Shown: positions 1 to 64,000 of the stretch, piece after piece | Layout of the letters: the number at the start of each line of letters is the position of its first letter | How positions within the stretch are numbered: position 1 is the first letter of the stretch | Assembly (NCBI RefSeq): GCF_031769215.1 | Contig: NW_026782140.1 | Location: 1,488,001 to 1,552,000, forward strand | From: Ylistrum balloti | Taxonomy: Eukaryota | Length of the DNA stretch: 64,000 nt | Reading direction: 5' to 3' | Position numbers and translations under genes: made by a program | Notes under the pieces: generated by a model | Databases searched by the model: none | The model's input: the letters and a program-made list of their open reading frames with translations, nothing else | What the model was told of the DNA's origin: nothing

Positions 1-61
1 CTAATCAGCATGGTCAGATTTTCCAGGATACCTATCCATTAAGGTATGTAGATTACTTATC

Positions 62-610
62 ATTTAGAGATCTGGGAAAGAGGGTGTTGTCCTACAAGGC
101 CAAGAGTATAATGCTCGGTCGTCATCCGTCGTCATCTGTCGTGCAACGTGTGTTAACTTTTGACATTTCAAACCCATCAGTGGGATTGAGCTCAGACTTG
201 CATGAAATGATCCTGAGATGATCCTGACCAAATGGCCATAATTGCCGCCATCTTGAAAAACATATTTCAAACTTTTCTCCAGTTCCAAAGGTGCCATTGA
301 GCTAAAATTTGGTGGGAATGTTAAGGAAAGGTAGCCAATAAAGTGTTCTTATTTTTGGACCTTGTCAAAACATTGATATGGCATCAAGAGAGGCCATTTT
401 ACAATATGATTGCACAATCATGGTTTTCCGGTGCAACACCTATTTCAAATTTTCACCAGTTGGATTGAGCTCGAATTTTACTGTCCAAAAATAGGTAACA
501 CCTGTTACAGTTACCTACTCCTTACCAAAATTAGCCATAAGCCAAGGCAGGAAATTCAATGTTAATATAAAGAAACAAATGTCAGTTATGGTCCTCTTGG
601 TCTCCCAGTA
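62..610. mobile_element. Degenerate non-autonomous Helentron/HINE-like interspersed element
   Basis: It has a GTC/GTCC-type microsatellite near the 5' end (ggtcgtcatccgtcgtcatctgtcgt) and the recurrent 'gccgccatcttgaaaa' core. The architecture resembles the copies at 12.2 kb and 53.1 kb. Boundaries are approximate and the family call is from resemblance only. Confidence 0.45.
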
Positions 611-743
611 CAGATTTCCCGATAGTTAAGTTGGAGTAACTGAGATAAAAGCTATAGACTAGTAACAAAAACAAGTGAACACTGTTACCATAATCTTGTA
701 TTAAAGCTATAACTTTTACTGATGATGGTTTTTCTCTTCCCAG

Positions 744-882
744 ATTTAACACCCTTGTGATGGAGGACCTACAGTGGTTGTTGCTAGCTCCCTTCATTGC
801 CATGGTGATAATACTATTAGTAATACATGGATTTCCCGCCAAAGACTTACTACCCTACACAAATCAGTCCAAAGGCAGTTGA
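744..882 (+). CDS. Putative terminal coding exon of an unidentified membrane-protein gene that starts upstream of the window
   Basis: A pyrimidine tract and acceptor (tttttctcttcccag, AG at 742-743) precede an open frame FNTLVMEDLQWLLLAPFIAMVIILLVIHGFPAKDLLPYTNQSKGS with stop TGA at 880-882. It contains one clear hydrophobic helix. I do not recognise the protein. Confidence 0.5.
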
Positions 883-2287
883 CACCTAACAGACTATAGC
901 CATCAACTTGTTTATTTTGTGTGTTATTTAAGTGGTTGTCATCACATGATGTCTTGATGGAATACAAACATCATCATGTTTGAGAATGGAAAGTGCTGTT
1001 TTCTGAATGTGTCTTGAGAGCTCAATGGCTGGCTTAGATACACTGTTCTTGTCATAGCCACATGTATTGGAGACCAGCGAGATAATGTGCTACATTATCT
1101 GTATCACTCATTCTTTTATCTATCTCACTGCATATTTGGGTTTTTTCCTCCTAAACTTTTGAAATTCTTATTTGCTTGAAACTCCTCTATAAAACTAATG
1201 CTGACTTAAGATTTATTTTTAGTTTACTTCATGTAAAATTGAGGGTATTATGATTTTTATTTCTAGTGAGGATTTGTATGGGAGAGCTCTGTGAGGGAGT
1301 AGTAAGATTAATGTTCTACTGTATGGGAGAAATTTATACACGTGTTTAGGAGAGTTCAGTGGAGGAGAGGGATGAGAGATTTATATTGAGGGTCTGTATG
1401 GGAAAATTACACTGTGTGTCTGTATGGGATTGTTCTTCTGTAGATTGGTACAAGAGATTTCAGGATGGAAGAGTTGTTCAAAGAGACATATTGATTTCCT
1501 TTGCAAAATATCGTAATTTTCATGTTTTTTTTTTTTTCAAGTTTAACTTTTCATATTTTCCACTTTGACGTTTTTGTTATCCCCGAAATATTAAGATGAT
1601 GTCCCTTTTTTAATATGATTATTTTGATAATGAATGGACAGACGCCTCTTATGGTGAATTTAGTTGTCTAAAGAATCTTTTGTCATTTTTTTAGCTTCAG
1701 GTATATATGCTTAAAACAGAAAAGGGAATTGGCAACAGATTTTAAAATGTTCATCAAAAATCAGAATTTTGTATTTATCATACCAAACAAATTACAATAC
1801 CGGTATGTAAATTTGTGTATGTGATGAATGAGAGAGAAATAATCTTTGTTTTCACTAAAACTTGTTCATGGACATTTTCCATTAATATTTATTGGTTGTT
1901 ACTAACTCAAAACTTTTTTTAATACATTTTTTTACTCTGATAATGTTTGTTTCTTGGGTATTTACAATCAGTTCTCATGGTGGATGGACTTGTTATGTCT
2001 CGCCACACTGGTCATCATCTAGAACATTTCCTGCTGGTGCTACATCTCCTGGGTCTATGGTAATCCAGAGACACAACTAATCACACATTGTCTGTACTTG
2101 TTTAGGAGAAAAATTTATACCATTGTTACATTCAACACAACTGCCATCTTAAAAGACTCTGATTGATAAGTTATGTGTATAGTCCAATCATACCAAGTAT
2201 GGACCCAAATTAATAGGTTGTGTGTATGATCCCATCATACCAAGTATGGACTCCCAATTAAAAAGCTGTGTTTATTGTCCCATCAAA

Positions 2288-3673
2288 TACTCAACAAAAA
2301 AAAGAAATGCACAAAGTCCCCCCTGCAGTACACCTTAGCTGTTAAGAAATAATGGAATCTACCCTAAAATCAGCCAAGGGTGATAATGTCATTGTCTGAT
2401 TTTGTAAGCTTCTTTAGTCCAAATCATGTGGCGTGATCAAGGCAAGCCAGATTTTTTCAAACAAATAATTACAACAGATACTCGAAGTTCAGCCACATTA
2501 ATTCTCCACGTTGAAATTTTGATTTTGCCTTTGACCGAAATGCAACTCTTAATGCAAATTCAGAGAGGTGGAGCAATTGCCATGTTGATGGATGGTCATA
2601 GCCAAACTGCTGTCACATGACATGTCCCAGGATCGGCGGTTTGCATGTAAAGACCGCACAACAAGACAGGGCGATTCGATTGTCGCACTTGCACAACAGA
2701 TTCAAGACTGCTGTAGAGACTGCTTCGCATGCCTTAGGTACTTATGGCAAACCCATTAGTGCTCAAACTGCCAGGAACCGCTTGCGTGCCGAGAGAATCA
2801 TGGCATGCTGACCTTATGTCGGGCCACATCTGACACCACTGAAGTAGCAAGTATTTCTCTTGACTGGATGTACAGACATGGTCTAAATGGGTTTGGGATG
2901 CGTCGTAGAAAGCATGTGATGTACACAAACGAGTCTAGATTCTGTCTGTATCGCTCAGACGGAAGAAAAAGAGTATATCGTAGACAAGGTGAGTGTTTGC
3001 CAATGCATGCATGGTTGAAAGCAATAGATTTGGTGGGGCTTCTGTAATGGCTTGGGTTTGGGGAGGCATCTTCCATGGAGTAAAATCCCCATACATGGTC
3101 CTGGATCCAAACCTCAATGCCATTCGATACAGAGACCAGATCCTTCAACCATATGTCCTTCTACTTCTCAGACGTTATAGCCTAATTTTCCAGCAAGACA
3201 ATGCTTGATCATATGTTGCCAGAGTCTGTCTTGATTTTCTCACAGCAAACAATGTTCAGCCTCTGGAATGGCCCTCATATAGCTCTGTCATGTCTCCCAT
3301 TGAACATCTGTGGGATGAGCTTGACAGGCGTATTAGGAAACGTCAAAATCCCCCAACTAACTGCGCCCAGTTGATCGCAGCATTAACACAAGAATGGAAC
3401 AACATTCCCTTAAGGCAAATTATTGTTCTCATGAATTCAATGAGTAGGAGAATCCATGCCCACACCAGGTACTGAAGTGTCGTTTTGTTTTTCACAGGTA
3501 TCCCACTTTGAGTACCTACTGACGACACGAGTGACTTCACACAGACATTTCCTTTACATTATTGTAAAGAGGAGACTTGTCCCTTCACATCAATATAAAG
3601 TTTTGTATAAATTTCCCAAAATACCATAGGCCATTTTTATAATTTAACTGTGTGTTTCTTTTTTAGTTGAGTA
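2288..3673 (+). mobile_element. Tc1-family (DD34E) DNA transposon, decayed
   Basis: Imperfect TIRs: TACTCAACAAAAAAAAGAAATGCACA at 2288 versus tgtgtgtttcttttttagttgagta ending at 3673, with TA at the termini. Transposase fragments occur in several frames (YTNESRF, FGGASVMAW, FQQDNA, SPIEHLWDELDRR), with 34 residues between the second D and the E. It has stops and frameshifts, and the first catalytic D is mutated to N. Confidence 0.9.
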
Positions 3674-4529
3674 TATAAAGGAAGAACTGTGATTAATGGG
3701 TTGTGTTTATGGTCTAGTAATAATAGAATTCCTGATATGTATCATATTCAAGATGGCTGCCATTTGTTCTGAACATTGTCACAAAACAGGATAAATTGGC
3801 CCATCAGATTAATGTTGTGCTTTGTGCTCCAGGTACTGTTCCTTAGTCCTATAGATAATCGGTTGTTTTTTGTCTGCCAGATGTGTTGTGCTTGGTCCAC
3901 CAGATAATATGTTATTTCTGGTATTTTTGTTTCTGATGTTTTTATTGATTACTTTTTGTTCTTTTTGGAGATATTTCTGCAGTTCTGATATATAGCTGAG
4001 TTTCTAATAAAACTATTCATACAGGACTGCCATCAGAAAATCAGGAAAAAAACCAGTTTCTATGTCTGCAGTTTTTGTTGCAACTGATGACAGTGATGTA
4101 CATGAAGGGGTGATTTAGACCAAATCTATGGCCTCTAAAACTACTTTTTCAAGCCAAAATTATCAAAATCTTATTTCATTTTTTCACTTTTTTATTATGG
4201 ACTCTTTTCAAATAATGAAATTTAGGCCATGAAATATTGTTATAGTGACTGAATATCCAATCTCGGGGAAATCCAGAGCACACCGTTTCTATATCTACTA
4301 TTGGACCACATATTACAATATTTTGTATATTTATATTTGCAAGTAAAGCACAGCCATTGATGAGCATCAAACAATGTTACTTGTATAAAAAATGAGTATA
4401 AAACCTATCAAACACTTGTTACATCCAACAGGTACACATCAATCCTTACTGTATCCATACTGACAGGTATGCATCAATCCTTTCTGTATCCATACTGACA
4501 GGTACTGAGAGTAAAACGAACATTTCTCA

Positions 4530-7140
4530 CATAGGCACACATTGTTACTCACATAGGTACACCAATTCTCATCAACATACCTTGTCACTCACATAGGTAC
4601 ACATTGTTACTCACATAGGCACACATTGTTACTCACATAGGCACACATTGTTACTCACATAGGTACACCAATTCTCATCAACATACCTTGTCACTCACAT
4701 AGGTACACATTGTTACTCACATAGGTACACCAATTCTCATCAACATACCTTGTCACTCACATAGGTACACATTGTTACTCACATAGGTACACCAAGTCTC
4801 ATTAACATACTTTGTCACTCACATAGGTACACATTGTTACTCACATAGGTACACCAATTCTCATTAACATACCTTGTCACTCACATAGGTACACATTGTT
4901 ACTCACATAGGTACACCAATTCTCATTAACATACCTTGTCACTCACATAGGTACACATTGTTACTCACATAGGTACACCAAGTCTCATTAACATACCTTG
5001 TCACTCACATAGGTACACATTGTTACTCACATAGGTACACCAATTCTCATTAACATACCTTGTCACTCACATAGGTACACATTGTTACTCACATAGGTAC
5101 ACCAATTCTCATTAACATACCTTGTCACTCACATAGGTACACATTGTTACTCACATAGGTACACCAATTCTCATTAACATACCTTGTCACTCACATAGGT
5201 ACACATTGTTACTCACATAGGTACACCAAGTCTCATTAACATACCTTGTCACTCACATAGGTACACATTGTTACTCACATAGGTCCACCAGTTCTCATTA
5301 ACATACCTTGTCACTCACATAGGCACACATTGTTACTCACATAGGCACACATTGTTACTCATATAGGTACACCAATTCTCATCAACATACCTTGTCACTC
5401 ACATAGGCACACATTGTTACTCACATAGGCACACATTGTTACTAACATAGGCACACATTGTTACTCACATAGGTACACCAATTCTCATTAACATACCTTG
5501 TCACTCACATAGGTACACATTGTTACTCACATAGGTACACCAATTCTCATTAACATACCTTGTCACTCACATAGGTACACATTGTTACTCACATAGGTAC
5601 ACCAAGTCTCATTAACATACCTTGTCACTCACATAGGTACACATTGTTACTCACATAGGTACACCAAGTCTCATTAACATACTTTGTCACTCACATAGGT
5701 ACACATTGTTACTCACATAGGTACACCAATTCTCATTAACATACCTTGTCACTCACATAGGTACACATTGTTACTCACATAGGTACACATTGTTACTCAC
5801 ATAGGTACACCAATTCTCATTAACATACCTTGTCACTCACATAGGTACACATTGTTACTCACATAGGTACACCAAGTCTCATTAACATACTTTGTCACTC
5901 ACATAGGTACACATTGTTACTCACATAGGTACACCAATTCTCATTAACATACCTTGTCACTCACATAGGTACACATTGTCTCATTAACATACCTTGTCAC
6001 TCACATAGGTACACATTGTTACTCACATAGGTACACCAATTCTCATTAACATACCTTGTCACTCACATAGGTACACATTGTTACTCACATAGGTACACCA
6101 ATTCTCATTAACATACCTTGTCACTCACATAGGTACACATTGTTACTCACATAGGTACACCAATTCTCATTAACATACCTTGTCACTCACATAGGTACAC
6201 ATTGTTACTCACATAGGTACACCAATTCTCATTAACATACCTTGTCACTTTGTTACTCACATAGGTACACCAATTCTCATTAACATACCTTGTCACTCAC
6301 ATAGGTACACATTGTTACTCACATAGGTACACCAATTCTCATTAACATACCTTGTCACTCACATAGGCACACATTGTTACTCACATAGGTACACCAATTC
6401 TCATTAACATACCTTGTCACTCACATAGGCACACATTGTTACTCACATAGGTACACCAATTCTCATTAACATACCTTGTCACTCACATAGGTACACATTG
6501 TTACTCACATAGGTACACATTGTTACTCACATAGGTACACCAATTCTCATTAACATACCTTGTCACTCACATAGGTAAACATTGTTACTCACATAGGTAC
6601 ACCAATTCTCATCAACATACCTTGTCACTCACATAGGCACACATTGTTACTCACATAGGTACACCAATTCTCATTAACATACCTTGTCACTCACATAGGC
6701 ACACATTGTTACTCACATAAGTACACCAATTCTCATCAACATACCTTGTCACTCACATAGGCACACATTGTTACTCACATAGGTACACCAATTCTCATTA
6801 ACATACCTTGTCACTCACATAGGTACACATTGTTACTCACATAGGTACACCAATTCTCATTAACATACCTTGTCACTCACATAGGCACACATTGTTACTC
6901 ACATAGGTACACCAATTCTCATTAACATACCTTGTCACTCACATATGTACACATTGTTACTCACATAGGTACACCAATTCTCATTAACATACCTTGTCAC
7001 TCACATAGGTACACATTGTTACTCACATAGGTACACCAATTCTCATCAACATACCTTGTCACTCACATAGGCACACATTGTTACTCACATAGGCACACAT
7101 TGTTACTAACATAGGCACACATTATTACTCACATGGATAC
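4530..7140. repeat. Minisatellite with a 62-bp higher-order unit (22-bp + 40-bp subunits), about 40 copies
   Basis: Subunits are cacataggtacacattgttact and cacataggtacaccaattctcattaacataccttgtcact. The 62-bp period was checked at 4801/4863. Confidence 0.95.
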
Positions 7141-7599
7141 ACTTACCCCCCTCCCTAATATATCAAATAATCTTTCTCATGGACAAACATCGTGATCACA
7201 TACATTATCACTCACATTCCTGACTAGATTATTTTTATAAACATAACTCCTGTAATAATGATGATACTTAAATTATATATTAAAATCTGCTTTAAGAATA
7301 CATGACATGTACAACAACATTGATATGTATATATAGGTACCAATACATATTTTACATTCACAATAAAATTGAGGATCTTAAGAGATGTTTCTCATAACAT
7401 AAAATGACTTTTTGACATTAGGAAATATAAATAACAAACAAATGATCTTGTCATCTATGTTTTCAAAAACATAATTTCAGAAACAAAATACAGAATACAA
7501 CATACAAGATTCAACCTAAAACTAAAATTCTGCAATGAAAACTAAAGTCAGCACTTCAAACACTTCAGAACAACACTACAATGGTCTAATTTCAGAAAA

Positions 7600-9422
7600 T
7601 TATCTCTCTAATTCCATTTCAAAGATTTGCCCCCATCCCTCCACATCCATGGTACACATGATCTGTTTAGGCAGTTGTTGGTAGGAAGTGAAGTTGCTAT
7701 GACAGCCTCTTAACCACTGTCGCCTTGTACCCTGACTGCCATGGTTCATCATATATACTTCCTGAAACAAGTCAGATTGATGGGAGAGAATTACTGACAG
7801 AGTTACTGGAATTCCAAACCATAGCATGAAATGTTTCTTCATTTTAGATTAAAATAATCTTATGTCAAGAACCAAGATATGATATAAGACAATAGACCAT
7901 AGAGACAAGGCACATTGTAAGATTGTAGAAACAAGACACGTTGTCAGATGGTAGAGACAGACACGTAAGTTGGGAGAGACAGGCATATTGTAAGATGGTA
8001 GAGTCAGACACATGGTAAGATGGTAGAGACAGACACATTGTAAGATGGTAGAGACAGGCATATTGTAAGATGGTAGAGACAGGCATATTGTAAGATGGTA
8101 GAAACAAGACATATTGTAAGATGGTAGAGACAAGACACATTGTAAGATGGTAGAGACAAGACACATTGTAAGATGGTAGAGACAAGACATATTGTAAGAT
8201 GGTAGAGACAAGACACATTGTAAGATGGTAGAGACAGACACATTGTAAGATGGTAGAGACAGGCATATTGTAAGATGGTAGAGTCAGACACATTGTAAGA
8301 TGGTAGAGACAGACACATTGTAAGATGGTACAGTCAGACACATTGTAAGATGGTAGAGTCAGACACATTGTAAGTTGGGAGAGACAGGCATATTGTAAGA
8401 TGGTAGAGTCAGACACATGGTAAGATGGTAGAGACAGACACATTGTATGATGGTAGAGACAGGCATATTGTAAGATAGTAGAGTCAGACACATTGTAAGA
8501 TGGTAGAGACAGGCATATTGTAAGATGGTAGAGACAGACACATTGCAATATGGTAGAGACAGACACATTTTAAGATGGTAGAGACAGGCATATTGTAAGA
8601 TAGTAGAGTCAGACACATTGTAAGATGGTAGAGACAGGCATATTGTAAGATGGTAGAGACAGGCACATTGTAAGATAGTAGAGTCAGACACATTGTAAGA
8701 TGGTAGAGACAGGCATATTGTAAGATGGTAGAGACAGGCACATTGTAAGATAGTAGAGACAGGATTGTAAGATGGTAGAGACAGACACATTGTAAGTTGG
8801 GAGAGACAGGCATATTGTAAGATGGTAGAGACAGACACATTGTAAGATGGTAGAGACAGGCATATTGTAAGATGGTAGAGACAGACACATTGTAAGATGG
8901 TAGAGACAGGCATATTGTAAGATGGTAGAGACAGACACATTGTAAGATCATTGTAAAATGTAAGAGAAAAATACACAGTGCAAGTTGGCAGAGACAAGAT
9001 AACAATGGAAGATTGTTGTGACAACACATAACATCAGATGGTAAAGACAACACAATATGTAAGAGGTAGAGACAACACAAAATACAAGATGGTAAAGACA
9101 CACAAGACACTAAGTAACATGGTTTGTTTACAATAACAGTTTAAAACAGAACAGCTGTTGATACTATTACAAATGGTCTGAAAGCTAACTGAAATGTGAA
9201 TACACCTGTAATGTGTAGTCTTACCTTCCAAGAGTACCCAAGTGCCCGGTCATTCTGAATGAGATCCGACTTCATTTCAAGTGTGCCACACAGTCTCCTC
9301 CAAAGAGGCTCAGATGTGCTGATAGAACTCCAGTACTTACACACGGCACCTGCATTGCACAGATCAACTGCATTCAGGTACTGAAAGATCTGTATCAGGA
9401 GCTCGGGAGGTAGGTCTCTCAT
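7600..9422 (-). CDS. FBXO48: F-box only protein 48 (119 aa if the Met at 9422 is the start)
   Basis: Exon 9422-9225 encodes MRDLPPELLIQIFQYLNAVDLCNAGAVCKYW...DRALGYSWK (F-box), with donor GTAAG at 9224. Exon 7761-7600 encodes EVYMMNHGSQGTRRQWLRGCHSNFTSYQQLPKQIMCTMDVEGWGQIFEMELER plus stop. The GYSW...W..G..SN....LP..IM..MD...WG.I.E.ELER pattern matches my recollection of vertebrate FBXO48. An acceptor at 9431-9432 and a strong upstream donor at 9863 suggest a 5' UTR exon. Confidence 0.9.
7900..8945. repeat. 25-bp minisatellite filling the FBXO48 intron, about 40 copies
   Basis: Unit tgtaagatggtagagacag(a/g)ca(c/t)at. It explains the overlapping pseudo-ORFs at 7849-9110. Confidence 0.95.
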
Positions 9423-9949
9423 TCTGTAACCTAAAATATAATTGCAATAACGACACAATGCCAGGCTCATAACATTCAACACTCCCGCATACGTGTACTA
9501 TTGTAAAAATATATATGTATATATGAGACGATAAATGGTAAACATGCCCTTAACAATTTTTTAACAGACACTATATTTGATATGTGTTTAATCGGTCCAA
9601 GCAGGAAAAAGATACCTCGATTTTCATCTGAAACCTACACCAGACATCTGTCCGTCGAAATGTCAACGTCTTGCTCATAAATGCATGTACCTGAACAGGA
9701 AAACGTGTCCGGTGTTTGTTATCAAAAATTGTTCTGACTACGGCGAATACGAAAGTTCTTGTATATTTGTTCTTGATGTAACAAGTGTTTTATTTATAAC
9801 GCACACCATAAGGTTTTCCCGTTAACTGTCAAAATGGGGGCGTGGCAGCTTTTGTGTACTTACCTTACTTGCTATGATGTTTTGATGGAGTTATGGTAAT
9901 ATTGCATCTAAAAGATGGTTCAAATCAGTTAATATAATCCTATGGCTCA

Positions 9950-10118
9950 TATCGCTGTATAGTTTCTTTTTAACAACACAAATGGGAACAAGGATGCAAG
10001 CTGCGTCATGACGCGTAAGCATGGTTTTGTTTTGACACGTTTCGACTCCGGAAGTGACGTAATCAACGCGTCAGAAAAATCGCTCTTTCCTGTGTGGAGG
10101 GGATAAACACAATACAAG
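9950..10118. promoter_or_regulatory. Probable bidirectional promoter between FBXO48 and PIGF
   Basis: The region is locally CpG-rich and lies between divergent genes. It contains CCGGAAGTGACGT (overlapping ETS and CRE-half motif) at 10048-10060 and the perfect palindrome GCGTCATGACGC at 10003-10014. Confidence 0.65.
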
Positions 10119-13112
10119 ATGTCGACGTCCATAAACTTGCGGCTTCCGAACAAAGACACGTTTAACCTACTGATTAGAGCGCATTTGTGTCTTGTTATAA
10201 TAATAACTTTAATTGTTTATATTCCCATGAATACAAATTTACCTTTTGACGTTATAAATGAATGTCTAACTGCTGTGGAGTTCTTCATTGTTTTTTTAAC
10301 TGTATTTCAAATAGTTGTGAATGCAATTGCAGTACCAAAGTATGCACAGCTTAAACCCGTTGTATTTAAAGTAAGTCATTTTGACATCAACTGCATGCAT
10401 GTTCTTCAGAGTTATCTTTAATTTTCATTGGAGAAAGCTGAAAATTTGCTATGGAAAAAAAAGAACGAACGCAAGTTTCTTCTCGTCACCACACTAGTTT
10501 GACGTTTGGACTAAAGGGTGTTTGCCACGTCTGTTAAAATGTCTAATGTCAGGGGATTATCAAGCTAAATATGCACCACTGGACACAGGTGTCGACGTTG
10601 TAGTAGGATCAGATCAGATCGACATCCTCTATCATTAATCGCTGTTAATTCTGATTATAAACTACATCCCGGGGAAGAGTGATCATGTCACAGGCAATCA
10701 ATTGTAGTCAGACCTGTCTATAAAGACAGCTACTAAGGCATAAGTGTATTGAGAGGCATGTCATGACAGCTGTCCTTTATATAGAGATTAACGATATACC
10801 ATGGAGACAAGAAACTAACTGATCTGATTAGCATATCAAATCCTATAGGCTCCTACTATTTCATATACAAATGTACTAATCTCCAAATAAATCGAGCAAG
10901 ATTCTGCATTTATCATGCATGAAATTTGTTTTAGGTTAGAAATATACTAAAGGTGTGTGGTGTTCTCATTCTTGGGTCTGTCAACTTCCACTGCATAGCT
11001 GTCCTGTTTGGTGCTCCATTTATTACGTAAGCACATTTTTGACATTCAGTAATTAAGTATGATAGAAGTAATGTCATGTAATGGCTTGAAAATGGCTAAA
11101 CTGGAGATGGTCATCTTCGCTTTGATATGTTACATTCATGCTTAATCTTACTGGAGATAATGCAAATTGGATGATCATTCATATGATAATGCAGTACTGT
11201 TTTATTTAAGTCAAAAGATGTAACTCATTTAGTGGAAAATGTTTGGTAAGAGTATTGGTGTTCGATCTGTAGCAGAGAAATTTACTCAATGATATTTATG
11301 TGTAAACACTGTTTATCTGTGTTACAGTTCTGTAGCGGAAACATTCCACTTTGCCCTGCTGCTTACAACTACTACTGTACTACCAAGCCTGTGTGTGCTG
11401 GGGATAAACTTCTCAACCTGGGTTAGAGTGTATGCTCAAAATTGGTAAATGTTTGTAATTTCTTCTACATATCGATGAGAATGAACAAAATTACTGAATC
11501 AGTGTAAACATTGGTAAACATATTGGGTATCAAAATCAGAACAAAAGGATAACAATAGTCATATACGCTGTGTGACAATGGGTTCACCGTCTTTTTCAGT
11601 CCTGATGTAGGTGCTGAGTCAATCCTCTACTATTCCTCCATAGGAAGTGTTCTGGGTGCATGGCTGGGAGCCTTGCCCATTCCTCTAGACTGGGACAGAC
11701 CCTGGCAGGTAAGAACCAGACAGATTGGTAATATCATGGATTCTGTTTAGTAACTGTCATCAATGGTATTTTTTACTATAAGTAAGGGTACAACAAAACT
11801 CAAGTGTCGCTGGTTTAGCAGCTCTAGTTAGACTTTATTGTCGACTAGTTTCGCCTCCGGTCGAGGCTGCATCAGATCCCCATTTTACTATAGCTGTTAC
11901 ATTATACCAATGGTTATCAGTGGTATCTTTACAATAACACTAATCAGTGGTATGTTTTTACAGTAACCATCAGTATCTTTACAACAGTTATCGGAGATAT
12001 CTTTTTGACCTGAATATGGAAACCATTTTTATCCCACCAGCAGATCAGAAGGTGACCTATTCTAATCACCACGTGCTCCTGGTTCATATCTCATCCATTT
12101 GTCCATTAAAAATTCTTGTAATCTTTATTGTGCATGAGATGTACTTGATGGTACTTTTTCTAGTTTCATACATAGATTCCCGTTGATCCCTAGTTGTGCA
12201 TTATCCCAATTTTGGACTGATCTGAAAAACAACATGGCCAACAGGCAGCCATCATGGATTTTGATAGTAATAGTTTGTAGTCATTTTTTCTGTGGAAGTA
12301 CTGGAGAGGGGTCATTCTCAAATTCCATATGTAGATTCCCTTTTTGTCCCTAGTTATACCGTTTTTGATTTTGGGATTGATCAGAAAACCAAATGGATGA
12401 CAGACAGCCATCTTGGATTGACAATGAAAGTTTGTTATAGCTATTTCTTTGGAAGTACTCAAATTTCATGCATGTATGTAGGTTTCTTTTGGTCATCAGT
12501 TTTGTCCTTTCAATTTAAATGTACCAGAAAAAGCAAGATCACTGATAGATGACCTTCAAGAATTTGGACAATCAAAGTTTTTTATCACTGTTTCTTGAAA
12601 AGTACAAGATGGATGTCTCAAAATTTTTAAGTAGGTTACCTCAGATCCCTTGTGCCCTTTTCACTTTGGGAACGACTGGAAAAAAAACAAAATACTTAAA
12701 GGTGACCATTTTTTAATTTGACCGTAAATGATTATTATTGCTGTTATATTTCATATAATTAAGAGTAAATAAGAGAAGAGTAGAGAGAAAAACTCCAGCT
12801 CTTAAAGAACATGAAGATAGAACAATGTTGGGCACCAAGGTCCCTCTAGGGTCTTTTGTTTTTATTGTTTTTTAAAAGTTTTCCGGCGTTGTTACATCCT
12901 TGTACATGGAGAAAATGAAGTTACTTTGGAATAGCCTTTGATGTATGTTACGTTACAGCAAAAGAAATGTAATAATATACAGATATTTTTTACAGGTGTG
13001 GCCAATAACATGTGTACTAGGAAACCTTGGTGGATATTTACTGGGTGTTTGTGCTGGGAATGTACAACTTTATTTACATTATCACAGATCAAGGAAGTTT
13101 AAGCTCACCTGA
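10119..13112 (+). CDS. PIGF: Phosphatidylinositol-glycan biosynthesis class F protein (228 aa)
   Basis: Exons 10119-10370, 10935-11026, 11328-11444, 11600-11708 and 12996-13112 are all GT-AG with consistent phases (687 nt). They encode [11 protein letters not shown] and the hallmark [28 protein letters not shown] follows near 13220. Confidence 0.95.
12180..12862 (+). mobile_element. Non-autonomous Helentron/HINE-like element in PIGF intron 4
   Basis: It shares the core tagttgtgcatt...ttttggactgat...atggcc(a/g)acaggcagccatc and the 3' end (gggcaccaaggtccctctagggtcttttgtt) with the element at 53138-53975. Confidence 0.6.
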
Positions 13113-13311
13113 GACTGTGACTGAATGAACAGTTGTAAATATTCCAGATCAAGGAGATCAGAGATACAGTAGATAAATTCTTAAAAATGTGTTTGAAGAT
13201 GGAGATTAAAATAGACTTCAATAAAATATCATCATTGTTACAAGTGGTGTTGTTGTTACTCTGTGATAAATGTGTGTAGTCCATATTCCTGTATAAAATA
13301 AACCAGGCATA

Positions 13312-13630
13312 TTATATGTCATATATACCAGATGTTATGTATGTCATATATACCAGGTGTTATGTATGTCATATATACCAGATGTTATGTATGTCATATA
13401 TACCAGGTGTTATGTATGTCATATATACCAGATGTTATGTATGTCATATATACCAGGTGTTATGTATGTCATATATACCAGATGTTATGTGTCATATATA
13501 CAAGGTGTTATGTATGTCATATATACCAGATGTTATGTATGTCATATATATCAGGTGTTATGTATGTCATATGTACCAGGTGTTATGTATGACATGTCAT
13601 ATATACCAGGTGTTATATATGTCATGTTAA
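13312..13630. repeat. 25-bp minisatellite downstream of PIGF
   Basis: Unit atgtcatatatacca(g/a)(a/g)tgttatgt, about 12 copies. Confidence 0.9.
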
Positions 13631-13764
13631 CAAGGATTTATGTGTATAACATATATATGATAAATGCGCGTCATAATAAAACGAGTATCACATTATGGTC
13701 AGGATTACAAATTTCAATGGTATGATTAATTTACATCATGATAAATGTACCGCATTACGATACG

Positions 13765-13975
13765 TCAAATATTACGTCAGGGTGACCCTGGTGTAATGTA
13801 CATGATAATAAACGGAGTATCACGTTATGATACACCAGATATTGCGTCAGGGTGATCCTGGTGAGATGTACATGATAATAAACGGAGTATCACGTTATGA
13901 TACACCAGATATTACGTCAGGGTGACCCTGGTGTGATATACATGATAATAAACGGAGTATCACGTTTTGATACAT
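13765..13975. repeat. 70-bp tandem repeat, about 3 copies
   Basis: catgataataaacggagtatcacgttatgatacaccagatatt(a/g)cgtcagggtga(c/t)cctggtg recurs at 13801, 13871 and 13941. Confidence 0.85.
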
Positions 13976-14569
13976 CACTTCAGCTGATACAAGTACACCT
14001 GAAGCCAAATAACGTTTGTATCTTCTATTTTCATAACGTAAAATGTAGTTCATTAATTCACTCTAGTTTTCAAATATTACATCAGGAAAGTACGATACAG
14101 AAATTATACGTCCCTGACGAAGTTCATTGTTTATTTAACTTGAAGTCTTACTGCTCATAAGCATTCATAACAACACATAATTGATACGTAAGTAATATGA
14201 AACACAAAGACGTTGTTTCAACATATATAAAGCATAATCGTGTAGGTCGTATTTAGTTAGTGTAAATAATCTGTCCTTATCATGTACAGGATAGATAACT
14301 GACCGGAAGATGGACAGCTCTTGTATAGTTACTTAATATAGGTGTACATTGACTTTACATAAGAATACATAGGCTAGAATAGAACCATAAAGTGACAACA
14401 TTTACTATCAACATTATCAAATAAATGCTCGAACAGAGCATACATATGTATAGAGTGGTGTAGTCAGAGGTTAAAGGCAACAATATGTATAGAGTGGTGT
14501 AGTCAGGGGATGGACGGTAACAACATGTATAGAGTGGTGTAGTCAGAGGTTAAAGGCAACAATAAATAT

Positions 14570-15010
14570 AATGTTGTAGACAAATAAACTCGATTGCAGG
14601 TAATTTCCTAAGGTACAAAGTTCCTTTCTGTTACGTATACAGATAGCAGCTGGACAAGTTCATATGAAGATGGACGGTTCCAATAATTCTTTTTAATGAA
14701 CTTTTTACGAATATCTACATATATTGGACAGATCAGAACAAAATGTGACTCATCTTCTACCTGATTTCGATTACAAAACCGACATAACATATTCTGCCTT
14801 GGAATACCACGATAACGACCTTCTTCTATACAGATGGGATGAAAGTCGTAATTTCGATATAAGTTTTAAGATAAGCATCTTGGATAGACTTTGTGGAAAA
14901 AAATTGCAATGTGACCATTCTAGTAGTCTATTATTAAAACAACTTACCAAAGTGATTCCTCTGTAATTATTTGGATTATTGGCCTCACCTTATTCGAACA
15001 AAGAGAAAAC
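14570..15010 (-). mobile_element. Internally deleted non-LTR retrotransposon (CR1/L2-group-like) ORF2 remnant
   Basis: The minus strand reads EANNPNNYRGITLVS (RT N-terminal motif, about 14945-14990) and LCRFCNRNQVEDESHFVLICPIYVDIRKKFI (Cys/His C-terminal motif, about 14700-14790). Confidence 0.7.
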
Positions 15011-18000
15011 AATACTCCTTGACCAGACCGAGGGAAAGACGCCCATATCAAAGATAATATTAAACAATTGTGAAAGACTGGCGCGATCTCTCCTTATGTT
15101 TATAAAAAAAAATCGTTAAGAATGTTAACGATGACGGGAGAGTTACCTAATTTGGCAACTTTTAATACATTGTTTTGTTCAGTATTCGTAATTAGATAAT
15201 ACAATTCATCATATACCTGTAAATTATCGTAGTCTGGAAAATTTGATGACATATTAAAGTCATCCCCACTATTTGCAAAAAGTCACCGGTGTTCAAATGT
15301 TCTACGTAACATATTTACATATATGGTCACCTTCTGATCTCAGTTACTTATATTAAACCAGCCTTTCACAGCGTTTATACTTACATTGGAATCCCACAAG
15401 ACATAGCCAAGTCCTGTTGGTATGACTTTCGGAATTAAATGAAAATAAATTGTGTCGATACAAGTTGTAAAAATGTCTACATTTAACACGAGTCCAGGGC
15501 TTATGAACACGATGGTTTGTCTTATTGCAAGATGGACGAATAGAAAATTATCTCCAACATGGACTAAATATTTCATGATGAAAAAACTCAATACCGTGAT
15601 CTATAGAGATTAAGTAATTAGTATTGAAATTAACGTATGGATATCATTTAATTATAGGGGATACTCTCTTAAGCAGCGTGGTGGCATACTAAAGTGAGAA
15701 ACCTACTTTGTATACATTTATTATATTTTGCCAGTGAAATATAGGAATTTACAAGTTTGACGAAAGCACACCAGTGCAGTGACGATCTTCTCTTTTCACT
15801 AGTGATATAGCTGGTAAATTTGACCGACCAACCAAACCGGTGACTTCTAGACACTCCATTGAAATTCGCCGATTTTCCTGTACTGATACAAATGTAGCGA
15901 ATGTTGAATAAGTTTGTTTTCCGTCAAATAATTGCCTTGTACCATTTCTGGTTTTCTCTCATTTGTAATATAAAGTAATTTTGTAAGCAGTTCTTACAAG
16001 ATAGCAACGTACAATGTGAAGCTGCCTATTCGAAATGGCGGCGTCTGATCCTGAAAAAGATATATATATATTTGGAATACATAACAGGCATAGTGTGTAT
16101 TAATCTTCTCCATACCCGTTCTTAAATAGCATTGTTGTATACTAAACATGTATACAAAATATATATAAACAAAGTGTCTTTTCCCCATACTTTATGATTA
16201 TTGTATTTAACATTCAGTTCATAGACAAGTACTCCACTTAAATATAACTACAGTGTAATATGTTATTGCTGATCCATACACAAAAAACGGGTTTTTGAAT
16301 AAACATTCATGAATATCAAAACTGGAATTTTTTGTGTCTGAAACATATTTGGGATGCATATTATAAATAAAACTGTAAGCGATTTGGCTCGTTTATGTGT
16401 CTATCTGATCGGAAACATCAGAGACCTGAGATAATCCGCCTGTTGGAATAAGGCGAGTTCCCTAAGACAACAACAGGGAGGAGGGGCAGGGCGGCGTCTT
16501 TAGATGATTCCCCTAACAGGTATCTCGTTAATGACTTGTGACCTCTATTTTGTTGTTTTAGAGGTCATTTCCTCTGTATATTTGGCTTATGTGTTAACAG
16601 TTATCACTCGACCTACCTGTTTAGGAAGCCTACCCACAGTTACGTATACACGCGGTAAACATGAAAAAGAAGGTATGTTATGGTAAAATGGAGTTGTTTC
16701 TATCTAATTAATTGCTGAAATGCAACACGAAGAAAACCTGAACGCAGTCATCACACTTTACCATTACTGGCGAAACCATCATACCGGCAGGTTGTCGCAG
16801 AAATTCGCCTGTTTTTCCAGGAATATTACACCACAATCACTGTTAGGTGAGTCAAATGTTGCTTCTTTTTCATTAATTAATAAACTAATTAAACTTAACC
16901 AATTAAAAGTCGATAGAACAAGGGCTTTCTATATACGGTAAATATTTCCTAACTTTACAGCTAAAACGTCAGGTTTCCTAATGATTTTCACAGACTTAGT
17001 TATATAGTGAATTGCTATTAAGATTTCAATATTCATAAAATGCCACTGGCCCTTTGAGTACAATACACAATAGCATGATATATAGATAATTATTATCTTT
17101 TAAAAGTAACTAATGGGTTCTTAATTGAGAAGTACAAAATCTGGCGAAGCAATAAGTATATACTTAGATAGAATTGAAGAGAGCAGTTTTGTACCTAAAT
17201 ATGTTTATATAGAAAAAAAAATTACTTGATGTATCTAGAGAGGCTCGGATAGGCGTTTCTCTTGAACAAAGTTAATCTTTTTTTTAACAATGCACGGATT
17301 CAACCATACATTTTCAAATATTAGATTATTTAAATCATTCCTTATAGTTAAAGTTACCACACTGATATATAACACATGGAAACAATTCTCACTGCGTACA
17401 GCTTTAAACCAATGTTTTAATCTGAGTTCACAGGAGAACTTACCCAATTCGCAATATGTGATATTATTATTTATTGATTTTTGTTCACTAGAAATAATTT
17501 CTTATAAAAGGCCATATGATTTTATTTTCTACATTAAGTCGCACAAGGAATATAGACATTTATCGATGAAATAGGTATACGGGAGAGAAAAATTACATAT
17601 TTTTTTTAGATAACATAAGTATTTTTTATATATAAGTACTGAAAAAGTATACAGTTTTTGTTTGTGGTACATTATAATAAATGCTATTTCAATTCGTAGA
17701 AAATATCGGACATTCCATGAACAGCTACACAGTACAATGTACAAAGAGAAAAGACAACATTTAGTGAAGACGCTTGACTGACACGACGTGTGATCGAAAT
17801 TTCGGCATTTTTTAGCATGTGGTACGAAATGGGTGACAAGAACGTGTTGTTATATAAAACGCTTTCTTCGGATTCTGTATTTGACATGCAAACGGGAGAA
17901 AACAGACTTAACAGTTGATTAAGTTATTACATACAAATGTGTGTCTAAAAAGAATTAAGCATAACGAATCTTCATTATTTCTCCTGTAAAATATGTTTCT

Positions 18001-18204
18001 GAGAGGATGACATGCATGGATATTTAGCAATGTAATATCACGGACTTGTATGTATTTAAGTCCGTGGTAATATCTAAGAGTAATATATATTCACAGGATA
18101 CTGTGGAGGTTAATTAGATGTAGCATATTCATGAGATATTTAAATCTAGATATCAATATTCATACCGACTTGAATATTCATGCTTTCTAATTCAAAATCT
18201 ACCT

Positions 18205-18335
18205 TAAATCTACCTGAAGTTTACCATATTCCTATTGTAAATCAAAATCTACCATAAGTTTACCATATTCCTATTGTAAATCAAAATCTACCATAAGTTT
18301 ACCATATTCCTATTGTAAATCAAAACCTACCTTAA
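18205..18335. repeat. Short tandem repeat of about 39 bp, 3 copies
   Basis: aagtttaccatattcctattgtaaatcaaaa(t/c)ctacc is repeated. Confidence 0.8.
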
Positions 18336-18544
18336 GTCTCTAAAGAACCCTATAGAGTAGAATCCAGTACATTTTATGGATGGAAGTTTACAAACGTTGT
18401 GAGTTTTATGGCACATTTGTCCCTGTGGTAGGGGGGTTGGGGGGGTAATGTTTACGATTGTTTAAATAAGTTTTTGTCAAAATTTGTTTAATTCACAATT
18501 CAGACAGAAGTATCAACAAGGGACGACAGTGTATGTTGTACATC

Positions 18545-19725
18545 TTTTACATTACTTACAGCAGTTGTACTGTAGTGACAGAACCCTAGGGCCTCGTGTT
18601 AAACCTTACAACAGTTGTATTGTATTGACAGTTAGAACCCTAGGGCCTCGTGTTAAACCTTACAACAGTCGTACTGTAGTGACAGAACCCTAGGGCCTCG
18701 TGTTAAACCTTACAACACACTGTTGTAGTGACAGAACCCTAGGGCCTCGTGTTAAACCTTGTACTGTAGTGACAGAACCCTAGGGCCTCGTGTTAAACCT
18801 TACAACAGCTGTACTGTAGTGACAGAACCCTAGGGCCTCGTGTTAAACCTTACAACAGCTGTACTGTAGTGACAGAACCCTAGGGCCTCGTGTTAAACCT
18901 TACAACAGTTGTATTGTATTGACAGTTAGAACCCTAGGGCCTCGTGTTAAACCTTACAACAGTTGTATTGTATTGACAGTTAGAACCCTAGGGCCTCGTG
19001 TTAAACCTTACAACAGTTGTATTGTATTGACAGTTAGAACCCTAGGGCCTCGTGTTAAACCTTACAACAGTCGTACTGTAGTGACAGAACCCTAGGGCCT
19101 CGTGTTAAACCTTACAACAGTCGTACTGTAGTGACAGAACCCTAGGGCCTCGTGTTAAACCTTACAACAGTCGTACTGTAGTGACAGAACCCTAGGGCTT
19201 CGTGTTAAACCTTACAACAGCTGTACTGTAGTGACAGAACCCTAGGGCCTCGTGTTAAACCTTACAACAGTCGTACTGTAGTGACAGAACCCTAGGGCCT
19301 CGTGTTAAACCTTACAACAGTCGTACTGTAGTGACAGAACCCTAGGGCCTCGTGTTAAACCTTACAACAGTCGTACTGTAGTGACAGAACCCTAGGGCCT
19401 CGTGTTAAACCTTACAACAGTCGTACTGTAGTGACAGAACCCTAGGGCCTCGTGTTAAACCTTACAACAGTCGTACTGTAGTGACAGAACCCTAGGGCCT
19501 CGTGTTAAACCTTACAACAGTCGTTCTGTAGTGACAGAACCCTAGGGCCTCGTGTTAAACCTTACCGCAGTTGGACTGTAGTGACAGAACCCTAGGGCCT
19601 CGTGTTAAACCTTACAACAGTTGTACTGTAGTGAGAGTTAGGACCCTAGGGCCTCGTGTTAAACATTACAGCAGTTGTACTGTAGTGACAGTTAGAACCC
19701 TAGGGACTCGTGTTAAACCTTACAT
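18545..19725. repeat. About 50-bp minisatellite with length variants and a palindromic CCCTAGGG core, about 23 copies
   Basis: Unit gtactgtagtgacagaaccctagggcctcgtgttaaaccttacaacagtc. Confidence 0.95.
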
Positions 19726-20474
19726 AATTATAAACTAAAACATGTTATTTAGAATTATGTCATGCCTCAAATGATATATGTTACACGTCGTCCTTTGAAA
19801 GGATAAAACAACAAAATAACTCAAATTTTAGAGATCTACAGATAAGTGTTGTAGAGTAGCACAAAAAGATTAAACTGTCACAGCCTGAAGGTTAGTGCCT
19901 CGCGTGGATACACTTAATACTAACGCGATAGTGCTCTGTAATTCGTACCCTTGGTGACTGAGAATCAAATATCATTTTTAACAATAAGATGACCAATGAA
20001 CGAACAAAATTAAAAAAAAACTTATTGACGGAATATTTCCATTCTATATAATGACGGAAAGTAATTAACAGAGTTATCTGTTATACCCTAAAATATTTAT
20101 TTAACAACCATAAATACAAAATCACGTTAGCTTACTTAGTACCAAGGCTTGTCTGGGTTTTTTTTCAGACACTCTCTCCCGAATATATCTGGTGTAAATT
20201 CTTTGCTCTCTCCCGAATCTCCTTAACGTAGATTTCCTACTTTCTCCCAGATTCCCCCATCCTGTTTTTCCTCTCTTTAACCAACCCTTTTCCACTCCAT
20301 TCTGATTGTCCACACTCTCCCTTATCTCCTTTATGTAGATTATCCGCACGTCTCCATCTTGAGTGCCTGCCCACTGTCTCCCGAACCACCTCATCAATAT
20401 TAATTGTCCGCACGCTCTCGAATCTCCCTCATGTACATCGACCACTCCTATCCCTATCTCTCTCACGTAGATTG

Positions 20475-20477
<3 letters not shown>

Positions 20478-20545
<68 letters not shown>
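20478..20545. repeat. (CT)n microsatellite
   Basis: An uninterrupted CT run. It explains the poly-ER pseudo-ORF. Confidence 0.95.
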
Positions 20546-20549
<4 letters not shown>

Positions 20550-20589
20550 CTCTGATGTAGATAATGTCTCAAATTTTCATTGACTGACT

Positions 20590-20850
20590 TATCTCCCATC
20601 TTGACTGTTCTCTCTCATCTCTCTCCCACCTTGATTGTCCTCTCCCACCTCTCTCCCACCTTGATTGTCCTCTCTCCCACCTTGATTGTCCTCTCCCACC
20701 TCTCTCCCACCTTGATTGTCCTCTCTCCCACCTTGATTGTCCTCTCTTCCACCTTTGATTGTCCTCTCTCCCACCTTTATTATCCTCTCTCCCACCTTTA
20801 TTGTCCTCTCTCCCACCTTGACTGATCCCTTTCCCACCTTAAGGTTCCTC
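20590..20850. repeat. Pyrimidine-rich short tandem repeat
   Basis: ctctcccaccttgattgtcct-type units. Confidence 0.85.
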
Positions 20851-21025
20851 TCCCCATTTTAAGGGTCCCCTCCCTCTGTCAGTACCTCCCCACTTCTTGA
20901 TAGTCCTGTCTCCCATCCATTCTTCTCTCTTTTTCGACATCAACAATGTTTGGTTGCTCTCCACTCCATTCCCTCACGACTTCTTTTTCTCACACTAAAA
21001 CACATACACGCACTCTCCCTCGCAC

Positions 21026-21183
21026 NNNNNNNNNNNNNNNNNNNNNNNNNNNNNNNNNNNNNNNNNNNNNNNNNNNNNNNNNNNNNNNNNNNNNNNNNNN
21101 NNNNNNNNNNNNNNNNNNNNNNNNNNNNNNNNNNNNNNNNNNNNNNNNNNNNNNNNNNNNNNNNNNNNNNNNNNNNNNNNNNN
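21026..21183. other. Assembly gap (158 N)
   Basis: A run of N characters. Confidence 1.
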
Positions 21184-22649
21184 TTTCATAGAAAATTTCT
21201 CTTTCAGTATGTGTTAACATTTTCCATGAGTATATATATATATATATATATATTAAACATTACACAAGTGTGATCTTTTATTGAGCAAACGAAGTATACA
21301 TTCATTGTGTATTCTTTAAAATAGCCCGTATTACAGTATAAAATCACTATTTCAGTTTGTGTTAACACTGTCCATGTTTATGTATAATCCTTACAAAAGC
21401 ACATCCTTGCTTTGATTCTTGGTAACTGGCTGGTGACATAATATTAAATATAAACAAGTTCATTTGATCATTTTACTGCGTTTCAATAATAATAATAAAA
21501 AAAATGTTCAATAGAAAATGAAAAAGGTCATAAGTAATCACTTGTAAATTAAAAACTAACCTTTCTAGTCCTTGTTAATTACATTTTTCATAATAGGTAG
21601 TATCTGATCTAGCGTAGATAAGAAAATCGGGTAAAATTTGCATATCTAATTACTCATTTAAATATGTTGTACAATTTGGACATAGCGACGTTTAAATGTT
21701 CCATTTTGAGACAAAGACACTCCCATCGTAATCCCTTAGGTGTATTTCTCATATTGTTTTCCTGAAGTCGTGTATGTTGGTGTAGAGTCATTAGCACACA
21801 TGGTGCTGTTGCAATTAAAATTCAATGCAACGAATAAAAACAACCTATTGAGAGGTGTTCAGGTTTAAAAAAAAAAAAAAAAAACTACGTTGCAATATTT
21901 CGTAAAAAAATAAAAGGAAAAATGAAGCTGAAACATGGGAAGATTTTGAAGCTAATGGGTTGTGGTGTAGTGGATTTGTTTTACATACGTTCGATATACG
22001 TTATCTTTGTCATGATACACAATGATATCATCTAAATTTAATTATAGGTAATTAGTTGAACGGGTACGGAAACTGAATTTGATTATCACAATTTACAAAA
22101 TGTAATACCCGACATTACTTTGCTTAATTAGTTAGCGTAAATTGTATGCGGTCAAAATGTGGTATGATCAAGGGACACAAAATATGGATGTCATTCACAT
22201 TAGTTTATACAGACATAATTCATTGAATACAAGCTCGAAAAAATTGATGACATCATGACAGTATTTGTTCGGGGCAGGTCAGTAGCCGGACAGCAGTAGG
22301 CTATCTCAATAATTGTTTAATTGTTTAATAAATTCAATCTCCATTTCCTTTTACCCAATCACAATACATTTATGAATGTGAAATGGAATAAAATAACTAT
22401 CGTTAACTTATTCTCACCCTTCTGTCTGCATGGTATGCACACGTTAATTGATCTGAAAGATTGGCGTAATTGAGATAACGTTGGCCGCGAGCTGGACATC
22501 TGACCCGTAGAAATAATCGCGATCATGTGTATTGTTGCATGTACCTTGGAACGTCATTCTGTAAAAGAACTGGCTGATCATTCTCAAACATGGAATTTTT
22601 TCGTTAAAAAAAGCTACAGTGTTCAATAATATATTGTCTGATTACAGAT

Positions 22650-25439
22650 ATGACCATGGGGGCTCCGTCCGACAAGAAGTGCTCGCAGAGGAACAGGATC
22701 AAGTACACACCGGAACAGGTCAGTACACATTGTGCAAATAAAACACACAAATTAATTCATGTGAATAGCACGTGTATAGTGAGAATTATATACAAAGGTT
22801 CGTTAATAGCACGTGTATGGTGGGAATTATGTACAAATGTTGGTGTATGTACAAATGTTGGTGAATATCACTTTTATAGCGGGAATTCTGTACAAATGTC
22901 AGTGAATAGCACGTGTATAGCGGGGATTACTTACAAAGGTTGATGAGTAGCACGTGTATAGCGGAAATTATATAAAACAGTTAGTAAATAGCACGTGTAT
23001 AGCGGGAATTATGTACAAATGTTAGTGAATAGCACGTGTATGACGGGAATTCTGTACAAATGTTAGTGAATCACACGTGTATGACGGGAATTATGTACAA
23101 ATGTTTGTGAATAGTACGTGTATAGCGGGAATTATGTACAAATGTTAGTGAATAGCACGTGTATAGCGGGAATTATGTACAAATGTTAGTGAATAGCACG
23201 TGTATGACGGGAATTCTGTACAAATGTTAGTGAATCACACGTGTATGACGGGAATTATGTACAAATGTTTGTGAATAGTACGTGTATAGCGGGAATTATG
23301 TACAAATGTTAGTGAATAGCACGTGTATAGTGGGAATTGTGTAGAAACTTAGAAGAACAGAAAACGATGACAGGTTCAGTGATAAGTAATGAGGACGAAT
23401 TACTCAATTTACAATAGCCGACAACAGTTCAGTAGTGAGGAACAATTATACAATGTCCAACAGACAATTACAGATTCAGTAATAAGGAAGGTGTCGGATA
23501 GAAGATTCTTGTGTACGATATCGTATCAAGGTAAGGATTTAGATACGTTCTTTAAAGTGCTAAGTAGATAAGGCGGGCGTTTATGTTAGTTGAGGGGCGA
23601 CAATGATAGTATTTACTGATAGTCATTGTCTTAATCTCCAGTTGGAACGTCTGGAGAGGGAGTTCGGTATTTCCCACTACCCTGATACCGCCACCATGGA
23701 GGACTTGGCCCTGGGATTAGACGTCAGCCTCGACCGGGTGTCAGTAAGTTACTATGTCCCATGTCATTGGTTTGTTGTATCATACGAAATGGAATGCTGT
23801 AACCACGCCCCCACCCCACCCCCCTTTTCTAAGACTTAACGTTAACTGTGAAAAAGAAACCTGGTTATCAATGGTCAGTGAGTAGCAGCAGAATCAAAGA
23901 CAGACTTTGTTCCACCGCAGATCTTCAAAGTGTTTCTGCCAAGCGACCGGTCACTACCAGATATAAACGGTGGTCATCAGTCAAGGTCGCATGAAGGTCA
24001 GCCTAACTTGAGTACATATTCCAATCACCATTCCACATTCTACACGTGATAAGATTTTGGTGGCCATCGGTCAAGCTTAAAGTCAAAGGTCAACCATGGC
24101 CATTTTCGAAATAGATATCTTACGAACCTCCGGACAAACAGTTCATAGTCACATCATAGTATAATCATCATGTCCAACACTTGAGTACATTTGTCAAGGT
24201 TATAGGGCTAAAGGTCATACATATCCTCTTTCGAAATGCATACAAGATAGCTCAAGAAAATTTTCTTTAGTCAGACCAGGGGTCATGGAGGGGGTTGGGT
24301 TATATCTATACATTGTATGCGAGCCCTTGTAGGTGAGGTGATGGTGTACTACACCAGTGTGAATATTATAGCTAAGTTACTTATCGATTGTAAAACCTTT
24401 GGACTCCGAAGATGTAGTTGGTTTTTTGTGAAATCTTTTGTTATTAGATGCTGATCTTGATTTCCCCTATGGACTAGATAACATATAATACATGTGATAT
24501 TGACCAGTGTCACATGACCAGCTTGTGACATGTTCGTAAAACCCAATAATTGTATAACGAACATCACGTATTAGTATATTCTCACGAAGGAACATGTAAA
24601 CATTTGCCATCTTAATCTGTTTTCAGATTTGGTTCCAAAACAGACGTTCCAAGTTCAAGCGTCAGTCTAAGGAAAGTCACGTGACGTGGATGAGGAAACA
24701 AATTTTTAACCAGGACACAGCTCCCGCTCCCAGTAACATCGTCCAACCAAAGTTCGTGTCCAGGCGTCACGTTCTATCGGCACCTACGTACCCCATCACT
24801 AGTAGACGCGACCTGTCGTGGCACAGACGACCATCTTCCAAGTAAGTAGATGTAGACGTTGTGCCAATCATCCCTCAGCATAAAGTTAATAAACGGAGTT
24901 AGCGCCCTTTGCTTACTTTCTAAATTTTGTTCTGTTACATATACGTTGCTTCCTGCTATAATGTAATGAATGATAGATTTAGTCAACAATTGATGTCAAT
25001 TTTAGTTTAATCTTCTCGTTTTATTTTCAGTCTCCATTATCTACCGCCGACACATGTCATGTACGATCAGCTGGCTGATGTCCCCCATCAGCTGCCATCA
25101 TCGAGTGGAAATGGCTACCCAGCACCACCAGAAACAGCTTTCTATCCATACTCTCAGTGCCCCGCAGAAAACTCGCCTCCCCAATCACCACCCTTGTCGC
25201 CGCTGATGACGTCACCACCCTTGTCGTCGCCGATGACGTCGTCACTGCAATCACAGTCGCTGACTCTGTCGCAACTGATGAGTGAAGGTCATCAGATGGT
25301 TTCCGCCACCAGCTCTTACCAGATATGTGCCGATCAAGCCCCGCCCAGCTGTGTGTTCGCCGACCATTATAACCCCATGCCTTTCTACCCGGCTTGCTCA
25401 ACTCCTTTCTCGTCCCGCCAACAGCTGTCCGGAGTGTGA
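22650..25439 (+). CDS. Divergent PRD-class-like homeobox protein with a Q50 homeodomain (264 aa from this Met; the true N-terminus may lie upstream)
   Basis: Exons 22650-22718, 23642-23743, 24627-24841 and 25031-25439 are GT-AG and in phase (795 nt). The homeodomain is SQRNRIKYTPEQ|LERLEREFGISHYPDTATMEDLALGLDVSLDRVS|IWFQNRRSKFKRQS, followed by a P/S/Q/Y-rich C-terminus and AATAAA near 25545. An acceptor-like ttacag at 22642-22647 sits 2 nt before the ATG. Confidence 0.9.
22770..23340. repeat. 41-bp minisatellite in homeobox intron 1, about 14 copies
   Basis: Unit gtgaatagcacgtgtatagcgggaattatgtacaaatgtta. Confidence 0.9.
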
Positions 25440-25886
25440 CACTATAGACAACTCTGTTAACACACAAAATGTGCTATGATACTTAGTAACTGCTATGAAT
25501 GTTATCCTTTTCAAACGGACAATAATTTGTACAGCGTTGTGTAAATAAACGTTAATTACTAGGTAGATGTAAAACTGTGCTGTGTATAAAATATATATAT
25601 ATATTTACTATGTAAGTTTCTGTATGTCTTAGCATTGTAGCGACATTTGTCAGAGATATTCTGTGTGTTGAACCTGGATGTTTTATGTGTTATATAGTAC
25701 ACAAAGACATTCAGTACCAAATGGTTTTATTGCTATCTTATATCAGGATGAGTTAGAAAAAATATCAACAATAACTAGTTATAATTTGAAATCAGATTTG
25801 CGACATAGCCTAAATATTTACGTCGTGTTGAATTTAAAATGTCATATATATTATTATAATTACAATAATAAGATTAATCGCAGTTA

Positions 25887-26897
25887 AAAGAATGTTTATA
25901 CCGCATCAACACACCTTTAACGCGTTTTGGTTAAAAGAATGTTTCTACCGCATCAACACACCTTTAACGCGTTTTGGTTAAAAGAATGTTTCTACCGCAC
26001 CAACACACCTTTAACGCGTTTTGGTTAAAAGAATGTTTCTACCGCATCAACACACCTTTAACGCGTTTTGGTTAAAAGAATGTTTCTACCGCACCAACAC
26101 ACCTTTAACGCGTTTTGGTTAAAAGAATGTTTCTACCGCACCAACACACCTTTAACGCGTTTTGGTTAAAAGAATGTTTCTACCGCACCAACACACCTTT
26201 AACGCGTTTTGGTTAAAAGAATGTTTCTACCGCACCAACACACCTTTAACGCGTTTTGGTTAAAAGAATGTTTCTACCGCACCAACACACCTTTAACGCG
26301 TTTTGGTTAAAAGAATGTTTCTACCGCATCAACACACCTTTAACCGCACCGCACCAACACACCTTTAACGCGTTTTGGTTAAAAGAATGTTTCTACCGCA
26401 CCAACACACCTTTAACGCGTTTTGGTTAAAAGAATGTTTCTACCGCATCAACACACCTTTAACGCGTTTTGGTCAAATGAATGTTTCTACCGCACCAACA
26501 CACCTTTAACGCGTTTTGGTTAAAAGAATGTTTCTACCGCACCAACACACCTTTAACGCGTTTTGGTTAAAAGAATGTTTCTACCGCACCAACACACCTT
26601 TAACGCGTTTTGGTTAAAAGAATGTTTCTACCGCACCAACACACCTTTAACGCCTTTTGGTTAAAAGAATGTTTCTACCGCATCAACACACATTTAACGC
26701 CTTTTGGTTAAAAGAATGTTTCTACCGCACCAACACACCTTTAACGCCTTTTGGTTAAAAGAATGTTTCTACCGCACCAACACACCTTTAACGCGTTTTG
26801 GTTAAAAGAATGTTTCTACCGCACCAACACACCTTTAACGCCTTTTGGTTAAAAGAATGTTTCTACCGCATCAACACACATTTAACGCCTTTTGGTT
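25887..26897. repeat. 47-bp minisatellite, about 21 copies
   Basis: Unit ttaaaagaatgtttctaccgca(c/t)caacacacctttaacgcgttttgg. The period was checked at 25941/25988. Confidence 0.95.
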
Positions 26898-27359
26898 GGC
26901 TGCTTGCCAAAGGAAGTTTGACCGGAAGGACGCTTAAGAAATTCGCGGAAATTAAACGATGTAATATTTAGTTTGTGATTGTTTTTGTAATATAATAAAG
27001 ATAACAAAGCCGTTGATTCCTTGTTATGATTCGTAATAAATTATGATATTTCCACATATTTCTTAAATTATTATTTTTGTGACATTTCACTACAGGTCAT
27101 ATAATCACATACCTAACAGCGGGAATAGAACAAGTCAATCCATCGAGTTTCTTTAAAGTAACTTTTTGAAAAATAACTAACTCGAGTGACAGAAATAGCA
27201 TATTCAATAGTTGAGTGACCTATATACTTCTGGTATCAGTTTTGGTATGAGATATATTTACGGTGGTGAAAGGAGCAAATACATTTCTAGTTAACTAAGA
27301 GAGATACTATTCATCTTTCATGTCAAAAACGGTGTCTTACTTCTAATAGAGTTTAACTC

Positions 27360-40764: not shown

Positions 40765-43700
40765 CTGACCACTATGATGGACAGACTTACTACAGACATA
40801 ATGACCAGTATATATATATATATAAAATACTGACCACTATGATGGACAGACTTACTACAGACATAATAACCAGTATATATATATATATAAAATACTGACC
40901 ACTATGATGGACAGACTTACTACAGACATAATAACCAGTATATATATATATAAAATACTGACCACTATGATGGACAGACTTACTACAGACATAATCACCA
41001 GTATATATATATATACAATACTGACCACTATGATGGACAGACTTACTACAGACATAATAACCAGTATATATATATATAAAATACTGACCACTATGATGGA
41101 CAGACTTACTACAGACATAATCACCAGTATATATATATATACAATACTGACCACTATGATGGACAGACTTTCTTCAGACATAATAACCAAGTCTGTTTCA
41201 GAACTGAAGTTTTTATCTTGAAGAAGATCAATGACAGATAAATTTGGTTTAATTTAGATAGACGTACTAATTTTCTTATATTTACTGTAATATGTACCAA
41301 AATTTTGTGTGTAATGAGATGTATGTTTGAAGGAATACGCTGCCAATGACCTAGAGAGGAACATGCTGGAGGAATACATTGAGAGTTTCACCTCGGGATC
41401 TATACCCTCACACAAAAACGGGTCGAGACATTGGATCAAAAACACAGGTCCTATTGTGGAAACGTAAGTATTATATAACTTTGACAGTAGATATGTACAT
41501 CAGATCACAAATCATTTTCTAATGTTGGGTTCTGGATTACATTTAGCAAGCTTGTCACATGATGTTCAGTGAAGCCAACCAGAAGGAAATCCTACATCAA
41601 ATTGCCCATTCCTGTTAACAGGGCAGTATAAACACAGCAAAGCAATCTTTTTCGACTAGATTATAATTGACCTTTACTTATAATGGCCCTAAATGCTATT
41701 TTTTATTCGTAGTTTGAACGATATTAAAGATATATATTTTGTAGAACAATCCTTTTTATACACCCGTCGGGACATGTTATATTTTCACGTGGGCGGGCAG
41801 GCCGCTGCACATAGGTTTCCATTTAATAACTTGAAGAATTTTTTACAGATTAATTTCAAACTTCGTATGAAGATTTATTACCATAAAAGCCAGATCAAGT
41901 TCGATAACCAACATTTTTCGCCCATTATTTACAGAGTTATGGCTCTTCGTACATTTGCAAAATAGGTTTCCGATCGATAACTTGTCAAATTTTTTACAGT
42001 TTAATTGGAAACTTCACATAAAGGTTTATTACCATAAAAGCCAGAGCCAGGTCAAGATCAATAACCAAAATTTTTCGCCCATTATTTACAGAGTTATGGC
42101 CCTTGGTACATTTGCAAAATAGGTTTCCCCTCAATAACTTGAGTAATTTTTCATTTATTAATTTGAAACTTCATATGAAGGTTTATTACAAAAATAGTTT
42201 TTGACAGGCGTATATTGTTCCGCCCTGCAGTACTCTTGTTTTTTGTGCATTTTTGTTTCAGTATTTTCATTCCTTCATGTTCACAGGTACATTGGCTTCA
42301 TTGAATCATACAGAGACCCATTTGGAATGAGGGGCGAGTTTGAGGGTAGGTCAAATGATATTCAAATGGAGGAGAGAGGTTGAGGGTAGAAAACTGATAT
42401 TCAAATTGAGGAGAGAGTTTGAGGGTAGAAAATAGGTATTTAAATTGAGGCAGGGGAGTTTGAAGTAGGTCAATTGATATTCACAATGAAGGCAGTGTTT
42501 GAGGGTAGGTCAGTGGATATTCAAAATGAGGGGAGCATTGGAGGGTAGGTCAGTGAATATTCAAAAGGAAGGGAGTGTTTGAGGGTAGGTCAGTGGATAT
42601 TCAAAAGGAAGGGAGTGTTTGAGGGTAGGTCAGTGGATCTTCACAATGAGGGGAGTGTTTAAGGGTAGGTCAGTGGATCTTCACAATGAGAGGAGTGTTT
42701 GAGAGTAGGTCAGTGAATATTCAAAAGGAAGGGAGTGTTTGAGGGTAGGTCCGTGAATATTCAAAAGGAAGGGAGTGTTTGAGGGTAGGTCAGTAAATAT
42801 TCAAAAGGAAGTGAGTGTTTGAGGGTAGGTCAGTGAATATTCAAAAGGAAGGGAGTGTTTGAGGGTAGGTCAGTGGATATTCAAAAGGAAGGGAGTGTTT
42901 GAGGGTAGGTCCGTGAATATTCAAAAGGAAGGGAGTGTTTGAGGGTAGGTCAGTGAATATTCAAAAGGAAGGGAGTGTTTGAGGGTAGGTCAGTAAATAT
43001 GCACAATGAGTTGAGTGTTTGAGGGTAGGTCAGTGGATCTTCACAATGAGGGGAGTGTTTGAGGGTAGGTCAGTAGATCTTCACAATGAGGGGAGTGTTT
43101 GAGGGTAGGTCAGTAGATCTTCACAATGAAGGAAGTGTTTGAGGGTAGGTCAGTAGATCTTCACAATGAGGGGAGTGTTTGAGGGTAGGTCAGTAGATCT
43201 TCACAATGAGGGGAGTGTTTGAGGGTAGGTCAGTAGATCTTCACAATGAGGGGAGTGTTTGAGGGTAGGTCAGTTGATCTTCACAATGAGGGGAGTGTTT
43301 GAGGGTAGGTCAGTAGATCTTCACAATGAGGGGAGTGTTTGAGGGTATGTCAGTAGATCTTCACAATGAAGGAAGTGTTTGAGGGTAGGTCAGTAGATCT
43401 TCACAATGAGGGGAGTGTTTGAGGGTAGGTCAGTAGATCTTCACAATGAGGGGAGTGTTTGAGGGTAGGTCAGTAGATCTTCACAATGAAGGAAGTGTTT
43501 GAGGGTAGGTCAGTAGATCTTCACAATGAGGGGAGTGTTTGAGGGTAGGTCAGTGGATCTTCACAATGAGGGGAGTGTTTGAGGGTAGGTCAGTAGATCT
43601 TCACAATGAAGGAAGTGTTTGAGGGTAGGTCAGTGGATCTTCAAATCAAGAGTAGTGTTTTAAGGTAGGTATTTTGATATTCCAACCATGTGTACCTCTA

Positions 43701-46700
43701 CCAGATGTTTATTTGATCATTTTATTTACTGATGACAAGCTAAAGAATGGGTATAGCTAGTTTCAGTGAAACAGACAACTATAAAAACTGGATATGCCAC
43801 CTGGAATTACATCAGAAGTTTTTGTCACTATTGGTGTTGTAGATGAAATTATTTATCGTGTCAGGTTTTGTGGCCGTAGTTAATAAAGAGATGAGTGCCA
43901 AGTTCACCAATCTTGTCACCAACGCAGAGAAGTTTCTACCACTGTTGCCATGGCCAGCATCATTTGAGAAGGACAAATTCTTACGACCTGACTTCACCTC
44001 TCTTGACGTCCTTGCATTTGGAGGATCTGGCATTCCAGCAGGAATCAACATTCCAAACTGTAAGTCAGACTCATGTCTTAAAAGAATCCTGACTTTATCT
44101 GAAAAAAATTAACTGATGTACTCTATAGCATGCTATTGTCATGGGGATGATAATTTTGCTAGTCCGTGGTACAGGAAAATGATTATGAAAAATTAAGTCT
44201 GGAAATAATGAGACACATGGGTATAAGGAAATAGAGACACATGGGTATAAGGAAATAATGAGATACATGGGTATAAGGAAATAATGAGACACATGGGTAT
44301 AAGGAAATATTGAGACACTTGGGTATAAGGAAATATTGAGACACTTGGGTATAAGGAAATATTGAGACACTTGGGTATAAGGAAATATTGAGACACTTGG
44401 ATATAAGGAAATATTGAGACATGTAAGGATAAGGAAATAATGAGACACATGGGTATAAGGAAATATTGAGACACATGGGTATAAGGAAATATTGAGACAC
44501 TTGGATATAAGAAAATATTGAGACATGTAAGGATAAGAAAATAATGAAACACATGAGTATAAAGAAATAATGAGACACATGGGTATAAGGTGTCCTTTTA
44601 CATGAAGATCATGAAATTTCAATCCATTGAAATATAATTTTGATTGTTTTAAAAGAAATCTGCAGAACTTTTCATTTGTAGGTTTTGTTTTAGGGAAACA
44701 GCATGTCCTAGATATTTATACGTGCTGAGTGGTTGTTTGTACAGCTATATTATAGGTATATACATATATATTACATGCATACATGCTGACCTCTAGTTAT
44801 GGCTTGTTTTATGGATTTTTCTCTATACAACATGAAATCAGACGATGACATCCGCCAATCAGAGGGATTTAAGAATGTGTCTCTGGGAAATGTCATAGTA
44901 TCTGCCTACAAGGACACCATGGACAAGATCAGCTTTCTGGCTGAGGAGGACAAGGTCAGTTTATTTAGGATCAGAGTTCGTCAATATATCCATACCCAAT
45001 GATAAAGTTTGTGAATCTAGTTTTCAGGATCACAGTGTGTATATTTTGTATCATTAATAGTTTGTGATGAAGAAATTATCAATTATGTGAAAATATGCAT
45101 TTTTACCATTTTTTAAAAAAGTAACTGACTTTTTGCTTGCAGGAATTATTTGTTAATCTGAAGACAACTACATTTGAAGTCCAAGTGGGTTTACACGAAC
45201 TACTCGGCCATGGTAGTGGAAAGTTGTTTGTCAAGGTGGGTGTTTTTTGTAGTACTCTTGTTACAATCACTGTTAATGTTGAATACACAAAGGCCTCTCA
45301 TAGTTCTCCTGACAAGTTCTATTGAATACAATTAATTTTGGATATACCATGGGGTGGTGGACAGCTGTCTGAGTCAAGATGAATCAAGTTTTTCCATATA
45401 AGTGACTAATAACTAATATCTGAATATTCATTTACACAGGATAAAGAAGGAAATCTCAACTTTGATGTGGCATCAGTGACTGACCCAGAAACAAATAAAA
45501 AGGTGGGTAACACACTGCATGATATTATACTACCACTGTTGTATTTGTAGGATATGTCTAACAGTACCTGTTAATGAGGGAAAGTAACATTGTTACCAGT
45601 ATTACATTTGTAGGATATGTCTAACAGTACCTGTTTATGAGGGAAAGTAACATTGTTACCAGTATTACATTTGTAGGATATGTCTAACAGTACCTGTTTA
45701 TGAGGGAAAGTAACATTGTTACCAGTATTACATTTGTAGGATATGTCTAACGGTGCCTGTTTATGAGGGAAAGTAACATTGTTACCAGTGTTACATTTGT
45801 AGGATATGTCTAACAGTACCTGTTTATGAGGGAAAGTAACATTGTTACCAGTATTACATTTGTAGGATATGTCTAACAGTACCTGTTTATGAGGGAAAGT
45901 AACATTGTTACCAGTGTTACATTTGTAGGATATGTCTAACAGTACCTGTTTATGAGGGAAAGTAACATTGTTACCAGTATTACATTTGTAGGATATGTCT
46001 AACAGTACCTGTTTATGAGGGAAAGTAACATTGTTACCAGTGTTACATTTGTAGGATATGTCTAAAAGTACCTGTTTATGAGGGAAAGTAACATTGTTAC
46101 CAGTATTACATTTGTAGGATATGTCTAACGGTACCTGTTAATGAGGGAAAGTAACATTGTTACCAGTATTACATTTGTAGGATATGTCTAACAGTACCTG
46201 TTTATGAGGGAAAGTAACATTGTTACCAGTGTTACATTTGTAGGATATGTCTAACAGTACCTGTTTATGAGGGAAAGTAACATTGTTACCAGTATTACAT
46301 TTGTAGGATATGTCTAACAGTACCTGTTTATGAGGGAAAGTAACATTGTTACCAGTATTACATTTTCAGGATATGTCTAACAGTACCTGTTTATGAGGGA
46401 AAGTAACATTGTTACCAGTATTACATTTGTAGGATATGTCTAAAAGTACCTGTTTATGAGGGAAAGTAACATTGTTACCAGTGTTACATTTGTAGGATAT
46501 GTCTAAAAGTACCTGTTTATGAGGGAAAGTAACATTGTTACCAGTGTTACATTTGTAGGATATGTCTAACAGTACCTGTTTATGAGGGAAAGTAACATTG
46601 TTACCAGTATTACATTTGTAGAATATATATAATACTACCTGTTTAAGAGAGGCAGTAACACTTGTTACAGATAGAAAAGTAGTTTTGATAAGGAACATGG

Positions 46701-49700
46701 ACAAATAAATAATGTTTACATCCAAACTTGATTTTTTCAGGTAGAGAAGTGGTATGAACACAATGAGTCGTGGGATGGCAAATTTACCACCATAGCTTCC
46801 AGTTACGAAGAATGTCGTGCTGAATGTGTTGGAATCTACCTTTGTCTTTCTGCAGAGGTCCTAAGGTATCAGTAGACAACTGAAGTACAGTCAAACTTTT
46901 ATGAATCGAACTTCGATGTTTTGAATTTCTCAATGTATCAAAGTTTTTGTGTGTTCCCGATATTTAAACCTACATATTACTACTAACTTACCCCTCTATG
47001 AATTGAGTTTTATAAATAGAACTTTACAATGTATGGAAGTTTTTGCAGGGACCATTAGCTATGATAACAATGTAACTGACACCTCATGAATTGAGTTTTA
47101 TAAATAGAACTTTACAATGTATGGAAGTTTTTGCAGGGACCATAAGCTATGATAACAATGTAACTGACACCTCATGAATTGAGTTTTATAAATAGAACTT
47201 TACAATGTATGGAAGTTTTTGCAGGGACCATAAGCTATGATAACAATGTAACTGACACCTCATGAATTGAACAAAATATTTACCTGTATGGATTCTTTCA
47301 ACCCACAGCAAAATTTCAGATATTGTTATCTTACAATGAAATTACAATAGCACGCTATTATCAGCTCTGTGTTACGAGGTAAATTAATGCCTGGACAAAG
47401 ATTAAGATTTAGTTGCTTACTTACATGCCATGATATTTAATCGATGGTAATCGTATGATGTTTATGCTGCCATTGTATTGATGGCATGCAGTTAGGTCTA
47501 ATTTATGGAATTGTGAAAACAACAGGAGGAAATCCTATTACTTGTATGATGATTTCACTAAGTCTCGAAGCGTCTAGAGGTTCTGTAGATATACAGTGTT
47601 TCTGAAGGCTTGGAGATAGGCAGTGTTTCATTTAAACCTCAGTAAATCTCACCTTTTTCTTTGTTGTCAGAATCTTTGGCCATACTGATGATGCTGCTGA
47701 TGATGTAATATACATCAACTGGCTGAATATGGTCCGTGCTGGTCTGCTGGCTCTCGAGTTCTACTCTCCAGAAACAGGTGCTTGGAGACAAGTTAGTACT
47801 TTCTTACACAATAAGTACTTTTGACATTCCTAGTTCTCAAGGAACTTACTTACCAGCAACAAAACACATTACATTTCAAAATGTCATGTGTTAGATGACA
47901 AATTAGAAATTTGTGATTCAGAGAGTGTGACTTTATTACTGTATTTTGTAGAACCACAGCAGGCCTGATTTGTGATCCTGAGAGTGTGACTCTATTACCT
48001 GTATTTTGTAGAACCACAGCAGGCCTGATTTGTGATCCTGAGAGTGTGACTTTATTACCTGTATTTTGTAGAACCACAGCAGGCCTGATTTGTGATCCTG
48101 GGAGTGTGACTCCATTACTGTATTTTGTAGAACCACAGCAGGCCTGATTTGTGATCCTGAGAGTGTGACTTTATTACTGTATTTTGTAGAACCACAGCAG
48201 GCCTGATTTGTGATCCAGAGAGTTTGACTCTATTACAGTATTTTGTAGAACCACAGCAGGCCTGATTTGTGATCCTGAGAGTGTGACATTATTACTGTAT
48301 TTTGTAGAACCACAGCAGGCCTGATTTGTGATCCTGAGAGTGTGACTCTATTACAGTATTTTGTAGAACCACAGCAGGCCTGATTTGTGATCCTGAGAGT
48401 GTGACTCTATTACCTGTATTTTGTAGAACCACAGCAGGCCTGATTTGTGATCCTGAGAGTGTGACTCTATTACCTGTATTTTGTAGAACCACAGCAGGCC
48501 TGATTTGTGATCCTGAGAGTGTGACTTTATTACCTGTATTTTGTAGAACCACAGCAGGCCTGATTTGTGATCCTGAGAGTGTGACTCTATTACTGTATTT
48601 TGTAGAACCACAGCAGGCCTGATTTGTGATCCTGAGAGTGTGACTCTATTACTGTATTTTGTAGAACCACAGCAGGCCTGATTTGTGATCCTGAGAGTGT
48701 GACTGAGAGTGTGACTCTATTACTGTATTTTGTAGAACCACAGCAGGCCTGATTTGTGATCCTGAGAGTGTGACTCTATTACTGTATTTTGTAGAACCAC
48801 AGCAGGCCTGATTTGTGATCCTGAGAGTGTGACTCTATTACCTGTATTTTGTAGAACCACAGCAGGCCTGATTTGTGCTCCTGAGAGTTTGACTCTATTA
48901 CCTGTATTTTGTAGAACCACAGCAGGCCTGATTTGTGCTCCTGAGAGTTTGAATCTATTACCTGTATTTTGTAGAACCACAGCAGGCCTGATTTGTGCTC
49001 CTGAGAGTTTGAATATATTACCTGTATTTTGTAGAACCACAGCAGGCCTGATTTGTGATCCTGAGAGTGTGACTCTATTACCTGTATTTTGTAGAACCAC
49101 AGCAGGCCTGATTTGTGCTCCTGAGAGTTTGAATCTATTACCTGTATTTTGTAGAACCACAGCAGGCCTGATTTGTGATTTTGAGCCAACAGTATAGTTG
49201 TAACACAATGTTATTGAATTTAACATGTTGATGTTTTGTTAACTTTATTTCTATAACATCATTTTTGTTTTTATCATTTGATAATTGTTTCCACTACTAC
49301 TACTACTGCTATTATTTAGAGGGCTTTAATACCCATTTATGTATTTTAGGCTCACATGCAGGCCCGATTTGTGATCCTAAGGGTGTTGCTGGAGGCTGGT
49401 AAGGGACTGGTCACAATAAAATACTTCACTGCTGCTGATGGAAGCGAGGACATGTTGCTCAAGTTGGATCGCAGTAAGATCATCTCTGTTGGCAAACCAG
49501 CTATTGGTGACTTCCTCAGGAAGCTTCAGGTAGGTTTTTCATGTTGACTATAAAATTTGTTAGCAAAGGTAGAATCCCCTGTACTGGTATTTCAAAGAAA
49601 AATGAGATACAATGTATATTTCATTATAATTTTTATGGAACAGACTTTAACTTTTCTGCATTTCATCTTTTCTTGTAAAGGAATTTTTCATTGTATACTA

Positions 49701-51231
49701 ATTAAGTCTTAATGCAAGATGTCAATTAAATGGTTAGTATACAACACTGACCTCAATGTATAAACCAGGTTTACAAGTCCAGTAGTGACCTCGATGTGTA
49801 AACCAGGTTTACATGTCCAGTAGTGACCTTGATGTGTAAACCAGGTTTACAAGTCCAGTAGTGACCTCGATGTGTAAACCAGGTTTACATGTCCAGTAGT
49901 GACCTCGATGTGTAAACCAGGTTTACATGTCCAGTAGTGACCTTGATGTGTAAACCAGGTTTACATGTCCAGTAGTGACCTCGATGTGTAAACCAGGTTT
50001 ACATGTCCAGTAGTGACCTTGATGTGTAAACCAGGTTTACATGTCCAGTAGTGACCTTGATGTATAAACCAGGTTTACATGTCCAGTAGTGACCTTGATG
50101 TGTAAACCAGGTTTACATGTCCAGTAGTGACCTAGATGTATAAACCAGGTTTACATGTCCAGTAGTGACCTCGATGTGTAAACCAGGTTTACATGTCCAG
50201 TAGTGACCTTGATGTGTAAACCAGGTTTACATGTCCAGTAGTGACCTCGATGTATAAACCAGGTTTACATGTCCAGTAGTGACCTCGATGTGTAAACCAG
50301 GTTTACATGTCCAGTAGTGACCTCGATGTATAAAACAGGTTTACATGTCCATTAGTGACCTCGATGTATAAACCAGGTTTACATGTCCAGTAGTGACCTC
50401 GATGTATAAACCAGGTTTACATGTCCAGTAGTGACCTTGATGTGTAAACCAGGTTTACATGTCCAGTAGTGACCTTGATGTATAAACCAGGTTTACATGT
50501 CCAGTAGTGACCTTGATGTGTAAACCAGGTTTACATGTCCAGTAGTGACCTTGATGTATAAACCAGGTTTACATGTCCAGTAGTGACCTCGATGTGTAAA
50601 CCAGGTTTACATGTCCAGTGGTGACCTCGATGTGTAAACCAGTTTTACATGTCCAGTAGTGACCTTGATGATATCATAGTAACAAAGTTAATAAGTCTAA
50701 TAGCAACCTTTATGATATTGTTTTAACCAGGTGTACAAGTCCACAGGTGATGTTGAGGCAGGAAAGGCCTTGTATTTATACTACTCAGATGTACATGATC
50801 GCGAGGAACCCCACTTTTTGACGAGACGTGCCACTGTCCTTGCCAGGAAACAGCCAAGGAAAATGTTTGTCCAGCACAACACTGTCGTCAATGGTATGTA
50901 AATGCACATGTGAATTTTAACCAAAATTTTCTATTTATGTGAAAAAATTGGAGAAATTATATTTTTTCCACCAAATTCGAAATTGACATGATTTGTATCG
51001 GTGACGGATATTATATCAAATGTAGGCAATATCATAAATTTGAAACATGATAATATTCAGCTAGAAGTGCCAAATTTGTGTTTTTTTTCTTTTTCAGGCA
51101 GCACAGTAGATCTGAAGAGTTATGACTCAAATGTGACTGGTCTCATCCAATCCTTCGCTGATCGTTTCCCTTCCACTGATGTTGATACCATTATACAGGG
51201 GCTGTGGGAGAAAGACAAACCATACTTCTAA
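31766..51231 (+). CDS. DPP3: Dipeptidyl peptidase 3 (M49 zinc peptidase), 731 aa, 18 coding exons
   Basis: Exons: 31766-31921, 33008-33127, 34219-34308, 36133-36270, 37940-38014, 38507-38597, 40274-40422, 41333-41463, 42287-42345, 43865-44059, 44842-44954, 45143-45235, 45440-45502, 46741-46865, 47671-47791, 49350-49529, 50731-50893 and 51098-51231. All junctions are GT-AG and the total is 2196 nt in frame. Motifs include [46 protein letters not shown] (45194-45211), EECRAE and AHMQARF. Confidence 0.97.
31960..32885. repeat. 60-bp minisatellite in DPP3 coding intron 1, about 15 copies
   Basis: Unit gtaagttatagatgtaggtgaaccatggttcaggtcagtcatcagtaaattatgatactg. Confidence 0.95.
33815..34205. 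repeat. Minisatellite of about 32-39 bp abutting the acceptor of DPP3 coding exon 3
   Basis: Unit aaatgaaggaatttgtaactacctgtacc(taatg)tata, about 11 copies. Confidence 0.9.
34325..35860. repeat. 28-bp minisatellite just after the donor of DPP3 coding exon 3, about 55 copies
   Basis: Unit tataact(a/g)catatcaatacacatgtgta. Confidence 0.95.
36900..37855. repeat. Minisatellite of about 41-47 bp with a variable (TA)n tract
   Basis: Unit atgtacagtgtagtgtatccatggtagaaacctata(ta)n. Confidence 0.9.
40575..41190. repeat. About 61-bp minisatellite with an embedded (TA)n tract
   Basis: Unit (ta)n-aaatactgaccactatgatggacagacttactacagacataat(c/a)accag, about 10 copies. Confidence 0.9.
41745..42245 (+). 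mobile_element. Non-autonomous Helentron/HINE-like element in DPP3 coding intron 8
   Basis: It starts tttttatacacccg, has a ggcgggcaggc microsatellite-like tract, carries a duplicated internal block (ataggtttcc...ataaccaa...tttttcgcccattatttacagagttatggc) and ends gtactcttgtttttt. Confidence 0.55.
42346..43670. repeat. 40-bp minisatellite starting at the donor of DPP3 coding exon 9, about 33 copies
   Basis: Unit gagggtaggtcagt(a/g)gatcttcacaatgaggggagtgttt. Confidence 0.95.
44200..44590. repeat. 26-bp minisatellite, about 14 copies
   Basis: Unit gagacac(a/t)tgggtataaggaaata(a/t)t. Confidence 0.9.
45540..46625. repeat. 63-bp minisatellite, about 17 copies
   Basis: Unit gatatgtctaacagtacctgtttatgagggaaagtaacattgttaccagtattacatttgtag. 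Confidence 0.95.
46999..47272. repeat. 88-bp tandem repeat, 3 copies
   Basis: tgaattgagttttataaatagaactttacaatg...gacacctca, period checked at 46999/47087. Confidence 0.9.
47905..49185. repeat. About 60-bp minisatellite upstream of DPP3 coding exon 16, about 21 copies
   Basis: Unit tattacctgtattttgtagaaccacagcaggcctgatttgtgatcctgagagtgtgactc. Confidence 0.95.
49755..50670. repeat. 38-bp minisatellite upstream of DPP3 coding exon 17, about 24 copies
   Basis: Unit gt(g/a)taaaccaggtttaca(t/a)gtccagtagtgacct(t/c)gat. Confidence 0.95.
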
Positions 51232-53137
51232 TATATGTCTCCGTGGTTAGAAGTACTGAGATTTCCCTCCAACTTCAGTCAGGAAATCTGACAAAAGTGC
51301 TATGTAGTGAGGACTTTGTGTAAAGAACCATGTTAATGGTTTCATTCTTGCAGATATTCAGATATTCATTTAAAAACTATTTTTTCAGAGCCTCTTTATT
51401 AGTTCTGGATGTATGTGCTGTGTACAGAGGAATGTGTGAATCATTTTTTAGACTATGATTTAACAGATATGACCAATGGCTGCTCAGAGATTTGTTTGTA
51501 TTTATAGTAACCATGTTCCTCATGTTTTTGATGGTATATTTTATATATTTTACTTTATATTTCTACAGAAAGATTTATATTGTCTGGACTGTGTATATAT
51601 TCAGGGACTGAGAGTTGCATCTCGTTAAAATATGAATTCCAGCCTGATGTATCGACCCCTAAAACAGATAAGGATGGATTGATAACAGATTTAGATTAAA
51701 ATGTTTTTAGGTGGCAGGTTTTGTTAATCAACAATTAAGCAAAAATGTCATATTTATGCCGATAACTACGTATTCAGACTTTTTAAGTCCCCAATCAGGA
51801 ACGGGGTGGATGGGGTTGCGGATTTTTTATTTGTCCATCTCTCCTTTCATTCCTCCATATTTCTATCCTTCCTTCTACAGTTCTTGTTCTGCCCTTTACC
51901 TTGTCTTGGCTTAGTCTCCTACATTACACTACATGTCACTCCATACTTAAAGCATGGGTTTACGTAAGTGAGATTGGGGGGAGGGGGGTGTCATACATGA
52001 AAACTATGCCACTCTGTCCTACATTTTGACCTTTGACATACATCTCACAGAAAGAATCTTGGCTCCACTTTCTAAACTACTTATCACTGAAACTTTATAC
52101 TGAGGGCTTGGGTTGATCAGGATAAGGCAGTTTAACAAACCAAAATAAGGTCCTTTCAGTGAACTTTAAAACAAAATTTTCCCCAGGCTCCATTTCCTTC
52201 ACAACTTGTCACTAGAACTTGAGAGTGTGTCATTTATCAAAAGTAGGTCACTACCTTTTTCTTTAGACTTGAAATAGGTGATACCATTTTTATAAAAATT
52301 AAACAACAAGATACATGGAATTCATGGTGTCACTGAGGGTGATTTGATTGTAAAATGGAAGAAATATTTGCATTAGTAGCACTGACTATTGTTGTATATG
52401 GTTGAACATTCTATGTTTAGAATTAGTTCCTGCACACATTTTTCATCTGTGCATTCTTAGTTTATAATTTCACCTTTGGTGGGGGATTTTAATACTCCAT
52501 ATTGTCTTGTTTCATTTCAGATAACATTTTAACATCAAACCATTAATACATGATCATGGTGGAGAAGCCAAACATCATGTCAGAGTTTTGACTAATCCAA
52601 CTAGCAGCATTTAACTTCATTCTAACAAATACCACAACCTGTAACTTTTGATTGGAAACTATTGGGGTGGGAGGCAGGTTACTTGAGAGTTACAAGCTTG
52701 TGAAAGATTACTTTTGTTTTATAAATCAGTTGTTATTCTGCGACAATAAAACACGTGTTTGTCCAATTACATTTCTGTGTTCTGTCAGAAACTTGAACCT
52801 TATGTCTTTTACTGTTGGTATAAATGTTGAAGCTTTGCTGTCAAGCGTTATATTGGTTGAAACACAATGCCGTGTGTTTGCCTGGAAGACACTGTCATTT
52901 ATATTGACTGTAAATGCAATAAGACAGCTCAATACTTAAATTACCTACCCATTTTGTTGTCCTATGCTAATTATAACTTTATTTAACACACAGACTTACA
53001 TAGATATAGATCTGTGTTAAACTAGAGTGCACTATTCATTACTGACAATCAGCCAAGAAGAACTTCTGTTTTGGGTTTGAATGTCACTGCTTGTGTGCCC
53101 GAAATGCTTGCATCATGATAGTCACATGCTGGATGGC

Positions 53138-53975
53138 ATTTATTAGGATTATGGTGGGGTATTCAAATCGCCTGCGTCTGTGGTCCGTCGTCCATCCGTA
53201 AACAATTCTTGTTACCGCTATTTCTGGGAAAGTACTGGATGGATCTTTCTCAAATTTCATATGCAGTTTCCCCATGGTCCCTAGTTGTGCATTGTACCTT
53301 TTTTGGACTGATTCGAATTCAAGATGGCCGACAGGCAGCCATCTTGGATTTTGGAAGTAAAAGTTTATTACCGCTATTTCTGGGAAAGAACTGGATGGTC
53401 CCTATTTGTACCTTTTTTCAAATGTCATATACAGGTTCTTGGATTTTGGAAGTAAAAGTTTGTTACCGCTATTTCTGGGAAAGTACTGGATGGATCTTTC
53501 TCAAATTTCATATATGGTTGTTTATTGTACCTTTTTTGGACTGATTTGAATTCAAGATGACCGACAGGCAGCCATCTTGGATTTTGGAAGTAAAAGTTTG
53601 TTACCGCTATTTCTGGGAAAGTACTGGATGGATCTTTCTCAAATGTCATATACAGGTTTCTAGTTGTGCATTGTACCTTTTTTTCATTCAAGATGACCGA
53701 CAGGCAATGATTTTGGAAGTAAAAGTTTGTTACCGCTATTTCTTGGAAAGTTCCCTCAAATTTCATATGCAGTTTCCCCATGGTCCCTAGTTGTGCATTG
53801 TACCTTTTTTGGACTGATTTGAATTCAAGATGACCGACAGGCAGCCATCTTGGATTTTGGAAGTAAAAGTTTGTTACCGCTATTTCTGGGAAAGTACTGG
53901 ATGGATCTTTCTCAGATTTCATATGCAGGTTCCTCAAATGGTGGGCGCCAAGATCCCACTGGGATCTCTTGTTGT
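53138..53975 (+). mobile_element. Non-autonomous Helentron/HINE-like element with internal tandem repeats
   Basis: It begins at a T-run (tttattagg), has a gtccgtcgtccatccgt microsatellite and about 5 partly deleted internal repeats (tgttaccgctatttctgggaaagtactggatggatctttctcaaat...ggcagccatcttggattttggaagtaaaag). A 3' hairpin AGATCCC-ACT-GGGATCT is followed by cttgtt. Confidence 0.65.
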
Positions 53976-54925
53976 AACATATATTACACATCATTCTCGT
54001 GAGTGGCACATGGAAAGATAAAACAGTAACGGCATGACCAGGACCCAACTGTCATCACTAACATGTCCATCTGTTTTCAAAATTATTGACGTTGACTAAA
54101 AGCCAGTTGTTTCCGTAACAAATAAATACATTCAATGTACAAATAATCAACGTTGGATTGATATAAGTTCTAGTATTCATCAATGATTTCTTGGTAGTGT
54201 GTAACCAGCTGATGTTCAAACGGTATTTACATTCACAAATGATTCCACATATCCGCAACTCTAATGTGAAAACTTTCCGTCTTAGTTCTATGTTACAGCG
54301 ACATTTGTGATGTTTAAAGTTGTGACCACATGTCCTTTTGTAGCAAATGTTCACAGGTCACTTTTCCATCAATATATAATGAATTTGAAGACGATGATTA
54401 AATTTCATTCTACGTTTTTTAGAGTTAGAAGTTTCAGTATCCTCCTGGCACGTTCGCTGTATGGAAGATCCCTAAACTTTAGGATAAGTTTGGTTGCACC
54501 CGTTGGACATTTCCGATGATTTGTATGTCTTTTAGATTTTACCGATTTCATGCACAAGCTGCATATTCCAAGTGTGGCCTGACTAAATGTTTGAATATTA
54601 TTGAAACATTGACTCGTTCAAGTATGTAAAATATCTACTGAGTATACAGAGGGTTCATATAGAGCTGTGGTGGTGGAAACGAAATCCAGTTTTCCAACTG
54701 ACACACCCAAACCTTTTTCAATTTCAGTATTTTCAAGAGGTTTCGTTTTGTCATTTTGATTCTGTTGATGGTGTCCCCCAAAGTCTTCTGTTCCTTATTC
54801 TTCTGGTGGTCAATGTTATTCAGGTGTTCTGGTGAAACTAGATCCGTTTGTATGTCTTCATCTTCCTGATTTGCAATATACGTTTTGTTTCATTCGGTAT
54901 GTTATTCAGGCATGTCGTAAATATA

Positions 54926-56258
54926 TACTGAACCCCATAGAAAGTACATTTTCACGTCAAAACTTTTTAATGTGACCTTTTGTATACTACTGTCAATATC
55001 AATAATATAAGTTGTGAGTGAAAATGGTTGAATGACATGCTTTTTGGTCACTTCCGACATTGTTCACACCGACACATGCGCAATGCGTAAAATCGTTTAT
55101 TCTGCACGTACATACACGGGTTTTGCCAATACGTATGAATTTCCACCGATACATATCCTTTATAAAGTGGTCCGTCCCAAAAACATTCATTCGGTGAGGG
55201 TAGCGTGAATAATGCTCATGAAACGCGATGCCACGAGTAACACAATTGCAGAGAGGAATGACTCTTGGAAGTTTGCAGGCGGGTACTTCCGCCACTATTG
55301 TAGCCAGGCGCTTGGTATGTCATGTTAGCACTATCACAGTCTTGCTGAACGCTTTCAACATACGGACTCTGTTTCTGATCGATCCCGGAAGGGAAAACCA
55401 AGGATTAACAACCTCAGGCCCAAGATTGCTACACCCGGATAACTCGCCTTCTTATCTAGACCAATCTTGTTGATTGGCGACGAGTTCTCTTCTCAGACGA
55501 GTCTCGATACCATCTTTCCCATGTTGATGGCCTGGTGCGTGTGTGGTGTCGACGTAACGAACGTCGCTGTGTCCTGCATGCTAACAGGTGGGGTGGCGGC
55601 AGCGTGATGGTGTGGGGAACCTTTAGTTTCCACCATCTGACACCCCTTCACGTCTTCCGTAATCGTGTAACAGGAGTGGTACACAGGAATGGCGTTCTTA
55701 GGCCTTACGTCGTTCTCTGGTTTGTTGCACAGCCTTAACAGCAGTTTTACCTGCAAGACAACGCCCGTTCCCACACGGCTCGAGTACCTATGGGTTTCCT
55801 TACACAGAATAAAGTGAATGTCCTGCCTTGGTCGTCTCTTTCACCAGATAAGGCACCGATAGAACATGTGTGGGATGAAATTGGGAGAAGAATCGCTGGT
55901 GGTCGAATCTGTTGACGTTCACACAGCTGGAACAGAGACTCCTCAAGGAATAGAACAATTTGCTCCAGGCATTCTTCCAGCCTCTCGGCAATTCCATAAG
56001 ACGACATTACACAGCCTTTACCAATGCCCAAGGCGGACAGGCGCATTATTGACTGATTTGTGATTTTCCTTTCACGGAGATACCTTCATTAAATAAACAA
56101 TAGAAATTGTAAAGTTTATGAAGTGAAATCTAGCCACATTTTGTTTAATTGCAATTTTAACAAACTATTGAATAACTCAGTAAAAATTCAATTCCTTTTT
56201 AAATTTCTTATCAAAACGTATCTTTATTCGGACATGCGTTTCTTTTGGGGCTCTGTCT
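54926..56258 (+). mobile_element. Second decayed Tc1-family (DD34E) transposon
   Basis: Fragments are MPRVTQLQRGMTLGSLQAG (HTH), VLFSDESR, WGGGSVMVWG, QDNARSHTAR and APIEHVWDEIGRR, with 34 residues between D and E. Degenerate TIRs are tactgaaccccatagaaag and tttcttttggggctctgt. The coding region is frameshifted. Confidence 0.88.
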
Positions 56259-56329
56259 AAATAACGGATAGGATAGGGCCTAGTACGCCTCCATGTAGAT
56301 TCCGATTTAATAGTCATGTTATTTGGATG

Positions 56330-57250
56330 ATAATCTATTCATCTTTACTCTTTTATGCCTGTTGTTAAGGTTTCTGTCCAGTTTATTGTACTCAACGATG
56401 TAGCGAGGAAGGGATACTTTACTTAATGTTTTTATAAAATCTACGAATAACATCTACCTCCTCTCCAGCATTCTTGTTCAGTCGTCCAGAACTATCAACA
56501 TCTGAATTATTGGAAACCCTCCTGGTAGAAATCTGATAACTAATGAGCTTTCCTATTATTTTACAAAGGATGATGATTTCCTGGGTCTGAATTTGAACTC
56601 TTTTTAATATTAGCTTCTTTCCAGAGCAGAACACCTTCAGTAAATGATTTGATGATAGCGGTTGGCTATGGACACCTGTTAGTTCTTTCAGATGATTTGG
56701 ATGCAAATCATCTTGCTCGTATGGTTCCGTCAAAGTTCATAAGACGTTTTCTAGTTTGGTTTTTGTTTAAGGATAACTCCTGGAAAGACTTTTATTATTC
56801 TATATTATAGGTATTTTATCTAGTGGTGAAATCACTGGTAAGAAAATTCCATCAAATCTGCGTTTTTCTGTACCACTATCTAAATTTGTTTGATTCCCGC
56901 CGTTGGTTTTAAGTCCGCTATTTCTAACTTCACTTTCCGCTTTTCAAAATCGGATTAGCTGTTACCTAACGTTTGTTTGCTATCTCTTTTTCAAATTCAT
57001 TTCTTGATTTCTTGGCCTCCCATTTAGCTTGGTATTCCGTATACATTCAGGGCGATTCCTAAATACTGGGTTCATGCTCTATGTTTCTTCTTTATTTCTT
57101 GATTGCCTCTTACTGAGCGATAATTTTCTGTAGTTTGTTAGGAACTTTCCCTTTCTAATAAATTACAGATGTCGCTAAGATAAAGCTATGACATAGAATT
57201 CCAAGAGATGGAGCTTGATGAAGACTGTGGGGGTTTAATATCCAATAATT
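56330..57250 (-). mobile_element. Highly decayed CR1-like LINE ORF2 remnant
   Basis: Minus-strand fragments resemble the CR1 linker and RT N-terminus (SRNEFEKR..., GEEVDVIRRFYK). There are many stops, and boundaries are approximate. Confidence 0.45.
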
Positions 57251-57964
57251 ATCTCATAAAGGAACACATTATTTCCTGGAGCAGGTTATCAGGTTATCTA
57301 TGTGTAGGATGCCTCTGAGTTTAGGTGTTATATACCTTGTTCTCATTTAAGAACGTGGTGACATTACTTTATTTAAACTTTATTTACACATCGGATGTTA
57401 ATGAAACGGAAGACGCTTACCCATCCCAAACACCTGGTCTTACTTTCTGTATACATATTAAGGGTGAAATAATTGCATCAATTGTGAGTTTTTATTATGA
57501 TTTTGTTGACATGTAGATACATGAATTTATATTTAGAATGATATGTTGACATACAATACTGAACGCAACAGTTGTTTCGTGTTTACACGAATTAAACCTG
57601 TATTTCGGTCAACTGGTAAAATCAAGGGTAATCGACATAGTGAAAAACACAATGAATTAAACAAAAATAAAAATATGTACTAGGAAGTGATGTTTGGTAC
57701 CTATTGTAATAAGTCACGAAAAGACTTGAGCTAGATATTAAATTTTTGTCTGTATGATCTACAGTACTCACAAATGCTGGGGTTGCATCCCTTTAAATAC
57801 TTGTAATACTCTCGTACAGCACCTATAGCCAATATCCGATCCCACTTTCACGAACGCCTTTTCAACTCAGAATTTGACACGAGCATTATCACTGATATTG
57901 AGAAAAAATCCTGGGATGTATAATACAGATTATAGGTCCATACATCAACTTATTTTTATTTGCT

Positions 57965-59300
57965 GCTGAGGTCCCTGTATAAGCTGACCTGTACTTGATG
58001 TTGAGGTCCCTGTATAAGCTGACCTGTACTTGATGTTGAGGTCCCTGTATAAGCTGACCTGTACTTAATGTTGGGGTCCCTGTATAAACTGACCTGTACT
58101 TGATGTTGAGGTCCCTGTATAAGCTGACCTGTACTTGATGTTGAGGTCCCTGTATAAGCTGACCTGTACTTGATGTTGAGGTCCCTGTATAAGCTGACCT
58201 GTACTTGATGTTGAGGTCCCTGTATAAGCTGACCTGTACTTGATGTTGAGGTCCCTGTATAAGCTGACCTGTACTTGATGTTGAGGTCCCTGTATAAGCT
58301 GACCTGTACTTGATGTTGAGTTCCCTGTATAAGCTGACCTGTACTTGATGTTGGGGTCCCTGTATAAGCTGACCTGTACTTGATGCTGAGGTCCCTGTAT
58401 AAGCTGACCTGTACTTGATGTTGAGGTCCCTGTATAAGCTGACCTGTACTTGATGTTGAGGTCCCTGTATAAGCTGACCTGTACTTGATGCTGAGGTCCT
58501 TGTATAAGCTGATCTGTACTTGATGTTGAGGTCCCTGTATAAGCTGACCTGTACTTGATGCTGAGGTCCCTGTATAAGCTGACCTGTACTTGATATTGAG
58601 GTCCCTGTATAAGCTGACCTGTACTTGATGTTGAGTTCCCTGTATAAGCTGACCTGTGCTTGATGTTGAGGTCCCTGTATAAGCTGACCTGTACTTGATG
58701 CTGAGGTCCCTGTATAAGCTGACTTGTACTTGATGCTGAGGTCCCTGTATAAGCTGATCTGTACTTGATGTTGAGGTCCCTGTATAAGCTGACCTGTACT
58801 TGATGCTGAGGTCCCTGTATAAGCTGATCTGTACTTGATGTTGAGGTCCCTGTATAAGCTGACCTGTACTTGATGTTGAGTTCCCTGTATAAGCTGACCT
58901 GTACTTGATGTTGAGGTCCCTGTATAAGCTGACCTGTACTTGATGTTGAGGTCCCTGTATAAGCTGACCTGTACTTGATGTTGAGGTCCCTGTATAAGCT
59001 GACCTGTACTTGATGTTGAGGTCCCTGTATAAGCTGACCTGTACTTGATGTTGAGGTCCCTGTATAAGCTGACCTGTACTTGATGTTGAGGTCCCTGTAT
59101 AAGCTGACCTGTACTTGATGTTGAGGTCCCTGTATAAGCTGACCTGTACTTGATGTTGAGGTCCCTGTATAAGCTGACCTGTACTTGATGTTGAGGTCCC
59201 TGTATAAGCTGACCTGTGCTTGATGTTGATGTCCCTGTATAAGCTGACCTGTACTTGATGTTGAGGTCCCTGTATAAGCTGACCTGTACTTGATGTCGAG
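57965..59300. repeat. 35-bp minisatellite, about 38 highly homogeneous copies
   Basis: Unit gaggtccctgtataagctgacctgtacttgatgtt. Confidence 0.95.
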
Positions 59301-60544
59301 GTCTGTATTTGTATATATACGTTGATATTTACTGGTTTCTGTGTAATACTACCTTTACTTGCTGTTTAGGTTAATATTTTGATTTCGAAAAAAATCAGTT
59401 TAAGATACTTCAGCAATTTATGATTTTAAACTTTACATCCTTTGCCAATTCCAATTTTCGACATACTGATGATGTGCTGGAATGTTTTTCGGATTTGTAT
59501 TTCTTGTCTTACCAAATATCAAAGTTAGGATATTACTATGGTTTCAATTTAAATACCTCTAGGATGTAAAGGACAAATACTCAGCTGTGCGATTTGTTAA
59601 ATGCCTTCCCCAGAGAAGACGGTAGCACCCATCGTTTATTTTCTACATCAGACATAAGTTACCCCCAGGAACACTGGTTCTGTGCCCCACTCTTGCTGAG
59701 TATGACACAGATTTTATCGATTTGATGAAAGAAATCAATCTCACATTTAAACATTAAACCTGTCAACGAATCGAAGATATGCTTACGCACATTAACAACA
59801 TATTGTTCACGAGCAACCTGAGATAACCATGAGGCTCCCATTAAGTAGTCAGGAGTGGGAAAAAACATTTAAAAGGGAAAAAAACTGGTGGCGAGAAGTA
59901 GAGAAGGTCATGTAAGGCATCCTTCACTTCAGAGGGGGCCATCTGGCGAAGTGGTGTTATTTTCAGAAGTCTTGATCTATTTTGATTCCAAAACGTGCTC
60001 CGCGGAAATGGTGTCCCCTTTCTTGCTTACACCTGGAAGATAAGGGTTCTCGCCAACCCCAAGAACTTGACGTTCAGTACAGAGCTACGGTATTTGTTTA
60101 TTTAAACACAGTCCATTTATGTCTTCTCTCGGGGCATGCACCGGACGTGTAGCATAGGTTTAGGTAAACAAATTACGGTGATCTTATTTTGGGGTCACAC
60201 GTACCCTGTGTCCCGGAACGGTCTTGAAATAAAACATTTTTCAGTAAAGTACTACGGTTCGATATTTTTTGATAAAATGCGTTGCGCATTAATATTTTGT
60301 AAATAAAGATGTTTGGTTTCAAAATCAGATATTATTAGTCAGTAATACAACATGCACTGCTTTAATACACTAAGGTCTATACCGGTTCATTTGCAATAAG
60401 ATTAGTACATATATGTAAATATATATTTTCCGGCAAAACGAGTAGTATATAGGGATTGACGGTCGGAGATATATTGTGGGATCTTTATGCCGGTTGGAAG
60501 GTATATAGGAGATGCAGGGTCAGTACATTTTGGGATGTGTAGGA

Positions 60545-61330
60545 CGGTCAGGAGGTCTATAGTAGGGGTACAACGGTCGGAAGGTTTGAAGGAGGTGTAC
60601 ATGGGTCGGAAGGTTTGTATGAGATGTACGGCGGTCGGGATGTCGGTATGAGACGTACGGCGGTCGGAAGGTTTGAAGGAGGTGTACAAGGGTCGGAAGG
60701 TTTGTATGAGATGTACGGCAGTCAGGACGTCTGTATGAGATATACGGTAGTCGGAAGGTCTGTATGAGATGAACGGCGGTCGTTACGTTTGTAGGTGTAC
60801 GACAGCAGAGTGATCTGTAGGAGGTGTACGACGGTAGAGTGATCTGTAGGAGGTGTACGACGGTTCAGTGGTCTGTATGAGGTGTACGACGGTAGAGTGG
60901 TCTGTACGAGGTGTACGACAGTAGAGTGATCTGTAGGAGATGTACGACGGTAGAGTGGTCTGTAGGAGGTGTGCGACGGTAGAGTGGTCTGTAGGTGTAC
61001 CACGTTAGAGTGGTCTGTAGGAGGTGTACGACGGCAGAGTGGTATGTAGGAGGTGTACGACGTTAGAGTGGTCTGTAGGAGGTGTAAGACAGTAGAGTGG
61101 TCTGTAGGAGGTGTGCGACGGTAGAGTGATCTGTAGGAGGTTTACGACGGTAGAGTGGTCTGTAGGAGATGTACGACGGTAGAGTGGTCTGTAGGAGGTG
61201 TGCGACGGTAGAGTGATCTGTAGGAGATGTACGACGGTAGAGTGGTATGTAGGAGATGTACGACGGTAGAGTGATCTGATGGAGGTGTACGACGGTAGAG
61301 TGGTATGTAGGAGGTGTACGACGGTCTAGA
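60545..61330 (+). repeat. About 29-bp G-rich satellite array A
   Basis: Unit gaggtgtacgacggtagagtggtctgtag, with diverged ggtcggaagg variants at the left end. Confidence 0.9.
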
Positions 61331-61859
61331 CGTCTTATGAGATTTACGACATATGGTATCTGAAGTGTATGATATGGTCGAGGGTCTGTCAGTTGTTCAC
61401 GGTGTGTTGGTCAGGAGTCCTATGGATGACCTGTAACAAGTAAAATTTATCTTAAATAGGATCATGTAATATGCATTTAGAGCGGCTGAAGGGGACAATG
61501 GGTTGATGCATGAATCTAAGACACACCCTCTTTGAATCTCTCCGGTTTAGATTGGGCTATTTGAGTAAATACCGTTTCACCAAATACCTCACTAAACTGG
61601 CCATAATAGCTCCTTTCGCGGTAAAGCTGTTCCTATATTTAGGTACACGTGTATCTTAGAATGAAATCATGCGGAACTCTTCTCATACGATCTGTCATCC
61701 GATCAGGATAAGCACCCAACTTGAGGAAGTATCAGCGATAAAGGAACTTCTTTGTATAACTCACTGTGTAGTAAGACAAATTTATGATAACTATCATCCA
61801 CTCCGTTGTAAACTATTTATATCAATATTTAATATATTTTATTCCTGAATCATATTATA

Positions 61860-63022
61860 GACACCCGACATATCCTAAAGAGTCAGACCAACATACACCT
61901 CCTACAGACAGACCCAACGGACGTACACATTCTACAGACCCCGACCAACGTAAACCTCCTACAGACCCCGACCAACGTACACCTTCTACAGACACGACTA
62001 ACGTACACCTCCTACAGACAGACCCAACGGACGTACACATTCTACAGACCCCGACCAACGTAAACCTCCTACAGACCCCGACCAACGTACACCTTCTACA
62101 GACACGACTAACGTACACCTCCTACAGACACGACCAACGTACACCTTCTACAGACCCTGACCAACCTACACCTCCTACAGACCTCACCAACCTACACCTC
62201 CTACAGACCCCAACAAACGTACACCTACAGACCTGACCAACCTACACCTTCTACAGACACGACCAACAAACACCTCCTACAGACAACACCCACGAACACC
62301 TCCTACAGACCCCACACAACGTCCACCTCCTACAGACCCGACCAACCTATACCTCCTACAGACACGACCAACATACACCTCCTACAGACACGACCAAACT
62401 ACACATTCTACAGACCCCCACCAACGTACAACCCCTACAGACCCCGACCAACATACACCTCATACAGACACGACCAACATACACCTCCTTCAGACACGAC
62501 CAACCTACACCTCATACAGACCCCGACCAACGTACACATTCTACAGACCCCGACCAACGTACACCTCCTACAGACCCCCACCAACGTACACTTCCTACAG
62601 ACCCCGACCAACGTACACATTCTACAGACCCCGACCAACGTACACCTCCTACAGACCCCAACCAACGTCCACCTCCTACAGACCCCGACCAACGTACACC
62701 TCCTACAGACCCCCACCAACGTACACTTCCTACAGACCCCGACCAACGTACACATTCTACAGACCCCGACCAACGTACACCTCCTACAGACCCCGACCAA
62801 CGTACACCTCCTACAGACCCCAACCAACGTCCACCTCCTACAGACCCCTACCAACGTACACCTCCTACAGACCTCGACCAACGTACACCTCCTACAGACC
62901 CCAACAAACGTACACCTACAGACCTGACCAACCTACACCTTCTACAGACACGACCAACAAACACCTCCTACAGACCCCAACCAACGTCCACCTCCTACAG
63001 ACCCCACACAACGTCCACCTCC
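61860..63022 (-). repeat. About 27-bp C-rich satellite array B, a reverse-complement relative of array A
   Basis: Unit cctcctacagaccccgaccaacgtaca. Its reverse complement contains GTCTGTAGGAGGTGTAC, as in array A. Confidence 0.9.
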
Positions 63023-64000
63023 TGAGAGGTCAGTAAACCAATGTACACTTCCTACAGTGAGAGGTCAAAACATGTTTTACCTTCAGACTGAGTGAGAGGT
63101 CAGTAAACATGATCTACCTTCAGACTGAGTGAGAGGTCAGTAAACATGTTTTACCTTCAGACTGAGTGAGAGGTCAGTAAACATGATCTACCTTCAGACT
63201 GAGTGAGAGGTCAGTAAACATGTTTTACCTTCAGACTGAGTGAGAGGTCAGTAAACATGATCTACCTTCAGACTGAGTGAGAGGTCAGTAAACATGTTTT
63301 ACCTTCAGACTGAGTGAGAGGTCAGTAAACATCATCCACATTCAGACTGAGTGAGAGGTCAGTAAACATTATCTTCCTTCAGACTGAGTGAGAGGTCAGT
63401 AAACATGATCTACCTTCAGACTGAGTGAGAGGTCAGTAAACATCATCCACATTCAGACTGAGTGAGAGGTCAGTAAACATGTTTTACCTTCCTTCACAGA
63501 CTGTCAGTGAGAGGTCAGTAAACATGAGATCTACCTTCAGACTGAGTGAGAGGGTAAACATGTTTTACCTTCAAACAGTAGGTATATTCAGACTGAGCGA
63601 GAGGTCAGTAAACATTATCTTCCTTCAGACTGAGTGAGAGGTCAGTAAATATGATCAACCCTCAGACTGAGTGAGAGGTCAGTAAACATGTTTTACCTTC
63701 AGATTGAGTGAGAGGTCAGTAAACATTATCTACCTTCAGACTGAGTGAGAGGTCAGTAAACATGTTCTACCTTCAGACTGAGTGAGACTGAGTGAGAGGT
63801 CAGTAAACACCTTCAGACTGAGTGAGAGGTCAGTAAACATGATCTACCTTCAGACTGAGTGAGAGGTCAGTAAACATGTTCTACCTTCAGACTGAGTGAG
63901 AGGTCAGTAAACATGTTCTACCTTCAGACTGAGTGAGAGGTCAGTAAACATCATCCACATTCAGACTGAGTGAGAGGTCAGTAAACATGTTTTACCTTCA
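63023..64000. repeat. 37-bp minisatellite running off the window end, at least 25 copies
   Basis: Unit gagaggtcagtaaacatg(tt/at)(t/c)taccttcagactgagt, period checked at 63131/63168. Confidence 0.95.

What the first reader, a model, noticed from the sequence alone, without database searches (positions are those of the whole stretch)
47905..49392. 60-bp array is a copy of the acceptor plus the first about 38 nt of exon 16 ([12 protein letters not shown])
Seen: exon gcaggcccgatttgtgatcctaagggtgt versus unit gcaggcctgatttgtgatcctgagagtgt, 26/29 identical. It is preceded by tgtattttag| (true) versus tgtattttgtag| (unit). The array stops about 160 bp upstream of the real acceptor, so it is a detached copy rather than contiguous slippage. 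Inference: a junction fragment was duplicated upstream and then amplified about 21-fold, leaving pseudo-exon starts that encode a conserved DPP3 motif.
Basis: seen in the sequence. Interest (0 to 1): 0.75.

Follow-up and report, generated by a model that had tools for sequence, protein, structure and literature searches.

The report
Intronic repeat copied from splice junction
An intron of a DPP3 peptidase gene holds 21 tandem, non-coding copies of its own 3' splice site plus the start of the next exon; this kind of repeat is already known from lancelets and human F7 and is common in this genome, so it is real but ordinary.

Summary
A 60-bp x 21 array (47910-49185) lies in the intron before the DPP3 exon 49350-49529. 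Its unit matches one 63-65-bp segment spanning that exon's acceptor (49324-49390). The local score is 50, against a null mean of 15 and maximum of 26. In the 648-Mb genome the unit core occurs only in the array and the exon. The exon start is identical to solved DPP3 proteins, so the exon is the source and the array the copy.

The copies cannot encode the motif. Every unit has CGA>TGA (QA*FVILRV) and a 1-nt deletion, and splicing into any decoy AG meets a stop within 8 codons.

About 137 bp unrelated to the unit separates the array from its source. Whether the array began next to the junction and was later split, or grew from a dispersed seed, stays unresolved.

Two other DPP3 introns carry arrays that run into their own junctions. 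Three of seven arrays fits random duplication in short introns (expected 1.9, P=0.28).

This is the "mirage" type of junction-derived minisatellite. Other windows of this scan have reported it repeatedly in this genome, on other DNA. No function is shown.

The parts
47671..47791 (+). Upstream DPP3 exon ([40 protein letters not shown]). It ends in phase 0 at donor caa|gttagt.
   Evidence: Translation; Pfam PF03571 Peptidase_M49 E=3e-11, profile positions 375-415.
47792..47909 (+). 5' part of the intron: AT-rich (31% GC) and unrelated to the unit, the source or the spacer. The left edge of the array is sharp.
   Evidence: Alignments with shuffle and real-sequence nulls: p=0.41-0.99 against source and unit, p=0.77 against the spacer.
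47910..49185 (+). The minisatellite: a partial unit, then 21 units of 59-60 bp (one of 71 bp with an internal 12-bp duplication, the last truncated). Each unit carries a pyrimidine tract and tAG, cAG, cAG decoy acceptors, plus a decayed copy of the exon start. A sub-variant (GCTCC...GTTTGAAT) marks units 16-18 and 20.
   Evidence: mean pairwise identity 94%. All units share the same differences from the source.
49186..49323 (+). Spacer between the array and its source: 26% GC, with no significant similarity to the unit.
   Evidence: Spacer against the unit trimer: score 12, null 9.5 +/- 1.75, p=0.11. The whole-genome search finds only two partial 49-bp matches.
49262..49316 (+). A low-copy motif of about 50 bp inside the spacer (GTTTTTATCATTTGATAAYTG...ACTACTACTACTGCTATTAT), found at about 5 genome loci with unrelated flanks. 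Its nature is unknown.
   Evidence: (4 pattern hits, control 0). None of the other copies lies next to a tandem array.
49324..49390 (+). Source segment of the unit: 26 nt of intron end (likely branch site TTAAT, pyrimidine tract, AG at 49348-49349) plus the first 37-41 nt of the exon. GCT occurs at both ends (49323-49325 and 49388-49390), about 65 bp apart.
   Evidence: The GCT microhomology was read directly from the sequence.
49350..49529 (+). Authentic DPP3 exon ([26 protein letters not shown]...FLRKLQ), with donor cag|gtaggt.
   Evidence: Translation; Pfam M49 E=1.3e-15, profile 416-474; phmmer to solved DPP3 chains E=4.6e-19, residues 567-626; single copy in the genome.

Best explanation
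This is a junction-derived ('mirage'-type) intronic minisatellite of a working DPP3 (peptidase M49) gene. A segment of about 65 bp spanning the 3' splice junction was duplicated into the intron upstream. It comprised about 26 nt of intron end and the first 37-41 nt of the exon that starts [12 protein letters not shown]. Use of the downstream, authentic acceptor keeps the mRNA unchanged, so the extra copy was free to decay. It acquired a CpG>TpG nonsense change, a 1-nt deletion, a GT insertion in the pyrimidine tract, a 4-6-nt deletion and about 8 further substitutions. One decayed version was then amplified and homogenised to 21 units by slippage or unequal exchange. The array is non-coding. 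It presents 21 sets of decoy acceptors, and any use of them would give a stop within 2-8 codons. It is most likely a tolerated by-product of the very high rate of local tandem duplication in this genome. Shown: the array, its homology to the junction, its uniqueness to the locus, the direction of copying, and the loss of coding capacity. Inferred: the order of events, the mechanism of amplification, and neutrality. How the array came to lie 137 bp from its source is unresolved. I lean to a contiguous origin followed by an insertion or replacement (about 45%) over a dispersed seed (about 30%).
For: The array is real. The unit-to-junction alignment scores 50 against a null maximum of 26. Homology covers 59 of 60 unit positions in one contiguous source, 49324-49386. 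The 29-mer has 21 hits in the window and 0 in shuffles. In the whole 648.5-Mb genome the 21-mer core with up to 2 mismatches occurs only in the array (21 hits) and the exon (1), plus one hit on another contig; the control pattern also gave 1. A 180-bp query finds one candidate region only. The exon is a single-copy, conserved DPP3 exon, and the gene keeps HELLGH and EECRAE. Units read QA*FVILRV and NHSRPDL*. Units are 94% alike and all share the same differences from the source. The same gene has a 40-bp array that begins in the exon end and donor at 42347. It also has a 38-bp array that runs through one degenerate unit into the acceptor of the exon at 50731. The kind is described in the literature: amphioxus 'mirages', including an acceptor plus exon-start case in BflGb6 (PMC3087553), and the human F7 IVS7 VNTR (PMC1557585, abstract).
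Against: The array does not abut the authentic junction. The 137-bp spacer is not unit-like (p=0.11). The array edges fall at unit positions 1 and 15, not at the ends of the source segment, so at least one further event is needed under any model. No RNA, population or sister-species data could be consulted, so neutrality, splicing behaviour and age are inferred.
Confidence: 0.85

Rival explanations
1. Dispersed seed. The junction copy was never adjacent to the junction. A break in the intron was repaired by template switching or templated insertion that copied the nearby junction, and this seed then expanded in place. The spacer and the upstream flank are simply the original intron.
For: Both flanks of the array (47792-47909 and 49186-49323) are unique, AT-rich, intron-like sequence with no unit similarity. 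The spacer is not a recognisable high-copy mobile element. Flank plus spacer plus source would make an ordinary intron of about 280 bp.
Against: The array begins with the exon-derived end of a unit joined to the intron-derived start. The seed must therefore already have held a unit-to-unit joint, which means a tandem duplication. The other two junction arrays in this gene are contiguous. The 24 nt just before the source weakly continue the phase of the truncated last unit (p=0.04-0.13).
Confidence: 0.3
2. Functional decoy array. The 21 stop-bearing pseudo-acceptors are used, as poison exons that trigger mRNA decay or as a sink for 3' splice-site factors, to tune DPP3 output.
For: Each unit keeps a pyrimidine tract as good as the real one (12 of 16 against 11 of 16 pyrimidines at -20..-5, read) and three AGs. 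Weak GT donors (GA|GTGTGA) follow about 32 nt later.
Against: There is no RNA evidence. Junction arrays in this gene are no more frequent than a random-duplication model predicts (expected 1.9, observed 3, P=0.28). There is no structural or Rfam signal. In amphioxus, mirages reportedly do not disturb normal splicing (PMC3087553).
Confidence: 0.05
3. A dispersed satellite or a repeat carried by a mobile element that resembles the exon only by chance, or an exon start that was itself recruited from the repeat.
For: The window is packed with minisatellites (68 TRF rows).
Against: The unit is confined to this locus in the whole genome. The similarity is far beyond chance. The exon start is identical to distant DPP3 proteins, so it predates the repeat.
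Confidence: 0.01
4. Assembly artefact: an array that is collapsed, expanded or misplaced.
For: Tandem arrays are error-prone in assemblies. An amphioxus mirage was reported as misassembled in a genome draft (PMC3087553).
Against: The units carry ordered variants and sub-blocks (59- versus 60-bp units, the sub-variant in units 16-18 and 20, one 12-bp internal duplication). The flanks are unique and there are no N runs nearby. The copy number may still be inexact.
Confidence: 0.03

Closest known systems
Amphioxus 'mirage' minisatellites (Adh3; globin genes BflGb6 and BflGb9), as described in PMC3087553
   Same: Tandem, minisatellite-size repeats whose unit is a copy of an exon-intron boundary of the host gene. 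BflGb6 is the same sub-type: the 3' end of the intron plus the 5' part of the exon. Units carry AG/GT signals that could act as cryptic sites, show concerted evolution within the array, and lie in the adjacent intron.
   Different: Mirages are described as spanning the boundary, with the authentic junction as the terminal repeat. Here 137 bp of unrelated sequence lies between the array and the junction. The host is a different phylum (a bivalve according to earlier scan notes; not verified here). The copy number (21) is higher than in the globin cases (3-6). Length instability could not be tested.
Human F7 intron 7 37-bp VNTR (PMC1557585)
   Same: An intronic minisatellite derived from a splice junction, which creates a row of pseudo splice sites next to the authentic one.
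   Different: F7 is a donor-type array whose first unit is the authentic exon 7 donor. The focal array is acceptor-type and detached. The 40-bp DPP3 array at 42338-43670 is the closer analogue of F7.
Intron gain or growth by tandem duplication of proto-splice-site segments (Rogers model, as discussed in PMC3087553)
   Same: Duplication of a segment that contains a splice signal lengthens or creates intronic sequence without changing the mRNA.
   Different: No new intron is created here. An existing intron was enlarged from roughly 150-280 bp to 1558 bp.

Membership tests
Mirage-type (splice-junction-derived) minisatellite | Head-to-tail tandem array with a minisatellite-size unit (10-160 bp in the described cases) | tested here: met
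   Period 60, 21.1 copies, 94% matches; units listed.
Mirage-type (splice-junction-derived) minisatellite | The unit is a copy of the host gene's own exon-intron boundary, holding both intronic and exonic sequence and the splice signal | tested here: met
   59 of 60 unit positions align to 49324-49386 (26 nt intron, AG, 37 nt exon); score 50 against a null maximum of 26.
Mirage-type (splice-junction-derived) minisatellite | The array spans or abuts the authentic boundary, with the authentic junction as the terminal repeat | tested here: not met
   The array ends at 49185 and source homology starts at 49324. The intervening 137 bp is not unit-like (p=0.11). Weak hints of former continuity only (p=0.04-0.13).
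Mirage-type (splice-junction-derived) minisatellite | Lies in the intron next to its source, in the same orientation, on the side where the authentic site still gives the normal mRNA (upstream for an acceptor copy) | tested here: met
   The array lies in the intron 47792-49349, on the + strand, upstream of the acceptor it copies.
Mirage-type (splice-junction-derived) minisatellite | Locus-specific origin: not a dispersed repeat family | tested here: met
   Whole-genome searches find the unit only here.
Mirage-type (splice-junction-derived) minisatellite | Normal splicing is retained, and the array varies in length between alleles | not testable with these tools
   No RNA or population data. 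Indirect only: flanking exons are intact and conserved and the catalytic motifs are present.
DPP3 / peptidase family M49 (host gene) | Match to the Pfam PF03571 profile above the cut-off, and the zinc-binding motifs HEXXGH and EEXR(K)AE | tested here: met
   Nine exon-wise matches covering profile positions 116-527, all above the cut-off. HELLGH at 45194 and EECRAE at 46807.

The most novel reading that the evidence does not exclude
The 21 stop-bearing decoy acceptors are not inert. They are used at a low or regulated level, as poison pseudo-exons or as a sink for 3' splice-site factors, so that array length tunes DPP3 expression. The unrelated 137-bp spacer would then be retained because it insulates the authentic branch site and acceptor from the decoys.
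Probability: 0.05. Interest if true: 0.6.

Novelty: new variant of a known kind. Interest (0 to 1): 0.22.

Why it matters
It matters little on its own. It is one more documented case showing that tandem duplication across a splice junction is tolerated, because the authentic site still yields the normal mRNA. It also shows that such copies can swell an intron about five- to ten-fold; arrays make up 69% of intron length in this part of DPP3. Because the source is a conserved exon, the seed can be identified with certainty. That makes such arrays useful natural markers for how minisatellites are born and homogenised. The detached position is the only unusual point. If a dispersed seed were shown, junction copies would be able to arise by templated repair as well as by slippage.

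Tried and rejected
(1) Unit at unlinked loci: rejected.

(2) A second DPP3 copy as the donor: the exon is single-copy.

(3) Spacer as decayed units: no significant similarity (p=0.11).

(4) Spacer as a copy of the upstream flank (a larger initial duplication): p=0.77.

(5) Upstream flank as a degenerate edge unit or source copy: p=0.41-0.99.

(6) Spacer as a mobile-element insertion with an 8-bp target duplication (ATTTTGAG at 49178-49185, ATTTAGAG at 49314-49321). Only a motif of about 50 bp recurs, at about 5 loci with unrelated flanks and no extended homology. There are no terminal inverted repeats. In two other copies the motif seems to continue into TTTAG-like sequence, so the 'duplication' may belong to the motif. 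Left open, not supported.

(7) The motif as an array-associated element: the other copies are not next to arrays.

(8) Structured RNA or a known RNA family: one sub-threshold lncRNA hit (23.9 bits against a gathering score of 60, E=0.37) and fold z=-1.08.

(9) Coding potential of the array: ORFs up to 168 aa exist on both strands. This is as expected for a 60-bp period, and the 59-bp units break the frame. Not pursued.

(10) Dating by synonymous against non-synonymous change: only about 8 substitutions in 41 exon-derived nt (2 synonymous, 1 nonsense, 1 frameshift, the rest replacement). That is too few to date, though the pattern shows no coding constraint.

(11) The 60-bp array at 31966-32882 as a copy of the donor at about 31932: the similarity is not above chance (z=1.1).

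(12) No eukaryotic relatives are reachable with these tools, so the sister-species check could not be done.

(13) The species (scallop, Ylistrum balloti) is taken from earlier scan notes and was not verified. The contig is not human.

(14) The spliced DPP3 model was not joined. Exons were searched singly by reference.

Full report
**What is there**

The window is part of contig C283 of a 648.5-Mb eukaryotic assembly. It is extremely rich in minisatellites: 68 TRF rows and about 26 separate arrays in 64 kb.

A DPP3 (peptidase M49) gene lies on the + strand. Nine exon-wise matches to Pfam PF03571 cover profile positions 116-527, at window positions:
- 41330-41470
- 42279-42347
- 43864-44061
- 44829-44966
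- 45137-45235
- 46714-46884
- 47671-47791
- 49350-49529
- about 50731-50901

The zinc-site motifs HELLGH (45194) and EECRAE (46807) are intact. I searched the exons one at a time by reference. I did not build or search a joined spliced model. The contig is not human.

**The observation**

TRF finds a 60-bp array at 47909-49179 with 21.1 copies. Splitting it gives a partial unit, then 21 units of 59-60 bp, one of them 71 bp and the last truncated. With the last partial unit the array runs 47910-49185.

The degenerate 29-mer hits 20 units and the exon, and nothing in 100 shuffles.

A local alignment of the unit to the junction scores 50. The null from 2973 random pieces has mean 15.4, sd 2.8 and maximum 26. 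With lenient gap costs the homology covers 59 of the 60 unit positions and maps to one contiguous stretch, 49324-49386. That alignment has 48 matches, 10 mismatches and 5 gap columns.

Read directly from the sequence, the source is about 65 bp, bounded by GCT at 49323-49325 and at 49388-49390. The unit-to-unit joint GTGTGACT|CTATTACC corresponds to GTGTTGCT|TTAATACC. This is the signature of a simple tandem duplication with 3-nt microhomology.

**Direction and locus specificity**

The exon 49350-49529 translates to [21 protein letters not shown].... It matches M49 (E=1.3e-15). Its first 17 residues are identical to solved DPP3 chains at residues 567-583. The exon is therefore ancestral and the array derived.

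In the whole genome the 21-mer core with up to 2 mismatches occurs only in the array (21 hits) and the exon (1). One further hit lies on another contig, and the control pattern also gave 1. A 180-bp query gives one candidate region. The exon is single-copy.

**Coding and splicing potential**

All units share the same differences from the source:
- CGA>TGA at a CpG
- loss of the T of ATG
- GCT>AAC
- a GT inserted before the AG
- a 4-6-nt deletion in the intron part
- CTA>CTG and AGG>AGA, which are synonymous sites and could equally be changes in the exon lineage
- TTG>TGA

In the homologous frame a unit reads QA*FVILRV. From the decoy tAG in the phase left by the upstream exon (phase 0) it reads NHSRPDL*. 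The two later cAGs give CAG GCC TGA and GCC TGA. The claim that the copies 'encode a conserved DPP3 motif' therefore does not hold.

The decoys keep a pyrimidine tract as good as the real one, and weak GT donors follow. Use of the decoys is possible but would yield premature stops. There is no RNA family match and no unusual fold.

**History**

Units are 94% alike. They differ from the source by about 17% substitutions plus 3 indels, and every unit carries these same differences. Two orders of events fit this. Either a single old, decayed copy was amplified late, or the array has been homogenised throughout.

A sub-variant (GCTCC...GTTTGAAT) marks units 16-18 and 20. The 59-bp and 60-bp units form blocks. 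Unit 13 has a 12-bp internal duplication. These are typical traces of slippage or unequal exchange.

**The detachment**

The array lies between two stretches of unique, AT-rich sequence with no similarity to the unit:
- The upstream flank 47792-47909 gives p=0.41-0.99.
- The spacer 49186-49323 gives p=0.11.
- The two flanks do not resemble each other either (p=0.77).

The array edges fall at unit positions 1 and 15, not at the ends of the source segment.

In favour of a once-contiguous array:
- The 24 nt before the source weakly continue the truncated last unit (anchored test p=0.04 with the last-unit variant, p=0.13 with the consensus).
- ATTTTGAG at the array end recurs as ATTTAGAG at 49314-49321.
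- The source has the geometry of a simple tandem duplication.
- The array's first partial unit already holds a unit-to-unit joint.
- The two other junction arrays in this gene are contiguous.

Against it:
- The spacer is not a recognisable mobile element. Only a motif of about 50 bp (49262-49316) recurs, at about 5 loci with unrelated flanks.
- That motif may itself include the TTTAG sequence.

I leave this open: about 45% contiguous then split, about 30% dispersed seed by templated repair, the rest other histories.

**Context in the same gene**

The 40-bp array at 42458-43670 continues leftwards through degenerate units into the exon end and donor GAGG|GTAGGTC at 42347. This gives about 30 donor copies.

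The 38-bp array at 49748-50670 runs through one degenerate unit (p=0.016) into the acceptor and start of the exon at 50731 (p<0.0005).

So three of the seven arrays between 41330 and 50901 are junction-derived. Arrays make up 69% of intron length there. A rough model of random tolerated duplications in the array-free introns expects 1.9 such arrays, and P(3 or more) is 0.28. No junction-specific mechanism is needed.

**What is known**

Tandem repeats of exon-intron boundaries are described as 'mirages' in amphioxus. One case, BflGb6, has the 3' intron end plus the exon start. That paper notes cryptic AG/GT signals, concerted evolution and undisturbed splicing (PMC3087553). The human F7 intron 7 VNTR is the donor-type analogue (PMC1557585, abstract).

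Earlier notes of this scan report many such arrays, donor and acceptor types, in other windows of this same genome. They call the genome the saucer scallop Ylistrum balloti. I did not verify the species.

**Verdict**

This is a real, locus-specific, junction-derived minisatellite. It works like a mirage. It fails only the contiguity criterion, probably through a secondary event. It is non-coding and most likely a tolerated by-product. Interest is low.

Noticed in passing
window 42338-43670: A 40-bp x ~30 array that is contiguous with the donor of the DPP3 exon ending at 42347. The first units are the exon's last ~20 nt plus GTAGGTCA, which gives about 30 copies of the 5' splice site (F7-like, donor-type).
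   Followed up: partly
window 49748-50750: A 38-bp x 24 array that runs through one degenerate unit (50671-50704) into the acceptor and first ~17 nt of the DPP3 exon starting at 50731. It is a contiguous acceptor-type junction array. Its last unit shares the GATGATAT variant with the true junction.
   Followed up: partly
window 31966-32882: A 60-bp x 15 array whose unit holds a consensus donor (CTGGTAAGT), starting 34 bp (31932-31965) after a donor (GTACAG|GTAAGTCAT at about 31931/31932). The similarity to that donor is not above chance (z=1.1), so a junction origin is unconfirmed.
   Followed up: partly
window 49262-49316; L024, L026, L027, L028: A motif of about 50 bp (GTTTTTATCATTTGATAAYTG..ACTACTACTACTGYTATTAT) present at about 5 loci in the genome with unrelated flanks. 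It may be a fragment of an old mobile element or its 3' tail; its nature is unknown.
   Followed up: partly
window 41330-50901: Minisatellite arrays make up about 69% of the intron length in this part of DPP3. Nearly every intron holds one array, with periods of 26-157 bp. The whole window has about 26 arrays in 64 kb.
   Followed up: partly
window 45236-46713: Pfam profile positions 311-324 of M49 are not covered by any exon match. I did not look for it.
   Followed up: no

What the first reader, a model, noticed from the sequence alone, without database searches (positions are those of the whole stretch)
49755..50765. 38-bp array copies the exon 17 acceptor junction (AACCAG|GT.TACAAGTCCA)
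Seen: true aaccag|gtgtacaagtcca versus unit aaccag|gtttacaagtcca, 18/19 identical and 26/32 when extended to ttga. The exon-like caag variant survives only in the copies farthest from the exon (about 49770 and 49850), while the rest read catg. The array ends about 60 bp before the true AG. Each unit has a CAG|GT proto-splice site usable as donor or acceptor, the substrate for intron gain by tandem duplication or for recursive splicing (inference).
Basis: partly seen in the sequence, partly recalled or inferred. Interest (0 to 1): 0.7.

Follow-up and report, generated by a model that had tools for sequence, protein, structure and literature searches.

The report
Intron repeat copied from splice junction
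An intron of a DPP3 peptidase gene holds 24 tandem non-coding copies of its own 3' splice junction; this "mirage" repeat type is known from lancelets and human F7, so it is real but largely ordinary.

Summary
TRF finds 24.3 copies of a 38-bp unit at 49748-50670. The 19-mer across the true acceptor (50725-50743) matches all 24 units at 1-3 mismatches, against 0 expected. It is 18/19 in units 1 and 3 only.

The exon start is ancestral: KSTGDV is shared with human DPP3 and the intron position is shared by three relatives. So the array is the copy. The true junction is the array's last member: 24 units of 38 nt, then a decayed 44-nt copy, then the 44-nt source. The unit occurs nowhere else in the genome and is missing from three relatives' introns. 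One relative carries an independent 116-bp duplication of the same junction.

This is a "mirage" minisatellite. Two more sit in this gene. Random seeding in short introns predicts 1.7 of 7 arrays; 3 are seen (P = 0.23).

Recursive splicing and intron gain are not supported. The donor-like site is poor, the intron is 1.2 kb and old, and use of a unit's AG stops translation after 10 codons. No RNA check was possible.

One twist is new: every core change from source to unit builds a hairpin centred on the copied AG|G.

Earlier notes of this scan report such repeats elsewhere in this genome.

The parts
49350..49529 (+).
   Evidence: Pfam PF03571 positions 416-474, E 1.3e-15; donor listed
49530..50730 (+). 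Intron of 1201 nt; 923 nt of it is the array, which leaves about 278 nt of unique intron
   Evidence: Exon ends; array; arithmetic
49748..50670 (+). 38-bp minisatellite: 24 whole units plus an 11-nt partial unit, 95% alike. Each unit holds about 18 nt of intron-derived sequence, the AG, and about 20 nt of exon-derived sequence. No open frame is longer than 20 codons.
49793..49817 (+). Example of the unit hairpin (unit 2): an 11-bp stem with the copied CAG in its 3-nt loop. Its core is a perfect 8+8 palindrome around the A of the AG.
50663..50706 (+). Decayed 44-nt copy between the array and the source, in register with both. It shares a GATAT stretch with the source that the 38-nt unit lacks. 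It holds CTAAT at 50697-50701, a candidate branch point 30 nt before the true AG (inferred).
   Evidence: Alignments; the branch point is read from the sequence
50707..50750 (+). The source, which is also the last member of the array: 24 nt of intron with the true AG at 50729-50730, plus the first 20 nt of the exon
   Evidence: 30 of 38 unit positions identical with two 3-nt gaps; it is the best match of the unit anywhere in the unmasked window
50731..50893 (+). It starts VYKSTGDV and ends in phase 1 with a GTATGT donor.
   Evidence: Pfam positions 475-524; human DPP3 structures align at residues 628-677; conserved in 14 exon-sized relatives

Best explanation
The array is a "mirage"-type intronic minisatellite. 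A stretch of about 44 nt across the 3' splice site of a DPP3 exon (24 nt of intron plus 20 nt of exon) was duplicated in tandem, upstream into the intron. The copy next to the exon stayed the working junction.

The history has two stages. First came a few 44-nt copies, of which one decayed relic survives beside the source. Then one copy lost 6 nt, gained a hairpin-forming palindrome centred on the copied AG|G, and was amplified to 24 near-identical 38-nt units. I infer that amplification ran by replication slippage or unequal exchange, which hairpins favour.

The interior was homogenised while both edges kept the old state. The array is non-coding and made the intron about four times longer. 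I infer that the copied AGs stay silent. The only consensus branch point motif I found by eye (CTAAT, 30 nt upstream) and the T-run lie just before the true AG, and in the copies the AG sits in a hairpin loop.

Shown: origin, direction of copying, register, uniqueness in the genome, absence from three relatives. Inferred: the amplification mechanism and the silence of the pseudo-sites.
For: - Similarity beyond chance: 25 matches against 0 expected. The unit's best match anywhere in the unmasked window is its own 3' flank through the junction, score 20-21 against a shuffled maximum of 17.
- Direction of copying: KSTGDV aligns to human DPP3. The exon start and the preceding CAG are shared by relatives.
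- Two stages: the relic and the source are both 44 nt and share a stretch that the 38-nt unit lacks.
- Edges against interior: the ancestral A of caag is in the source, the relic and units 1 and 3 only.
- Not a dispersed repeat: the whole-genome search finds only this locus plus one 72% hit to an unrelated 36-bp array. The 15-mer core occurs here and twice on contig C230.
- Lineage-specific: there is no such array in L014 or L017, and L016 carries a different duplication.
- Palindrome: the source pairs 5 of 8 arm positions and the consensus unit 8 of 8. All three core substitutions create pairs, P about 4e-4. The unit hairpin has RNA energy -10.2 kcal/mol and z -2.4, while the true junction has z +1.2.
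- Non-coding: there are stops in all frames, and an in-phase reading stops after 10 codons.
- The repeat kind is described in PMC3087553 and PMC1557585.
Against: - No RNA or population data were available. Silence of the copied sites, length variation between individuals and correctness of the assembly are therefore all untested.
- The palindrome statistic was noticed after the fact. Ten of 24 units carry a variant that breaks one or more pairs of the 8-bp arms. The other two mirages of this gene have no hairpin.
- The direction of the two intronic core changes rests on short outgroup alignments.
- The pyrimidine tract differs only modestly: 65% at the true site against 45-50% in the units.
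- Each unit also has a TGAC about 18 nt before its AG, which could serve as a weak branch point.
Confidence: 0.85

Rival explanations
1. The copied CAG|GT sites are used by the spliceosome, either as recursive (ratchet) sites or as cryptic acceptors that give unproductive transcripts, so the array tunes DPP3 output.
For: 23 of 24 units keep CAGGT. Each unit has a TGAC about 18 nt before its AG (sequence). The pseudo-sites of the human F7 repeat are functional when tested (PMC1557585).
Against: The donor-like site GTTTAC lacks the +5 G and +6 T seen in 9 of 10 donors of this gene. The pyrimidine tract is 45-50%. The intron is only 1.2 kb. The AG lies in a hairpin loop. Use in phase gives a stop after 10 codons. 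The array is absent from three relatives, so there is no conserved role.
Confidence: 0.07
2. The reverse direction: a pre-existing minisatellite supplied the acceptor and first codons of the exon (exonisation of a repeat unit).
For: The true junction is in register as the last unit of the array.
Against: The first codons (VYKSTGDV) are conserved to human DPP3 and in 14 relatives. The intron position is shared by relatives that have no array.
Confidence: 0.01
3. The resemblance is chance, or only the splice consensus, between an unrelated or transposon-derived satellite and the junction.
For: The window holds about 37 different arrays, so some chance resemblances could be expected. A 36-bp array on contig C481 shares a 13-mer with the unit.
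Against: No match is expected by chance for the 19-mer at up to 3 mismatches. Identity covers 30 of 38 unit positions, and a decayed copy in register lies between array and source. The unit is unique to this locus.
Confidence: 0.02
4. The palindromic units were kept because they act at the DNA or RNA level, as a cluster of dimeric protein-binding sites (intronic enhancer or silencer) or as a long double-stranded RNA.
For: There is a perfect 8+8 palindrome in 14 of 24 units. Three units fold at -44 kcal/mol, z -6.6.
Against: There is no conservation: the array is absent from relatives. Ten of 24 units break the palindrome. Any tandem palindrome gives such fold scores. No binding or expression data exist.
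Confidence: 0.05

Closest known systems
Amphioxus "mirages" (Adh3, Canestro et al. 2002, PMID 12087171, cited through PMC3087553; globin genes BflGb6 and BflGb9, PMC3087553)
   Same: These are intronic minisatellite-like tandem duplications whose unit spans an intron-exon boundary. BflGb6 copies the 3' end of an intron plus the 5' part of the next exon, as here. Many units keep AG/GT. Cluster edges escape homogenisation. Adh3 units are 10-72 bp.
   Different: The host is said by earlier scan notes to be a scallop, not a cephalochordate; I could not verify this. This case shows a two-stage history (44 nt, then 38 nt) and a derived hairpin centred on the copied AG. Normal splicing and length instability, shown for amphioxus, are untested here.
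Human F7 intron 7 37-bp VNTR (PMC1557585)
   Same: It is a minisatellite of nearly the same unit length whose first element spans an exon-intron boundary, so the true splice site is accompanied by a row of identical pseudo-sites that normally stay silent.
   Different: F7 copies the donor side, and the true site is the first unit, chosen by 5'-to-3' scanning. Here the acceptor side is copied and the true site is the last unit. I infer that the choice is set by the position of the branch point.
Recursive splice (ratchet) sites
   Same: An AG is followed directly by GT inside an intron.
   Different: Ratchet sites pair a strong pyrimidine tract and AG with a strong GTAAGT-type donor, and they lie in very long introns (from established knowledge). 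Here the donor part is GTTTAC, the tract is weak and the intron is 1.2 kb.
Intron gain by tandem duplication of an AGGT-containing exon segment (Rogers model, as discussed in PMC3087553)
   Same: A tandem duplication multiplies an AG|GT site.
   Different: The duplicated segment already contained an intron boundary, and the intron is shared with relatives. An old intron grew and no new intron arose.

Membership tests
Mirage minisatellite (as described in PMC3087553) | Minisatellite-like head-to-tail repeat inside a gene's intron | tested here: met
   38 bp x 24.3 copies, 95% matches, between two Pfam-supported DPP3 exons
Mirage minisatellite (as described in PMC3087553) | The unit spans an intron-exon boundary, with an intronic part and an exonic part, and adjoins the authentic boundary | tested here: met
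   The unit matches 50707-50750 at 30 of 38 positions: about 18 nt of intron, the AG, and 20 nt of exon. A decayed copy in register links the array to the source.
Mirage minisatellite (as described in PMC3087553) | The exon is the original and the repeat is the copy | tested here: met
   The exon start is conserved to human DPP3 and in relatives that lack the array
Mirage minisatellite (as described in PMC3087553) | Many units keep the AG/GT splice signals | tested here: met
   CAGGT in 23 of 24 units
Mirage minisatellite (as described in PMC3087553) | Concerted evolution inside the cluster, with the boundary units left out | tested here: met
   The interior units are 95% alike. The ancestral A survives only in units 1 and 3, the relic and the source. 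The relic is about 65% like the unit.
Mirage minisatellite (as described in PMC3087553) | Regular splicing is not disturbed | not testable with these tools
Mirage minisatellite (as described in PMC3087553) | Length instability between alleles or individuals | not testable with these tools
   No reads were available. The Pfam search found the DPP3 gene on one contig only, so there is no second haplotype.
Recursive splice site | Strong 3' splice site joined to a strong 5' splice site (pyrimidine tract, AG, then a GTAAGT-like donor) | tested here: not met
   The unit reads GTTTAC after the AG. Nine of 10 donors of this gene have +5 G and +6 T. The tract is 45-50% pyrimidine.
Recursive splice site | Lies in a very long intron | tested here: not met
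   The intron is 1201 nt, about 280 nt without the array
Intron gain by tandem duplication | The intron is new, that is, absent at that position in relatives | tested here: not met
   The same position and phase, with CAG before the V/T-Y-K codons, is seen in L014, L016 and L017
Peptidase M49 / DPP3 (host gene) | Match to the family profile above the curated cut-off, with contiguous exons | tested here: met
   Nine exon hits on one strand, in order along profile positions 116-527. Single exons score up to 110 bits. The PDB hits are DPP3.

The most novel reading that the evidence does not exclude
The hairpin is not an accident. Junction-copying repeats on the acceptor side may survive and expand only after the copied AG|GT is buried in a stem-loop. 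That would make this array a natural example of RNA or DNA structure both silencing a row of pseudo-splice sites and driving repeat expansion. A variant of this reading is that a low level of pseudo-site use gives NMD-targeted transcripts that tune DPP3 output.
Probability: 0.1. Interest if true: 0.55.

Novelty: new member of a known kind. Interest (0 to 1): 0.3.

Why it matters
The array is a clean, datable example of how a splice junction can seed a minisatellite and quadruple the length of an intron without touching the protein.

If earlier scan notes are right that the genome is a scallop, the "mirage" repeat type reaches beyond lancelets and a few human genes into molluscs.

Two points are worth keeping:
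- The same junction was duplicated independently in a related species.
- The unit that amplified is the one that had become a hairpin around the copied AG.

Both points can be tested with ordinary RNA-seq and long-read population data. They bear on how cells ignore rows of near-perfect decoy splice sites.

The local null model shows that no special junction-seeking mechanism is needed. Short introns plus a high birth rate of repeats are enough.

Tried and rejected
- Canestro et al. 2002 (PMC117041) is not held in the library. It is cited only through PMC3087553.
I redid it by running TRF on the window inside the sandbox. One search failed on a mistyped reference and was corrected.
- The 88-bp array at 46984-47270 resembles the donor of the preceding exon only weakly (69/103 with many gaps; score 24.5 against a shuffled maximum of 22). 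I do not count it as a mirage.
- A shared ACCWGGT core as a general minisatellite motif: it is present in only 2 of 37 arrays, so it is not general.
- A hairpin as a general property of arrays or of mirages: only 2 of 18 arrays have one, and the other two mirages of this gene do not.
- Dispersed or transposon origin was rejected.
- Organism identity could not be verified with these tools. The scallop name comes from earlier scan notes. Papers only confirm that such an assembly exists.
Exons were searched one by one by reference.
- The exon number 17 was not checked upstream of 41333.

Full report
**What is there.** TRF reports a 38-bp repeat at 49748-50670 with 24.3 copies and 95% matches. Cut in register, it is 24 whole units (49748-50659) plus an 11-nt partial unit.

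The array lies in an intron of a dipeptidyl-peptidase-3 gene on the + strand:
- A six-frame search of the window's own genome with Pfam PF03571 (Peptidase_M49) gives nine exon-sized hits on one contig, in order along the profile, positions 116 to 527.
- Exon 49350-49529 covers profile positions 416-474. Exon 50731-50892 covers 475-524 from its first residue. The acceptor AG at 50729-50730 is therefore correctly placed.
- Solved human DPP3 structures align to this exon at residues 628-677.

I searched exons one at a time by reference. I made no joined spliced model, and the exon number 17 was not verified upstream of 41333.

**Check of the observation.** The 19-mer across the true junction (50725-50743) matches all 24 units at 1-3 mismatches and nothing else in the window. 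None of 100 dinucleotide shuffles gave a match. Identity is 18/19 in units 1 and 3 only (49763 and 49839), and these are the two caag copies. The array ends 59 nt before the true AG. The best real 32-mer identity is 25/32, not 26/32, because the two favourable variants never share a copy. CAGGT is kept in 23 of 24 units.

**Which is the copy.** The exon begins [14 protein letters not shown] is identical in human DPP3. Fourteen exon-sized relatives from other assemblies share the exon start, and those that read through the acceptor show the preceding CAG. Three of them were fetched with their flanks. All three have the intron at the same position and phase. So the exon start is ancestral and the array is derived from it.

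**Anatomy.**
- Among all unmasked sequence of the window, the unit's best match is its own 3' flank, 50681-50750. The score is 20-21 against a maximum of 17 for shuffled units.
- In register, the 24 units are followed by a decayed 44-nt copy (50663-50706) and then by the source (50707-50750). The source is 24 nt of intron and 20 nt of exon.
- The consensus unit matches the source at 30 of its 38 positions, with two 3-nt gaps.
- The relic and the source are both 44 nt. They share a GATAT stretch that the 38-nt unit lacks.

This points to two stages: an early duplication with a 44-nt period, then amplification of a 38-nt derivative.

The exon-like A of caag is present in the source, the relic and units 1 and 3. 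The 22 other units have T. That is the usual picture of a homogenised interior with old edges, not a polarity gradient.

**Locus-specific and lineage-specific.** Four units searched against the whole 648.5-Mb genome hit only this locus, plus one 72% match to an unrelated 36-bp array on contig C481. The 15-mer core occurs only here and twice on contig C230.

The orthologous introns of L014 and L017 have no such array. L016, the closest relative found (78% amino-acid identity in this exon), has a 116-bp tandem duplication at L016:4882-5092. It comprises 24 nt of intron plus 92 nt of exon of the same junction. Its two copies share states specific to L016, so it arose independently.

[quoted passage not shown] 2002). 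The human F7 intron-7 37-bp VNTR is the donor-side analogue (PMC1557585).

The same gene holds two more clear cases:
- The 60-bp array at 47909-49179 copies the acceptor and the first 37 nt of the preceding exon (40/49).
- The 40-bp array at 42458-43670 copies a donor (89/120 over three decayed flank copies).

A simple null places a seed of each array's period at random in the pre-expansion intron and its edges. It predicts 1.7 junction-spanning arrays among the seven arrays in the nine mapped introns downstream of the exon starting at 41333. Three are seen, P(3 or more) = 0.23. No junction-seeking mechanism is needed. Introns of about 200-600 nt and a very high birth rate of repeats are enough; about 37 arrays lie in these 64 kb.

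- Intron gain is not supported. The intron is old, and the repeat only lengthened it from about 280 to 1201 nt.
- Recursive splicing is not supported by the sequence. After the AG the unit reads GTTTAC, whereas 9 of 10 donors of this gene have +5 G and +6 T. The tract before the unit's AG is 45-50% pyrimidine against 65% at the true site. The intron is short.
- An AG of any unit used in phase reads ten codons and then a stop. No frame stays open for more than 20 codons.
- The only consensus branch point motif I found by eye (CTAAT, 50697-50701) lies in the relic copy, 30 nt before the true AG. The only AG in between is 2-3 nt after it, too close to be used. By the established branch-point scanning model this would pick the true AG. 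This step is inferred.

**A twist.** The consensus unit has a perfect 8+8 palindrome around the A of the copied AG, present in 14 of 24 units. The source pairs only 5 of 8 positions. All three substitutions that separate source and unit in this 17-mer create a Watson-Crick pair. For three random substitutions this has probability about 4e-4.

The interior T at unit position 29 and the 6-nt loss extend the stem to 11 bp, with CAG as the loop. The unit folds at -10.2 kcal/mol as RNA (z -2.4). The true junction is less structured than its shuffles (z +1.2). Outgroup acceptors are pyrimidine-rich at the two intronic positions, which suggests that those changes happened in the unit lineage.

Cautions on this point:
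- The pattern was noticed after the fact.
- Ten of 24 units carry a variant that breaks one or more pairs of the 8-bp arms.
- Only 2 of 18 arrays in the window have such a hairpin, and the other two mirages of this gene do not.

My reading, at about 40% confidence, is that the copy which became a hairpin was the one prone to slippage and so the one that expanded. Structural hiding of the decoy sites is a possible side effect.

**Organism and earlier notes.** Earlier notes of this scan call the genome a scallop (Ylistrum balloti) and report junction-derived minisatellites in several other windows, judged known and ordinary. I reached the mirage reading before seeing them. I tested the two neighbouring arrays and the seeding null myself. 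I could not verify the species name.

**Verdict.** The splicing and intron-gain inferences are not supported. This is a new member of a known kind, with a modestly interesting hairpin and an independent duplication of the same junction in a relative.

Noticed in passing
window 47909-49179 and 49340-49386: The 60-bp array in the previous intron copies the acceptor plus the first 37 nt of the next DPP3 exon (40/49; score 28 against a shuffled maximum of 16.5). About 160 nt of unique spacer separate it from the exon.
   Followed up: partly
window 42338-43670: The 40-bp array copies the last 8 nt of a DPP3 exon plus its GTAGGT donor. The first 16 nt at the true donor equal the consensus unit, and three decayed copies (89/120) link it to the array.
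   Followed up: partly
L016:4854-5095: A related species has an independent two-copy 116-bp tandem duplication of the same exon-17 acceptor junction (24 nt of intron plus 92 nt of exon, copies 86% alike). Use of the upstream AG would shift the frame.
   Followed up: yes
window 41464-51097: Seven of ten mapped DPP3 introns hold a different minisatellite. The three introns without one are only 188-205 nt. About 35% of the window (22.6 kb of 64 kb) is tandem repeat.
   Followed up: partly
window 13315-13625: The 25-bp array has a unit that also contains ACCAGGT, and it has the strongest single-unit hairpin in the window (z -3.4). No flank resemblance was found and its host gene is unknown.
   Followed up: no
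G000:C481:326276-327500 (L013:976-2201): A 36-bp array of at least 34 copies shares a 13-mer (GTGTAAACCAGGT, on its minus strand) with the 38-bp unit. It is otherwise unrelated, and the array runs off the fetched stretch.
   Followed up: partly
window 9144-9497 (-): An open frame with an F-box-like domain (PF12937, E 1.5e-18) lies on the opposite strand, upstream of the DPP3 region.
   Followed up: partly
window 2760-3472 and 55460-55912 (+): Broken open frames give weak DDE_3 transposase matches below the curated cut-off. They are probably decayed Tc1/mariner-type elements.
   Followed up: partly
window 45440-45502: A 63-nt DPP3 exon ([10 protein letters not shown]...) was missed by the Pfam six-frame search. 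I placed it by eye between profile positions 311 and 324. The 63-bp array starts 40 nt after its donor.
   Followed up: partly
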